A DNA stretch of 61,964 bases, counting the filler, from Perkinsus olseni (Eukaryota): assembly GCA_013115125.1 (NCBI GenBank). It is 11 parts of 11 records of this genome, joined end to end, with 100 filler letters (N's around TTAATTAATTAA, not from the genome) between each part and the next. Parts side by side here need not be neighbours in the genome. Positions count along the whole stretch, not along the records: positions 45,370 to 50,870 come from JABANN010001183.1; 10 more parts are not named here. The stretch is one strand, 5' to 3'. Positions 1 to 61,964 of this stretch are shown one piece after another (positions within the stretch are counted from its first letter, which is position 1; the number at the start of each line of letters is the position of its first letter). A model generated the notes under the pieces. It was given only the letters and a program-made list of their open reading frames with translations. It was not told where the DNA came from and did no database searches. A program made the position numbers and the translations under genes.

Positions 1-96
1 TCGGGTTGTTAATCAGAGGGTCTGTCGGGTTGTTAATCAGAGGGTCTGTCGGGTTGTTAATCAGAGGGTCTGTCGGGTTGTTAATCAGAGGGTCTG
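1..96. repeat. 24-bp tandem repeat, 4 exact copies (TCGGGTTGTTAATCAGAGGGTCTG), running off the window start
   Basis: Unit repeats directly at 1, 25, 49 and 73 with no spacers. Confidence 0.95.
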
Positions 97-1806
97 TGCA
101 GAGTCTCGGCCACTCCAGCGACGTTCGGATACGCCGGTTGTGCAGTTGGGTTCAAACTGGAACTCTGATGTCTCGGCTACAGCGGCCCAATAAGGAGAAC
201 ACTGCCTCACGGACGAGCGAGAAGCCTTTGAATCGTCGAGTGGTAGGTGTGGGGAGGTCGCGTGGAGAGAAGCTAATTTACTATTACCGTTTGTAAAGAA
301 GATGTGGTATGATTGATAGCCATCCGTGGAGTGCTTGGTTTAATTTCATTATTGATTGATGGTCCGTTGGTTCATTGGGGTTGCACCTGACGCATGTCAA
401 CCGCTAGTGGTAACCGCCACATTTTCCATCTCACATCGCGAAGCCCTGTCAATGACCAATAACCGCGGTTATCGGGCGCATCGCCATTGATGGGCCATTA
501 GGCATAATTGCAGTCGACGAGAGTTATCACCATTCGAGTCGAACTCGGTGGTGCCCAGCGTGCTATGTTTAGGTGCGCCCTCCAGCGAGTTCGCCAGGGA
601 GTCGGTTCAGTTTACGATATAAAAGGTACAGTAGTCTGCTCTCCGCTATCTGCTCCGGGTCGAAGTCCTCGCTCAGACTCACTGGGAGGATGCAGACAAA
701 CAAGAGCGTACCGTCTCCAAGAGGGACCACCCAACCATCTCAAGGTGGCGAGGTAGTCGGCCGTCCAAAGAAGGTGTACCCGGCCAGGCTGATGCGTGCC
801 AGGACGTCCTCAGAGGTGTTGGCGACGTGCTGTGCGAGGTGTACGAGGGTCGGATATCGAGGTGCAGGAGCGAGCTGGGGCGTCTTGAGGATGAGAATGA
901 TAATCTGAGACACTCGCTGAGTGATGCAAGCCAACGAGAGGTGGAGGAGGACCTGCAGTGAGTTAGTCTTGCCTCAAGACTCTAGTGCATTCTGAGCGCC
1001 GCCCGCTTGGCACTGAGTAAACCGGAACATCTAGTCCGGAACGCTCAGATGAAGCTGGCTTGGAATTTACAGTGACGAGGATGAATGACCCATTCGTCGC
1101 TTGCACACTGCTGCTCCCATCGTTGGTCCAGCTATGCTCAATCTCAGAGCCGCCACTCGGGAATGGTCGCGAGCCAAGAGTCTGCTAGCGTGGTCAGTGA
1201 ATGAGCTGAGAAGCATTCTGGGGAAGTCCGCCGGGTGAGTGGGTTAGCTGCCGCGCCATCTTCACGGCGACGGTGCCGGCGTTGAAGTTTATCTCTGTTT
1301 GGGAAACATAGTTTTGATGCAAAGGTTGTTTCAGCATAACATTGTTTTTTCTGGAACTCGAATCGAATCAGAAGGATGCAGTTGCAGCGGCTCATTGCGC
1401 TCTCAGGTCTGATGCACACAACGACAACCCGTCTACTCGAGGACAAAATCCTGTAAGTTTCCCACCGCACTGGTCGAATGACGATTCATAAACTGGGACC
1501 GAGCGGCAGACTTTCTTACCATAATTTCCAATCATCGCAGCAGCCACTTCTCTTAGCTCGCTAGAGCTTTCGCTTGTAGTTGGATACGGTAGAGTACACG
1601 CAGTTGACTGATATAGCATGTTCATCCCGTAGTACTGTGATGTGTTCTAACGGCATCTTCGCATGATGAGCATCAGCAGCTTCGGTGTAGTCAGGAGGTC
1701 CTGACGGGTACAACCACACACGCTCCCGAATCACATTCCTTTTCTTCGCCTGTGAGCTTGAGCGGGATATTGTGAGCGATGGAGTCGACGTAGCGTCTTG
1801 AAGGCC

Positions 1807-3430
1807 ATGGACAGATATAACTCCCTTTATCCATTTTCTCAGGCACCAACGAGCGCGTCGCATGAAAAAAAGCTCCGACCAGTTCCTGCTGGTCAGACTT
1901 CACCGCGGGAGTCGTCAAGCGCCCGGAACGTAACACGTAGCGTTTCAGAGAAAGATCCCTCGGCGGGATCGAACCGGGGCGAACCGGAACCCTCAGCGGA
2001 TGAGACTGAAGGATTCGTAGTCAACAGCCTCGGAAGATCTTCTCCCCCTCTCCATGTGAAGGACCTCGCTGAAATGACCCCCGAAGACCCGGTGTCAACG
2101 TTCCAAGGCGAGAGCTCGAGTGAAACAGGATTGATCACAGTGCGCTATCCTAATCGCGTAGCTCGCTCTGCTGATCCTGTTGCCGTCGAGTATCCACGAC
2201 AGCGGCCTTGCTGTGAAGCCTCTATGGTGATCGTCTATCCACGCCATGGTCAACATGGTTTTGACGAAGTCGTGAAGGTGCGGTACCCGTCTGACGTAAT
2301 TCTCGCCATGCCACGGAGAGAACCTGCGGAAGATCTGAAGTCTGTTAGCAGTAAAACTGCATACATATCCTATCCACGCGTGCTCGGCCAAAATCCAGCG
2401 GAAGTCACCTATGGAGGGGACGGGAGTGACCTTGGAGGGCAACTTCCCATAGGCGAGCAAATTCCAGACCCATCCTCGCCATCGCGAGGTAAGATACTCC
2501 ACCGGGTTTTCGGGAAGCTTCTGCTAGGCTTCTTTCCTTTTTTCAGAGCCTGCTGCCGTGGGTCGGTCGGCCAGTACAGCAACTTACCCGGAAGGAGAGG
2601 ATACGCGGGCCGATGGGTCCGTGCATGACGATTCTGGCCACGCGGGGGAAGCACGCTTTCCCTCCCCGCTAGGTCACGAACTGAGCTCCACCGTCATCTA
2701 CCCGAAGCCAGGGCCGGCTGATGATAGCTCGAGCTTGGCACCAGTGCGATACCCCAGCGCCCCAGCTACGTCAGAGCGAGCTTGGTTCGTCGAGTACCCG
2801 TGGCGATACTCCGACGAGGCCTCTTCGAATATCTCTTATCCGCGCTGTGGCGACTGTTATGACGATGAGGGGGTCCCCACGGAGGCAGCGGTTCCGGACG
2901 ATTCGAACACTCTAGCTCGATCGGAAGGAAGCAGGGAAGTGACCGAGATTTCTGCTACCCCAGAAAAGTCGAAGGGCTCCAGAGGCGTTGCCGAAGATTC
3001 CCATCTGCCCCCAGTTCCACCTGCTCAGCCAGCTTCGCGTGGTTTGGTGGACTCTGATGCCGACTCGAAAAGCAGTCGTGGGCTCTCCTCTGTTTCTATG
3101 ATGGATAATTCCAGGAGGGTTGACGTCACATACCCGATGATCGTCATTGGGGCTTCGAGCTCGACAAAGTTGGTCAAAATACGGTATCCGGACCCCTGTT
3201 CTCTGTCTGGTTCCTCAGTCTTCGTGGGTTACCCCAGCAACCTTCCTCATAGACCGCTGCCGAACGTTGTTTACCCTAGTGTTGTCGAGCAACGGAATTC
3301 CGAAGTTTTGCAGAGAGCGATGGTCCTGCCTTCGAGCGAGGCTGAGCTACGATCGGCAGAGCTTTGCGGAGGTTCGCGGGAATCCCCCGCCCTAGCTGAG
3401 ACCCTGTTTTACCCTCGTGCTGCTATTTGA
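1807..3430 (+). CDS. Two-exon, roughly 520-aa Ser/Pro-rich hypothetical protein with repeated (V/I)xYP motifs (exons 1807-2488, 2547-3430)
   Basis: A 58-nt GTAAGA...TTTCAG intron at 2489-2546 joins ORFs 1798-2628 and 2558-3430 in frame (SPSR-E-PAAVGRS). Both halves carry the same motif. Confidence 0.7.
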
Positions 3431-5442
3431 GTGCTATTTGATTTGCATACCATCCATTCCGATATTCTCCATCGAGTGCCTCTCGGCCAGCGTTGACTGT
3501 TAACGTTTTGCTTGGGCCCATGCTACGGCCTTTTGTGAGCTTTGCGTTCTGAACGGTGATAGGTTCGAATGAGTTGGGTTGAGAGTTTACAATGAGTTGG
3601 AAAAGGGCTCTTCCGAGCTGCCAGCCACGCGGGTCGAGGGACACCACAACATCGTTTGCTCGGCGGAGGCCAGTGACATGGCGAATACTGGGCCGTACAC
3701 GCCTCGATGGTTGAACCACAGTCACGCCTCTGAGATGCGTTGGGGAGTGAGAAGCGATAAGAGCGCCAACCTTCTTCAGCGTGCGTCCTTCGGGTTGAAA
3801 TACCGGCCTTCGGGTCGGGAGGGAGGGGCGAAAACTTTCTACTAGCTCAGATCAACCAATGATCTGAACGACCTCAGTTCATGGTCGCCATGCCACCCGG
3901 GATCAAACTCATTGCCATTCAGCTCACAAGGAAGGGTTTACTCGAATAGTGGGACAGCGGAAATCCACCCGAATCGGATCTCTGTCGGATCTGATACGAC
4001 CCGACGGGTAGTAAGCTCGGCTAAGCTCCCATAGAAATTCTACGGGAGCTGAGCCCAACTATGATAGAATCCATAGCGGCTGCTCCGCGACCTCGCGTAA
4101 CATTTGGAAAAGAGCTCGTGTCGCGAATCGATCAGCCGGGGAGAAGATACTCCTACCAGGCGACTCCCATTCACCATTCGCACGATAAACCAGTGGTTCC
4201 TAGCCTCTGTTCCAAAGGTATGGGCTGTGCTGGAACGACCCCATGCGAGACCGGGACGGACACCCTACGTAGATGTTTCCGCGTGCTGTGGAGGAAAGTA
4301 ACGTGTTATGACTCAGAGGAATCACTCAGTGAGGGCCAGCTCCATCGGTCTGGCCACGCTCAACACATGTGGATCAACAAATTGACCTAGCTATTTTCCA
4401 GGGAATTCCACTAGAGAGAAGTATCCGGGTCGCATCGCGTGTTGCGCCGCTGTCGCGGTTTCTCTGTCCCAGGTGCACTATAACTCAGTACAGTGTGGCT
4501 ATTTGAGACGGGGCTCGAAGAAAAGTAAAACCGGACTCGAGAGGAGCTCGGGAAACTGATTTAGTTGTTGGATTTATGGTACATATGTTCCGTGTGTTCC
4601 ATAGCATGACGAGGAACGCACGTGTTCGCTGGGACGAACGTACGTATAACGAGCAAAGGCGCACAAAGAGCAAGGTGGGTACGTTGTGACGAACCGCTGG
4701 TTCGAGGGGGCAGCGCACGGTAGTTGGCGCGCGCCTCAGTTGTCTACATATAACCGTCGGCCGTTTCATTTTTTGGGGGCCCCCCTAAGCTGAGACTTCG
4801 AGTGATTGTGTGAGACTCTAGTACGAGTTTTGCTCATTTGCTGCCACTGTGGGACTCCTCCTACGTGGTATTTGATCTCTGCAACCCGACCTTTCAACTA
4901 CAACACCTCTGACTTCGAGTTCCAAGTATTGGGATTGAGGCCTTCTTGAACCCCTGCGACATCAAGAACCACTCAGACTTGTCTACATCGACTTCTCCCT
5001 TTCCTTCGGTTCTACTACGGCCACCCCGATACTTCACAACGTAGCAGCAATGAAGGTAGTTGTCACTATAGCGCACAGGTTTCACTTGGAGAAAGAGCCC
5101 TAGCAGGCAAATGATCGCATCCCAAGTTGGGATTCCTAAGGAAATGGCATTTCGTTGCGTCTTTCGTCTGCTACAGGGTTCCTTCATTATGTGTTCAATC
5201 CATTGGACTGGCGCCAACTCGAGCACCACCCCTAGACGTTGTGAGCGCCGTGAGCGCGCGCCGGTGACGCGTAGTGTGGCGGCGTCGCACTTGTGAACCC
5301 TTGTGGGCCATGAATCATCTATTATAGATGGTCACTTCCCGTCGTTGTCATCACGCTAGTGATAGCAGCAGCTGATACACCATGATGCTCGACGACTGTG
5401 GACATATGTTGGCTCAGCGCAGCTTTTTTCGTGCCTTTCGGT

Positions 5443-5633
5443 ATGAGATCCTTCCCCAGTGCTGTCCTCCTGGTCTCTGTTCTCTCTGGGTGTGCATCGG
5501 ACGACGATGGAAAGGTGAAAGTCGCGGTTTACTATGAAACCCTGTGTCCAGCGTCCATCGACTTCATTCGTTATACCCTCAAGGCCATAATGGACGATCA
5601 CTACATACCACATCACATCGACTTGAAGCTCGT
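5443..5633 (+). CDS. GILT-like (gamma-interferon-inducible lysosomal thiol reductase family) protein, 5' part cut by the contig end
   Basis: Signal-peptide-like start, then KVKVAVYYETLCPASIDFI, matching the GILT YExLCPxS (CxxS) motif. Confidence 0.8.
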
Positions 5634-5733
5634 NNNNNNNNNNNNNNNNNNNNNNNNNNNNNNNNNNNNNNNNNNNNTTAATTAATTAANNNNNNNNNNN
5701 NNNNNNNNNNNNNNNNNNNNNNNNNNNNNNNNN
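5634..5733. other. Assembly linker N-TTAATTAATTAA-N (also at 11358, 17066, 22760, 28407, 34044, 39662, 45270, 50871 and 56419)
   Basis: Ten identical 100-nt linkers with a six-frame stop separate contigs sorted by decreasing length. Confidence 0.98.
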
Positions 5734-5913
5734 TAATCTGTTATCATTCACTCACCATGGCTTCGGGTTCATCAAACAACACAGGGTCTCCATGGAACTA
5801 CAACACACGTGAATATCGATCACTCTGGCGCGCGCGAACACGAAATTGCGTCGATCGGCCGATCGATAGCCGGCTCGAAACCTCGGAAAGGCCGACCTCA
5901 CGCCGCAGCAGCC

Positions 5914-6730
5914 ATGGGAATCAAATCCTACCGAAACTGTAATAAGGGATGGAGTTGATGATTGTTGTATGGATGTGTATTTTCGTACCTCGAGCGTATC
6001 TTCGGGATTTGCGAAGGTCCAGGTTGGGAGTATCTCTGATTTCTCAGACTCAAAGACTGCCAAGACTCCTCGTCGCCCCTTCGAGAAGGCTCGTATCGAC
6101 TCTGAGCTTCAGATCGTCGGCGAGTACGGCTTGAAGAACAAGCGCGAGCTCTGGCGTGTGCAGTACACTCTTTCTAAGATCCGTGCCGCCGCTAGGTAGT
6201 ATCCGGGAAATCGGTCGTGGAAGATACAAAATGGCTCAACTTGGATCGCGCCTTCGGTAATTGATTGCAGACCTCTCCTATTTCAGGCATTTGTTGACCC
6301 TCGAGGAGAATGACGAGACCCGCGTTTTCCAGGGTGAGGCTTTGCTTCGCCGTTTGGTTCGCTTGGGCCTTCTCGGTGAGGATGAGCGTAAGCTCGATTA
6401 CGTCCTTGCCTTGACCGTCAACAAGATGCTCGAGAGGCGTCTCCAGACTAAGGTGTTCAAGCTCGGTCTCGCCAAGAGTGTCCATCACGCTCGTGTCCTT
6501 ATCAAGCAGAGGCACATCAGGTAGTCCGAGGTCGCTTCGTTTGAGTTCATTCACACGTGTGTATTGTTAGGGTCGGCAAGCAGATCTGCGATGTTCCTTC
6601 CTTCATGGTCCGTCTCGACTCTGAGAAGCACATCGACTTCGCCCTCACCTCGCCCTTCGGTGGCGGACGCCCTGGCCGCGTAAAGAGGCGCAACGCCGCC
6701 AACGCTGGTGGTGATGATGATGAGGAGTAA
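5914..6730 (+). CDS. RPS9: 40S ribosomal protein S9 (uS4); exons 5914-5938, 6048-6195, 6287-6520, 6571-6730
   Basis: Spliced product [24 protein letters not shown]...[12 protein letters not shown]...ERRLQT...[23 protein letters not shown]...[10 protein letters not shown]. All three introns are GT-AG. Confidence 0.97.
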
Positions 6731-7380
6731 GCAACCGATAGTGTTGATTGCCACTCGCAGCAGCTGCCGGTAGTGTCGTGATTTGGTTTCGCGGCTAAAA
6801 CGATGAGATTGCATGTTGAGTTTTATTAGTAATTTCGGGGATACGCCAGCTGGTATGCGGTTGGGTTTTGTATTTCTACTAATCCACCTCGGCGGATGGG
6901 TGAAGGGTGTTGTATTGAGTTATTCATGGTGGCCTCTGCGACCTAAAGCGCGTAATTTGCTGTATGGTCATTTTTCTGAAAACACGGGTGTGTTCCTCCC
7001 ATTCGTCTCACCCCTGCATTTCGGTCTTGCGGAGCTGTCTCAATACTGCGGGACGAGCGCCTTCAGGCAACAGCGACTGTTGAACGCTGTCAATTATTCA
7101 ATACAGGTTCAACTTGACGTGGGGGTGATGCTCGAGCTGTTTTAGGATGGCCACAGATCCGTGCGAGACAGTCATCGTGATCATACGGTCGCTGTCGGAC
7201 ATCTATTTTGGCCTGGTCGTGTAATGTACTGGCTGATAAGCTCGGGGGTGTGAGTTCGAATCAGTGATAGGATTTGTAAAACTTCATGCAAGAGTTTGCG
7301 GCTGAATAGAAGGGCGGCCCTCGCGACTAACGGTGTGAGATTATAAGGACGTTGAGGTTGTCTTCGCTTGTGTTAGTCGA

Positions 7381-7454
7381 AACGTTGTAGTGTAGAAGTT
7401 TTACTCTCACGGAGCTGTCAACAAGAGTCTCCGGTTCGAATCCCTGCAGCGGCA
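7381..7454 (+). pseudogene. Degenerate tRNA-like sequence (possible Asp-GTC relic or tRNA-derived element)
   Basis: A-box-like TAGTGTAG, B-box GGTTCGAATCC, partial acceptor pairing CGTTG/CAGCG and a trailing T run. The anticodon arm pairs poorly. Confidence 0.4.
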
Positions 7455-10400
7455 TTTTTCCACCGTTTTGTACCAGGCAGTCCAAAAATTTATCGGGAAC
7501 CAAAGAATTGCTGTCAAGTGCGCGCGATACACTTTTCTGCGCTCAACCTTTGACGTAAGTGCTTGAAACCGAGCTGGAAGTCTACAAACTTACTGATATC
7601 GAAAAGGCCCCCGGTTTTCTATACATTCCGAGTCGGAATTTCCGACCCTTGACCACGACGTGCTACTGTAGACTCATCGAATTAAAATGTTTCCTTTTGC
7701 TAGAGGATGAGAAGGTGTGTGCCCGCTCGGGCCCTGCATTACTAGAAGCAGCGACTACCTTCGGTGCCGAAGCTCTAGGTTAGGGTTTATTGATGTTCAA
7801 ATGTTTTCTGCCGCTCTATCATGAGTACCATACTGTGGACGAGCTTGTGCATCATTGTGATGCTCGAAGATGGCTAGTTTTCGAATAGTGTATAGTTTAA
7901 TTGCAACGGTAATACAGCAGTTGGCACTTCACGCTTTGCAGCACTTAGAATCTTATTATCTGTCGATCCGGCTGAAGGTTCAGCTCGAACACCCCGAGTT
8001 CGCGGCTCACATAAACGCGGAAGTACAGCTTCATCTCATCCGTGTATACGGTTGATGCTTCTCTCACCGATCCTGTTTCGGCTCGACCTTTGATGTTTTG
8101 AGTTAGTGGATGAAACCCGTTAAGATATGCAGAATGGGGTGACTCACAGAGTGAGTTCAGTCCATTGAAGCTCTACTTCATGACGTTCATCACAGTTCAC
8201 CACCTATCCGTTTTGTTTGCTTATAATGTGGAGTTCATCATCGTCGAATTCATGGTCAACTACCTGGGGCTCCGATGACGATACTACTACTGCCACTAAT
8301 ACTACCGATCCCGACAGAGGTGCCTCCGATGCTCCGGGCACTGCATTTAAAGGAGCCACTAAAACTGTCACTGAAGAGCGATGCAGGACGGACCCTAGCA
8401 CGGGTAATAGGGGAGAATGCGTCTGTGCGATATTCGCCATGTTGACATGATAATGGAAACCACATCGAAAAATCCCAATTTATATTTTATATAGGCGGCG
8501 GCCGTGGTCTAATCTTTGCTTTTCTGGGAGCTCATTACTAGAGTCCTTCCCGAGTCGACTGCTGAGAATCTCTGGTTGATACCGGGCATCTCACATGTAG
8601 CGATTGATTACGAGCTCCGTATTTACTTCGCGTGAATAAATTACCGCGGACTTTGATATTGGTTCTTGCGTCACGCATTAGGCGAAAAAAAATGACCCGT
8701 CGTGTTCAAGCCGTTACTTGCGTTCCACGCAAAGAGTAAGTTTCCGATAAGGAATATTTAGTTCCAAAGACTAGACATTCAGGGCTTTGTTGAACTATAG
8801 ATCTGTCGAAACGGACGCTCGAGACTCTTGGGTTAAACCGTTGACCGTTAATGGCGCATCCCTTCGTAACTTTTTCGCTATGCGTTCCAACGGGCTGTAT
8901 TAAAGCAAGAAGAGAGAGTACTTTCAGCGGAGAGCTTAGAAGTAGACGTTAGGCTGACTTTGTCATAAGATTATGATGTTTGGTTAATATATGTCGTTGT
9001 GCAGGAACCTTAGAGACATTTATTCGTATCTCAGGTGAGACGCGATGCGACAAGATTCGTCGCTTGTTCAGGCAAACGCGGCCGGGCGGACCTATGGAAC
9101 AGGTGACAGCGTCGGGCGCCCGGAGCATCATCGGAAGATCGTACGCTATCCCGCGTTAGGTCGAATCAACCCGTACCGAGAGTAGCGGCCCGCAGCAGTG
9201 GTCACCACTCTTCGCGGCTCCTGGTGATGCGGGCGATGGCTTAGCAGAGTCGAGCAACACTCAGGTGGAAAAGGGGTGGTCTTTTCTGTACGATGCTTGA
9301 AGTTTGGATCTTGTTTTTCGCTTCGAGGAATCTAGGAAGTTCGAAGGTTAATGCCACAGCGGTGAGGTCTTCTTCAAATTTTGATCGAATGATCAGACCG
9401 ACGCCTTCCCCGTCGTTGACGAGGTGGGCCGTCCAGTGGGCAAGGCTACTGTACGGTCGTCATCGAGCTCACTCGACGAACACCATCCGGTTCATCACTT
9501 CATGAATTTGTTGCATGGGCATCCCGATACACCGCATGAGACGATCGTTGTGGAGCAGACCAAACCAGGTAGTGGAGGCTCAACTGCGGAGAGCGTCCTT
9601 CTCTCATTAACTGTGAAGTGAAAAAAGTGCTTTACTTCTTACCACTGGACCAGTGGCTTAGCACTGCCTAAGCTGCTATTCTATGCAATGCTCGCCCGTT
9701 CCTAGTGATTGAATATTGAACTGAAAATGTAGATCTCTTGACCATAGTTAGTTACGCATGTTACGAGAACTTCGTATTCAGAGTGAAATACACGAGCACG
9801 ACGGGGGTTGATCTGGCTTAGATTCCACCGGGTTGCTCATGAGATCTGGGACGCGTCTTTTGAAGTCACTATTGTGAGCAATGATAGCTCCATATACTTC
9901 GGAATGAATGTGCCTGGCGATTTCGTGGTCGGAATAGTCGATCTCTTCTCGTCCGTACAACACGCCAGGCAGTTTCGTGGCATAGCATAGTGGCCAACCT
10001 ATGAGGCGATACCGTATCCGTGTGTGGTGTGAATTCGTATTCGAAGATCTCCTTCTCGATCAACGGTGCTTAGCATGCTTCTCCTGTGTATGATTGAGAA
10101 GCATCCGATATTGTTTGTTCGATCTCAGGTCTCGGTGAGAAGATATTCTTGAGTATCTTCGGTTCAATGGTGGACTTCATGTTCCGCCACCTCGATAGCG
10201 AGTGGCCAGATTTCACGTCCAATGGTGGATTATTCAGCAATGCGATGGATGTTGCAACCGATGCTGCCGACGCTGCCACCCAGTATGGACCAGATTGCTA
10301 TGAGGTCTAGGGTGACGGTTACATCCATGCATTTCATATGCTCAAAAGATACCAACAAGTTAGTACTGTACGACTTCACCTGATACTCTTTTGTATTTTT

Positions 10401-10759
10401 TATGAGCTTCATCGCGTGCTTAGTCGGTGGCTTTAATGCTGATCTGAGCAGGGGTCCAGAAGGTACTCCGTGTACACTTTGTCGAGTCCATTGCGACCTC
10501 TTACTGACACTCCAAGCTATCCTGTGATCATAGTGAAGATGATCTTGCTGAGTTGATAAGTGTTCATGGCAGTGATGTGACTCAGGAGATCCTACGCGGT
10601 CTTGATTGTGCTGGGGGACGCTCGCTATTGAAGCGAGCAGTGATTACCAGTAAGATGATATCGGCGTTCTTACCTGCTCATAAGAAAAGTACAAGCAGGG
10701 AAAAAGATGAAAATGCCACAGCAGAGGAAATCATGTTCATCATCGATACAGTCTTTTTT

Positions 10760-11276
10760 ATGTCATCGTCATCATCATCGAGTTCATCACCCCCACCAGA
10801 CCCTGACAAGAAGACCGAAAGCAGCGGTTCCCGCAGCGGTTCGTCTAACTTCGAGTGTAACATATGTTTTGACCAAGCCACCGATCCTGTTGTCACAAGA
10901 TGCGGCCATCTGGTGAGTGTATGGGGATATATTTTGCGATGTTTTGAAGAACACATTCTGGCGTTCTTTCCGCTGGTCTTCTTCTCATGAATTTCAAGTG
11001 ACACCTGGATTGAGTGAATATTCTATATTCTAGATGCCACACATGTATTCGCATTGCCACCCCGCTTCGAGGCATTTCCGATATCTACCCCAACTCGCGT
11101 CATCTCTCCACAAGAACGGAATATCCGAGAGACCCCATTATAAATCGAGCTGAATGCCGGATTCTCATCTGGACTTGATCTATTGGTCTGCTTCCTCTGC
11201 AGTTTTGCTGGTCGTGTCTCGACCAATGGCTTGACCGTTCTGGAGAATGCCCCGTGTGCAAAGCCGGAGTGACAAG
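10760..11276 (+). CDS. C3HC4 RING E3 ubiquitin ligase, RNF5/RMA1-like, 3' truncated (exons 10760-10912, 11203-11276)
   Basis: FECNICFDQATDPVVTRCGHL splices (GTGAGT...CTGCAG) to FCWSCLDQWLDRSGECPVCKAGV. Confidence 0.88.
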
Positions 11277-11457
11277 GTAGTTACTGTAAAGGGAGTTTCA
11301 AAACTTCGTGAACAACTTTGAACTCTTGAAATTTCTCAACGACCGACCGTACGAAACNNNNNNNNNNNNNNNNNNNNNNNNNNNNNNNNNNNNNNNNNNN
11401 NTTAATTAATTAANNNNNNNNNNNNNNNNNNNNNNNNNNNNNNNNNNNNNNNNNNNN

Positions 11458-12480
11458 ATGAACTGTGTCACAAATGACACCTCTCAGCCTTAAGATGGCC
11501 TTACGCTCGACGCTCTTACAACGGGGTACCGTCCAGACATCGGACTGCTTGACGGCAACGGAACTATCTGATAATAGTTGCACAGAGGTCACTAATGGAA
11601 AGAAGGAAAGACAATCCTCGAGCCTCTGGAGACACCATGCGATAGCATAGAGCTCCCTTCTGTTCACATGCCACGAGCCTACCGACATGCTTCGGGACTG
11701 GATACGCGCAGCACAGGCAAGAACCTGGCCATCCGAACTGAAGTGCAACCCATGGGAACGCCAGATGACCAAGTCCTCTGTGAGTTCAGCAAACTTCGGC
11801 AAAAACCTGTCCGCGATCTCGTGCAGGAGAGCAAAGCGTGGGACTCCTCACCTCGCGTTGACAGGGTATCATTGAACACCGTCACAGAGCTGTCAACACC
11901 GCCTCCTTCACGACCACTCCTGAAACAGACATTACTCCGGCATTCAAAGAGGGATGTTATCGGGAAATATCCGCGATAACAACTCCACCCACACGTACTG
12001 GGTAGCGGTGCTTCTGTTAATTAAGCGCGTCAACCCATTCTCGACAATTCACGACCGAGGATTCTCACAATGCCGACCGTTGGGAGGGAGGACCAAGGAG
12101 GGTGGCCACTAGACCGATGCTGCAAGTAGAGTGCACACTGTGCACTGCACAGACCAGGCCGGTCAGCAACGCCCTCCAAGCAAGCAAAGTAACCCTCACC
12201 CGACCGATTATGTCCTGCACAGTGCCCTCGTCAGCTCTCGTCACGCTGATCTACCCGATCTCCACCCCCATCCAGGAGCTCGAACATCTCCCTACTGAAA
12301 CAGGGTACACTGAGCGAGATTGGCGATGCCTGTGGTTTACTCTGAACACGTCGCTTTTCACGCAGCTTCTCCATCCTCAGGCGGGTTCTCATCCGGCCCC
12401 ACTTGCAAACGATCGCACAATACGACCGGCCGCTGAAGGCGTACCCCCTGAGAGCACCACGACTCAACGATTGTGACAAT
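11458..12480 (-). mobile_element. Degenerate retrotransposon pol fragment; RNase H domain recognisable, upstream part frameshifted and its extent uncertain
   Basis: WHVNRRELYAIAWCL...VQLLSDSSVAV resembles the LTR/DIRS-type RNase H motifs HINxxELxA and xSDS. Confidence 0.6.
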
Positions 12481-13453
12481 GAGGAAGTAACCTCACCTGT
12501 ACCGACTGGACCGAATCAGTTTGCTCCAATTATTGCCGTATCGCCGATTGGCTCTCCTCAGATCGTCTTCCTCCACCCACTGACAAAAAAACAAACACTC
12601 GGCGTGCGAGTCCTGTTCGAGAGGCTTACCGCCCACGGGCCCTCCTTCATTCCATCACCGTTAAGGTGCTGGTCCTCGAATAAGCGAGGCTCTGATCGGG
12701 AGAGCACAGGGGGCTCCCTATCAGCGAACTTCTATTCCGCTCATTGAGGTTGAAGTCAACCCGTCCATACGAAAATGAGGTCATGCAGACCAATATCAAC
12801 TCACTTGGCACCCATCCAAATATGTGCCCTTCTGTGTCCCCCATCTCTTCTCGCCAGAATGATGATGATAATGATGTTGATGAAGATGGAAAGGACCAAG
12901 TCGATGACGATATGCTCGACTCGCTGGCGACTAAGATACACTCACATTGAGGTTGGCAGAGCACATCACAGAGCAATCACCTGGTCCCGGCTCCTCATCA
13001 TCACCCCCGCAACTTACACCGTCACGACTCCTCGCAACCGAAGGCTCCGAGAGAGGCTCCGACGAGCAGCGGTCATGGGGAGAAAACATTTCTCACGGCG
13101 CAGAGACCTGCGATTGAAAGCCACAAGCAGTGACAAACAACGTCCGAGGATTGACTCCACCGTCGTAGCGCTTGTATAAGGAAACCCCGATCAGAGAGGT
13201 TAAAGTCGAACCTAGATGCATCGCGAAGAGCTACCCCTTCCCCGCTCGGCGACCCACCAACTCTGGAGGTGGGGAACTGTAAATTGAAACATCATGGCAC
13301 ATATCTCATCATCACACATCAAGATATCAGAATCATCATTTAGCTGCGTTTAGGCGTACCTGTCGAGGCACTCAGAACATCGACGTGATAGGGAGCAGAC
13401 TACAAGCTAGAACGTGTCGCCAACTTTTGCAATGTTCCTCCAAACGCTGTGGG

Positions 13454-15260
13454 TCAGAGAACTTCTTTCGGCAATATGTACCTAGAACTCAGTCGAAGGA
13501 CAGGACGCGGACAGGTCGAGTTACAGTAGAGCCAGCCTGAGGGCTCCTCGGGGTAGTTAATCACACCGTCCGTGATGACTATACCATTCCGGTCCATGTC
13601 ATCCTTAGTAAGATACTCTACATTAGGGACCTCCACGAAGCTGAACAACATCGACATCGATGCTTCGGTGACGATGGTCAGAGAAGGAAACCTTTACTGT
13701 GATTTCGTAGAGACCTCCTCGCCGAGGCGGCGAGTCGGAACTTGTATGCCCTCCTTCTCGCAGAAGGCATGCATCGCAATCCGCTGAGTGTGGTAGTCAT
13801 GCCTTAGGTGATCACGGATCTCGACAAATCCCTTAAGGCCACGCTTGCATAGACGGCACCAGTACCTGCGGAGCAGAGCAAGTTGTTGAGGCTCAACCGG
13901 TGAGCAAGCGTTGCTACAAACGCCTCACTTTTAACATGGAAATTTCGAACTCTCACAATCTGATAGTTTTCGTTGTTAAACTGTGAGGGGCGCCGAATGA
14001 GTCAACCTAATCGACTGTCCCCTGATAGGTATTCATACAAGCTACCGAATCACATAGAAGTAGGCATCTGCCTTAGTCGTGCTACATGGACCCCAGGCAG
14101 TCTGCACATATACTGCATGGCACGGCAACCGCAACATTCAATGAGCCGCCCCTCACACCCATGGAAGCCGCCCCAGCCTAGCTCACTTGTGTGCAATCGC
14201 CTCTCCGTTGTAAGGCCGTAGCTTGAGAAAGATTTGATGGCTCTTTATGAGATCCAGTCGCCTGCGATACTCCTCTCCTCAATGTGGCAAGAAGCACGAC
14301 TCACCGGTTGAACTCCGCGCACATGTCCAGCTGCTCCCGATAGTAACCCTTCCTCCACTTATGCTGATGCCCTCTGAGATGGGTCAATGAAAACTTGATC
14401 ATCTTCCCAGGAGGGCACTGCTTATTCTGGTCGCAGAACACGCAGTAGAGACGCGAGGAGGACCCGAACTCAACTGAGGGGAGACAATCGGCGGCAGCGG
14501 CCCCCCCAACGGCCCTACTCAGCCCCGTCTCATTCTCGTCCATCGGCGCTCCGAGGAAGTCGATTCGAGCCTGCTGGACGGGTGCCAAGAAGCTCTCAGC
14601 GTCGTCGTCGAAGAACATATGCGAGAGCGGTGAAGTCGCCAACACGTAGTTGATCTTGCTTTCACTCCGGTCACCAAGCTCGGCAAACCGCCTGAGGGAA
14701 AACTGTCGTTTCGAGAGAAGGAACCGAATGGCCCACCTCCGCCGTTCTTCCGTCGACAAAGCCGAGCTCACAAGAGGTCGCTCCGCAGAGGGAGGCACGG
14801 CGACCTCATAGATTCTCCCCTCCGCTGCGCTGGGCCATGCGACGCTCTCGCTGGGCTGAAAATCCTCTTGCCACTGCTCTCCTTGCCACTGCCAGCGACC
14901 GTCGCCTCTTCTTCCTCGGCTCTTGCTGCGACTCCTCCTTCCCCTCCAACCATACGCCCGCTCTCCATTGTGGTCCCCATTCACTTCGCCCCAGCTCCAC
15001 GCCGGTCCGCTATCATCATCGCGCCATGCTCCTCTGTTGTCATACCTTCTTCCCACTCGCAATTCCACAGATCGCTGACTCGGCGGGTGCCAGTTGTTAG
15101 CGTAACCCCATCGATCACAGCTGGCAGTGGTCGTAACGGGTGTCATCTCCACAGGGATGATAGACGAATTAGAGGCCAGGGGTTGATGCCCTGACGGCTG
15201 ACTACCCTCAAAAGAGAAGCCGTGGCAAGACCGACCCCTTGCCCCGGTTGGAGAGCCCAC
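13454..15260 (-). CDS. Multi-exon protein with an Arg/Gly-rich region and two U1/matrin-like C2H2 zinc fingers; boundaries approximate
   Basis: LYCVFC...LTHLRGHQH in ORF 14301-15260, and YWCRLCKRG...RDHLRHDYH read on the minus strand at about 13790-13865 after a CAG acceptor. Confidence 0.6.
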
Positions 15261-15791
15261 GGGAGGTCCTGACGGTGTGATGACACCTACTTCATTCAGC
15301 TCGGCGGACGAACTCGAGGGACTGACAAATACAAAAGTTTTGGACTGCGATGGATCTCCGGCGGGAAAGATTCTGGACCGCAGATGAACTTCTTAGAACA
15401 GTGGTGACTCATTTCCGGTAGAAGGATCCACCCCTGGCCTACTCACTAAGTCTCGGCCGTCCCTCTTGCCACCCATTCGCTGTTGCAGCAACTGTAACTG
15501 ACACTGAGGATGATTAATAATACTTCAGTAAACACACTGTGACTATACTTTCTGATCTGGGCTGCACCATAGAGCCTTCCTGAACTCCACTCCGCGGTGG
15601 AGCTTCCTCTTCACCAAGTAGGAGATCCGAGGGAGCGCAGTACATCAACCAACAAGCTGATCTCACCAGCAGGCACTCCACTCGACAAGGCAAACGAATA
15701 ATAGCGTCGAGTAACTATACCATCTTTCGCGTGGTCAGAAACAATCGCTAAGGGTACACCTGCATTCACGATGCGATAGTTGTAATTATAA

Positions 15792-16975
15792 TCAATTAGC
15801 AATGCCAAGCCACAGGCCAATACCCATTGCCAGGAACCCTCCCAGGCAGAGACCTGATAACAGTGCGAACCGCTCCTCCTTGCACACATATGTCCGTCCG
15901 AAAAAACCCCAGAAACCGCTGGCATCGAGTGCATGACTAAGAACTCGATCCTAACGCCCCTCGGCTGATCCCTGGGAGGAGCAGCAATCCCTCTTCCGCG
16001 AGAGGAATAGACGGTCGTATCAAACTGAATGACAAGCGCAATAAATATCCTCACCTAAATTCAAAGACACCGCGGAGAAGCGGCCCGTAGCCTTCAGCTC
16101 ATCCGCAGTGAGCCCTGGGATCTCATTAACGGTGATGAGAGTGAGACTGACTGAGTAGCCATTAGCCAGACCGAAGACGAAGATAGCAGATAGCGAGGCC
16201 CAGTCGCTGGAGATAGACCCCGTTGCACAAGATATGAGGATGGGGACGAGCAGGGCACCTGGGGGTGGACAGATAAGGCGATAAGCAGGGAAGCGGCTCA
16301 ACACGTAAATTTTTCTCAATGTTAATTTTCGCTGATGGGGGGAGCTGAGGTAGACGACCATATATCTATGGCACTCAATAGGAACACACTAGACCATCCA
16401 AGGGATTAACGCGTGCTACAACGGTGAAGAGCCAAAACGAGCACCGACGACCACCGGCAAAGACGGAGAAAACGTGCCTGGTCACCATTGAGGATCTCGC
16501 ACGAAGAAGGCCGTTGCCCTACACACCCTCGTCGACCAGCGCTTCGATAATCGCTAAGACTAGCTTACGGAAGACAAGTGTCATCCAAATATTGGAGTAT
16601 CCAAGAGGTCCTCGGAAGCGGACCGAGAAGCGTCCAATAACATCGGCTGTGGTGAAGGCAGTGAGGAGGATAGTCTGGAACCAGTGGTCCTCATCAAGGG
16701 ATGTGAAAGTGACGCACGGAATGGCTGTGACGACCTGAGGATACAGGAACAGCAAAGGGCCCCATCAGAGAGGGAAGTATCAACTAAGGGACTCCAAAAT
16801 CCAAGCTCCTGGGACAGATGCCAGCCAGTAGGGTAAGGGCTTCCCTATACTCACCGCGGGATAGCAGGTGAGAGTTATTATTAATTGAGCGAAGATGACC
16901 GCCTCGTGAAACCAAACCTTACTGAAGACGTCGGCTATGTGGAGGGAATGATGCGGAGGGTGATCCGAGGGACCT
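15792..16975 (-). CDS. Equilibrative nucleoside transporter, C-terminal exons, 5' truncated
   Basis: ITLTCYP, FTTADVIGR, FGLANGYSVSL and a final exon GLCLGGFLAMGIG-stop match ENT transmembrane helices 7-11. Confidence 0.85.
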
Positions 16976-17165
16976 GAGGAAACCTGGAGTAGTACTACAC
17001 CTTTTCCCGAGCAAATAAAATGTTTTTTCGTTTGATTTAAAAGGGCCTGGAAAACCGAAGTTTGTNNNNNNNNNNNNNNNNNNNNNNNNNNNNNNNNNNN
17101 NNNNNNNNNTTAATTAATTAANNNNNNNNNNNNNNNNNNNNNNNNNNNNNNNNNNNNNNNNNNNN

Positions 17166-17286
17166 GAGTATGATCGATAAACTTATTCCTCTTCTCAGGG
17201 GCCTTGTCACTAGCATAAGCGTTAGGGCAAGTGAAAGCTTGAGGGACGGGAGTCATACCCTTGAAGAATGGAACGGGGAAGGGCAT
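17166..17286 (-). CDS. 5' fragment of an unknown gene (MPFPVPFFKGMTPVPQAFTCPNAY...)
   Basis: ATG at 17286 follows an AT-rich leader and the frame stays open to the contig edge. Confidence 0.35.
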
Positions 17287-17957
17287 TCTGTAGTGAAGTT
17301 GATTAATAACTATAAAACCTAAAGAGACGAAGTCATGGATACACGTGTACGACTCAACCGATTAGATATGAGAAGAAGAAGCCAATGAGATGCCGCGATC
17401 GGTATGAACGCTTCTGCTAGCGTCGTCAAGCTAAGCCCGAAAAGCCAGAGACAGAAGTTGTGTGTCCGCGCGGCTTCACGTCAAATCTTCGACACTTCGA
17501 AGACACCGTATCATCATTACTGTCATCTCTGACAATGGTTCCGAAATCAAATGAACCAGCGGGGCCACCAATGCTGCTCACTGTATGGTTAGGGCCAGGC
17601 TTCCAATTAACATAGGCCTTCGAAAGTGGCGGACCGAGACGCATGCAGACTGAGGGGTTGTCAGGAGGACCTCGTTTGGAAGGCCGAAGTCGTCGGAAGT
17701 CCTACTCTGCGACAGTCCGTATTTCCATTAAAACGTTACGTTACGGCATTAGATGCGAAGTCCTCACTGATGACGTAGTGGACAAGCGCTCTGCGAAGTC
17801 GCTTTTGGAAGTTGAACTCGACACGCGATGAGACTTTTGAGAAACTCAAGTTCTGTTCATTGCTGTAATACTCTCATTGTAGAACCGGAAGTCGCATGAA
17901 CCGCAGAAGATCAATGAACCATTCGTTGAAAAGCATCCAACATAGTCCCGGCCATAG

Positions 17958-19073
17958 CTATGAGAGGTAAGGATAGCAGATAGCTATCCTGTTCGTGTTA
18001 CCAGCGAACCCTCGCTTCAGGGAACGGGCCAAGAGTCGATAGATTGTGTCATACTCATCACATACTGCGTCATAAGCACCGCAGCCAACGTCCTCCCAAT
18101 CTGGACCTCTGCGCTTGAGAAAGTAATCACATACATGATAAGTGGACTCGCCGTTACGGAAAATAATGAGATTACTCCCGCGAATGGTACATTGGTAGGA
18201 CCCATTGCCTAGGCCACGACACAGAAGGTGATCAGACCGGAATGATGGAAAAGGCCCGCCCCGTGTCAAAGATACCCTCGTCACTCGATACCAGTTATCA
18301 TCGAGGTAGACGATATCGATGGACTGCTCTTCTGGCACTGCGAAGAGGTCCAAAAACTTCCTCCTCTCCCAGAACTTTCGTCCAAACCGTCTATCTCTGG
18401 TCTGCCTACCCCGAGACCGCTTAAACCTAGGATATGAGAAAGCATAAGACCAAGCTGGAAGTGCTTTGAGGGTCGCCGCAGACCAGTCCAGGTTGATGAA
18501 TCGGAGCTCACCGTAGGCATTCTCGCGGACGAAGGCGACGTAAGCGCAGTCCCCAACAACCAAGAGCTTCTGACTGAAGTGGCCTCCGTTGGAATATTTC
18601 GGAATGCAGTCGACCCTCCACGTCTTCAGTAGTATCATTTGCCGTAGGTCGTAGATGTTGAGCTTCACACCTTCATCATCGTCACTGATAATAGCGAGAC
18701 GGCGAGTCTTCCCGTCGTAGTGCATGCTCCTACAGCAATGTTGCATGTCGATAGTCACCGGTGTCTCCAGAGAAGAGCCCAAGAGCTCGGTCAACCACGC
18801 GTGGTCACCTGCATAGCTCGAGTCATTCAGATCGTACATCTTTCCGTCATCCACAATGAGGCAACTAGTTTCATTTGGGATTAGTATTTCTTCCTTCAGG
18901 CAATCCAGACATATAGCCGGTTTGCCTAGGAAGCTCATAACCATTGCCTTAGCATTCACCGTGATACCAGAATCGTTGCCTTTGCCCAAGCGCCGCTCCA
19001 GAGACCTACAGTACAGAGCCAACACGCGCCTGGGGTAGAGCATGGGGAGAAAACAACCTGATACGAGACTCAT
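17958..19073 (-). CDS. Lineage-specific family A protein, copy 1 (intronless, beta-strand-rich, possibly a propeller)
   Basis: 371-aa ORF and clear paralog of 20786-21928. Confidence 0.75.
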   Translation of the reverse strand: MSLVSGCFLPMLYPRRVLALYCRSLERRLGKGNDSGITVNAKAMVMSFLGKPAICLDCLKEEILIPNETSCLIVDDGKMYDLNDSSYAGDHAWLTELLGSSLETPVTIDMQHCCRSMHYDGKTRRLAIISDDDEGVKLNIYDLRQMILLKTWRVDCIPKYSNGGHFSQKLLVVGDCAYVAFVRENAYGELRFINLDWSAATLKALPAWSYAFSYPRFKRSRGRQTRDRRFGRKFWERRKFLDLFAVPEEQSIDIVYLDDNWYRVTRVSLTRGGPFPSFRSDHLLCRGLGNGSYQCTIRGSNLIIFRNGESTYHVCDYFLKRRGPDWEDVGCGAYDAVCDEYDTIYRLLARSLKRGFAGNTNRIAICYPYLS

Positions 19074-19378
19074 CTCGGTATCAAGCTAAGTCTGCCCAGC
19101 GACGCTGCACGTGGGTCCAGCGTCGAATATCAGTAGCGACTTGCATTTCCGCTCTCGCTATGACTAAAGTTCTCGAAGTGGTGTAACGTATATTTTTCCA
19201 CGGCGAGGCCACGACACTGCTATTCTTGAACCAACGAAAGCATTTAAGATCTTCGACGTGGTCACAACTAAAACGCAACAGTCTCAGAGCTCAGAGAGTC
19301 TCTGCCTCATAACTGAAACATTCGGTAGCCCCTCCTTTAGGGCGTTAAGAGGGGTCACAATGAAAATCGTTAAGAGTG

Positions 19379-20560
19379 TCATGCCTGCCCTAGGAATCCG
19401 AGCCTGAGCTTACATAGCTTCGCAACTTTGTCATCAAGCTGTATCACAAAAAGGACCCCACGACTGTCCACGGCCACATCACCCCATGGCCTGAAACTGA
19501 CCCTCATCGGAGAACTCTTAGGCATACCCCAGTGATCGGCCAACAAGTACTTCCGCTCTCTCCCACGGGCAGCACCAAACTCCGTTCGATCTGTTATTGG
19601 TGGATAGTACTCGACGAGAAACAGCTTGCTTCCTCCGATAGGCTGGGGTTCGGCGAAATCCAGAAACCCGGTAACACGTTCTGCAGTTTGAGCAACTTGT
19701 TTGGTATCATGGGTGAAGAAGGCTTGCGACCGTGGGTGGGATATCCTTTCTAACCGCAGTAACATGCAGGCACCATCCAGTACGTACGCAACTTCCACCG
19801 CGATTTCATCAGATGCTTTGTTCTCGCACAGAGCAGGAAAAACACTCCCGATGATACACTGAGTGCTCTCGCGAACCCATATCGATCTGAGGTGAACCGC
19901 GTCCACTCCCTGCTCCAGTACAGTCACGAGGATCTCAGAAACCTGGATATAACCACGTCCGATTATACCGAAGAAGACATAGTCTCCAACGGCCGCCATC
20001 CCTTTTAATGTCGCGCTAGTAGTTTGAACGCTAAGAAGGCCGAGCGTGTACCACTCGCCCGCAGGTCTCATTCGTTGGAGATCGTATACCAAAATCTTGC
20101 TGTCCCATCGGTCCCAATCACGACCTTTCCCAAGAAGTATGACAAGCCGATCGCCCGAGCCATCATGGTGTACCAGTTGAAGATGCGTAGTCTTGGTTGC
20201 GATCACATGAGGGTCAGACAATGAAGGCAGGGTGCTGAGTACAAGATTTTCCTCCTCCTCGAAGACACCTCTGAGCACGCCCTCGTGGAAAAAGATAAAC
20301 ACCGGTTTTCTAGATAGCTCAACTTCCTCCGAGCAGAAGGCCAGCGAGTTGGAGACATCATCTAGGAAGGCTGTGATCTCCATCAGGACGTCGGCAACCA
20401 AGTCGCAGGACGCATGCTCCCTCCACATGATGGATACATACTGGCACCGCATGGCCACCATAGTGCGCAGAGGAGGTACGCTGACATGCATGTGGAGGAG
20501 AGACCAATGCAACCTGATAGTGGCGGTGGGCCACTTCGGGTGGCCACAATCCAGGAGCAT
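19379..20560 (-). CDS. Lineage-specific family B protein, copy 1; true start uncertain
   Basis: 393-aa ORF whose C-terminus (GDVAVDSRGVL...KLCKLRLGFL) is paralogous to 22168-22759. Confidence 0.7.
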   Translation of the reverse strand: MLLDCGHPKWPTATIRLHWSLLHMHVSVPPLRTMVAMRCQYVSIMWREHASCDLVADVLMEITAFLDDVSNSLAFCSEEVELSRKPVFIFFHEGVLRGVFEEEENLVLSTLPSLSDPHVIATKTTHLQLVHHDGSGDRLVILLGKGRDWDRWDSKILVYDLQRMRPAGEWYTLGLLSVQTTSATLKGMAAVGDYVFFGIIGRGYIQVSEILVTVLEQGVDAVHLRSIWVRESTQCIIGSVFPALCENKASDEIAVEVAYVLDGACMLLRLERISHPRSQAFFTHDTKQVAQTAERVTGFLDFAEPQPIGGSKLFLVEYYPPITDRTEFGAARGRERKYLLADHWGMPKSSPMRVSFRPWGDVAVDSRGVLFVIQLDDKVAKLCKLRLGFLGQA

Positions 20561-20785
20561 TGCGGATATGACGCACTGCGGTTGAGTTCAAGGCAAGGAG
20601 GGGCGGACGAGGGCGAAACGTTTAGCCTTTATCGATAAAACTTGAACTCGACACGCAACGAGCCTTTTGAGCACCACATGTTCCGTTCCTTGGTGTAACA
20701 CTATCATCAAAGGACCGCAGCCGTGTGCGTGAAAGAAAAAACCAGTCACTCGTTTAGAACGGCTTCATCATATTCCCCACCTGGT

Positions 20786-21928
20786 TTATGAAAAGTATGG
20801 ATAGTAGATAGCTATCCGATTCCCAATAGTATGCAACCGATGACCCGGGAGACGGCGCGAGTGTCGATAGATCTTGTCACACCCATCACATGTTGCACCA
20901 TACTCGTAGCAATCATAATCCTCCCAATCTGGACCTCTACGTCTAAGAAGATAGGTACACACATGATAACTGGACCGGGTCCCGATACATACATTGATCT
21001 CAGTCCGGTTACTAGACTCGCCGCTACGGAAAATAATGAGATTACTCCCGCGAATGGTACAGTGATAGGACCCATTCCCTAGGCCACGGCACAGAAGGTG
21101 ATCTAAACGGAACGAAGGGAATGGCCCGCCGCGGATCTGAGATACCCTTGTCACTCGGTAGGAGTTATCATCGAGGTAGACGATATCGATTGACCGCTTT
21201 TCTGGGACTGCGAAGATGTCCAAAAACTTTCGCCTCTCCCAGAACTCGTGCCGGACCCTCTTACTCCGAGCCAATTTATCCCTAGACCGACGGTCTTGGG
21301 GATACGAGAAAGCATAGGACCAAGCTGGGAGCGCTTTGAGGATCGCCGCAGACTTGTCCAGGTTGATAAATCGGAGCTCACCGTAGGCATTCTCCCGGAC
21401 GAAGGCGACGTAAGCGCAGTCCCCAACGACCAAGAGCTTCTGACTGAAGTGGCCTTCGTCGGAATATTTTGGAATGCAGTCGACCCTCCACGTCTTCAGT
21501 AGTATCATTTGCCGTAGGTCGTAGATGTTGAGCTTCACACCTTCATCATCATCACTGATGATAGCAAGCCGGCGAGTCTTCCCGTCATAGTGCATACTCC
21601 TCCAAGCATGAGGCATTTCAATTTTCACGGGTGGCTCCAGAGTAGGGACCAAGAGTCCCGTCAAGCACGTCAAACGCGCACGATCACGTGCATAGCTTGT
21701 GTCCTCTAGACCGTACAGCTTGCCGTCATCGAAAATGAGGTAGCTAGTATCAGTCGGGATCAGTACTTCTTCCTTGGGGCAATCCAGACCTATAACCGGC
21801 ACGCCCAGGAAGCTCACGACCATCTGCTTAACAGGTACCACAGCATCCAACTCGCCCCATCTATCCCATCGCCGCTCTAGAGATTGACAGTACAGAGCCA
21901 ATACCCGGTCGGGATACAACATGTGCAA
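20786..21928 (-). CDS. Lineage-specific family A protein, copy 2
   Basis: 380-aa ORF sharing long identical blocks with 17958-19073 (HYDGKTRRLAIISDDDEGVKLNIYDLRQM...). Confidence 0.75.
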   Translation of the reverse strand: MHMLYPDRVLALYCQSLERRWDRWGELDAVVPVKQMVVSFLGVPVIGLDCPKEEVLIPTDTSYLIFDDGKLYGLEDTSYARDRARLTCLTGLLVPTLEPPVKIEMPHAWRSMHYDGKTRRLAIISDDDEGVKLNIYDLRQMILLKTWRVDCIPKYSDEGHFSQKLLVVGDCAYVAFVRENAYGELRFINLDKSAAILKALPAWSYAFSYPQDRRSRDKLARSKRVRHEFWERRKFLDIFAVPEKRSIDIVYLDDNSYRVTRVSQIRGGPFPSFRLDHLLCRGLGNGSYHCTIRGSNLIIFRSGESSNRTEINVCIGTRSSYHVCTYLLRRRGPDWEDYDCYEYGATCDGCDKIYRHSRRLPGHRLHTIGNRIAIYYPYFS

Positions 21929-22167
21929 GAAACAACGCTTATTGGGAAGCGACGTAGCGACTTTGATTGAGAACTGCGGAAGACAGGCAGCCAGAGCGTC
22001 TAACTGACAGGGCTAGGTAAAATGTCACTCATAAAGTATCAAGCTCGTCGCGTAGTTGGACTCATGATGTAGCACATGGATGAGTTCACCCCCATGGCGG
22101 GCAAAGTGAGCGAAAGCTCTTCGGAATTACCTTAGCTCAACAAGCTCCCGTCATCACTATGAAAAGG

Positions 22168-22759
22168 TCATTCATCAGGCAGCAGAAACCCGAATCTCAG
22201 TCTACACAACTTAACAGTTTTGTCATCATGATAGTCTTGGTGTATGAGATGAAGGACTCCGCTACTGTCCACAGCCAGATCACCACGCGCGTGGCGATTA
22301 CACCACATAGGAGGGCTATAAGGGACACCCCAGGAATCCGTCAGTGAGAATTTCCGCTCCACCCGAGGTGGTAAATCCGTTCTAGGGATTACCCGTGTAT
22401 ATCCCACAAATAACAGTTTGCTTTCTGTGATGGACCTCGGATCACTATCATGTCACTCAGGAATAGCTTCTCCCTGCAAGACAGGTCGAGCAGCATCCAC
22501 GCTGAATAAAGTCTGTGATCGTGGGTGGGGTATTTGGCTGATCCGCAACAACCTGCTTTCATCATCCAACGTGTATGCAACTTCAACCGCCACTCGATCC
22601 TCTCCTTCCTCAACCGGAAAGATGGTCTCCATCATGCACCTTGGGTCTCGAGAATGCCAGATCGATTTGAGGTAGGCCACGTCCGTTGCGCGGTAGCGCG
22701 GGTTCGATACTATATTACTGTGACGCCGGGCGTGCGCGATACGCAACGGTTGTCCCTTT
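22168..22759 (-). pseudogene. Family B copy 2, 5' truncated, with an in-frame TGA at 22453-22455
   Basis: ORFs 22453-22746 and 22168-22407 share a frame and both align with 19379-20560. Confidence 0.65.
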
Positions 22760-22866
22760 NNNNNNNNNNNNNNNNNNNNNNNNNNNNNNNNNNNNNNNNN
22801 NNNTTAATTAATTAANNNNNNNNNNNNNNNNNNNNNNNNNNNNNNNNNNNNNNNNNNNNTGAGTAC

Positions 22867-22926
22867 TTTAGGGGCGGGTTGAGGAATTTAGGGGCGCAGC
22901 GAGAAATTTAGGGGCGGGCATGAGGA
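22867..22926. repeat. Three imperfect 20-bp direct repeats beginning TTTAGGGGCG
   Basis: Motif at 22867, 22887 and 22907. Confidence 0.7.
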
Positions 22927-24094
22927 AATGGCCCCGAAACGTATAGTGGAAGATGTGGCACGCGCGCGCCCAGATGATCGATTTGGATTATCGACACCTA
23001 ATAGACTTACTATTAGAGTATTACGAATTGACTATTACTAATATTAGGAAGCTAACGCACTGGTGCATCATGTGCGATGTGAGACGTGACATTCTCGCAA
23101 GGATTTCAAGGGAATTCAAGGGTGGAATTCGCTTCAATCTGGCGAGCGGAGCGAAGCGACATTTTCCCCCCCATTTCAACGGAAACCGAAATTTCAGGAA
23201 ATTTCCCCTGAAAACTGGCTGAAATTTCCGACGGCTCGGAAATTTCCTGGATGAGTACACCCATATAACTTATATAGATATGAGTCGGGCAAGTCTTGCC
23301 CGGCAAGACGTCGCACAATCAAAATGAGCCCTGTCTGGGACCACAGTATTGCGAGAATACAACATTTGAGTTAACCCAATGTACGGGTTTACAGTTTGAA
23401 GTTCAGGGAATACCAAATGGTCAAGATCCAACCGTTGGAATCCAACGAGAAACGTCTACCATCTAACTCTTTACAAACGTCACCTACACACCCAGCACTA
23501 CGCTCCAGCATCTGATGCTGATTGATTCAAACATATGTTTATGAAACTATATGAAACTATTCATGAAACTGATGTTTATGGTGCCACTCGCACCTGCACC
23601 GAAAGGGTCACCCTCTCGTTACGAGATCGTCACCCTTTCGGCGCAAAGCGAACCAGTCTCGCGAACGGTCCTCCGTTACTTCGTCAACCAGTAAGACCGC
23701 TCCCAGCGCCAACTTCTGACCGAGTTTCAGTATGTGCCGGTCATTCTGCCAAGTCTCAGGCGACCAACCGTTGGCCATCTGAGCTTTCGAGGACTGTCCC
23801 CAGATGCTTCAACGAACCCATCGATAATATCGGATCGATATCGATTCGATATCGTTGATCTTTCGGAAAGATTCTTTTTTGTTACGGCCTCTTGCGAAGC
23901 CGTGCGCGTCGAGTAACCACCGCGCTCCATCAAGCGTCTACGGGGTTCCCTGGCAGCCCGGTCTTCACCGACGGGGCTACTTCTGACGTAAGTACAAGGT
24001 GGCAGAGCGTGTTACACAAATTTTTTCTAACACGCTCTGCTATCTCGCCCAATAGCATCAGAAGTTCGAAGCCTAGTGTAGCCGTTCTCACTCG

Positions 24095-24325
24095 CAGTGA
24101 GTCACTCAAAGTGACTCACTGATCGCACTGATCGGGAGTGACTCACTCCCGATCAGTGCGATCAGTGACACATTAGTAATGCCTCACTGATCACATTACA
24201 CTTGATCCATTACGAGGAATCATCGTCCATTGTCCTCCATTGATTTTCCATTGATCCTCATAATGAGGGCCTCATTGATCCAACACGCGTCGATCACATC
24301 CGTAATGCCGCATTACGGATGTGAT
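24095..24325. repeat. Cluster of perfect inverted repeats (arms of 12, 26 and 16 bp)
   Basis: 24095-24121 (12-bp arms, 3-nt loop), 24116-24168 (26-bp arms, 1-nt loop), 24293-24325 (16-bp arms, 1-nt loop). Confidence 0.9.
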
Positions 24326-24887
24326 TGGCGTGTAATGGCCGAGTGAACTTTCCTGATACGGAAGACAGTCAATCTCATCCCCTGAGGGGATTCCCCTCCA
24401 GAGAACTGCTTGGAAGCTTGCGTTACAATTGACAATTGCCAATTGTCATGTTCAGGCTGAACAGTTCAGCACAGCGTAGACAAGCGAGCCTCCCCCTAAA
24501 ATGCTAACTCAGAATCGGACCGATTCAATCGGTAGTTACTTCCTAATTCAACGTAGGCTACGTTACGTAGCACAGCACGGATATCGGAGCCCTTTTGGAT
24601 CTCGGAAATCCGATCTCAGGGCCCCTGCGTATATAAACCGACGCGTAGAACCACAGACTTGACAAACACAGAAGGCAAGTGGGTGTAGCCAACGAGATAT
24701 AGGAAAATTTTGTTCGCTAGGCCTCACCCATGGTGATAGCCAAGATTTACTGAAGCTTACAAAATTTGGTAATGTACAGCACGGCTAGAGAAGGGCATGC
24801 CGAAAGTAGGCCCAACTGACTGCTGGAACGTACGCATACACAGTATACCGTCAGTGCGCGAGGATGATGACCATGCCAAGGCCGTCC

Positions 24888-25667
24888 TCAAAGCAAGTAC
24901 GGACCGTGTTCTGAACAGCCTAGCTCGCGACCTGGCGGCAATGGCTTCCCTTCATTCATGAGAAGTAGGTAGTCCCCTTCCAAAATTACATACATCGCGT
25001 CCTGAGCGGCAAAGAGCGCAAACTGGAAGTTGAAGTCTTCTTCTTTGCTGTCGACGGGGCAGACGTTTACCACCGATCTGCGAAACTCAGCCAACTTAGC
25101 AACCGAGCCCACCTCATACCCCTCGTCAGGAGCGAGCGGATTGAGCGGGACAAGTTCGAAGGTCCCACGGGCACTGTGACCCTCGCCACATTCAAAGTGT
25201 ATGTCGGTATGTTCCACAGAGTGAACGTTGTAAATTATCTCGCGACTGGTCGTAGAATTGTAATACCGGTATACACCCGGGACCAGCTCGCAACCGATCC
25301 TCCAGAAAATTAGCTCTTGACCTTGGAAGTAAGCAGTGAAGGCAGCGAAGTTTCTGCGGGTCAGGGTAGCCAGGTCGTCTGTCTGAATATCGGCTGTCGG
25401 CGAAATGCCAAGTATACGATCGTACCAAGAGAGCACTCCTTCGGACGGGCTTGTGTAGTCGTCAGGGCCTCCACTGAGTGGATATCGGGCGCTGACAAAA
25501 GGTGACCGCTCAGGCACCTCAAAACTCAAGACAACATATCCGTCCTTGTCGATGATGAAGGTCATACGGAAATTTTTCGCGTCGTGGACGAACGTGCCGA
25601 GAATGTTTTTAGCCGCAGGGGTGAAAAGGACTTCGGTGACTACCAGCCAAGTCGGGATGAGCTTCAT
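24888..25667 (-). CDS. Putative secreted lineage-specific protein, about 259 aa, intronless
   Basis: Hydrophobic N-terminus MKLIPTWLVVTEVLFTPAA, followed by two similar halves opening GTFVH and PGVYRY. Confidence 0.65.
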   Translation of the reverse strand: MKLIPTWLVVTEVLFTPAAKNILGTFVHDAKNFRMTFIIDKDGYVVLSFEVPERSPFVSARYPLSGGPDDYTSPSEGVLSWYDRILGISPTADIQTDDLATLTRRNFAAFTAYFQGQELIFWRIGCELVPGVYRYYNSTTSREIIYNVHSVEHTDIHFECGEGHSARGTFELVPLNPLAPDEGYEVGSVAKLAEFRRSVVNVCPVDSKEEDFNFQFALFAAQDAMYVILEGDYLLLMNEGKPLPPGRELGCSEHGPYLL

Positions 25668-28334
25668 GATCGATGACGGGCTGAAATCTAGTAAAGAGGT
25701 ATCCAACAAGCGATACTGTTATCGGAACTTCCGATTCGGAAGGACCTCAATTACGACGAGGAAAGCCACCCTGAATTCCAGTGGAATTATTCCATGACGA
25801 GGAAAAGATCTCGACCAGACCGGGACAGCTCGACAAGGGTGAATTTGACGAACTGCTGTCTCCGTCTGCTGCTTCCCTGTGGCGGGAGGTCGAAACTAAG
25901 CCTTAGTTACTAAGGGGTTTGTGAGAGAATGTCTCGATATAAAGAGAGTTTCTCCAGTCCGTGGGTTCTGTGGGGATGTGGTTCGCTGTGCCCCGAATGA
26001 GCCTGACAGAACCCAGCGGGATTGGGCCTGGCACCAGCCGTAGTGGCGGCGTTCGTCATGCGTGCACATGCATGGCAGGACATGTCGATCAGAGCAGTTC
26101 ACAGCGGCGTTGCATTTCGGGCCTCGGCATTGTGCTACTGGCGATCCTATTGAGAATAGCTAACCGTTTCAGTCCGTGTTGACCTCCCGTATTCCACGTC
26201 AGTAACGCTGGGGCGTTGCACTTTCGTCTGATCTAGCCTCGCTAGGTGCATCCTGGCGCTGCGCCAGTGGCGCTTGAAGCGCCGCGCTTCTCTACCCGCA
26301 TGCAGGCGTGGAGAGCTCATAATCGTGCCACAGCTTTGTCTTGTCCGCTCCCACTTACGTGCAAACGGGCCTTCCTGGACAGCAGTTAAACTGCGTTCCA
26401 TTGTAAGCTCCGACTCTGGAAAATATCCTTGTGTACGCGTATGAATTGCCTGCCCATGTTGGGCGGGCGTCGAAATAGATGAGTCGAAGGTTTAAGTACA
26501 GAAGCCCTGCCCGCGATAATACCCCTGTTGTAGGCGTCTTCTGTCGATAACGTCGGTCAAACATGTCCAGATACAACTACGAGTCCTCAACGCCGAATTC
26601 TCGACTCACACAAAACGCACAATGAGACTATGTCGTATGGCAAGGCATGGTCTATCGCATGTCCAGCTGATGATCGCCAAAGTCGAAGAGCTTCATGAAT
26701 TTGTCGATCTCCAGGACGCCATCTGTGAAGGATATGATCAGGCCAGCAGAGGACGGAGGGGCGGTACAGACACTTCACCGTAGCGCGAACCGCTCATCCT
26801 TCACGAGATGCAAGGTGTAGAGCCCTAGTTCAAAAGGAATGCGAACGCTGACGCAGGAATAATGTCAAGCCATATCACACGCCTTGATCCCGATATTCTG
26901 CGACCGAGCCTCGGTCCCTCCCGGAGACATCCAAGATCGCGAGCCTCAAATCTTCGAAATAACATGAGTGAACAATGCTGAAGTTGGTCATCCGCCGCAT
27001 CATGGTACGCACTGAATGACGCGCTGCGATTACATCACGAACGAGGAAGGGAGCCAACAAGCATGCCTCCATTGCCCACTTTTCTCGGTGTCACAGCAGA
27101 GCATGACCCTATCCACCTCCGAGTCGGTGAGTATCTGTGGAGGAGCCCAATCCAAAACCAGTACACGATTTTCAAAAGGACATCTACGTGAGCTAGCCGA
27201 AACGTCTTCAACAGAGTATGAATCAAGTCTGCAAATCTAATTACAGTTCCTTGTGAAGGCTGCGAAGCGAAAGACCGCCATATCGATCCGTCAAAGGTGC
27301 CGAACACGCGCTCATGGCTCCCGGCTGAGCGCTAATGACCACCACAACGGGAAAACTCCACTGCAACCTCTGCATTCTCAGCGAGCGCTTACCCCTCGAG
27401 TGCCCAGTTCTTCTCTGACGGTCCTCCACAATTCCAAACGCGAAAGAATCCCCTTGCGGGCTTTGTCGGACTGTCGTCGGAACGGCCATGCCGTATCTGA
27501 GAGGTCACCAACGAACTCTTTCCGGAAGGCACGTCAAGTTAAAGGATGGGGAATCTTTTGAACGGGACAGAGGTCCGAACTCACCGTGAGGGAATTTCTC
27601 ACGCAGCAGAGTACCCACAATTGAGAGGATCTCTGAATCAGTCCGCTCGACACCTGAGGACGTTCCAAGGTCTTGCCACCCGACGGAGCTCTCTCTATCT
27701 CGCACGTAGGCCATTGCGTTCCAAATACGGAGGGCTGGGCGCAAAAAAGCGGTTCCTCGGTCGGGTGGCTCGGCTTCAATACCACACGGCGTGTGGACAC
27801 GGAGCAATAAGGACAATGGGCTTCGAATTCTGCCGGGCTCAGCCCTCTCGCCCTCAGGGCTCGGAGACCGAAACCAACCACGTAGTCCGGGCCTCGGAAA
27901 TTCCGAGTCGGAATACTTCGGTGGACTCAGTTGAATACACGCTTTTCACACCGTCTACCTATGCGTGGAGAGTCATCACGGCGCCTAGCAGAATGTGACG
28001 CTGGAGATCCATCGACTGAACTGTCAGCGCGGAACATCGGAGATATTGCCCTTATCTTGGCCTGGGACCTGACCAAACCCTAGGACCGCCGCAGCACAGT
28101 AAAGCACCACGTCTCAGCACCGCTCATATGCCGCGGAGCCTACTTTAGTCTAGGCGAAGCTGCCACGACAGGCAGCTGTGGTCGAGCGGTCTCCTTCGCT
28201 TCTGCTATGCCAGCGGTATCGGTGGGTACCCAGTGATGTGCCTGAAGGCCGCCTCTCTGATGGGAACATGGAGGCAAGGGGTAGTGCTTCTGTCACCGAA
28301 CGAGCGGTGCCTTTATCAACTGCATCTTTCCTGA

Positions 28335-28406
28335 TTGCGGAGCGAGCGAAGCGAGCGGAGCATATACTGTCACTTCTGCGCTTTTTTGTGCGTTCGTTCG
28401 TTCGTT
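28335..28406 (+). mobile_element. Putative Helentron/HINE-like non-autonomous element end
   Basis: GAGCGAGCGAAGCGAGCG...ATATACTG followed by a (CGTT)n microsatellite at the contig break, resembling DINE-1/HINE architecture. Confidence 0.45.
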
Positions 28407-29977
28407 NNNNNNNNNNNNNNNNNNNNNNNNNNNNNNNNNNNNNNNNNNNNTTAATTAATTAANNNNNNNNNNNNNNNNNNNNNNNNNNNNNNNNNNNNNN
28501 NNNNNNCCTCACGAGGGAAAGACGGGCCGCTATCACCGAAATAAGATGTCACGCGGCAGAGACGGGCAACCAGTAGCTGCCTAGGGGACCAACTGGTGGT
28601 CACGTCAACAGCGTCAGCTGATGTGGGGTTGGGAGACGGCCCGGCCATTGCAGGGCTTCAAGTCGAGAAATCCCTGAACCATTCCGGTGGCTGAACCCGA
28701 AGCAGAACTGGTCGACTATCTGCATGATATTCGTGATATTCGCAAATCGAAAAATATTGTCGACAAGCACTGCGCTAGTCGAAAACAGAGCCTGATGTGT
28801 TCACCGATCAGTTCACATCTCTTGACAGGATTCGATACCGCTAGGCCGCCCACGCCTTGACAGTCGGCAAAACGTAAATGCTCGCTGCTCTGAGGACCTG
28901 ATCGCCTGCATTGAGCTGAGAAATTCTCATTGAGAACCTCCGGGACTCTACGAGAAAGCTGCGCCTCTTTCGCTAGCGATTGAGTGACCGATAACTCAAC
29001 GCTCATGCTGCGCCATCGGAGATTTAATGTGAAGACCATGGGGCTCTCCTATACCGCTGCGATAAACTCCGAGACCCTTAACCTTGTTGGCTTTATCGGC
29101 TGAGCAAACTAGAATTAGCGGCAGCGAATAAGATATTGGATTTGCGGTATCGAGAGCGACAGCGTTTTCGAGTTAGCATGCTACATATGCACTTTAGCAA
29201 AGTCAAGCCATATAGAAGAATCACGCGGGCAACTGGGATAGTATCCACTGCACGGTTAGAGAAGCAATTGTCGTAAACTCGACATTATTGCGGCTCAGTC
29301 AAGGGCCTACGTTGATGCTTCTGGAGCACATATACGATTTCCTTTCGAGTTTGCCATACACTGGTCCGTCGTCTTACTCATAGGGCGATTTGCCGGGGCG
29401 TATTATACAAGACAGCGAAAGTAACAACGATGATAACGAGAATTAGAATCCGCCCGGTTCTTCCCTCTGTATTGGGAACCGACGAGTCACAGTTACTATG
29501 GACGGCATACGCGTACACGAACGACGACTAGTATGAAAACTCTCATGTCGTACGTTTCCTACGAGACCATATCGTAGGAAACGTAACTCAACGTAATTTT
29601 CCTTAGGTTGATCATAAGATTACGTCGACTACAGAAGGTGAATCTGATGATCCCAGTATCTTCTAGAGCCTAGCAGCTAAACACACTCCCATCAGCTCTG
29701 ACACTGTACGTGAACTCAACGCTGAAAAAGAGAAGGGGACAGGAATTCCCTCGAAAAGTGTTAATCATAGTAATACTGTTCCTCACAGCCAACCGATCAT
29801 AAATCATCAGATCTCTCAAGATAACCCGAGCTGAGGAGCCTAGGGCGGTGGAACACTCGTACTATCACCATAGGGCACAGTAAGTAGGAGAACGCCACTT
29901 AAAACATCCTCTCCGATGATGATGACGCATAATCATGAAAACATTACAATATTCTACACGCCTTCATCAACACAACT

Positions 29978-30845
29978 TCAACTAGTTTGCGTCCTCCCCT
30001 CTTCTGATGCTCCGCCCTGGTGCTGTTCCTGATACCGCTGTTTAGACAGCCTACGTCGCGTTATGGCGTCGTCAACGTTGAATTGGCCCTGAAAACAGAC
30101 CCCCAATCGCCAAAATTTTCATTAACATCATTACTCGACCGGGGACTATTGAGCCACTCCGATCTGTTTGGGTAGATCAGGCCAGTGAAATAACTACCTG
30201 TAAAATCCTATGTATTATCTCCATCGCCTTTTCTATTTTCACACTATCCCCCTTGATCGTCAGCGGCCTCGGCTGTCCAGGAACTCCCGATTTTTCCATA
30301 TCAACTTTCGCACCCGAATCATTCTGCAACGCCCACAGCACTACGCCGCCTGGTCCCACAATTGAGCCTATGCTCTCATAGGGGATACTGAGCACCCTCA
30401 CCCCGGGTGCATCTGTCATGTGTATCGGGACCATGCCCCCGGCCGCGACCCCACCGTGCTGCTGCTGCTGTTGAGACGGCGGTGGAGGCATTCCCAGTGG
30501 CTGCTGTTGCTGCTGCATACCCTGGTTGTTCATCGGAGCCATCATCGGTGCTGTGGTAGAGGGTGGGCTCATCATCATACCATAATGATGTCTTGAAGGC
30601 ATCGATATTGGCTGACCCGCATGCTGAGGAGGAACGCCCTGCATCTGGCGTTGCTGCTGTTGTTGGTGCTGCTGATGTTGTTGACGGCTATTGTAAGTAG
30701 CCGAGTTGCCAGGAGTTGATGCACGACTCAGTGGTGTACTGAGAGAGAGCAAAGGCAAGAGAGCCATCAACAGTCCGCAGCCATCGATACGGTCACCAAC
30801 CACGATAGAGCGGAAAAGAGAGCATCGAAAACGGAAGCGAAACAA
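29978..30845 (-). CDS. Gln/Pro-rich KH-domain RNA-binding protein (module 2); final exon about 29978-30088, start uncertain
   Basis: LSIPYESIGSIVGPGG...DSGAKVDM...LTIKG is a type I KH domain, spliced to GQFNVDDA...stop. Confidence 0.8.
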
Positions 30846-32117
30846 ATTGACTAGCTCACTATCGTCATCGTGCTATTCAGGATTGCCTCGACCTACCTAC
30901 CGCGCTATACGGCACAGTGGATCTTGTGAATACAACAGCATGCGAGGATCGTGTGAGGTTACAATTGATTACTAATCATTAGAACTTCTAAGCCTACTTC
31001 GTTCCTCAGGTTGAGCGATGAGAATGATCAGTAGCCAGACCATCATTGTCACAGTGCCAGCGAAGAGGAAGCCCGTCAATCTCACCATTCTACATTTTCT
31101 CTCAACAGAATGTTTCCCGACTATTCCCGATTATTACCCGCCAGCCCTCTCCACCGCTCTACCAATATCATACGTACCATCCAACACCGACATCGCCATG
31201 TCATAACCGCTAGCGACTTGTGGACTCATGCCGGATATAGTAAGTGCGCGAGGATCCCTCGCGTTCTCACTGCCAGCAGCAGGGGCCGCTGAGAGAATGC
31301 AATGGTCAACTTCGAATCTTCGAGTAGTGTTGCTCACGCCAATGACACTACTATCCCTCACACTGATAAGAGAACACTCGATAGTGCACCGGTAGATAAC
31401 AGCGGAGGAAACTTATATCTTTCGTAGCGCCCAAATACTGAGCATCCCGAGGGGAACGTTGCGATGAGTAGAACCCCTGCAGTGGTCGCTCTTGCTACAT
31501 GAGCGATACTCCAGTTGATGGGTACTATGGGACAAGGGAGAAGCTCCGAAGAACTACAAGCACAACTCATCAATGATGGCCGTTACGATGCGAAAAAGAC
31601 TAAATTTGTGAGTATTTATTCCCGTATCATTATTCAATCATTTAACTTTCAATATGTCCCTGATGACTCCATAAGATACTACGTTCCATATCAACCTTCG
31701 CTCCACTATCCAACTGCAGAGCCCTCAATACTGCACCCTTCGGACCGACCAAGTTGCCGACGTGCTCCACGGGCACGTAAATAACCTATCATACGCATGG
31801 AAGCAACCATCTTCGAAATACTATCGGCCCTCGCCACTGTTCTAGTCGCCATCACCGTGAACGACTGTAACGAGAACTCGCCTAGCGTAGCGATACTACC
31901 AAGGTGCAGCGTGTTTCAAGAGATCCATCCCTGACAGCGATCACTCTCTGTTCGAAACTAATCGCCACATCCCTCAACTGCAGGCCGGTAGAGCTATGCT
32001 CGGTCGCGGTCAAGAAAGTAAGATGAGCTCCAACGCATTGCTAGAGCGCATACTAGCAGATCCCGACAGGCAAAAATGACCTGCACACTCTTAGAGCTCC
32101 AGACCAGGCTGTGTTGT

Positions 32118-33226
32118 TTAGTGTAGTGTTTTCATCCCCAGCACGGAAATTCTCGGAGCCCCGCCTTGCACCCGCACGCACGGCCTTACCCTCTTCTCTT
32201 GGATACTGGGGTCAGCATGTCTGCCAGCATATCCTCCTCTACCCTGTCCACCCACAGCCATCGACTTGGCCCTTCGATCCTGCTCCTGCTGTAGTAGTGC
32301 AGCGTCAACGTTGTAATGCCCTTCCATAACGTCATGGACCATCCAAACTGCAGCTGCCACTTGGTCCGTCCCTCCAACCAGGGCAAGCTCCTGATCTCCA
32401 CCGCTGGTTCTCTCCTGTCTCGGCGCTATATCCAACTTGGCACCAGAGTCGCGCTGTATCGCCCTTATGACAGCTCCCCGAGGGCCCACCACCGACCCTA
32501 CGCTTGATTCGGGTATAGTAAGGGTCTAAAGTCGAAAGGCTAATTCACGATGACCCAGTGGGTCCGTAAGATGCTCCAAAAGCCAGGACGCCCCCATCCA
32601 GAGTGAAGGCTCAACAGCCGCAATCAACCCACCACTTAAACCTACTCGCTGTAGGCTCGGCGACAAAGATGCGGTACAACACGATTTACACGGATACTAT
32701 CTCCATTCAAAAGAGTTCGAAAAAGGGGGACCGATCGACCTCTACGCAGTAGGTGAGTGTCGAGAATAACCACTACTACCCTGCGCTCATAACCGTCTGG
32801 AAGATCTCCTTTATGCGTTGATAATACTGCAGAGATGTATTCATGTATTCTATTACGGCAGTCATCCAGGCAACCCTGGGTATCTAAACAGAATAACGAC
32901 GATTAATCTGCTGGATTGACACAGAGAGAATCATGTCCGTCATAGTCCTCAACGATCGCCAACGAGTGCAGCTACTACCACTAAACTACACCACCCTTGA
33001 CGTTCCTACTGGTAGCCAACTTGAGCACAGTAATTCCTTGGGAAGAATCCTGTTGTTGATTGCCATTGTTGTTGTTACTGCCACCGCCACCCCCGACGTG
33101 CACGACACAACGACTCTGTGCCTGTATCTCAGCCAGGTGCTGCATGACCTTCTTAACTGCCATTGGAGGGCATACTATAGCCTCCTGGTAGCGCCCAGGG
33201 AGAGATTGTGCGGAATTACCACCTAA
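32118..33226 (-). CDS. KH-domain protein exons (module 1); either a separate paralog or the 5' part of the gene at 29978-30845
   Basis: IPESSVGSVVGPRGAVIRAIQRDSGAKLDI, with an upstream exon-like ORF at 32981-33226. Confidence 0.7.
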
Positions 33227-35132
33227 AGAGAGTGCAATGGCCAATACATTAGCACCATCGCAATACAAGCACAGAGTACCGCTAGTGTTCCCCTCACCAC
33301 TGCGTTCCACTCCCGTATTTCCCGTACCGCATTTTTTGCGAAGTTCACACCAAGGATCACTCATGGCCGAGTCGACAGTGCTCCGTATAAAGGTGATGCC
33401 CAGCCCGAATATTTTACATAAGTTCTCATCTTCTGTACCCCACCCAGGTCAATAACGCATGAAACGAATTACTCCATTACGGCTCGAAGCACATGGTTCT
33501 TCAAATTCCAACAGCGGTGAAGCAAATTTATTGAAGCAGTGCATGACGGATTATCCGATGGGGCGTGTTTGAGCGTACCGACAATAGGCGAGGGCTGACG
33601 ATAAGGCCACCATAATTATTATCACTCACCCTGGTCAACTCTCGGACGTTTACGGTCGGCTTCTTCACTGTTGAGCATTCTATTCTGTCGAGGAAAGAGG
33701 CCCAATTCAAATACTGAATCGTAACGAGAAAGGAGCGTCTAAATTGTCAAATTGATTGTGATAACAATCAACTCAAATCCTCAACAGACGAGAAGCATCA
33801 AGTCAAAGGCGTCGAGATGACACAGACCGTGGAGATGAGTATAATGCTGAGAATTGGTATCCACGAAAATAAATTTACCAACGTTAATCACTTTGCTACG
33901 TAACACAGCGGTGAAGTTGCGCTTGAAAAACTCCATCACAATGAAGCTCCCAGGCTCGAATCCCACGGAGTGCGCGGTCGTGCGCGGGGTGTGGCGATAG
34001 ACGTTGCAGGAACAGCGCAAGACGCCATCGCCTGTGGAGAAAGNNNNNNNNNNNNNNNNNNNNNNNNNNNNNNNNNNNNNNNNNNNNTTAATTAATTAAN
34101 NNNNNNNNNNNNNNNNNNNNNNNNNNNNNNNNNNNNNNNNNNNCATGTCAAAGCTTCGTACCAACAGAGTTATCTCAATTTTAGCGATTTGCATATCAAA
34201 ATGGCACACACTGTATGATGCCAATTGCCAGGCATTTAGTCGACAAGGGCGAGTGGAAGCTCGTGAGGAAAGTCCCAGCCCCGTGGCCTGCCTTTGTCTT
34301 TGTGGTGAGCCCCTTGATTTGCTGTGGCTCGTCGTCGAAGATGGTGCATCGTCCGTCAGGTGAGCCATGATATCTCGGCCGACCGCCTGGCGGCCATCAA
34401 AGAAGTTGTCATCAGTGTTCATCGAGAGATTGAGCGAATGCTTAAGGATCGAGACATGACGCTAAACTTCATATCCGAGCTGTGGGAGCGTATTCTGAAG
34501 CAACGGGGACATCACTGTTAGGTACAACATGTCCCTCGACGACACAGCTAATTGGATGAAGGATGTCAAGTGGCAATGCAATACTGAAGTCGATCGAGCC
34601 GTAGGGAGTTTCGCTGTGTTTCGAGTTGCATGGTTTGATTGCTTCAGGCTCTAGCATTGGCCCGAGATGCTTTGCGTGACTGCGGTATTGTCGACAAAAA
34701 GGCCGAAGTCAGGCCTGATGAGCTTATCGTCACTGGCTCTTGTGCGTTCGTCGAGTCCTAGATTCCATGTTTTCCCGGCTGCATCAGCCCTAGCCATTGT
34801 TTCCGAGAACAGTGTCTCTATTTTCTTCTAGTAAATCACCGACTCTTGTTGACCACATATATTTGCACAGTGATCTCCTTCTCAAAAGGCCTCAGTCGTA
34901 GGTTTTCCAGTTCCTTGCCCTCTAGGGATCGTCTATGCCTCATAGTCTCCACGGTGGCCCGTAAGGTCACACTCCCATTTTAAGCGACACACAGGTGCTG
35001 CTATACTCTTCTACACCATTACCCGCGGAAGTTGGACGAGTCGAAAAGGAAGATAGACAATGTTACAAGTACATCCGACACTGAGTATGCAAGTTCGACA
35101 AGAGCCGAAATATTTTGCGTCAAACTTGCATA

Positions 35133-35204
35133 TGACCCCGGCCCGAGTTAAAGGGACAACCTTCTAATCTAGAGTCAGAAGCGCTACCATTGGGCCACAG
35201 GGCG
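35133..35204 (-). tRNA. tRNA-Trp-derived copy with CTA (amber) anticodon; probable pseudogene
   Basis: Minus strand reads TCTGA-CT-CTA-GA-TTAGA. The T loop is altered to TTTAACT and base 1 is mismatched. Confidence 0.6.
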
Positions 35205-35489
35205 AAGCTAGCCATCTGGAATAAGATGCGCTACCGTTGCGCCACAGGGCCAGGCTATGCAAAGCCGGGCAGGCTGCGAGGCGAGTCGCTTGGTTAATCC
35301 CTATCAGTGGACCACAAGCTAGCTAGGTATATGACCCCGGCCCGATTCGAACGGACAGCCTTCTGATCNNNNNNNNNNNNNNNNNNNNNNNNNNNNNNNN
35401 NNNNNNNNNNNNNNNNNNNNNNNNNNNNNNNNNNNNNNNNNNNNNNNNNNNNNNNNNNNNNNCACTGGACCACAAGCTAGCTAGGTATA

Positions 35490-35561
35490 TGACCCCGGCC
35501 CGATTCGAACGGACAGCCTTCTGATCGGGAGTAAGATGCGCTACCGTTGCGCCACAGGGCC
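35490..35561 (-). tRNA. tRNA-Trp body with CCC anticodon
   Basis: GGCCCTGTGGCGCAACGGTAGCGCA-TCTTA-CT-CCC-GA-TCAGA-AGGCTGTCCGTTCGAATCGGGCCGGGGTCA. A and B boxes are intact; one anticodon-stem mismatch. Confidence 0.7.
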
Positions 35562-35640
35562 AAGCTATGCAAAGACGGCAGGCTGCGAGGCGAGTCGCTT
35601 GCTGAATCCCTATCAGTGGACCACAAGCTAGCTAGGTATA

Positions 35641-35712
35641 TGACCCCGGCCCGATTCGAACGGACAGCCTTCTGATCGGGAGTAAGATGCGCTACCGTTG
35701 CGCCACAGGGCC
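35641..35712 (-). tRNA. tRNA-Trp body with CCC anticodon, identical to 35490-35561
   Basis: Same 72-nt sequence, 151 bp further along. Confidence 0.7.
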
Positions 35713-35791
35713 AAGCTATGCAAAGACGGCAGGCTGCGAGGCGAGTCGCTTGCTGAATCCCTATCGGTGGACCACAAGCTAGCTAGGTATA

Positions 35792-35863
35792 TGACCCCGG
35801 CCCGATTCGAACGGACTCCCTTCTGATCTGGAGTCAGATGCGCTACCGTTGCGCCACAGGGCT
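35792..35863 (-). tRNA. trnW: tRNA-Trp(CCA)
   Basis: Perfect anticodon arm TCTGA-CT-CCA-GA-TCAGA and GTTCGAATC T loop; the 1:72 pair is an A/C mismatch. Confidence 0.85.
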
Positions 35864-36236
35864 AAGCCACGCAAAGTCGGGCAGGCCGCGGGGCGAGTCG
35901 CAAGCGCCGTTCTTGTCCTGCTAAATCCCAATCGATGACCCACAAGCAAGATAGGTATATGACCCCGGCCCGATTCGGCTTGGAAGTTTGCCTTGCGCCA
36001 CCGCGCCGCGCGGTCCGCGCACTAAGGTCTTGCCACATTTCCAATGTGCCTTGTTCTGGCCGATTGGCAAGGTGAGAAATATGTGCAGCATGGCACCGCA
36101 GCTAGCGAGTTCGAGAGTGAACAACGACATCGACTTACCCAACTTCAACGTCAATACAACAGGGATCCAATATGTGAAAGCTCACTATTCGTCGCTGAAC
36201 AAGTCTGTGAAAAACGATTCGATTAAATGGAGCGCA

Positions 36237-39200
36237 TCACTTATGAATCTCACTGGGCCTGCGTTGCACAAGCTCGGTGTCAATATCCCTGAACTGCCTC
36301 GTCATCGGAGGGTACAAGAATGGCCTCAAATCGAATCTGTTGTCATCGGGGGAATAAGCCTCAGCGTGATATGAGGGAGTCAGAACAGTGCCTGCATGAC
36401 GAACCCATATACGCCAACAGCTACTAGTAACTCTTACACTTATGCCTGTTCCTGCAGTAGCAATTGAAGAAGTGCTTCACCTTGCCCGCAACCTCGTCCG
36501 CACTCTCATTACGACTCTCGCCCCACAAGACCCGGAGCTTGTGGAACATTTGTACGGGCCCACACCGCTCCATCTTCCGGAGTCGACCGAACCAGCCAAG
36601 TTCCTACGTCATTATTCAATAAACCATCAATCAACGAGCCGCCCGGGGCTCACGTTATAAGTCATGCCCATATCAACTTCATCAAGCTGCGCAGGTTCGC
36701 CCTCGACGGTAGGCCGCAGCTCCGCAGTAGGGGGTGCTTGGACCTTTAGGAAAGGATGCCATCCACTTCCGCTCAAGGGAACTTACGATTTCGGCGAGAG
36801 CTGGGTAGCACAGGTTGGTCGAGGCCCAGACGAGGAAGGACTTGAGATCTCCCTTGGAGATGCTGCCGATTGGATTTATGTCACCCGAAGAGCAATCATA
36901 CTTCGTGAGGTAACCACGGAGTGCCTCGTCCACATTACCTGGAGAATTGTGGATAAAATTCGTGCGGCGAGGCGAGCGGAGTACATTACCAGTTGAGAGA
37001 ACCAGCAGGTAGCCACCGCGCCTTCTGGCGTGGGGGAGTAGCTGAGCCAACATGAATGACATCACCATCCGACTCCGAGCTTGAATATTCTGCAGCGCCA
37101 AGTCCGTCGTACGGGTACCTGGACACGCTCATGCATCCTCGTCCGTTGCTTCCACAACCCACCTCCCTGAGACAGGTACTTCGGTCTGAGGTCCTCGTCA
37201 ACCTTCCCATCATCGTCTGTAATGACATAATCCGTGAAGGCCTCTTCCACGGCATCGCATATCTTATCAATCATCACAAATTTGTGATAGCTGCCCACCT
37301 GAGGATATCCGAGTTACACCATGCGCCTCTACATTCTCCGCGGAAGCAGCACCTGGTGAGCAATCCTCTCCGCTAAGTCACGTGTAGTCTGGCCTGAGTT
37401 CTTCGATGCTAGATAAGCTGTGTGAATGATGCAGTTGGCGAGCTCTTGAGAGGTCTTGGGGAGAACCTGGACAGCCACCGATGAAGGGAAAGCAGCGACC
37501 GAAGATGCGACCATGACGACGAAGTAGCCAGATCCACTGGGATGGTACACGAAGCATCCGATAATCAGCACTCCTAGCCTGTTCGGGCCACTGCTGGACT
37601 ACCTCCGATGCGGTGATTCGCTTAACGTCTGCCTCAACCTGTTTATCACCTTCAACGAGCCGCTTCATGACCAGCTGGCACATGGAACCGCAAATGGCCA
37701 GGACCTGAAGGAGCCCGGTAACGTGACGCCCCATCATGTGCTTTCACTCACACTAGCGCTGTCTGCACCACCGGAGAGGGGAATGAAGAAGCCCGAGGCG
37801 CCACTGCGGCGGAGGTAGTCCCAGAGCCAGCACGCGGGCCCTGAGGAGGATGGCCAGTAGGGCACAGCCCGGGTTCTGGTTTTACCTTGAGCAATCTCCT
37901 CCATTGCATCACAGACGATCGGTTTCACGGGAAGGTTAGCTGATATGAACCTAAACCCAAGCTCTCCACACAGACGGGCGTTCTTTGATGGGGTACTTAT
38001 TGGCGGGATCGCAGAGACGGAAGTCTGTGCAGTTGACCCTAGGTACTCGAGCGCCCGTCAACGCTGCTGCCTGGGTGCATCGCGACTTCTTACTGGCACG
38101 GTAAGAGCGGACCTGTCGACGGGCAATGGCAGAATGAACGGTTCATACGAGTGAGTACTTCCTCAAGGTCAACATTCGCAGTGATAACCTCAACTTCCTT
38201 GATAGCGAATTGCGATCCTTGAGCACGAACTTCGCCATTAACAGCGATCAATGACGAGCCATCGAAGTACCTAAAATCCACTTCCACCGTATCGACCAAT
38301 CTGGTGACGTTGCCCTGCCCCAAAAGGACCAGAAAGAGTATTACAATCGTCCGCCGTCACAGCCCATCGAGTTGGCGTAGAGGTAGACTCCTCCCGACTT
38401 CGACGTCGCACCTATGACAGAGAACCTCACACCCAGCCCGTGACGAGTAGCGTTACCGGCTATCAACTTCAGTCTAGTCTTGAGCTTCCTCAACTCATGA
38501 TGTGATCCACTACCGTTGGCGATGATGTCCACGCCATCGAGAGCCATCACTGACAGCAGAGTCATCCCTAACCCCAACACCATGCAGTAGGGGTCTTTTA
38601 CCCGTGTGGGGATTCTCAGGGGCCCACAGCTCTTCACAGGCCTCGCACCCCACAGCACAATCAGCCAACTGTACAACCCCAAAGCCGAAGGGGCACGTCT
38701 GTTGCCGGGCATCTACGACACAGCGTACGTTCAAGACTTCTACGTCGCACACAATATTCTTGTTACCAGCAGGCTGAGCGTCTTGAACTACATCGGGAAG
38801 TATCATCTCTTCGAGACCTCGCTCAATCGGCCACGGCGCGAACCACCTACACCAGTCGTGGGTACAAACCAAACCCAGAACGCCGCTAGTACCTTGACTC
38901 CCGGTAGTTACCGTCGTCAGCTAGAAGCATCTTGGGGCGTACCAAGAGTACGCGACCGCGATAAAGGAAGACTCTGCAGTTGTAACCTGTTGACTTGAAC
39001 CTGACGATGGACTCACCCATAGGCTCGCCCGTGGTAAGCAACCTCTGCCAGTATTACAAAACTGGCATGCCTATGTCCAGCAGCATGTCCAGCTCGGAAG
39101 TTGCCGTCTGAAATTCGTCAAGAATAACACCATCGAAGGACAGCATCGATGCTTCGGTTGTATTACTATGATATGTGCAAGAGACTCCCAACAATGTAGG

Positions 39201-39504
39201 AAGGTGTCTGTCTCGAGGAAGTGATCCTCGCAACCGTAGCCAGAGAGCTCGAGTTCAGGTCCAGTTCTGAGGATGACGAAGTCGTGATAACGATACTAGA
39301 AATATCCGACGGCAGAGACCTCTTGAACTAGAGCAGCGCATGGAGGAGGCGACAGCACCGCGTGACGAACACTCACCGGAACTTGGCATTTTTGTTATGG
39401 GCTATGCGAATGCTTTCGATGACCCTCCTCTCGTTGCCGTCGAAGTCGAGAGCCCATTGGTCCAGGTTGCAGGTCGCAACCACAGCCATTGCCTGACCCA
39501 CCAT
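36237..39504 (-). CDS. QNS1: Glutamine-dependent NAD(+) synthetase, many short introns
   Basis: [89 protein letters not shown] and [14 protein letters not shown] occur in the expected order. Confidence 0.95.
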
Positions 39505-40099
39505 TAGAAAACGGATATCTTAACTGTTCGTACTGGTTAGTGCTGAGCTCCGCGTGAGTGGGTTAGCCGCTAACCGTTAGCGACGCCCGATACTAGAAAC
39601 ACAACGCCAGAAGCAGTACTAGGAGAAGATGACACGAGCGTGAAATCATCAGAGTGCCTGGNNNNNNNNNNNNNNNNNNNNNNNNNNNNNNNNNNNNNNN
39701 NNNNNTTAATTAATTAANNNNNNNNNNNNNNNNNNNNNNNNNNNNNNNNNNNNNNNNNNNNCAGAGTTCAATCCTAACAATCTCTACTTTTTGATCCGAC
39801 CGTTAACCGATTCGTACGACACGACTTATCATATCGCTCGCCTGTAAAACTCATCACTATCCTTAACCACGGCTTGCCAGAGCTGGCGAGTGACGTCTCA
39901 GGGAGACCTTATGGACTGCGGTAGTATCACGGCTTGCTGGATAGGGAGAATGGCTGTTGGTTATGTGAGACAGATACGCCCGTTACTTGTTTGAGAGATT
40001 CCCACTCGACGGGTTTCGCCCGCGAAGTGACTTCGCGTTTTTTACCTTTTCGGGAAACGGCACTTTGCGTATGACGGGGGAACCTTAAATGTATTATGT

Positions 40100-40156
40100 T
40101 CCGTTCAGGTGATCGACGAGATCGTCAATGACGATCTCGTCGATCACCTGAACGGA
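40100..40156. repeat. Perfect palindrome, 28-bp arms, 1-nt loop
   Basis: TCCGTTCAGGTGATCGACGAGATCGTCA-A-TGACGATCTCGTCGATCACCTGAACGGA. Confidence 0.95.
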
Positions 40157-40254
40157 TCCGCGAATCCACGCTCCTCGTCATCCACGCGAATCCGATAGTT
40201 TTTGCCCAGCCTGTTAGGGGAGGGTATGCAAGATTTTCAGCGTTGTTTTGTCTA

Positions 40255-41730
40255 ATGGGAAGGTCTCGCAGTCAATCGAGAGACGAGGAGAGACATCGAC
40301 ATCATCGCCGTCGCAGTAGAAGTGGGGACCGTCATCGTTATAGAAGCTATGAGAGGCGATCGCGGAGTTACGGTGATGAAGAGAGAAGATCGAGAAGGAC
40401 GGAGGAGGAGGATGACGATAATCGCGATGTAGTACTGGACGGGAGGGGTCTACGGATTTGAGGGGGAAGGCTGGAATGGGAAGTTTACTGAGGTCTTCGG
40501 AATACTTGAAGCGGTTTTGTTGCAATGGAAAGCTGTATCGTTGTGCGATGGACAGTGATTAGGGGTTTAGTGGTGGGAGGAATCTTTCTGTATGTGATAG
40601 TCCGTGGTAACTTTTACGGGCGATAGAGCGGAAATCCCCTGAAAGAAATCGGAATTGCCTCATTTCGAATAATTTCATAATTCACTAATTATTACAAACG
40701 CTTGATTGAGTTGAGATCGATTTGTACATTGAAGTTTCAGTCGTAATATCATCGTCGGACGCTTCTTTATCTGGACCAGTAGTCGACACCGGGATCGTCC
40801 ACAATCTGGACGATCCGTCTGTACTCCAGATGTTTCATAATAGCCTACATAAGGCGATTGAAGGTTACAAGCTTGCAGACGAGGTGGGAGCCACCTCGCT
40901 AAGTCCCATCGAGCCTCATGGCCTCCGTTCGAGCGTCCCATCGCTCAACGGAAACCCCAAAGGGAGTGGATCAATGATCAAGGGGTTAATACGTTGTATA
41001 TCACCCAATTTTAGCTGCATTCAGTGATTGCCGATCAACGGGCAACACTGCAAGCTGCAGTGTGCAGTCTGCAGTCTGCAACGTATAGTAGCATTAGCTA
41101 GCATGGAGAAACGCTGAATATTCCTCTTCAGCAATCACAAGGCTCGCTGCTCGGGGTTGGCGACTCTGCTGACACCTACGACAATCTGGCGTACATTGTG
41201 GTGAATAAGTCTTCCGTAAACTTCAGGCGGCCAACCATAGACTCCTGATCAAATACAGCGAACCAGAGAGTGACCGAATGGCGTGGGGGCGTTCTCGGAG
41301 ATGAGATGGGCATTGGACAAGTTTCTGCAAATGACAACGGTTGTATGCACACGCAGACAGAACATGTGCATCAACCACGCTCATTGTCTCAACGGTCATG
41401 GCTCTTGTAGTGTGCGATGATGGGATCTGTTTTGGACGCGGCGACGGAAGCCTTCGTGATCGAGACCCGTGGAGCAAGCCCGCTGCGGATCTACAGGCGA
41501 AGCATGGCTCGCACCCTCTGCAGGTCGGAAGAGAAGTTCCGGATGCTGTCTTCATAACCGGCAACGCTATTATAGGTCAGACTCAGCCAGACGGAAGTCT
41601 TAGACTCCATTGGAGTCATTCCAAGCTTGGAGTACTATGATGCAGCTCGGCTACATCAACTGCTACATGCTGTGGCATGGAAACAATCTTTACAACACTA
41701 CTCTTACACGATGTGTTTCTTCGACGATGT
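40255..41730 (+). CDS. Probable multi-exon gene with an Arg/Ser-rich N-terminus; exon structure unresolved
   Basis: MGRSRSQSRDEERHRHHRRRSRS... followed by several short exon-like open frames. Confidence 0.4.
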
Positions 41731-42064
41731 GCTGTGTTCCCATTTGTTCCCGAGTCTCTTAGTTTGAGTGACACTCTCGATTAGAATGGTAGCTGAAAAT
41801 GAGAGGTTAAAATTCGGTAAAATGTCGTGCTGGGATTGCTACATGTGCTGCACATGCACATGATGTGCACCTGGCTTGCCAAAGGAGTCAATGCTCGCGC
41901 ACTTTGTTTAGGTAAGCTATCGACGTATCACACAGAGCGGTTCGCACAGAGCTCGTGAGACGAGCAGATGGAGATGAACTCGAGTTTGTTCTCTCGTTCC
42001 CGGTTGCTCTCAGTGTGGGTTGAGTTTCCCAGTTCGCTCGTGTGGGACGCAGTCGCAGTGAGAA

Positions 42065-44728
42065 ATGGTGGGAGGGAAGCAAATGCGACAGGATCACAGC
42101 AGCATCAGGCTCTCCGCTATTGTCGTGACTCAGCGTTATTATCGTGTTTCCCTACTGGCACACCCGAAAATGTCGCAAGAACACCGTATCAGCGGCAACG
42201 ACAACATCATCGAACTAACGGAATTCTACGACGCCAACCCTACGCGATCTGTAGCCGAAGACTGTGCGGTTTCGGCTCCGGAAAACCAGCTGAGCAGTGC
42301 GCCCAACGCCAAAGGTGGGTACTATCTCTTGTATCAGGGTTATTCGTTCACTCGCAACGACACCAACCACAACCCTGCTAATACTCACTACTGGCGATGC
42401 ACTGCTTTCACCAGCCCAAGCAAGTGTAGAGCCCGGCTTACTACCCTAGGAGACTACCGGCTTGGTGTAGATCATTTGATCGTGAAACCTCGACCTAAAC
42501 CAGTTCCTCATAGCTGCTCTCCATCTGCCAGCAAGAGGCAGTTGCTGTTCGAAATGTGCAAAGTGATAATGACTTCGCCTAGAGAGTCGAAAATCATGGA
42601 TGCGTACTGGAAGGTTACTAAGGAGGCTCGTGAGGAGGACATCTTGCAACTGCCAAGGAGGGAGACTACCTATGAGTGGCTCAGGCGTTTCAAGAAAGCT
42701 CATTTTGGCATTCCTGCTTCTCCCAAGCACAGAACGGGGTTCGACATTCCAGACGAGTATCAGTACGTCGTTTTTGGAGACCAGACGGACCCCGAGTCTG
42801 TGAAGTACCACACGCTGCTGTGGGACAGTGGAGCTGATGATGGGCACCGTATTATTTGCTTTTACAATCCGTGGGCTTTGGAGCACATATATGACAAGCC
42901 CGGGAGAGCTCATTTAGCCATGGATGGCACCTATAAAGTCTGTCCGAGGAATTGGGTGCAGCAGTACACAATTCTATGCATGTATCCTGGTGGCACTTTC
43001 TACCCGGTGTTCTACGCATTGCTATCAGACCACACGAAGGCTAGCTATTGTAGATTGCTTACTCGTGTCCGCGGTGTATTGCCTGACTATGCGCAGGTTG
43101 CTACCGTGGTGCTAGACTTTGAATCTGGCTCTGTACCAGCTGTACATGAGATTTTCCCAGAAGCTCGGATATCATTGTGCTATTTTCATCTATCGCAGAA
43201 CGTGTTCGAGCATCTGGCGAAGCTCATTCCGGCGATGACTCCTGTTGAGCGTCGAAGCGAGCCTCAAGTCCGGGTGGCCTTCCGTGCGTACTACAATGTG
43301 ATGGCGCTGCCATTCTTGCCTGAAGCACTCGTTTATCAAGGGTTTCTCGAAGCTGTCGGTGATCTCCCTCCGCAAGTTCGGCGGGACTTCAGCAACTACT
43401 TCATACGAACTTACCTTCAGGGTACCGAGCGCGCTCAGTTCAGTCCAGATAGGTGGAACATGCGTGAACGAGCACTCAGCGGCTTTCCAAGAACGAATAA
43501 TTCTCAAGAAGGCTTCCACCACAAATGGAATACTCTGTTCACCGCGGATGTTCCGCCGATTATCTGGACATGGATCGACGTCGTTCTGGAGAATATGAGG
43601 GAAGTTCGCAGCGACCTCATATTGCGTGTTCGAGGAGATCGTCGCAAACGCCGCCCGTATGACCGGATGAAGGATATCCAGCTGAGAGCCCTTTGCAATG
43701 AAGAAGTGGTTCAGACGGCTCTACCTGAGTGGTTCCGAAAAGCTCGTAGAATCACCAGGAAGCTTACTAAGAACGGTGTTTATCCGGAGCATTCTAGACG
43801 GCGACGCACTAATGCTTCTCCCAATGAGGATACTAGACCCTCTCAGTCCTATACGTCTTCATCAAGTTCTACGGACGGTGCCGCGGATACTGATGTCGCT
43901 CTTCCAAGCCAGAGGTCGGAATCCTCCTACCTGCCGTTAACTCAAGCGGAATTCTTCAGTACCCTTGCATCTAGTGGTATTATCTCCCAGGAGGTGCTCG
44001 ACGCGGTTGAAGATCGTATTCCACCAGCCACAGTCACTTCCAGTGGAGCTGTCCCGAATGCGGACTCATCAGATGGGAACTCTGCAGCAGATGACGCCTT
44101 ATGGGTCCAAGTAGGAGACCGCGGGGCTACAAATTACGACCGGAGGAGTTTGACAACGGAAGGTGGGACTGTTAACGTCGGCATCATCGACTTGTGGATG
44201 TTCCTGCTTTACCGTCGGTTTTCGGAGAGTATGGAGGAGCCCCAAGAGACGGCTATGGCAACTTGGGTGTTTAGAAACGGCACACCAAGACAGTTCGCCC
44301 CGGCGACGTCTACCCTGTCGACTGTACTTCAACCGCTCATCAATGGAGCTGGCCATTTTGTGGGTGCCATTCGTCACCAAGGACAGCTTTTCTACGTCGA
44401 CAGCCTCAACCTTCCCATGAACGAGACGGTCCGACAGAGTCTGAACGAGCTGTTCGGACCGAACAGAATGTACATAAGGCTTGGCGTGCAGAGGCAGGGT
44501 GCCGACGGCAATCTGTGCGGGCTCCACGTATTGGCGCACATGACGGAGCTGATGCTTTCGGAATCCACTCCATCTCAAGTGGCTGCCACGAACTTCGATG
44601 AGGGTATGATGCGTGAGCATGTATTTCGCTGTCTGAGAGATCACGAGGCTCGTCGCTTCCCAAAACTCGATATAGATTCTAGGCTTATACTACCTGAACA
44701 CTTTCCGAACTCTGTTGAAGTCGTGTAG
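42065..44728 (+). mobile_element. Mutator-like (MULE, Phantom-type) transposase, 887 aa: FLYWCH finger, DDE domain and C-terminal Ulp1/C48-like protease
   Basis: LYQGYSF...YWRC...CRARL...HSC; MDGTYKVCP, LDFE, CYFH and RTNNSQEGFH; GHFV...YVDSL...QRQGADGNLCGLHV. Terminal inverted repeats not identified. Confidence 0.9.
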
Positions 44729-45369
44729 AGTCCGATGACCATTGTGCTTCCGTTCCGCTTCAGTGAATGCGTGGTTGATTCAGTGTTCTCTAATCAATTG
44801 AAAGGTAGAGTGGTGTGCGGGACACTGGGTGGCCGTCATGGAGACTTATACCGGATGCCGCGGATACTTGAATTGCTAAAGGCTACAACGCGCAAGATGT
44901 CCTTCAGAGTCAGCACACAATACAGTGTATTGAATACACCCTACTGAGTAGGGCCTACTCAAAGTGATACAAAACCCATCCTCTAAATGTCAGCAGGAGT
45001 TTACACGGACTGCTCTCAGCAACTCGAAACACACAAGGCAACGCAACGCAACGCATGAAACCGTCAAAAGCAATAACACTCGAAAATGTAAAAAAGTATC
45101 CGTTTTATAAAGATGTTCGCGCCCAGAATTGAACCTGAGTGCTCCGCGAAGCAACACGAAGCTCCCCCGCCACACCAATTACACTTTACTTCTGGCTCAA
45201 CCTCGCTGCGCGAGGTTGTCCGAACCTTTTTGTGGCGCGCGACGATTTGTACGTACAGATGTGGATACGNNNNNNNNNNNNNNNNNNNNNNNNNNNNNNN
45301 NNNNNNNNNNNNNTTAATTAATTAANNNNNNNNNNNNNNNNNNNNNNNNNNNNNNNNNNNNNNNNNNNN

Positions 45370-45490
45370 TAGTAGTCGTGGTCGTCGTGGTCGTAGTGGT
45401 CGTAGTGGTCGTAGTGGTTGTAGTAGTCGTGGTCGTCGTGGTCGTAGTGGTCGTCGTGGTTGTAGTAGTCGTGGTCGTCGTGGTCGTAGT
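45370..45490. repeat. (GTN)n / (ACN)n trinucleotide tract on the 3' side of the LINE
   Basis: Continuous GTA/GTC/GTG/GTT triplets. Confidence 0.95.
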
Positions 45491-45596
45491 TTTTGTTTTG
45501 TTTTGTTAGTGAGGCTCTAGTGCGATATTTCCTGCCAATCGGCAGTATGACCGCTCGCCTCGCACCCGTGGGTGCTAGGTGATCAGATGCTCCCTC

Positions 45597-48500
45597 TCAG
45601 TGCCTCCGGGACTGGCCCCCCCCCGAGGACCAGTCCGGTGCCACGAGACGTAGGAACTTGATCATCTTCCAGAAGCCGTCTCCACAGATACTCTCTCGAA
45701 TCAGCCTCATCCCTTGCACTGTGGGTGTGTCCCTGGACCATCTCCCATCGGGGATCCGCCTCCGGAAGGCGGCCCACCTCGCCTTTCTCATTTCTCGAGA
45801 CTCGCACCAGCACCAATGAACCAATGTCTCCTTGTGTTTGCCACAATGCCTACAGGTCATTGGCTGGTTTCCGTACTCCTTGCTTCTTCCCCTATAGCCC
45901 CTGGTATTGCTGTGGTAGCTCAGCAGCTCCCAAACCTTCCTCCTGGGGCCTCTCCTAGCCCTTAAACACCTCCTAGTTATGGTATTCAGTTGCTCCCGGC
46001 CATACGTAAGGCCAATCCTATTGCACGCTAAGCCTCTGGCCTTTTTCTCCCATCTCTCTTCCAGCTCCACCTCCGCTCTTTGTCGGATCTCCCTCGCAGT
46101 GAAGTCGCAGGGGGTTGGCACTGAGCACATGCGTACGTTCCCTGCCTCTCCCCTCCGGCCAATGGCTGCCGCTAGATCTGAGGCTTCATTCCCTGGATCC
46201 CCTGCATGCCCTCGCGTCCATGCAATGCATACCCTTATGCTGGCCGCCGTCAGCTCTTCCACGAGAGATCTTATCGACCTTATCAGCTCCGTCTCCTTGC
46301 TACCACCTATCGATTGGATGGCAGACCTCGAATCCAAGCAGATCTTGATGGCCTTTACTCCGTCTCCCCTTTCTCCTCCTTGATCAACTACTTCCTTGCT
46401 CCACTGTAGGCCTTTCAAAACTCCCAATTGCTCCGCCTGGCATATGTTTGCCGGACCGTCTATTTTGAACGGTCTGAAATCCTCTAGCCAGCCCGATGCG
46501 TCGTACTTGTTATGTATGACCTTAACGACAGCCGAGCCCACCTCCATCCTGGTTTTGCTCAACGCTAGCAGTGAGCCATCACTATAGTAAGTGAGAGTGC
46601 CGGGGGTTCCCTCATCGCGTTCGATCCCTTCTGGTGCCAGCCGAAGATCCCTCGGTGGGTCCCAATCCCTCCCAATTTGGCGCTCTTTCGGGCCTTCAGG
46701 GTTCGAGACCCCCCATTTCTTCAGAAGTTTGGCGATCCAACCCGGACATTCCGTGTCGTTGGCGTGCAGCCAGTATTTGGCTGTCCTACGTCTGGCTTCC
46801 CACCATATGGGGCGGGCTACAGTGGATGCCACTTTCGCCATGAGCTCCGTGGGAGTTGCCCTAACACATCCCATCAACATTCGTCCAAGACAGGCCTCCA
46901 GTCTTGTACATTTATCCTGAAACCATTTAAGATCCGAAGCTGGTGCCCATATCTCCACCGAGTAGAGCAGGGTTGATACCACCGATTGCTTCCACGTCTT
47001 CAGGAGTACCTCAGGGCTTGCTCCCCAGTCGGCCCCCGCCAGTCTTCTGCACCTCGCCACTAACGCTCCCGCCTTTGTCAGGGCCCTGCTGGCGTGGTTT
47101 CTCCAGTTTTTGGAAATCCATACCCCCAGCCATTTCATTTCCCTCTTCAGGTGTACCACTTCCTCTGGTCGTTCCCTGCTGAGCTCCTCTCGGAGAAGCT
47201 CCCCCGTATCGTCCGTTAAGCACAGTATCTCGTGCTTTTCTGGATCGGTTGCCATGTCAGCCCTTTTCGCCCACGACTCGACCGAATCGGTCGACTGTGA
47301 GATCCCTCTGGACAGAGTTACTACATCCAGTGCCCGGATTATCGCCAGGGCGTCGTCAGCGAATATCCTCGGCTCCACTGTGAGAACCAGTCTCCCTCCT
47401 GCGCGAACCTCGTGGCGTAAGGATTTCTCCAGACTATACGTCCCTATGCTGAAGATACATGGTGAGAGGGATCCCCCCTGCGTGATGCCCCTCGTTCTCA
47501 CTCTGCTGGACCCGTCCAGGACCACCTTGTTATCGGCCAGGTAGCTCTCTATGTACTCTCCCCAGGCCGCTGATGATGTTGCCTTGATCACCGACTCCTT
47601 CAAGTGGGCATGTGACACGTGGTCGAAAGCCGATTTCAGATCCCAGGTGCATAGGGCCGTCTTGAGCCCATCCTTGTCCTTGTTATGTACTACTCTGGCC
47701 ACGGCTTCCAGTGCCGTGGAGCAGCTGCGAGACCTCGTGAACCCATGGACTCCTCTTGGCGGTGTCGTCCTAGCGGATATGCGGTTCTTCAGTAGAACCT
47801 CTATCGCTTTAGCCGTTGTTGCCGTGAGGGATACTGGCCGGACTGCCCGAGGGCCTACCCCTCGTCCTTTATCCAATAACACCCAGTCTGCCCTTTTAAA
47901 GGGCATTGGGTGGTGCCCCCAATCTAGGCAGGACTCGACAAGCTTCGTGAACTGGATCCTCCAGCGGCATTCCGGATGCTCCATAGCTCTAACCACATGC
48001 TCGTAGGACGCCCCATCCCACCCCGGAGCTTTATTGCGTTTTCCCTTGATTTGCTTAAGCATCCTTTCCAGTTCCGCGGCTTGAATCTCCCCTCCCAATG
48101 GTCCTAGAAGGGATGGGCATCTAGTCCTGACCACTGTGGTGCTCGGCCTGTTGTCCTCTCCTATATAGTAGGAGAGTACAGCTTCCTTGTCGTATTCGGT
48201 CCTGGGCGTGTGCTTGTACTTGAGGAATTTGCTCGCCTCTCGTTCCGTGATTTCCGACATCCCCCTTTTGAAGCCCTGCCCCTTCGCTCTTGCGATTGCC
48301 TTGTTGTAGTCCTTGCGGGCTTGTTTCGCCTCCTCTCTGGCGCCCGCATCCGGCGCTCCCGTCCGGTGAGCCACCCTTAGGGATCTCTGTGCCTTCTTCA
48401 GTTTCTTCCGAAGCTGGTCCAACTCCCTAGTCCACCAGCTGGCCGTTGGGCGAGTTTTGCCCGCGGCTTTATTCTTCGGCGTCGAGACGACTAGGGCTTT

Positions 48501-49424
48501 TCTAAGAGAGCTCATCAGCTTCTCCGCCCAGTCATCTATATCCTTGGTGGAAGACACCTTGGGTGTCAGAATTGGCACTTTCCCAATGCTCTTATCAAAT
48601 ACCTCCCAGTTGGTTTTCCTGGGGTCCCTGCGAGACTTGGCCTTCCGTTGCTGGCCCATTGTCCTGAAGGTAGCGAGGATTCCTCGATGGTCCCCTATTG
48701 TGTCCGTCATCTCTGTTTTCACCCAGTGCAATCCCCTCGAGGCTACCATGTCAATGTAGCTCGGCGACCTCGTTGGGTCATAGGGGATGAAAGATGGTCC
48801 CGCTCCCACATCATTAACCGACAGTAGGGAATTCTCCAAGAGGAAGAATTCCAGGTCCTGGCCTCGCCTCCACTTCCCATCCGGGTCACTTCCTGTGAAG
48901 GTGTCGGGCGACCAAAGGCCCGAGCTCGCGTTCGTGTCCCCTCCCAGTATGAGGATTTCCTCTAGATCATCCGCGACCGCCTGGTCTAGACCCCTTATAG
49001 TTTCCGCCATGGGAATCAGTTTGTCAGCGTAGAGGCTAACAAACTTGGACCTCCAATTGTCCGTGCTGGCATGCACCACTGCTATGTCCTCTGGCTGTTG
49101 CTGGACTTGGGTGATCCTGCAATGGCGAGGTATCAAGATTGCTGCTCTACATAACTCTCTGGCCCCTGGGTTCGGAGCTCTCGGGTTTCTGGCCGATCTA
49201 ATTACCGTGAAACCATTATAGGTATCCTGGGTCATGAGCTGTCGTGGGCACTCTTGTAGTAGAATGACCACGTCCTTCAATCCTTTGTCTACGATATTAC
49301 ACTTGAACCAGTCCTCTAAAACCCCCATACTCTTACCTACATTGATCGATGCCACTGTAAGGTAAGTGTGTCCGGCAGCCTCTCTGGGGTTAGTAACTGG
49401 GCTGCCGTCGATTGGGGTGATCAT
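45597..49424 (-). CDS. LINE ORF2, 1275 aa, intact
   Basis: APE motifs (SINV, LLQE, GGDTNA, YIDM, GDH); RT (KAPGWDG, RPVSL, DLKSAFD, ITQGGSLSP, FADD); RNase H (YSDGS, AEQLG, LDS, GHAG..GNEASD); C-terminal CRHC..ETLVHWCWC. Confidence 0.95.
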   Translation of the reverse strand: MITPIDGSPVTNPREAAGHTYLTVASINVGKSMGVLEDWFKCNIVDKGLKDVVILLQECPRQLMTQDTYNGFTVIRSARNPRAPNPGARELCRAAILIPRHCRITQVQQQPEDIAVVHASTDNWRSKFVSLYADKLIPMAETIRGLDQAVADDLEEILILGGDTNASSGLWSPDTFTGSDPDGKWRRGQDLEFFLLENSLLSVNDVGAGPSFIPYDPTRSPSYIDMVASRGLHWVKTEMTDTIGDHRGILATFRTMGQQRKAKSRRDPRKTNWEVFDKSIGKVPILTPKVSSTKDIDDWAEKLMSSLRKALVVSTPKNKAAGKTRPTASWWTRELDQLRKKLKKAQRSLRVAHRTGAPDAGAREEAKQARKDYNKAIARAKGQGFKRGMSEITEREASKFLKYKHTPRTEYDKEAVLSYYIGEDNRPSTTVVRTRCPSLLGPLGGEIQAAELERMLKQIKGKRNKAPGWDGASYEHVVRAMEHPECRWRIQFTKLVESCLDWGHHPMPFKRADWVLLDKGRGVGPRAVRPVSLTATTAKAIEVLLKNRISARTTPPRGVHGFTRSRSCSTALEAVARVVHNKDKDGLKTALCTWDLKSAFDHVSHAHLKESVIKATSSAAWGEYIESYLADNKVVLDGSSRVRTRGITQGGSLSPCIFSIGTYSLEKSLRHEVRAGGRLVLTVEPRIFADDALAIIRALDVVTLSRGISQSTDSVESWAKRADMATDPEKHEILCLTDDTGELLREELSRERPEEVVHLKREMKWLGVWISKNWRNHASRALTKAGALVARCRRLAGADWGASPEVLLKTWKQSVVSTLLYSVEIWAPASDLKWFQDKCTRLEACLGRMLMGCVRATPTELMAKVASTVARPIWWEARRRTAKYWLHANDTECPGWIAKLLKKWGVSNPEGPKERQIGRDWDPPRDLRLAPEGIERDEGTPGTLTYYSDGSLLALSKTRMEVGSAVVKVIHNKYDASGWLEDFRPFKIDGPANICQAEQLGVLKGLQWSKEVVDQGGERGDGVKAIKICLDSRSAIQSIGGSKETELIRSIRSLVEELTAASIRVCIAWTRGHAGDPGNEASDLAAAIGRRGEAGNVRMCSVPTPCDFTAREIRQRAEVELEERWEKKARGLACNRIGLTYGREQLNTITRRCLRARRGPRRKVWELLSYHSNTRGYRGRSKEYGNQPMTCRHCGKHKETLVHWCWCESREMRKARWAAFRRRIPDGRWSRDTPTVQGMRLIRESICGDGFWKMIKFLRLVAPDWSSGGGQSRRH

Positions 49425-50619
49425 TGTGAGCGTCCGGCCTCTCTCTGGCCGGATGGAAACCCATTATTGCTCAGTCCCATCTTCCAGTCGTCACCCAGGC
49501 CGCCGAGGGGGGTTGCGTTCACTGGTGAAGAACCCACTGTACCCTGACTTTCCACCACAGAGCAGTACTCCGAAGATGCATCTGCTTCTGATGGCGCAGT
49601 GTCCGCCCAGTCGAATCTTGCTGCAGGTAGCGCACCCACTGCAGGGGGTGGGGATTCCATCCTGAGTGTAGCGCCCCTGCGGTTGGCCCCTACGGTATGT
49701 CCTCTGGGTTCTGGTCGTTCCTTCCTGCAATTCCCCTCCAAGGCTGAATGCCCCGTAGCGTTACATATCGAACATACACGGTGAATGCCCCTGAAGCCTC
49801 TCACCTCCGGGCATTCCCGAACCTGATGCTTCTTGCCACAGTTGATACACTGTGGGTTTGCCGTACACTGATCTCCCACCACCGGGTGTAGCTTGCCGCA
49901 GCGGTAACACAGTGGGTTAGGGGACATTTTTGATATCCTGTAGGAATCCTACAGTAGGATCTTAGTCCGATAAAGACCTTACCCACCTTCAACACCCCTT
50001 GAAGATCCGTCCTAGGACCTTTAATTATATAGGCCCCGCTCCTCGTCCTGCGGCTAACTCCTACTCTGGAGAGGTCTAGCCCGTTTTTGGACAACAGTTG
50101 TTGCTCCAATTCGTCCTTGCCCAGCTGGAGGTCTTGTGGTGTTGCGATCCTCAAGACCAACTCATCCTTGGCCACGAATTTTGTGACGAGCGCTCCCCTC
50201 GTCTGCTGCTGGATAGCTGCCCTAATTTTAGTGCTTTCCCTATCATCTGGCACCAGCACTCCTAAGCCTCCCCTCGTAGGGAAAGTGTTCAGTACCCTGG
50301 TTTTGCTCAAAATAGGGCTGATTATCTCCCTCAAACCCTCTAGTTCCACTTCCGTCAGTCTCATCCACGAGCCGTTCTCCAGGATTTTGTCTGTGGTAGT
50401 GACTGCAATGACTCCAGGGTTCGGTTTCCCCTGTGCCGCTGCTTTACCCGTTGTGACCCTATGCCTCGGTGAGGCTTGTAAGCCACCCCCGGTGCCTTTA
50501 GATCTGCCGCGTTTGGCTACTGTGACCCAACTATTGTCCTGATTCGACGGAGATGCTGACGCAGGTCGGCTTCCTCTTCCCACGGGGGGTTGAGAAGATT
50601 TAGCGCGAGCTGGGTTGAT
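49421..50619 (-). pseudogene. LINE ORF1 (gag-like, three CCHC knuckles), frameshifted by a 14-nt insertion at 49940-49953
   Basis: CYRCGKLH..C, CINCGKKH..C and CSICNATGH..C. Removing the 14 nt fuses ORFs 49801-50583 and 49421-49927. Confidence 0.85.
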
Positions 50620-50870
50620 CGTCGTAGTGGTCGTAGTAGTTGTAGTAGTCGTGGTCGTGGTCGTAGTAGTCGTGGTCGTCGAAGTTGTAGTAGTCGTGGT
50701 CGTCGTAGTCGTGGTCGTGGTAGTCGTGGTCGTAGTAGTCGTCGTCGTTGTTGTAGTTGTGGTCGTGGTCGTCGTAGTTGTGGTACTCGAGGTCGTAGTA
50801 GTTGTGGTCGTTGTGGAGGTCGTAGTAGTTGTAGTAGTTGTGGTCGTTGTGGAGGTGGTAGTAGTTGTGG
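50620..50870. repeat. (GTN)n / (ACN)n tract on the 5' side of the LINE; the minus strand encodes poly-Thr with occasional Ser
   Basis: About 250 nt of ACN codons with interspersed TCG/TCC on the minus strand. Confidence 0.93.
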
Positions 50871-50970
50871 NNNNNNNNNNNNNNNNNNNNNNNNNNNNNN
50901 NNNNNNNNNNNNNNTTAATTAATTAANNNNNNNNNNNNNNNNNNNNNNNNNNNNNNNNNNNNNNNNNNNN

Positions 50971-51041
<71 letters not shown>
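50971..51041. repeat. (AAC)n microsatellite
   Basis: Pure repeat at the contig start. Confidence 0.97.
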
Positions 51042-51237
51042 AATAAGCATGAGTGAGAGAGAACAACAGAGAAGAAAACCGATGTCCAACCCTAGACCCA
51101 AACTACGAATAACTCAACATTGTTGCTGCTTGGTATGATAACTTACTATAATCAGAGAACAACACAGGCAGACGCCCAATTAGCAAAAAAAAACTAACCT
51201 GAACGATGTCAGAGGATATCAATTCGCGCTTGAAGAA

Positions 51238-52443
51238 TTACGCGTTACGCACAGACTCATCGATAGAATCGATAACGTATTGAATGTTATGCTTGTTCAA
51301 GCCGGCCATAGAGATACGACCATTCTTGAGCATGTAGATGTGATGCTTGTTGATCATACGCTCACACTGAGGGACAGTGAGACCAGTGAAGGAGAACATA
51401 CCAATCTGCTTCTTGATATGCTCCCAGGTACCGGGAGTACCCTTGGCGGTCAAACCGTCGGAAAGGAGGATACGCATCTGGCCAATCCTACCACTAATGG
51501 CCGTCAACTCAGCCCTCCACTCCTTCTCGAGAGCAGGATCCTCAAGAATAGTCTTGACAATTAAACCACCGTGGATCGGAGGAGAGGAGTACATAGGCCT
51601 AACGATGAGCTTCAGCTGACTGAGAGCGCGAGCAGCCAGATCAGCGCTCTTAGTCACAAAGTGACACATGCCAACACGCTCACCATAGAGACCGAAGTTC
51701 TTGGCGAAACTCTGAGCGACGAAGAACTCCATACCGGACTGGTAGAAAAGACGGAGAGCATAAGCATCCCTGTCCAAATCACCAGAAGCATAACCCTGAT
51801 AAGCGCAATCAAGAAGAGGAATGAGATGCCTCTCCTGAAGGAGCTTCTGGATCTCCTGCCACTCCTCGTGAGTAAAGTCCATACCGGTGGGGTTGTGAGC
51901 AACGGCATGAAGGAGGACCAAGGATCCAGCGGGAGCCTCAGAAAGGCAATCCATGCAACCGCTGAAGTCTAAGCAACGGTTCTGGTTGTCCCAGTACGGA
52001 TACCTCTCAATCTGCAAACCCGCACCGGCACTGCCGAAGACCTTCAGATGATTACCCCACGTGGGATCCGAAATATAAATAGTCGGCTTGTTGAGATACC
52101 TCGCACAGAACTCTCCAATGAGACGAAGAGCACCGGTACCAGAAATGGACTGGCAACTGGCAATCTTATCGTTAGACTCGCCAAAGAGAAGACGCTGAGT
52201 AAGAGGCTTGAGGGCCGGGAAACCATCGATGGGAGCGTACTCCTTATCGACCTTCATATCAGCCGCCAACTGCTGGTCGACCTTACGGACGACATCGAGG
52301 ACCTTGGGGTTGCCATTCTCATCACGGTAGGCACCAACACCAAGATTGACCTTCTGGGGGAAAGTGTCAGCCTTGTAGGCGGTAGTGGTACCGAGAATAG
52401 GGTCCGGAGGGGCCAAATCGCAACACTCGAAGATGGAACTCAT
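51238..52443 (-). CDS. Aspartate aminotransferase, copy 1, intronless
   Basis: APPDPILG, NLGVGAYRD, HNPTG, DCAYQGYASG, PLP-lysine motif SFAKNFGLYGER and GRISMAG. Confidence 0.97.
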   Translation of the reverse strand: MSSIFECCDLAPPDPILGTTTAYKADTFPQKVNLGVGAYRDENGNPKVLDVVRKVDQQLAADMKVDKEYAPIDGFPALKPLTQRLLFGESNDKIASCQSISGTGALRLIGEFCARYLNKPTIYISDPTWGNHLKVFGSAGAGLQIERYPYWDNQNRCLDFSGCMDCLSEAPAGSLVLLHAVAHNPTGMDFTHEEWQEIQKLLQERHLIPLLDCAYQGYASGDLDRDAYALRLFYQSGMEFFVAQSFAKNFGLYGERVGMCHFVTKSADLAARALSQLKLIVRPMYSSPPIHGGLIVKTILEDPALEKEWRAELTAISGRIGQMRILLSDGLTAKGTPGTWEHIKKQIGMFSFTGLTVPQCERMINKHHIYMLKNGRISMAGLNKHNIQYVIDSIDESVRNA

Positions 52444-53230
52444 GAATAACTTGAGAAATTAAAAAACTGAGAAACAGAAGAACAGTTACTCGAGGTCGAC
52501 CTGTCCGATAAACCTCAACTGAAGTATTCCGACAATACTTCAACGACCGGCATGAATGTTCCCTAGCGCCAAGAAGCGGAGATCCTAGCAAAGCTTAGCT
52601 AGCAAGCACACAGTCTGAAGCTTGAGAGAGCAAGAAGAAAGACTCATGACGGTGGCAGTGGATTATGGCATCGTATATCCCTCCTCGGGAACATACAACT
52701 ATGGGATATTTTATATGCAATCTAATCACGACAAGGCCGCGGAGTTTCTATCATACAAAAACTCCTTTTCCACACGCAGAGAAGTAATCAACACATTTGA
52801 AGCCTACATGACCATCCGACATCGGTACGAGTGCAACAGTCTCGAGAATGCTACCGGAGACATCGCAACGCCCTTGGGACATTTCTCTACAATGTGAGAA
52901 CAGGAAATGCTCACATTTGATAAAGATGGATTGCCGCTTCTTAAGGGAACAGGACTTATCTCAAAACAACGCCTATGCCGTTGAGCATGCATACTCACAT
53001 GACGAGCTGATAGGTCATCGATGACTAGTTCCCGACTCCGACCGCTGAGCAAAATCATCCCCAACCCTCTTGTGGCAACTAGACACAACACCGATATCAT
53101 GTACACAGCAAAAAATGACCGAAGTGATCCAGATCCTTCCACTGAGTAGCTTGAACAGCTTATTGAAAATGATATTTTGCAAACTCCTGCTTTAGGCTAG
53201 CAGCTGTCATAGTTCGCAGAAAACGAACGC

Positions 53231-54436
53231 CTACGCGTTACGTACACACTCGTCCATGGCATCAATAACGTACTGAATGTTATGCTTGTTCAAGCCGGCC
53301 ATAGAGATACGACCATTCTTGAGCATGTAGATATGATGCTTGTTGATCATACGCTCACACTGAGGGACAGTGAGACCAGTGAAGGAGAACATACCAATCT
53401 GCTTCTTGATATGCTCCCAAGTACCGGGAGTACCCTTGGCGGTCAAACCGTCGGAAAGGAGGATACGCATCTGGCCAATTCTACCACTAATAGCCGTCAA
53501 CTCAGCCCTCCACTCCTTCTCGTAGGCAGGGTTCTCGAGGATAGTCTTAACAATCAAACCTCCGTGGATCGGGGGAGAGGAATACATGGGACGGATGATG
53601 AGCTTCAGCTGACTGAGGGCACGGGCAGCCAAATCAGAGCTCTTGGTCACGAAGTGGCACATACCGGCACGCTCACCATAGAGACCGAAGTTCTTGGCGA
53701 AACTCTGAGCGACGAAGAACTCCATACCGGACTGGTAGAAAAGACGGAGAGCATAAGCATCCCTGTCCAAATCACCAGAAGCATAACCCTGATAAGCGCA
53801 ATCAAGAAGAGGAATGAGATGCCTCTCCTGAAGGAGCTTCTGGATCTCCTGCCACTCCTCGTGAGTAAAGTCCATACCGGTGGGGTTGTGAGCAACGGCA
53901 TGAAGGAGGACCAAGGATCCAGCGGGAGCCTCAGAAAGGCAATCCATGCAACCCTTGAAATCGAGGCAACGCTTCTCAGCATCCCAGTAAGGATACCTCC
54001 TGGTTTCCAGACCGGAGCCGGCAGCACCGAAGACCTTCAGATGGTTGCCCCATGTGGGATCAGAGATATAGATAGCCGGCTTGTTCAAGTGCTTGGCGCA
54101 AAAATCACCAATAATACGAAGGGCACCCGTACCAGACAAAGCCTGACTGCTGGCAATCCTATCACTGGATTCACCGAAAAGAAGACGCTGACTGAGGGGC
54201 TTGAGGGCCGGGAAACCGTCGATGGGAGCGTACTCCTTATCGACCTTCATATCAGCCGCCAACTGCTGGTCGACCTTACGGACGACATCGAGGACCTTCG
54301 GGTTGCCCTCCTCATCACGATAGGCACCAATACCGAGGTTCACCTTCTGGGGGAAAGTGTCAGCCTTGTAGGCGGTGGCAGTACCAAGGATCGGGTCCGG
54401 AGGGGCCAAATCACAGGATTCGAAGATGGAAGCCAT
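53231..54436 (-). CDS. Aspartate aminotransferase, copy 2, intronless
   Basis: Same motifs; start assigned to MASIFESC by comparison with the paralogs. Confidence 0.97.
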   Translation of the reverse strand: MASIFESCDLAPPDPILGTATAYKADTFPQKVNLGIGAYRDEEGNPKVLDVVRKVDQQLAADMKVDKEYAPIDGFPALKPLSQRLLFGESSDRIASSQALSGTGALRIIGDFCAKHLNKPAIYISDPTWGNHLKVFGAAGSGLETRRYPYWDAEKRCLDFKGCMDCLSEAPAGSLVLLHAVAHNPTGMDFTHEEWQEIQKLLQERHLIPLLDCAYQGYASGDLDRDAYALRLFYQSGMEFFVAQSFAKNFGLYGERAGMCHFVTKSSDLAARALSQLKLIIRPMYSSPPIHGGLIVKTILENPAYEKEWRAELTAISGRIGQMRILLSDGLTAKGTPGTWEHIKKQIGMFSFTGLTVPQCERMINKHHIYMLKNGRISMAGLNKHNIQYVIDAMDECVRNA

Positions 54437-54948
54437 GAGTAGAATTGAACAAGTAGTCCTGCAAGGAATGAGATAGTCAAAGCCGGCAGAAACTACACAA
54501 TCGTCCACCGAACTTAGCTCGGGCGTTTACAGGAGATATAGTACTTGACTTGAGCATCAACTGACTAAGGCACAGCGCAACATGAAATAATCTTAGCTCA
54601 CCGGGACAGAACACAATCGCCCACGAAGCTTACCGTAGAGATCGCTGAGGATCGCTACGACATTGGGACACATCTTACTGCTATTGTCTGGATTTGTCGT
54701 TTGCCCGTTACGGGTCATGTTCACTCCTCGACTACAAGGATCCCTTACCAGGTCACGCACGCCAGATAGCATTGGGCATGATAGAACTAGCTCGATGAAC
54801 AGCCGAAAGGACCTCCAAGTAACAACACAAGTAGCCATTGTTAGAGTACGTTGTATGAGTGGTTAGTGATGATGGAGGTACGCTACCTCGATAAATTGGC
54901 ATCACCGAATTTCTGAATGTCTTATTCTACAGAGGAAGAGAAACTTTC

Positions 54949-56276
54949 TTACGCGTTACGCACACACTCATCCATAGCATCGATAACGTATTGAATGTTA
55001 CCGTGATTCAAACCGGCCATAGAGATACGACCATTCTTGAGCATGTAGATGTGATGCTTGTTGATCATACGCTCACACTGTGGGACAGTGAGACCAGTGA
55101 AGGAGAACATGCCAATCTGCTTCTTGATATGCTCCCAGGTACCGGGAGTACCCTTGGCGGTCAAACCATCGGAAAGGAGGATACGGTACTTGGCAATTCT
55201 GCCGCTGATGAGCTTAAGCTCATCCTCCCATTCTTGCTCGAGATCAGGGTTCTCGAGGATAGTCTTAACAATCAAGCCTCCGTGGATCGGGGGAGAGGAG
55301 TACATGGGGCGGATGATGAGCTTCAGCTGACTGAGAGCGCGGGCAGCCAAATCAGCGCTCTTGGTCACGAGATGGCACATGCCGGCACGCTCGCCGTAGA
55401 GACCGAAGTTCTTGGCGAAACTCTGGGCGACGAAGAACTCCATACCGGACTGGTAGAAGAGATGCATAGCGTAAGCATCAGCCTCGAGATCACCGGATGC
55501 GTATCTGAAACGCAAATGCCGTAAGCTGGCAGCAGACAACGTCTCGAAATGCGAGTACATCCCGCGGAGCACGGTTCAACAAAGCGTAACATCCAATGTG
55601 ACCGCGAAAGAGAGCCAAGATCATGATCTTACCCCTGATAGGCATTGTCAAGAACAGGAACGAAGTTCTTCTCAGCAAGAAGCTTCTGGAGCTGCTGCCA
55701 CTGCTCATGATTGAAATCCATACCAGTAGGGTTATGAGCACAGGCGTGAAGGAGAATGAGGGAGCCAGCAGGGGCCTCACCGATAATCTTCAAGGTCCTC
55801 TCGAAGTTGATAGCACGATGCTCGTTATCCCAGTAAGGATACTTCCTAACCTCCAAGCCCGACTTCTCGAAAACCTTGATATGGTTACCCCAGGTAGGGT
55901 CAGAGATGTAAATCGCGGGTCGATTGAGGAACTTGGCGGCGAACTCACCGATAAGCCTAAGGGATCCAGTGCCGGACAAAGCCTGACTGCTGGCAATCCT
56001 ATCACTGGATTCACCGAAAAGAAGACGCTGACTGAGGGGCTTGAGAGCCGGGTAACCGTCGATGGGAGCGTACTCCTTATCGACCTTCATATCAGCAGCC
56101 AACTGCTGATCGACCTTACGGACGACATCGAGCACCTTGGGGTTGCCCTCCTCATCACGATAGGCACCAATACCGAGGTTCACCTTATTAGGGGAAGGAT
56201 CAGCCTTGTAGGCGGTGGCAGTGCCGAGGATAGGATCCGGAGGGGCCAAATCACAGGACTCGAAGATGGAAGCCAT
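54949..56276 (-). CDS. Aspartate aminotransferase, copy 3, with one 128-nt intron (55505-55632)
   Basis: A GTAAG...TTTCAG intron splits AYQG/YASG; splicing restores the frame. Confidence 0.95.
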
Positions 56277-56775
56277 TGATGAGTAGCTAGGAACGTAACT
56301 GATAGTGTTATGTTGCGCTTACTCGTTAAGAGACTTCCGACAGTACTCTACACCCCTCCACAAATTCTTAGCATATCCGGTCTTTCGACTCGTGCACTGT
56401 CACCTGGACGAGTACGGANNNNNNNNNNNNNNNNNNNNNNNNNNNNNNNNNNNNNNNNNNNNTTAATTAATTAANNNNNNNNNNNNNNNNNNNNNNNNNN
56501 NNNNNNNNNNNNNNNNNNCGCGGGTCCTTCCCCGCTCGGGCCGCTACATTTGTGAGGTACCCCGCATAGAGCGAGGCCTCCGTCCACCTAGACCTATCAC
56601 TTGCCTTACTTGTGCCTTTCCACGGCATTTACGACCCGCTGATCCATTCCACTGCTCTTTGTTTCGCTGGTTCACATATTTGGCTGCATGTATCGCGGAC
56701 TAATACGACCTGCATCGCAACACAATGAATGTCTAACTCGAGATCGCACGTCTAGCGGCTTTGCTGCGAGTGTGG

Positions 56776-58770
56776 CTAGATGGGGCAGTAAGTCTTAGGG
56801 GCGTCATGACCAACATGGAGATGTACCACCGGATCAGCAGGGAGTGAACCAATGATCTCGTGAAGAGTCGTGCGAGATGAAGCACAAGCGACACTGCTGT
56901 GGATGATCTTGAGAGCATCCGACCCGTCAGAACTCTCCGTGACAGCTGGGGAGTTGCTGGTTTGGGCGATAGATGCCTTGCTGTCGTTGGTGATAACCTT
57001 CCGACAAACACCACTTAGATGGCCGTTGCGCTTACATCTACCACACTTGAAGCTCTTGTGAGGACACTTGTGCTCGGGACCACGGAGTCGACCACACCTG
57101 CCACAACGCTCACTCTGCTTGAAGATGTGACGATGACGACATGAGTTGGCCTGGTGAGATGGTAGACCACACCGTAGGCAGTTCTCGGGCGGGATACCGA
57201 GCTCCTTGGTAGCTAGAGCACAGATGGTGATGATCTGAGAGTGGTCGATCTTCTTACCACCGCCTTTGCTTGGACCTTGGGGACGGGACTGACCGGACAT
57301 CGATGCCGTGAGATCGTCGGGCAGAGAGGTACCGTTGTCGAGGAAGGCAAAGAGAGCGAGCTTGTAGGCTTCATAGCCAAGCTGGCACTGAGGGTCGATG
57401 AGGCACCTTCCCAGAACTTCACGGGTACCACGAAGACCGTCGGCGAACTTAGCGGTGATGTCACGGTTGGATAGGCCATGAGTAGAGTAGAGTGCAGTGT
57501 AAATGTGTGCACAGTGCTCGAATCTCGTGGCGTACTGACGGACAAGCTCGTTGGGGAGTTGGGACACTTTGTCCCAGGCAGCGGAGACACTGCGCAACTC
57601 GAGCTTGGTCAGGTAGGTGTGGTCCAAGGCGTAGATGATGATGGTGTGACCGAACCTCTCAATGTCATCAGGGTGGACACTTCGCTCGATAGTGCCCTTG
57701 ACGAGCTCTGGCAGGCACTCCAGAACGGCCTCGGCGGCTACTTGTCGAGAACAAGGAACACGCTCGATAGCATCCGCGAAGGCAACACGCCACTTGGCGT
57801 AGCCACCGTTGTGATTGAGCTCGAACTTGAGACGGTCGTGGACAGGGTGACCGATGAAGACACGAGCCTGCTTGAGGGCCTGGTCGATGGGGCGCTTCGC
57901 AGCATCAGCTTTGACCTGCAGCGGACGGATTCCTGTAGGGCACGTATAGGTCTGGTACCCTCCGAAGGCTGAGCATACAGGCGTGGGGTTGAGCTGAGTG
58001 TCGACGTGAGAAGCGTCACCGACAGACAAGCTGGCGTGAGAGACCGGCTTTGGTTGTGGTTGTTGATGTTGATGTAAGGCAGCTGTAGCATTGGAGTGGA
58101 TGTGAGTGGCATCGGCTTGGACATCTGTGGTGGCCGTCAGAACACCGGGCACGATGTTGACGTTGGCTCGAGATGTTTGTGCCGTGCAGCTTATACGACG
58201 GTACTCCTTGACAGCAGCAACTGTTTCACGCTTCAACTGCGCTTGAGTAGGGATGGCAACCGTCCACCGGATCTCGAAGTGGTCCGATGCGGCGAGGTTG
58301 ATGATGACTCTCGCGAGTTGCCTCGACACTGCCGTGACCCATGGAGGAAGATCACAGCTTATGAGATGGTCGTCGGCCAGTCGGCAGAGATCAGCCGCCG
58401 CCGAGTCGAAGACCGAGGTTAATGTCGTCGTAACAACCACCACCGGGGATCTTGAGTCACCGTCTGATTGATCAGTTCTCGCATCTCCGCTTTCCGCGAG
58501 CGAGTCTGACGAACCCGATCCTGAAGCTGATTCCACTGCCGGAGCCGTGATTGGGCCGGATGTGGACTTTGCTATGACAGGGACAAGGGCATCAGAGGTG
58601 TTTCTCAAGGCCATCTGGAAGTCGACAGCAGGACCGGCTTCGATGTCCAGAAAGCACTTCGCCAGGAGCCTTTCGTTCTTGAAGATAGTTTCTCGGCATG
58701 CAGACCCCAACTTGTTAAGGAACCGCTGGTCGAAGGCCTCCGGACTAGAACTCGATGCAGTGATGGACAT
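56776..58770 (-). mobile_element. LTR-retrotransposon-type gag-like ORF (about 664 aa) with no recognisable pol
   Basis: Capsid/major-homology-region-like QLPNELVRQYATRFE and KFADGL, plus knuckles CLRCGLPSHQANSC, CGRCG..H.C and CGRCKRNGHLSGVC. Confidence 0.8.
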
Positions 58771-58936
58771 AATGATGCAATAGATTAGCAGTAGTGGTGG
58801 AGTATAGACATACTTAATAGATATTATCATCAGACTGAACGGGGAATATCCGAAACGGGTCCGTTTCGGGCGGAATCAGAATCTTGCGCTGTTAATGGCG
58901 CACGCCGAGAGACTGAAAGGCTGTAGAGTCTTATCA

Positions 58937-59941
58937 ATGGTGAGGATCATCTTCATGGTTGTCTGAGCCTCTTATTGTGATGGGTGTTGTTGTCGTAGTT
59001 GTTGTTGTTATGATGAATAATAGTAGTAATACTTCCAGAGGCAACCCAACATCATCAGTCCCACCACCGCCATCATCATCTCGTGGTGGTAGAGGAGGTC
59101 AACCTCATCAACAGACAACAAGCATGCCGAGTAGGCATAATAATAGAGGGGGTAATAATAAGTGATGCACTGATGATGAAGGATAAAATTATTAGTGTAG
59201 ATCCGATGATTGGTTCCGTTTGGGGTGGTAATAGAAATAACAACAATAACAACAACAATACCACATCATGGGCGGCTAGAGCAGCAGCTGCAGCATCATC
59301 CGCCGGTAGTGGCACTAAGAGAGCAACAACAAGTACCACAGCACCCACTACGGGTGGTGTACCCAGTAATACTACTACTAAACAACAGCATCTGCTACCA
59401 CAACCACCAACAGCAACAACATCTCCCACACAAGCAGGCTCAGGAAGTACTACCTTCAATGCCAAGGAAGCTGCTGAGTTCCTGAATAAAAGTAAGCATA
59501 TATATCGACGAGGATGATGATTAGTATTATAATAACAGGATATGATGCTACTAATGAAAGGTATGCAGCCTGGGCCCAGTTACCTGAGGGTCGAAGGAAA
59601 CAACAACAACAGTTTGATAGGCGTAATAACAAGAATAATGAGCATCATCACAAGTGATTGCGAATGTGGTGGTTACTGTTGCGGTTATTATTCTCAGAGC
59701 CGGTTCATAAATATGTTGCTGAAAAGAATTGGGCCAATAGAGGTGGTAGTATGATGCCAGGCAAAGAGGACTTCGTGCATCAGGTAGTGATAATAAAGAA
59801 GAACAACGCTCTGTGAAGAACGATCATCATCATGATGTCCTTCTTCTTCTTCTTGTTCAGCTGGAACAAGCGATCCTTATGATGTCATCTGGTCCTGGTA
59901 AGAAGCCTACCACGACTAATAGTAGTAATCAAGCGGTTTGA
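58937..59941 (+). CDS. Multi-exon low-complexity (N/T/Q-rich) hypothetical protein; boundaries approximate
   Basis: Exon-like frames FNAKEAAEFLNK / RYAAW / YVAEKNWANRGGSMMPGKEDFVHQ / LEQAI, bounded by GT-AG. Confidence 0.5.
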
Positions 59942-60218
59942 AGACAACAACAGCATCAGCAACAGCAGAAGAAGGATAGTAAGGATACTAATGATACTCA
60001 ACATCATCATCATCCTTTTTAATAACGGCATTGTCGATCATCCTCAAAATCATCATTGTGGCAATTTTCTTCTTCCCATAAATCCCCCATTCATCATCAT
60101 CTACGACAATGATACTACTATCATAAGGTGGTGTTGGTGGTGGTTGTTGTTGTTGGCAATAATAGTATCATCATCCTCATCATCAACCTCGCCTTGTTAT
60201 TGCGTTATTAAGTCCACA

Positions 60219-61814
60219 ATGACACTGAAGATACCGGCAATAGACAATAGCCGTTTGGCCTCTCAAATGTCATCATCAGTCCGACATAATCATCATCATC
60301 ATGGTAATGATAACGATGAAAGCGGAGCGCAGTGTAATAGAGAAGATGATGATTATGATGTTATGCTGTTGATGTATCTAGCAGGGAGGGATGCTGGATT
60401 GTAATAATAAGGATACTTATCATCATCATCTTGTTGTTATAAGTATGATCATCATCATCATCTTCATCAGGGATAGGGCTACTCTCTATGCATCATGTTT
60501 AATCTTTTCGACTGTAATGATGACGAAGAGAGATTGGACAGCACGAACACTATTGGATGGGGAGGAGGAATTGGCAAGGATGATAGCAGCAACATTGTGG
60601 ATAGCTGTTAAGGCAACACTTGTTACTAATAGTCTTGTTATAAACAACACTACCGATGATAATAAAAGTAATACAAAAAAACTTAACATCACCACAACAA
60701 CAACCACCATCACCATCATAAGGAGAAGGAGGAGGATAGACTATTTACTAGAGCAGCAGTGATGATGATACCCTGACAATAGGGATACTATTGGCATCCT
60801 TAGGTAGATCGGATGATGATGAAGTGGATGATGGTATCGTAAGATTACGTCATTGTATTAACTCGGCATACAGGGTTGTATCAACATTATACGACCACCA
60901 CCATGTACTACTATCATCATCAACGTCCTCTGCCGCTACTGGTAATAATATAGGAAGTAGTATCGAGGACTACTGGAAGCATAGGGATTATATTATCAAT
61001 AATACAGGTAATAGTGACAATCATAACTTATGAAGAAGGTTTCTTTATTATTATCAGAAAAGATGGTATTAGACGCCATCGGATATGATACATCATCGTA
61101 CACGGATAACGCTGCAACATTATTGCAAGTTGTCATAAATTACGCATCATCATCATCAGCATTCTACTCGTCCTCCTCGTCCTATCCGTGTATTGTTAGT
61201 ACTGCTATATTACTATGTGATGAGATTATTGTTAATAATATACTCTATAATAATATTTATTCCAATAATATCATTCATAATGCCGACAATAGCAGACATA
61301 ATAGCAATAAGTATAGAGTATGGGTCATAGCATTAGCTGCTGTTCATCTAGCAGTAGTGGCTACGTCAGCAGCCGCTAACAGTAATAATGCCAAATACAA
61401 CAACAACATCAAGGACAAGCATGATGATGATGATAAGGGCAGGAAGGACAACAACGTAGGGAGATATGATAACACTACTACTGATAATCTTCCCATCATG
61501 TCATCATCATCACCATGTTCAGGCCATACCACTTCATATCCAACGTGCATTAGATGATCTACAAGGAGGTAAGGAAAGCGTTGATGTTGATGATGATGGT
61601 GGTGTTAATCTTTCCTTCTCATCATTATCATCATCAAGACCGGTAAGGCATGATGGTGATGATAGGGAATCAGTGAGCAACGATACATCATTCTACTTCC
61701 AATCAATAGTGGGTTGTGTGCTGGACGGGGCACCCCGATTCAAACACAGCCTCACAAACGCTTTAAAGACTCTTTACAATAGTGCTGCTGCTGCGGCGAC
61801 ACCAACAACGCTGT
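60219..61814 (+). CDS. Cyclin-fold protein of the transcriptional cyclin group (cyclin L/Q-like), multi-exon; boundaries approximate
   Basis: MIAATLWIAVKA, VRLRHCINSAYRV, DYWKHRD, SEKMVLDAIGYD and IALAAVHLA follow cyclin-box helix order. Confidence 0.55.
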
Positions 61815-61894
61815 AGCTGCGTCTTAGTTCGCATCACTATCCTTGCTATTATTATTAATACTGTTGTTATTACGCTTCTACTCCTTATTGTTTA

Positions 61895-61895
61895 G

Positions 61896-61963
<68 letters not shown>

Positions 61964-61964
61964 G
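61895..61964. repeat. (GTT)n microsatellite
   Basis: Pure repeat at the window end. Confidence 0.97.

What the first reader, a model, noticed from the sequence alone, without database searches (positions are those of the whole stretch)
45370..50870. LINE embedded in (ACN)n poly-threonine repeats: candidate sequence-specific retrotransposon with a new target
Seen: the element is bordered directly on both sides by the same class of GTN/ACN trinucleotide tract. A possible 8-nt target duplication GTCGTAGT lies at 45483-45490 and 50621-50628, though this is weak evidence in low-complexity DNA. Known: R1-clade APE elements target simple repeats (TRAS/SART telomeric repeats, Waldo and Mino microsatellites). 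Inference: this family may target Thr-coding repeats of mucin-like genes. ORF2 is intact, so the family may be recently active.
Basis: partly seen in the sequence, partly recalled or inferred. Interest (0 to 1): 0.85.

Follow-up and report, generated by a model that had tools for sequence, protein, structure and literature searches.

The report
Truncated LINE inside threonine-codon repeat
A damaged copy of a jumping gene (a LINE) of the mollusc parasite Perkinsus olseni sits inside a threonine-codon repeat on its own small contig, but nothing yet shows that the family aims at such repeats.

Summary
The span 45370-50870 is one whole 5501-bp unplaced contig. The window is 11 small contigs joined by artificial N44-TTAATTAATTAA-N44 linkers. 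The contig holds one APE+RT+RNase H LINE of Perkinsus olseni on the minus strand. Degenerate (ACN)n tracts lie on both sides, on the same strand and in the same codon phase.

Both junctions are real. Independently assembled contigs of three samples cross each by about 30 nt.

This copy is not intact:
- ORF2 is open.
- ORF1 carries 14 extra nt that split it. Other natural copies lack them.
- ORF1 has no start codon.
- The copy seems to lack about 302 nt of 5' sequence that a 99%-identical variant in run X7 has, and that sequence is not ACN.

The 8-nt duplication is present but weak. The same-phase chance match is 5%.

The family looks recently active. ORF2 differences show an excess of synonymous changes, and the apparent copy number differs greatly between samples.

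Targeting of (ACN)n rests on this one insertion. No other copy's flanks could be read with the tools at hand.

Verdict: an ordinary truncated LINE insertion in an abundant repeat class. Specificity is unproven, at about 0.15.

The parts
45370..45490 (-). 3' flank: degenerate (ACN)n tract. All 40 codons are ACN, with a higher-order period of 42 nt at 92% match. It runs to the contig end.
45483..45490 (.). Candidate target-site duplication, 3' copy (GTCGTAGT on the + strand)
   Evidence: The chance of a same-phase 8-mer match is 5.2%.
45491..45507 (-). 3' tail of the element: (CAAAA)3 on the sense strand, (TTTTG)3.4 on the + strand. The contig of run X7 ends exactly at 45491.
45491..45596 (-). 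3' untranslated region, including the tail
45597..49424 (-). ORF2 with APE endonuclease, reverse transcriptase (FADD), RNase H and a C-terminal Cys/His motif. It runs from the ATG at 49424 to the stop at 45597-45599 and is open and intact.
49421..49424 (-). ATGA overlap: the ORF1 stop TGA (49423-49421) overlaps the ORF2 start ATG (49424-49422)
   Evidence: read
49421..49939 (-). C-terminal part of ORF1, with three Cys/His knuckles. In this copy it lies in another frame than the N-terminal part.
49940..49953 (-). 14 extra nt that break ORF1. They form a foldback plus a direct repeat of TCCTAC. They are absent from the X7 contig and from the natural model P0021.
49954..50620 (-). N-terminal part of ORF1 as far as it is present. 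The conserved domain is shared with P0010 and P0013. There is no ATG in the first 87 codons, and the frame stays open into the flank.
50621..50628 (.). Candidate target-site duplication, 5' copy. Positions 50621-50624 also match the longer X7 variant, a possible 4-nt microhomology.
50625..50870 (-). 5' flank: degenerate (ACN)n tract. 76 of 81 codons are ACN and 5 are Ser codons. It is in frame with ORF1, has period 45/24/63 at 76-77% match, and runs to the contig end.

Best explanation
One copy of a Perkinsus olseni LINE (non-LTR retrotransposon) was inserted by ordinary target-primed reverse transcription into an existing degenerate (ACN)n tract. The tract has the pattern of poly-threonine coding sequence.

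The element has two reading frames. ORF1 has a conserved domain followed by three Cys/His knuckles. ORF2 has an APE endonuclease, a reverse transcriptase, RNase H and a C-terminal Cys/His motif.

The copy is defective. It is most likely 5'-truncated by about 300 nt, which removes the ORF1 start. A 14-nt insertion also frameshifts ORF1. ORF2 is still open.

Such tracts are abundant in this genome and break short-read assemblies. That is why the copy ended up as a lone 5.5-kb contig with tract at both ends.

The family as a whole appears to have been active recently.

Shown: the anatomy, both junctions, the ORF1 break and the synonymous excess. Inferred: the 5' truncation, the TPRT details and the copy-number difference between samples.
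For: Identity:
- ORF2 is 100% identical to P. olseni models (P0001; P0020 lies on a 5501-bp contig).
- The APE, RT and RNase H catalytic columns are invariant against 6 relatives.
- The APE model (pLDDT 73) is closest to the TRAS1 and R1Bm endonucleases, then to L1.

Junctions:
- Contigs from X1, X3 and X4 cover 45462-50653 with 0 differences.

Insertion into a tract:
- Both flanks are ACN, on the same strand and in the same phase.
- An 8-nt duplication is present.
- The tail is (CAAAA)3.

Truncation:
- The X7 contig (5422 nt, 52 substitutions) continues 302 nt past 50624 with sequence whose 30 shown letters are not ACN.
- There is no ATG in 87 open codons.
- The relative P0010 has 239 residues before the conserved ORF1 domain, against 70 here.

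ORF1 break:
- X7 lacks 14 nt at 49940.
- P0021 and P. marinus P0013 read straight through this point.

Tract abundance:
- Records laid were 18,584 of 180,965 in X1, 3,051 of 108,196 in X3, 3,300 of 97,878 in X4 and 5,803 of 565,387 in X7.
- Only one long contig per run lay on the element body.

Family activity:
- 18 synonymous and 21 nonsynonymous changes among the 39 ORF2 differences shown. The neutral expectation is 9.7 +/- 2.6 synonymous. 0.2% of 5000 simulations reach 18.
- X7 depth is 433.8 against 3.8-13.8 for its listed tract contigs. In X1, X3 and X4 the element (83.5, 75.1, 67) is no deeper than the deepest listed tract contigs (114.9, 96.5, 79.5).
- Models of the X7-type variant lie on three contigs of 36-68 kb.
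Against: - A random insertion would land in an ACN tract only rarely. In the other 10 contigs of the window (about 55 kb) there are only three short degenerate runs of 18-24 nt. My rough estimate puts tract look-alikes at 0.5-3% of assembled letters.
- The sense orientation and the in-frame phase with ORF1 are further coincidences, of about 1/2 and 1/3.
- Only 30 of the 302 extra nt in X7 were shown, so it is not proven that they belong to the element and are not a different flank.
- The depth baseline of X7 is inferred from short tract contigs, not from known single-copy genes.
- The three contigs that carry the variant could be haplotype copies of one locus in a polyploid genome.
- The two tracts have different higher-order periods, 42 against 45/24/63. 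That is not what a cut through a uniform array would give.
Confidence: 0.6

Rival explanations
1. The family really prefers, or is specific for, (ACN)n tracts. Its endonuclease nicks the GTN strand, so new copies accumulate in Thr-codon repeats in sense orientation, as Waldo, Mino, Kibi, Koshi and Dong do in their microsatellites.
For: - This copy has ACN on both sides, in the same strand and phase, in frame with ORF1 and with an 8-nt duplication.
- Degenerate ACN tracts are rare in the other 55 kb of the window.
- The APE model is marginally closest to the two solved endonucleases of sequence-specific R1-clade elements: TRAS1 with TM 0.80 and R1Bm with 0.78, against L1 with 0.72.
- Two other assemblies also hold the element on contigs of about element size, 5493 and 5624 bp.
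- APE-type LINEs that target microsatellites are known (passages of PMC3812793).
Against: - There is only one observed insertion.
- The 3' tail is (CAAAA)3 and has no ACN unit.
- The X7 contig ends at the last element base, so not even the first flank base is shared among its copies. A tail of variable length could explain this too.
- Models of that variant lie on contigs of 36-68 kb, whereas the ACN-flanked copy breaks the assembly at once.
- The preference of the structure search for R1-clade endonucleases over L1 is within one order of E-value.
Confidence: 0.17
2. The (ACN)n tract belongs to the element, as a poly-Thr N-terminus of ORF1. Alternatively the contig is one unit of a head-to-tail array, so that the two tracts are one and the same spacer.
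For: - The tract is in frame with ORF1, and ORF1 has no ATG of its own for 87 codons.
- Tract at both contig ends is the signature of a tandem unit.
- Some short contigs join 50785 or 50769 back to 45447 or 45420.
Against: - The 99%-identical X7 variant has non-ACN sequence directly beyond 50624. A 5' truncation falling exactly at the tract border by chance is unlikely.
- All three frames of an ACN tract are open, so an open frame there means nothing.
- The 'goes back' joints rest on only 32-43 nt of low-complexity match. One of them has depth 82.8 in X1 and 25.1 in X4 and is absent in X3.
- The element's depth in X1, X3 and X4 is no higher than that of other listed contigs.
- The two tracts differ in period and are only about 82% alike.
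Confidence: 0.08
3. Assembly artefact: the tracts were joined to the element wrongly, or the contig is a collapsed chimera.
For: - It is a small unplaced contig ending in low-complexity DNA on both sides.
- The runs that reproduce it may be its own source data.
Against: - Separate k-mer assemblies of four runs agree on the element.
- Three of them (samples S1, S2 and S3, from two studies) cross both junctions by about 30 nt without a single difference.
Confidence: 0.04

Closest known systems
Microsatellite-targeting APE-type LINEs: Waldo (ACAY), Mino (AC), Kibi (TC), Koshi (TTC), Dong (TAA). Source: passages of PMC3812793.
   Same: An APE-type LINE found inside a short-period repeat, in one orientation relative to the repeat.
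   Different: In those families many copies share one target and one junction. Here only one insertion is seen. The 'repeat' is a degenerate codon tract (AC fixed, third base free), not a true microsatellite. The tail is (CAAAA)3.
TRAS1 and R1Bm, sequence-specific R1-clade LINEs whose endonuclease structures are solved (1wdu, 2ei9)
   Same: They are the best structural matches of the modelled APE domain, with TM 0.80 and 0.78 and 20-21% identity. The ORF1 with Cys/His knuckles plus an ORF2 layout is also similar (layout recalled).
   Different: Sequence similarity is not significant (TRAS1 E = 0.26). L1 endonuclease matches nearly as well (TM 0.72). No RT phylogeny was made, so clade membership is open.
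I-group LINE clades with RNase H: Ingi, I, Nimb, Loa, R1, Tad1, Loner, Outcast. Source: passage of PMC4640811.
   Same: The ORF2 order is APE-RT-RNase H. The D-E-D-H-D columns are invariant against relatives that carry PF00075.
   Different: The clade within the group was not determined. The nearest relatives outside Perkinsus are only 19-23% identical.
Ordinary 5'-truncated L1-type insertions (general knowledge, recalled)
   Same: Truncated 5' end, short target duplication, possible 4-nt microhomology at the 5' junction, A-rich tail.
   Different: The nick site implied here (AGT^GG on the GTN strand) is not A/T-rich.

Membership tests
APE-type non-LTR retrotransposon (LINE) | ORF2 with an N-terminal APE-like endonuclease followed by a reverse transcriptase | tested here: met
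   Exo_endo_phos_2 scores 33.8 bits and RVT_1 80.6 bits, both above their cut-offs. Catalytic columns N41, D176, N178, D258, H259, D703 and D704 are invariant. The fold matches LINE endonucleases.
APE-type non-LTR retrotransposon (LINE) | Marks of target-primed reverse transcription: a 3' tail, a target-site duplication, frequent 5' truncation | tested here: inconclusive
   The (CAAAA)3 tail is present. The 8-nt duplication is present, but its chance is 5% in this low-complexity DNA. Truncation is inferred from the longer X7 variant and from P0010.
I group of LINE clades | RNase H domain downstream of RT | tested here: met
   The Pfam RNase_H match is below its cut-off (20.4 bits against 25.8, E 6.4e-4). 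However D962, E1011, D1044, H1086 and D1096 are invariant against relatives that carry PF00075.
I group of LINE clades | Placement by RT phylogeny | not tested
   No labelled reference RT sequences could be obtained with the tools.
R1 clade | Placement by RT phylogeny with R1, TRAS, SART, Waldo and Mino | not tested
   There is only an indirect lead: the APE model is closest to the TRAS1 and R1Bm endonucleases, with L1 close behind.
Sequence-specific (repeat-targeting) LINE | Most copies lie in the same target sequence, with the same junction position | not testable with these tools
   No genome is held and there is no other copy in the window. The protein databases give no flanks. The single metagenome locus is a 23% relative.
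Sequence-specific (repeat-targeting) LINE | Copies share the flank immediately 3' of the element | tested here: inconclusive
   The high-depth contig of run X7 stops exactly at 45491, the last element base. Its copies therefore differ at the very next base. Either different flanks or a tail of variable length would explain this.

The most novel reading that the evidence does not exclude
This Perkinsus LINE family integrates preferentially into degenerate Thr-codon (ACN)n tracts, in sense orientation. That would be a new kind of LINE target: a codon-periodic coding repeat, not an exact microsatellite or an RNA gene. Copies without a promoter or start codon of their own could then be read in frame from the host's poly-Thr gene, as the in-frame junction here would allow.
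Probability: 0.13. Interest if true: 0.65.

Novelty: new member of a known kind. Interest (0 to 1): 0.3.

Why it matters
As it stands this is a routine result: a defective LINE copy in low-complexity DNA, isolated on its own contig by assembly breaks.

Two points have modest value:
- The LINE family of Perkinsus is not described in the papers I could search. It seems to differ greatly in copy number between samples, which could serve as a strain marker and as a record of recent transposition in a polyploid parasite.
- If later tabulation shows that many copies sit in ACN tracts, it would add a new target class to the sequence-specific LINEs.

Tried and rejected
- Whole genome: none is held.
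- Other copies in the window: none. blastn of the contig against all 11 contigs gave only self and tract-to-tract matches.
- Earlier scan notes: four look-ups, nothing.
- ORF1 protein searches: no hit among proteins of 150-478 aa. Among 479-2000 aa only P0001 and P0002 were found. No model with a longer N-terminus turned up. Several models start at the same residue (DNSW...), probably an annotation effect.
- Metagenome scan: the first alignment was too diverse. The second found one locus, L001, a 23% relative that is of no use for flanks.
- RNA: no RNA holder was listed.
- 'Empty site' joints: 45482->50630 (X1, depth 4.6, side 29) is 9 nt off the expected join. 45465->50696 is 92 nt off. Both rest on low-complexity matches and were rejected as evidence.
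- 'Goes back' joints (50785->45447, 50769->45420) were considered as signs of a tandem array. They were rejected as too short (32-43 nt) and uneven between runs.
- PDB sequence search with the APE domain: TRAS1 at E = 0.26, not significant. With the whole ORF2 only R2 and group II intron RTs came up, at E about 1e-3.
- ESM Atlas: it confirmed only the domain architecture.
- Papers: no description of Perkinsus LINEs or of threonine-rich Perkinsus proteins. The P. olseni genome paper is not in the library. Supplements were not seen.
- RT phylogeny and clade assignment: not done, for lack of labelled references.
- Other large ORFs of the window: 10 were scanned and only an aminotransferase matched. 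None was a further LINE.
Full report
**What the window is.** The window has 21 runs of N. Twenty of them are pairs of 44 N around TTAATTAATTAA. Splitting at these linkers gives 11 contigs of 5633 down to 5446 bp, in falling order of size. The finding, 45370-50870, is exactly the ninth contig (5501 bp). The 'neighbours' in the window are therefore unrelated contigs. These are a MULE/FLYWCH transposase ORF at 42062-44728 and a class I/II aminotransferase at 51238-52458. Nothing is known beyond the two tracts. No genome is held for the window.

**The element.** The minus strand carries a LINE.
- ORF2 is open for 1288 codons from stop to stop, 45597-49463. Its ATG is at 49424.
- It matches Exo_endo_phos_2 and RVT_1 above their cut-offs and RNase_H below its cut-off (E 6.4e-4).
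- In an alignment with six relatives of 19-95% identity, the catalytic columns of all three domains are invariant.
- A model of the APE domain (pLDDT 73.1) is closest to the TRAS1 endonuclease (TM 0.80) and the R1Bm endonuclease (0.78), then to L1 (0.72). By sequence TRAS1 is not significant (E 0.26).
- RNase H is reported from the I group of LINE clades, R1 included (passage of PMC4640811). The architecture therefore fits that group, but I could not build a labelled RT tree.
- ORF2 is 100% identical to Perkinsus olseni models. One of them, P0020, lies on a 5501-bp contig.
- The ORF1 stop and the ORF2 start overlap as ATGA at 49421-49424 (read).
- The 3' end is (CAAAA)3.

**The flanks.**
- On the sense strand the 3' flank is 40 of 40 ACN codons.
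- The 5' flank is 76 of 81 ACN codons, and the other five are Ser codons.
- The first two codon positions are almost fixed while the third is free. That is the pattern of poly-Thr coding sequence, not of a decaying microsatellite.
- The 5' tract is in the ORF1 frame. All three frames of such a tract are open, though, so only the phase counts, with a chance of 1/3.
- The two tracts differ in higher-order period: 42 nt at 92% match against 45/24/63 nt at 76-77%.
- GTCGTAGT stands at both junctions. Two random same-phase positions of the tracts share an 8-mer 5.2% of the time.

**Are the junctions real?** Yes. Runs X1, X3 and X4 (samples S1-S3, two studies, possibly the source material) each give one contig covering 45462-50653 with no difference. 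Each contig breaks about 30 nt inside each tract, as a 31-mer assembly would.

**This copy is defective.**
- Run X7 (another sample) gives a 5422-nt contig that matches 45491-50624 with 52 substitutions and lacks 14 nt at 49940.
- By frame arithmetic, without those 14 nt the two parts of ORF1 are in one frame.
- The natural model P0021 reads straight through this point. So does the P. marinus relative P0013, which aligns across it.
- The extra 14 nt look like a small foldback and direct duplication.
- ORF1 here also has no ATG in its first 87 codons.
- The X7 contig runs on for 302 nt beyond 50624. The 30 letters shown are not ACN.
- The more distant P. olseni ORF1 relative P0010 has 239 residues before the conserved domain, against 70 here.
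- I infer that the window copy is 5'-truncated by about 300 nt, with a possible 4-nt microhomology at 50621-50624.

**The family.**
- One search lists 40 X7 differences and does not show 24 more. Of the 40 listed, 39 lie in ORF2: 18 synonymous and 21 not.
- With the same base changes placed at random, 9.7 +/- 2.6 would be synonymous. 0.2% of 5000 trials reach 18. ORF2 has therefore been under purifying selection between the variants.
- All 20 amino-acid changes of the X7 variant are present in models P0017 and P0002, 14 of 14 covered in P0016, and 9 of 9 in P0015. P0003 has 14 of 19 plus further changes.
- These models lie on three contigs of 36-68 kb and on several small ones.
- In X7 the element contig has depth 433.8, while the listed tract contigs have 3.8-13.8. 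In X1, X3 and X4 the element (83.5, 75.1, 67) is no deeper than the deepest listed tract contigs (114.9, 96.5, 79.5).
- I infer tens of copies in that sample and about one in the others. The baseline is indirect, and haplotype copies could inflate the contig count.

**Does the family target (ACN)n?** The evidence is one insertion.

For targeting:
- Tract on both sides, in one strand and phase.
- Such degenerate tracts are rare in the other 55 kb of the window: three runs of 18-24 nt.

Against targeting, or neutral:
- Tract look-alikes are very abundant in the assemblies. Records laid were 18,584 of 180,965 in X1, 3,051 of 108,196 in X3, 3,300 of 97,878 in X4 and 5,803 of 565,387 in X7, with only one long contig per run on the element body.
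- The tail has no ACN unit.
- The X7 contig stops exactly at the last element base, so its copies already differ at the next base. Different flanks or a variable tail would both explain this.
- Copies of that variant assemble into long contigs, whereas the ACN-flanked copy does not.

Known microsatellite-targeting LINEs (Waldo, Mino, Kibi, Koshi, Dong; passages of PMC3812793) are defined by many copies sharing one junction. That could not be examined here.

**Verdict.**
- The 'new target' reading is unproven. I put it at about 0.15.
- The best reading is an ordinary, truncated and frameshifted LINE copy in an abundant repeat class, from a family that was active recently.
- I found no description of Perkinsus LINEs in the searchable papers. 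Supplements and Repbase were not available.

Noticed in passing
window 1-61964: The window is not one locus. It is 11 small contigs (5633-5446 bp, sorted by size) joined by N44-TTAATTAATTAA-N44 linkers. There is also a separate 94-N gap at 35369-35462. Any finding that spans a linker is an artefact.
   Followed up: yes
window 42062-44728 (+): An open 888-codon frame with MULE transposase and FLYWCH zinc-finger matches. It looks like an intact Mutator-like transposase, on the contig before the finding.
   Followed up: partly
window 49421-49424 (-): The ORF1 stop and the ORF2 start overlap as ATGA. This suggests that ORF2 is translated by termination-reinitiation, as reported for some other LINEs (recalled).
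   Followed up: no
window 49940-49953 (-): The 14-nt insertion that breaks ORF1 consists of an inverted copy of the preceding 7 nt followed by a direct copy of TCCTAC. It looks like a small foldback or template-switch event.
   Followed up: partly
run X7 against runs X1, X3 and X4: The element's depth is about 30-100 times that of the listed tract contigs in X7, but no higher than the deepest of them in X1, X3 and X4. This suggests a large copy-number difference of this LINE between samples of one species.
   Followed up: partly
proteins P0010, P0013, P0004: Perkinsus holds at least one further LINE family. ORF1 relatives are 33-38% identical in P. olseni and P. marinus. An ORF2 52% identical comes from an unnamed Logan contig.
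   Followed up: no
window 50971-51042 and 61894-61964: Pure (AAC)n and (GTT)n microsatellites of about 70 nt lie at the ends of two other contigs. Trinucleotide repeats seem to be a general cause of assembly breaks here.
   Followed up: no
window 51238-52458 (-): An intron-less 406-codon frame with a full-length class I/II aminotransferase match (251 bits).
   Followed up: partly
window 17958-22012 (-) and 56776-58875 (-): Several long open frames (375-699 codons) have no Pfam match.
   Followed up: no
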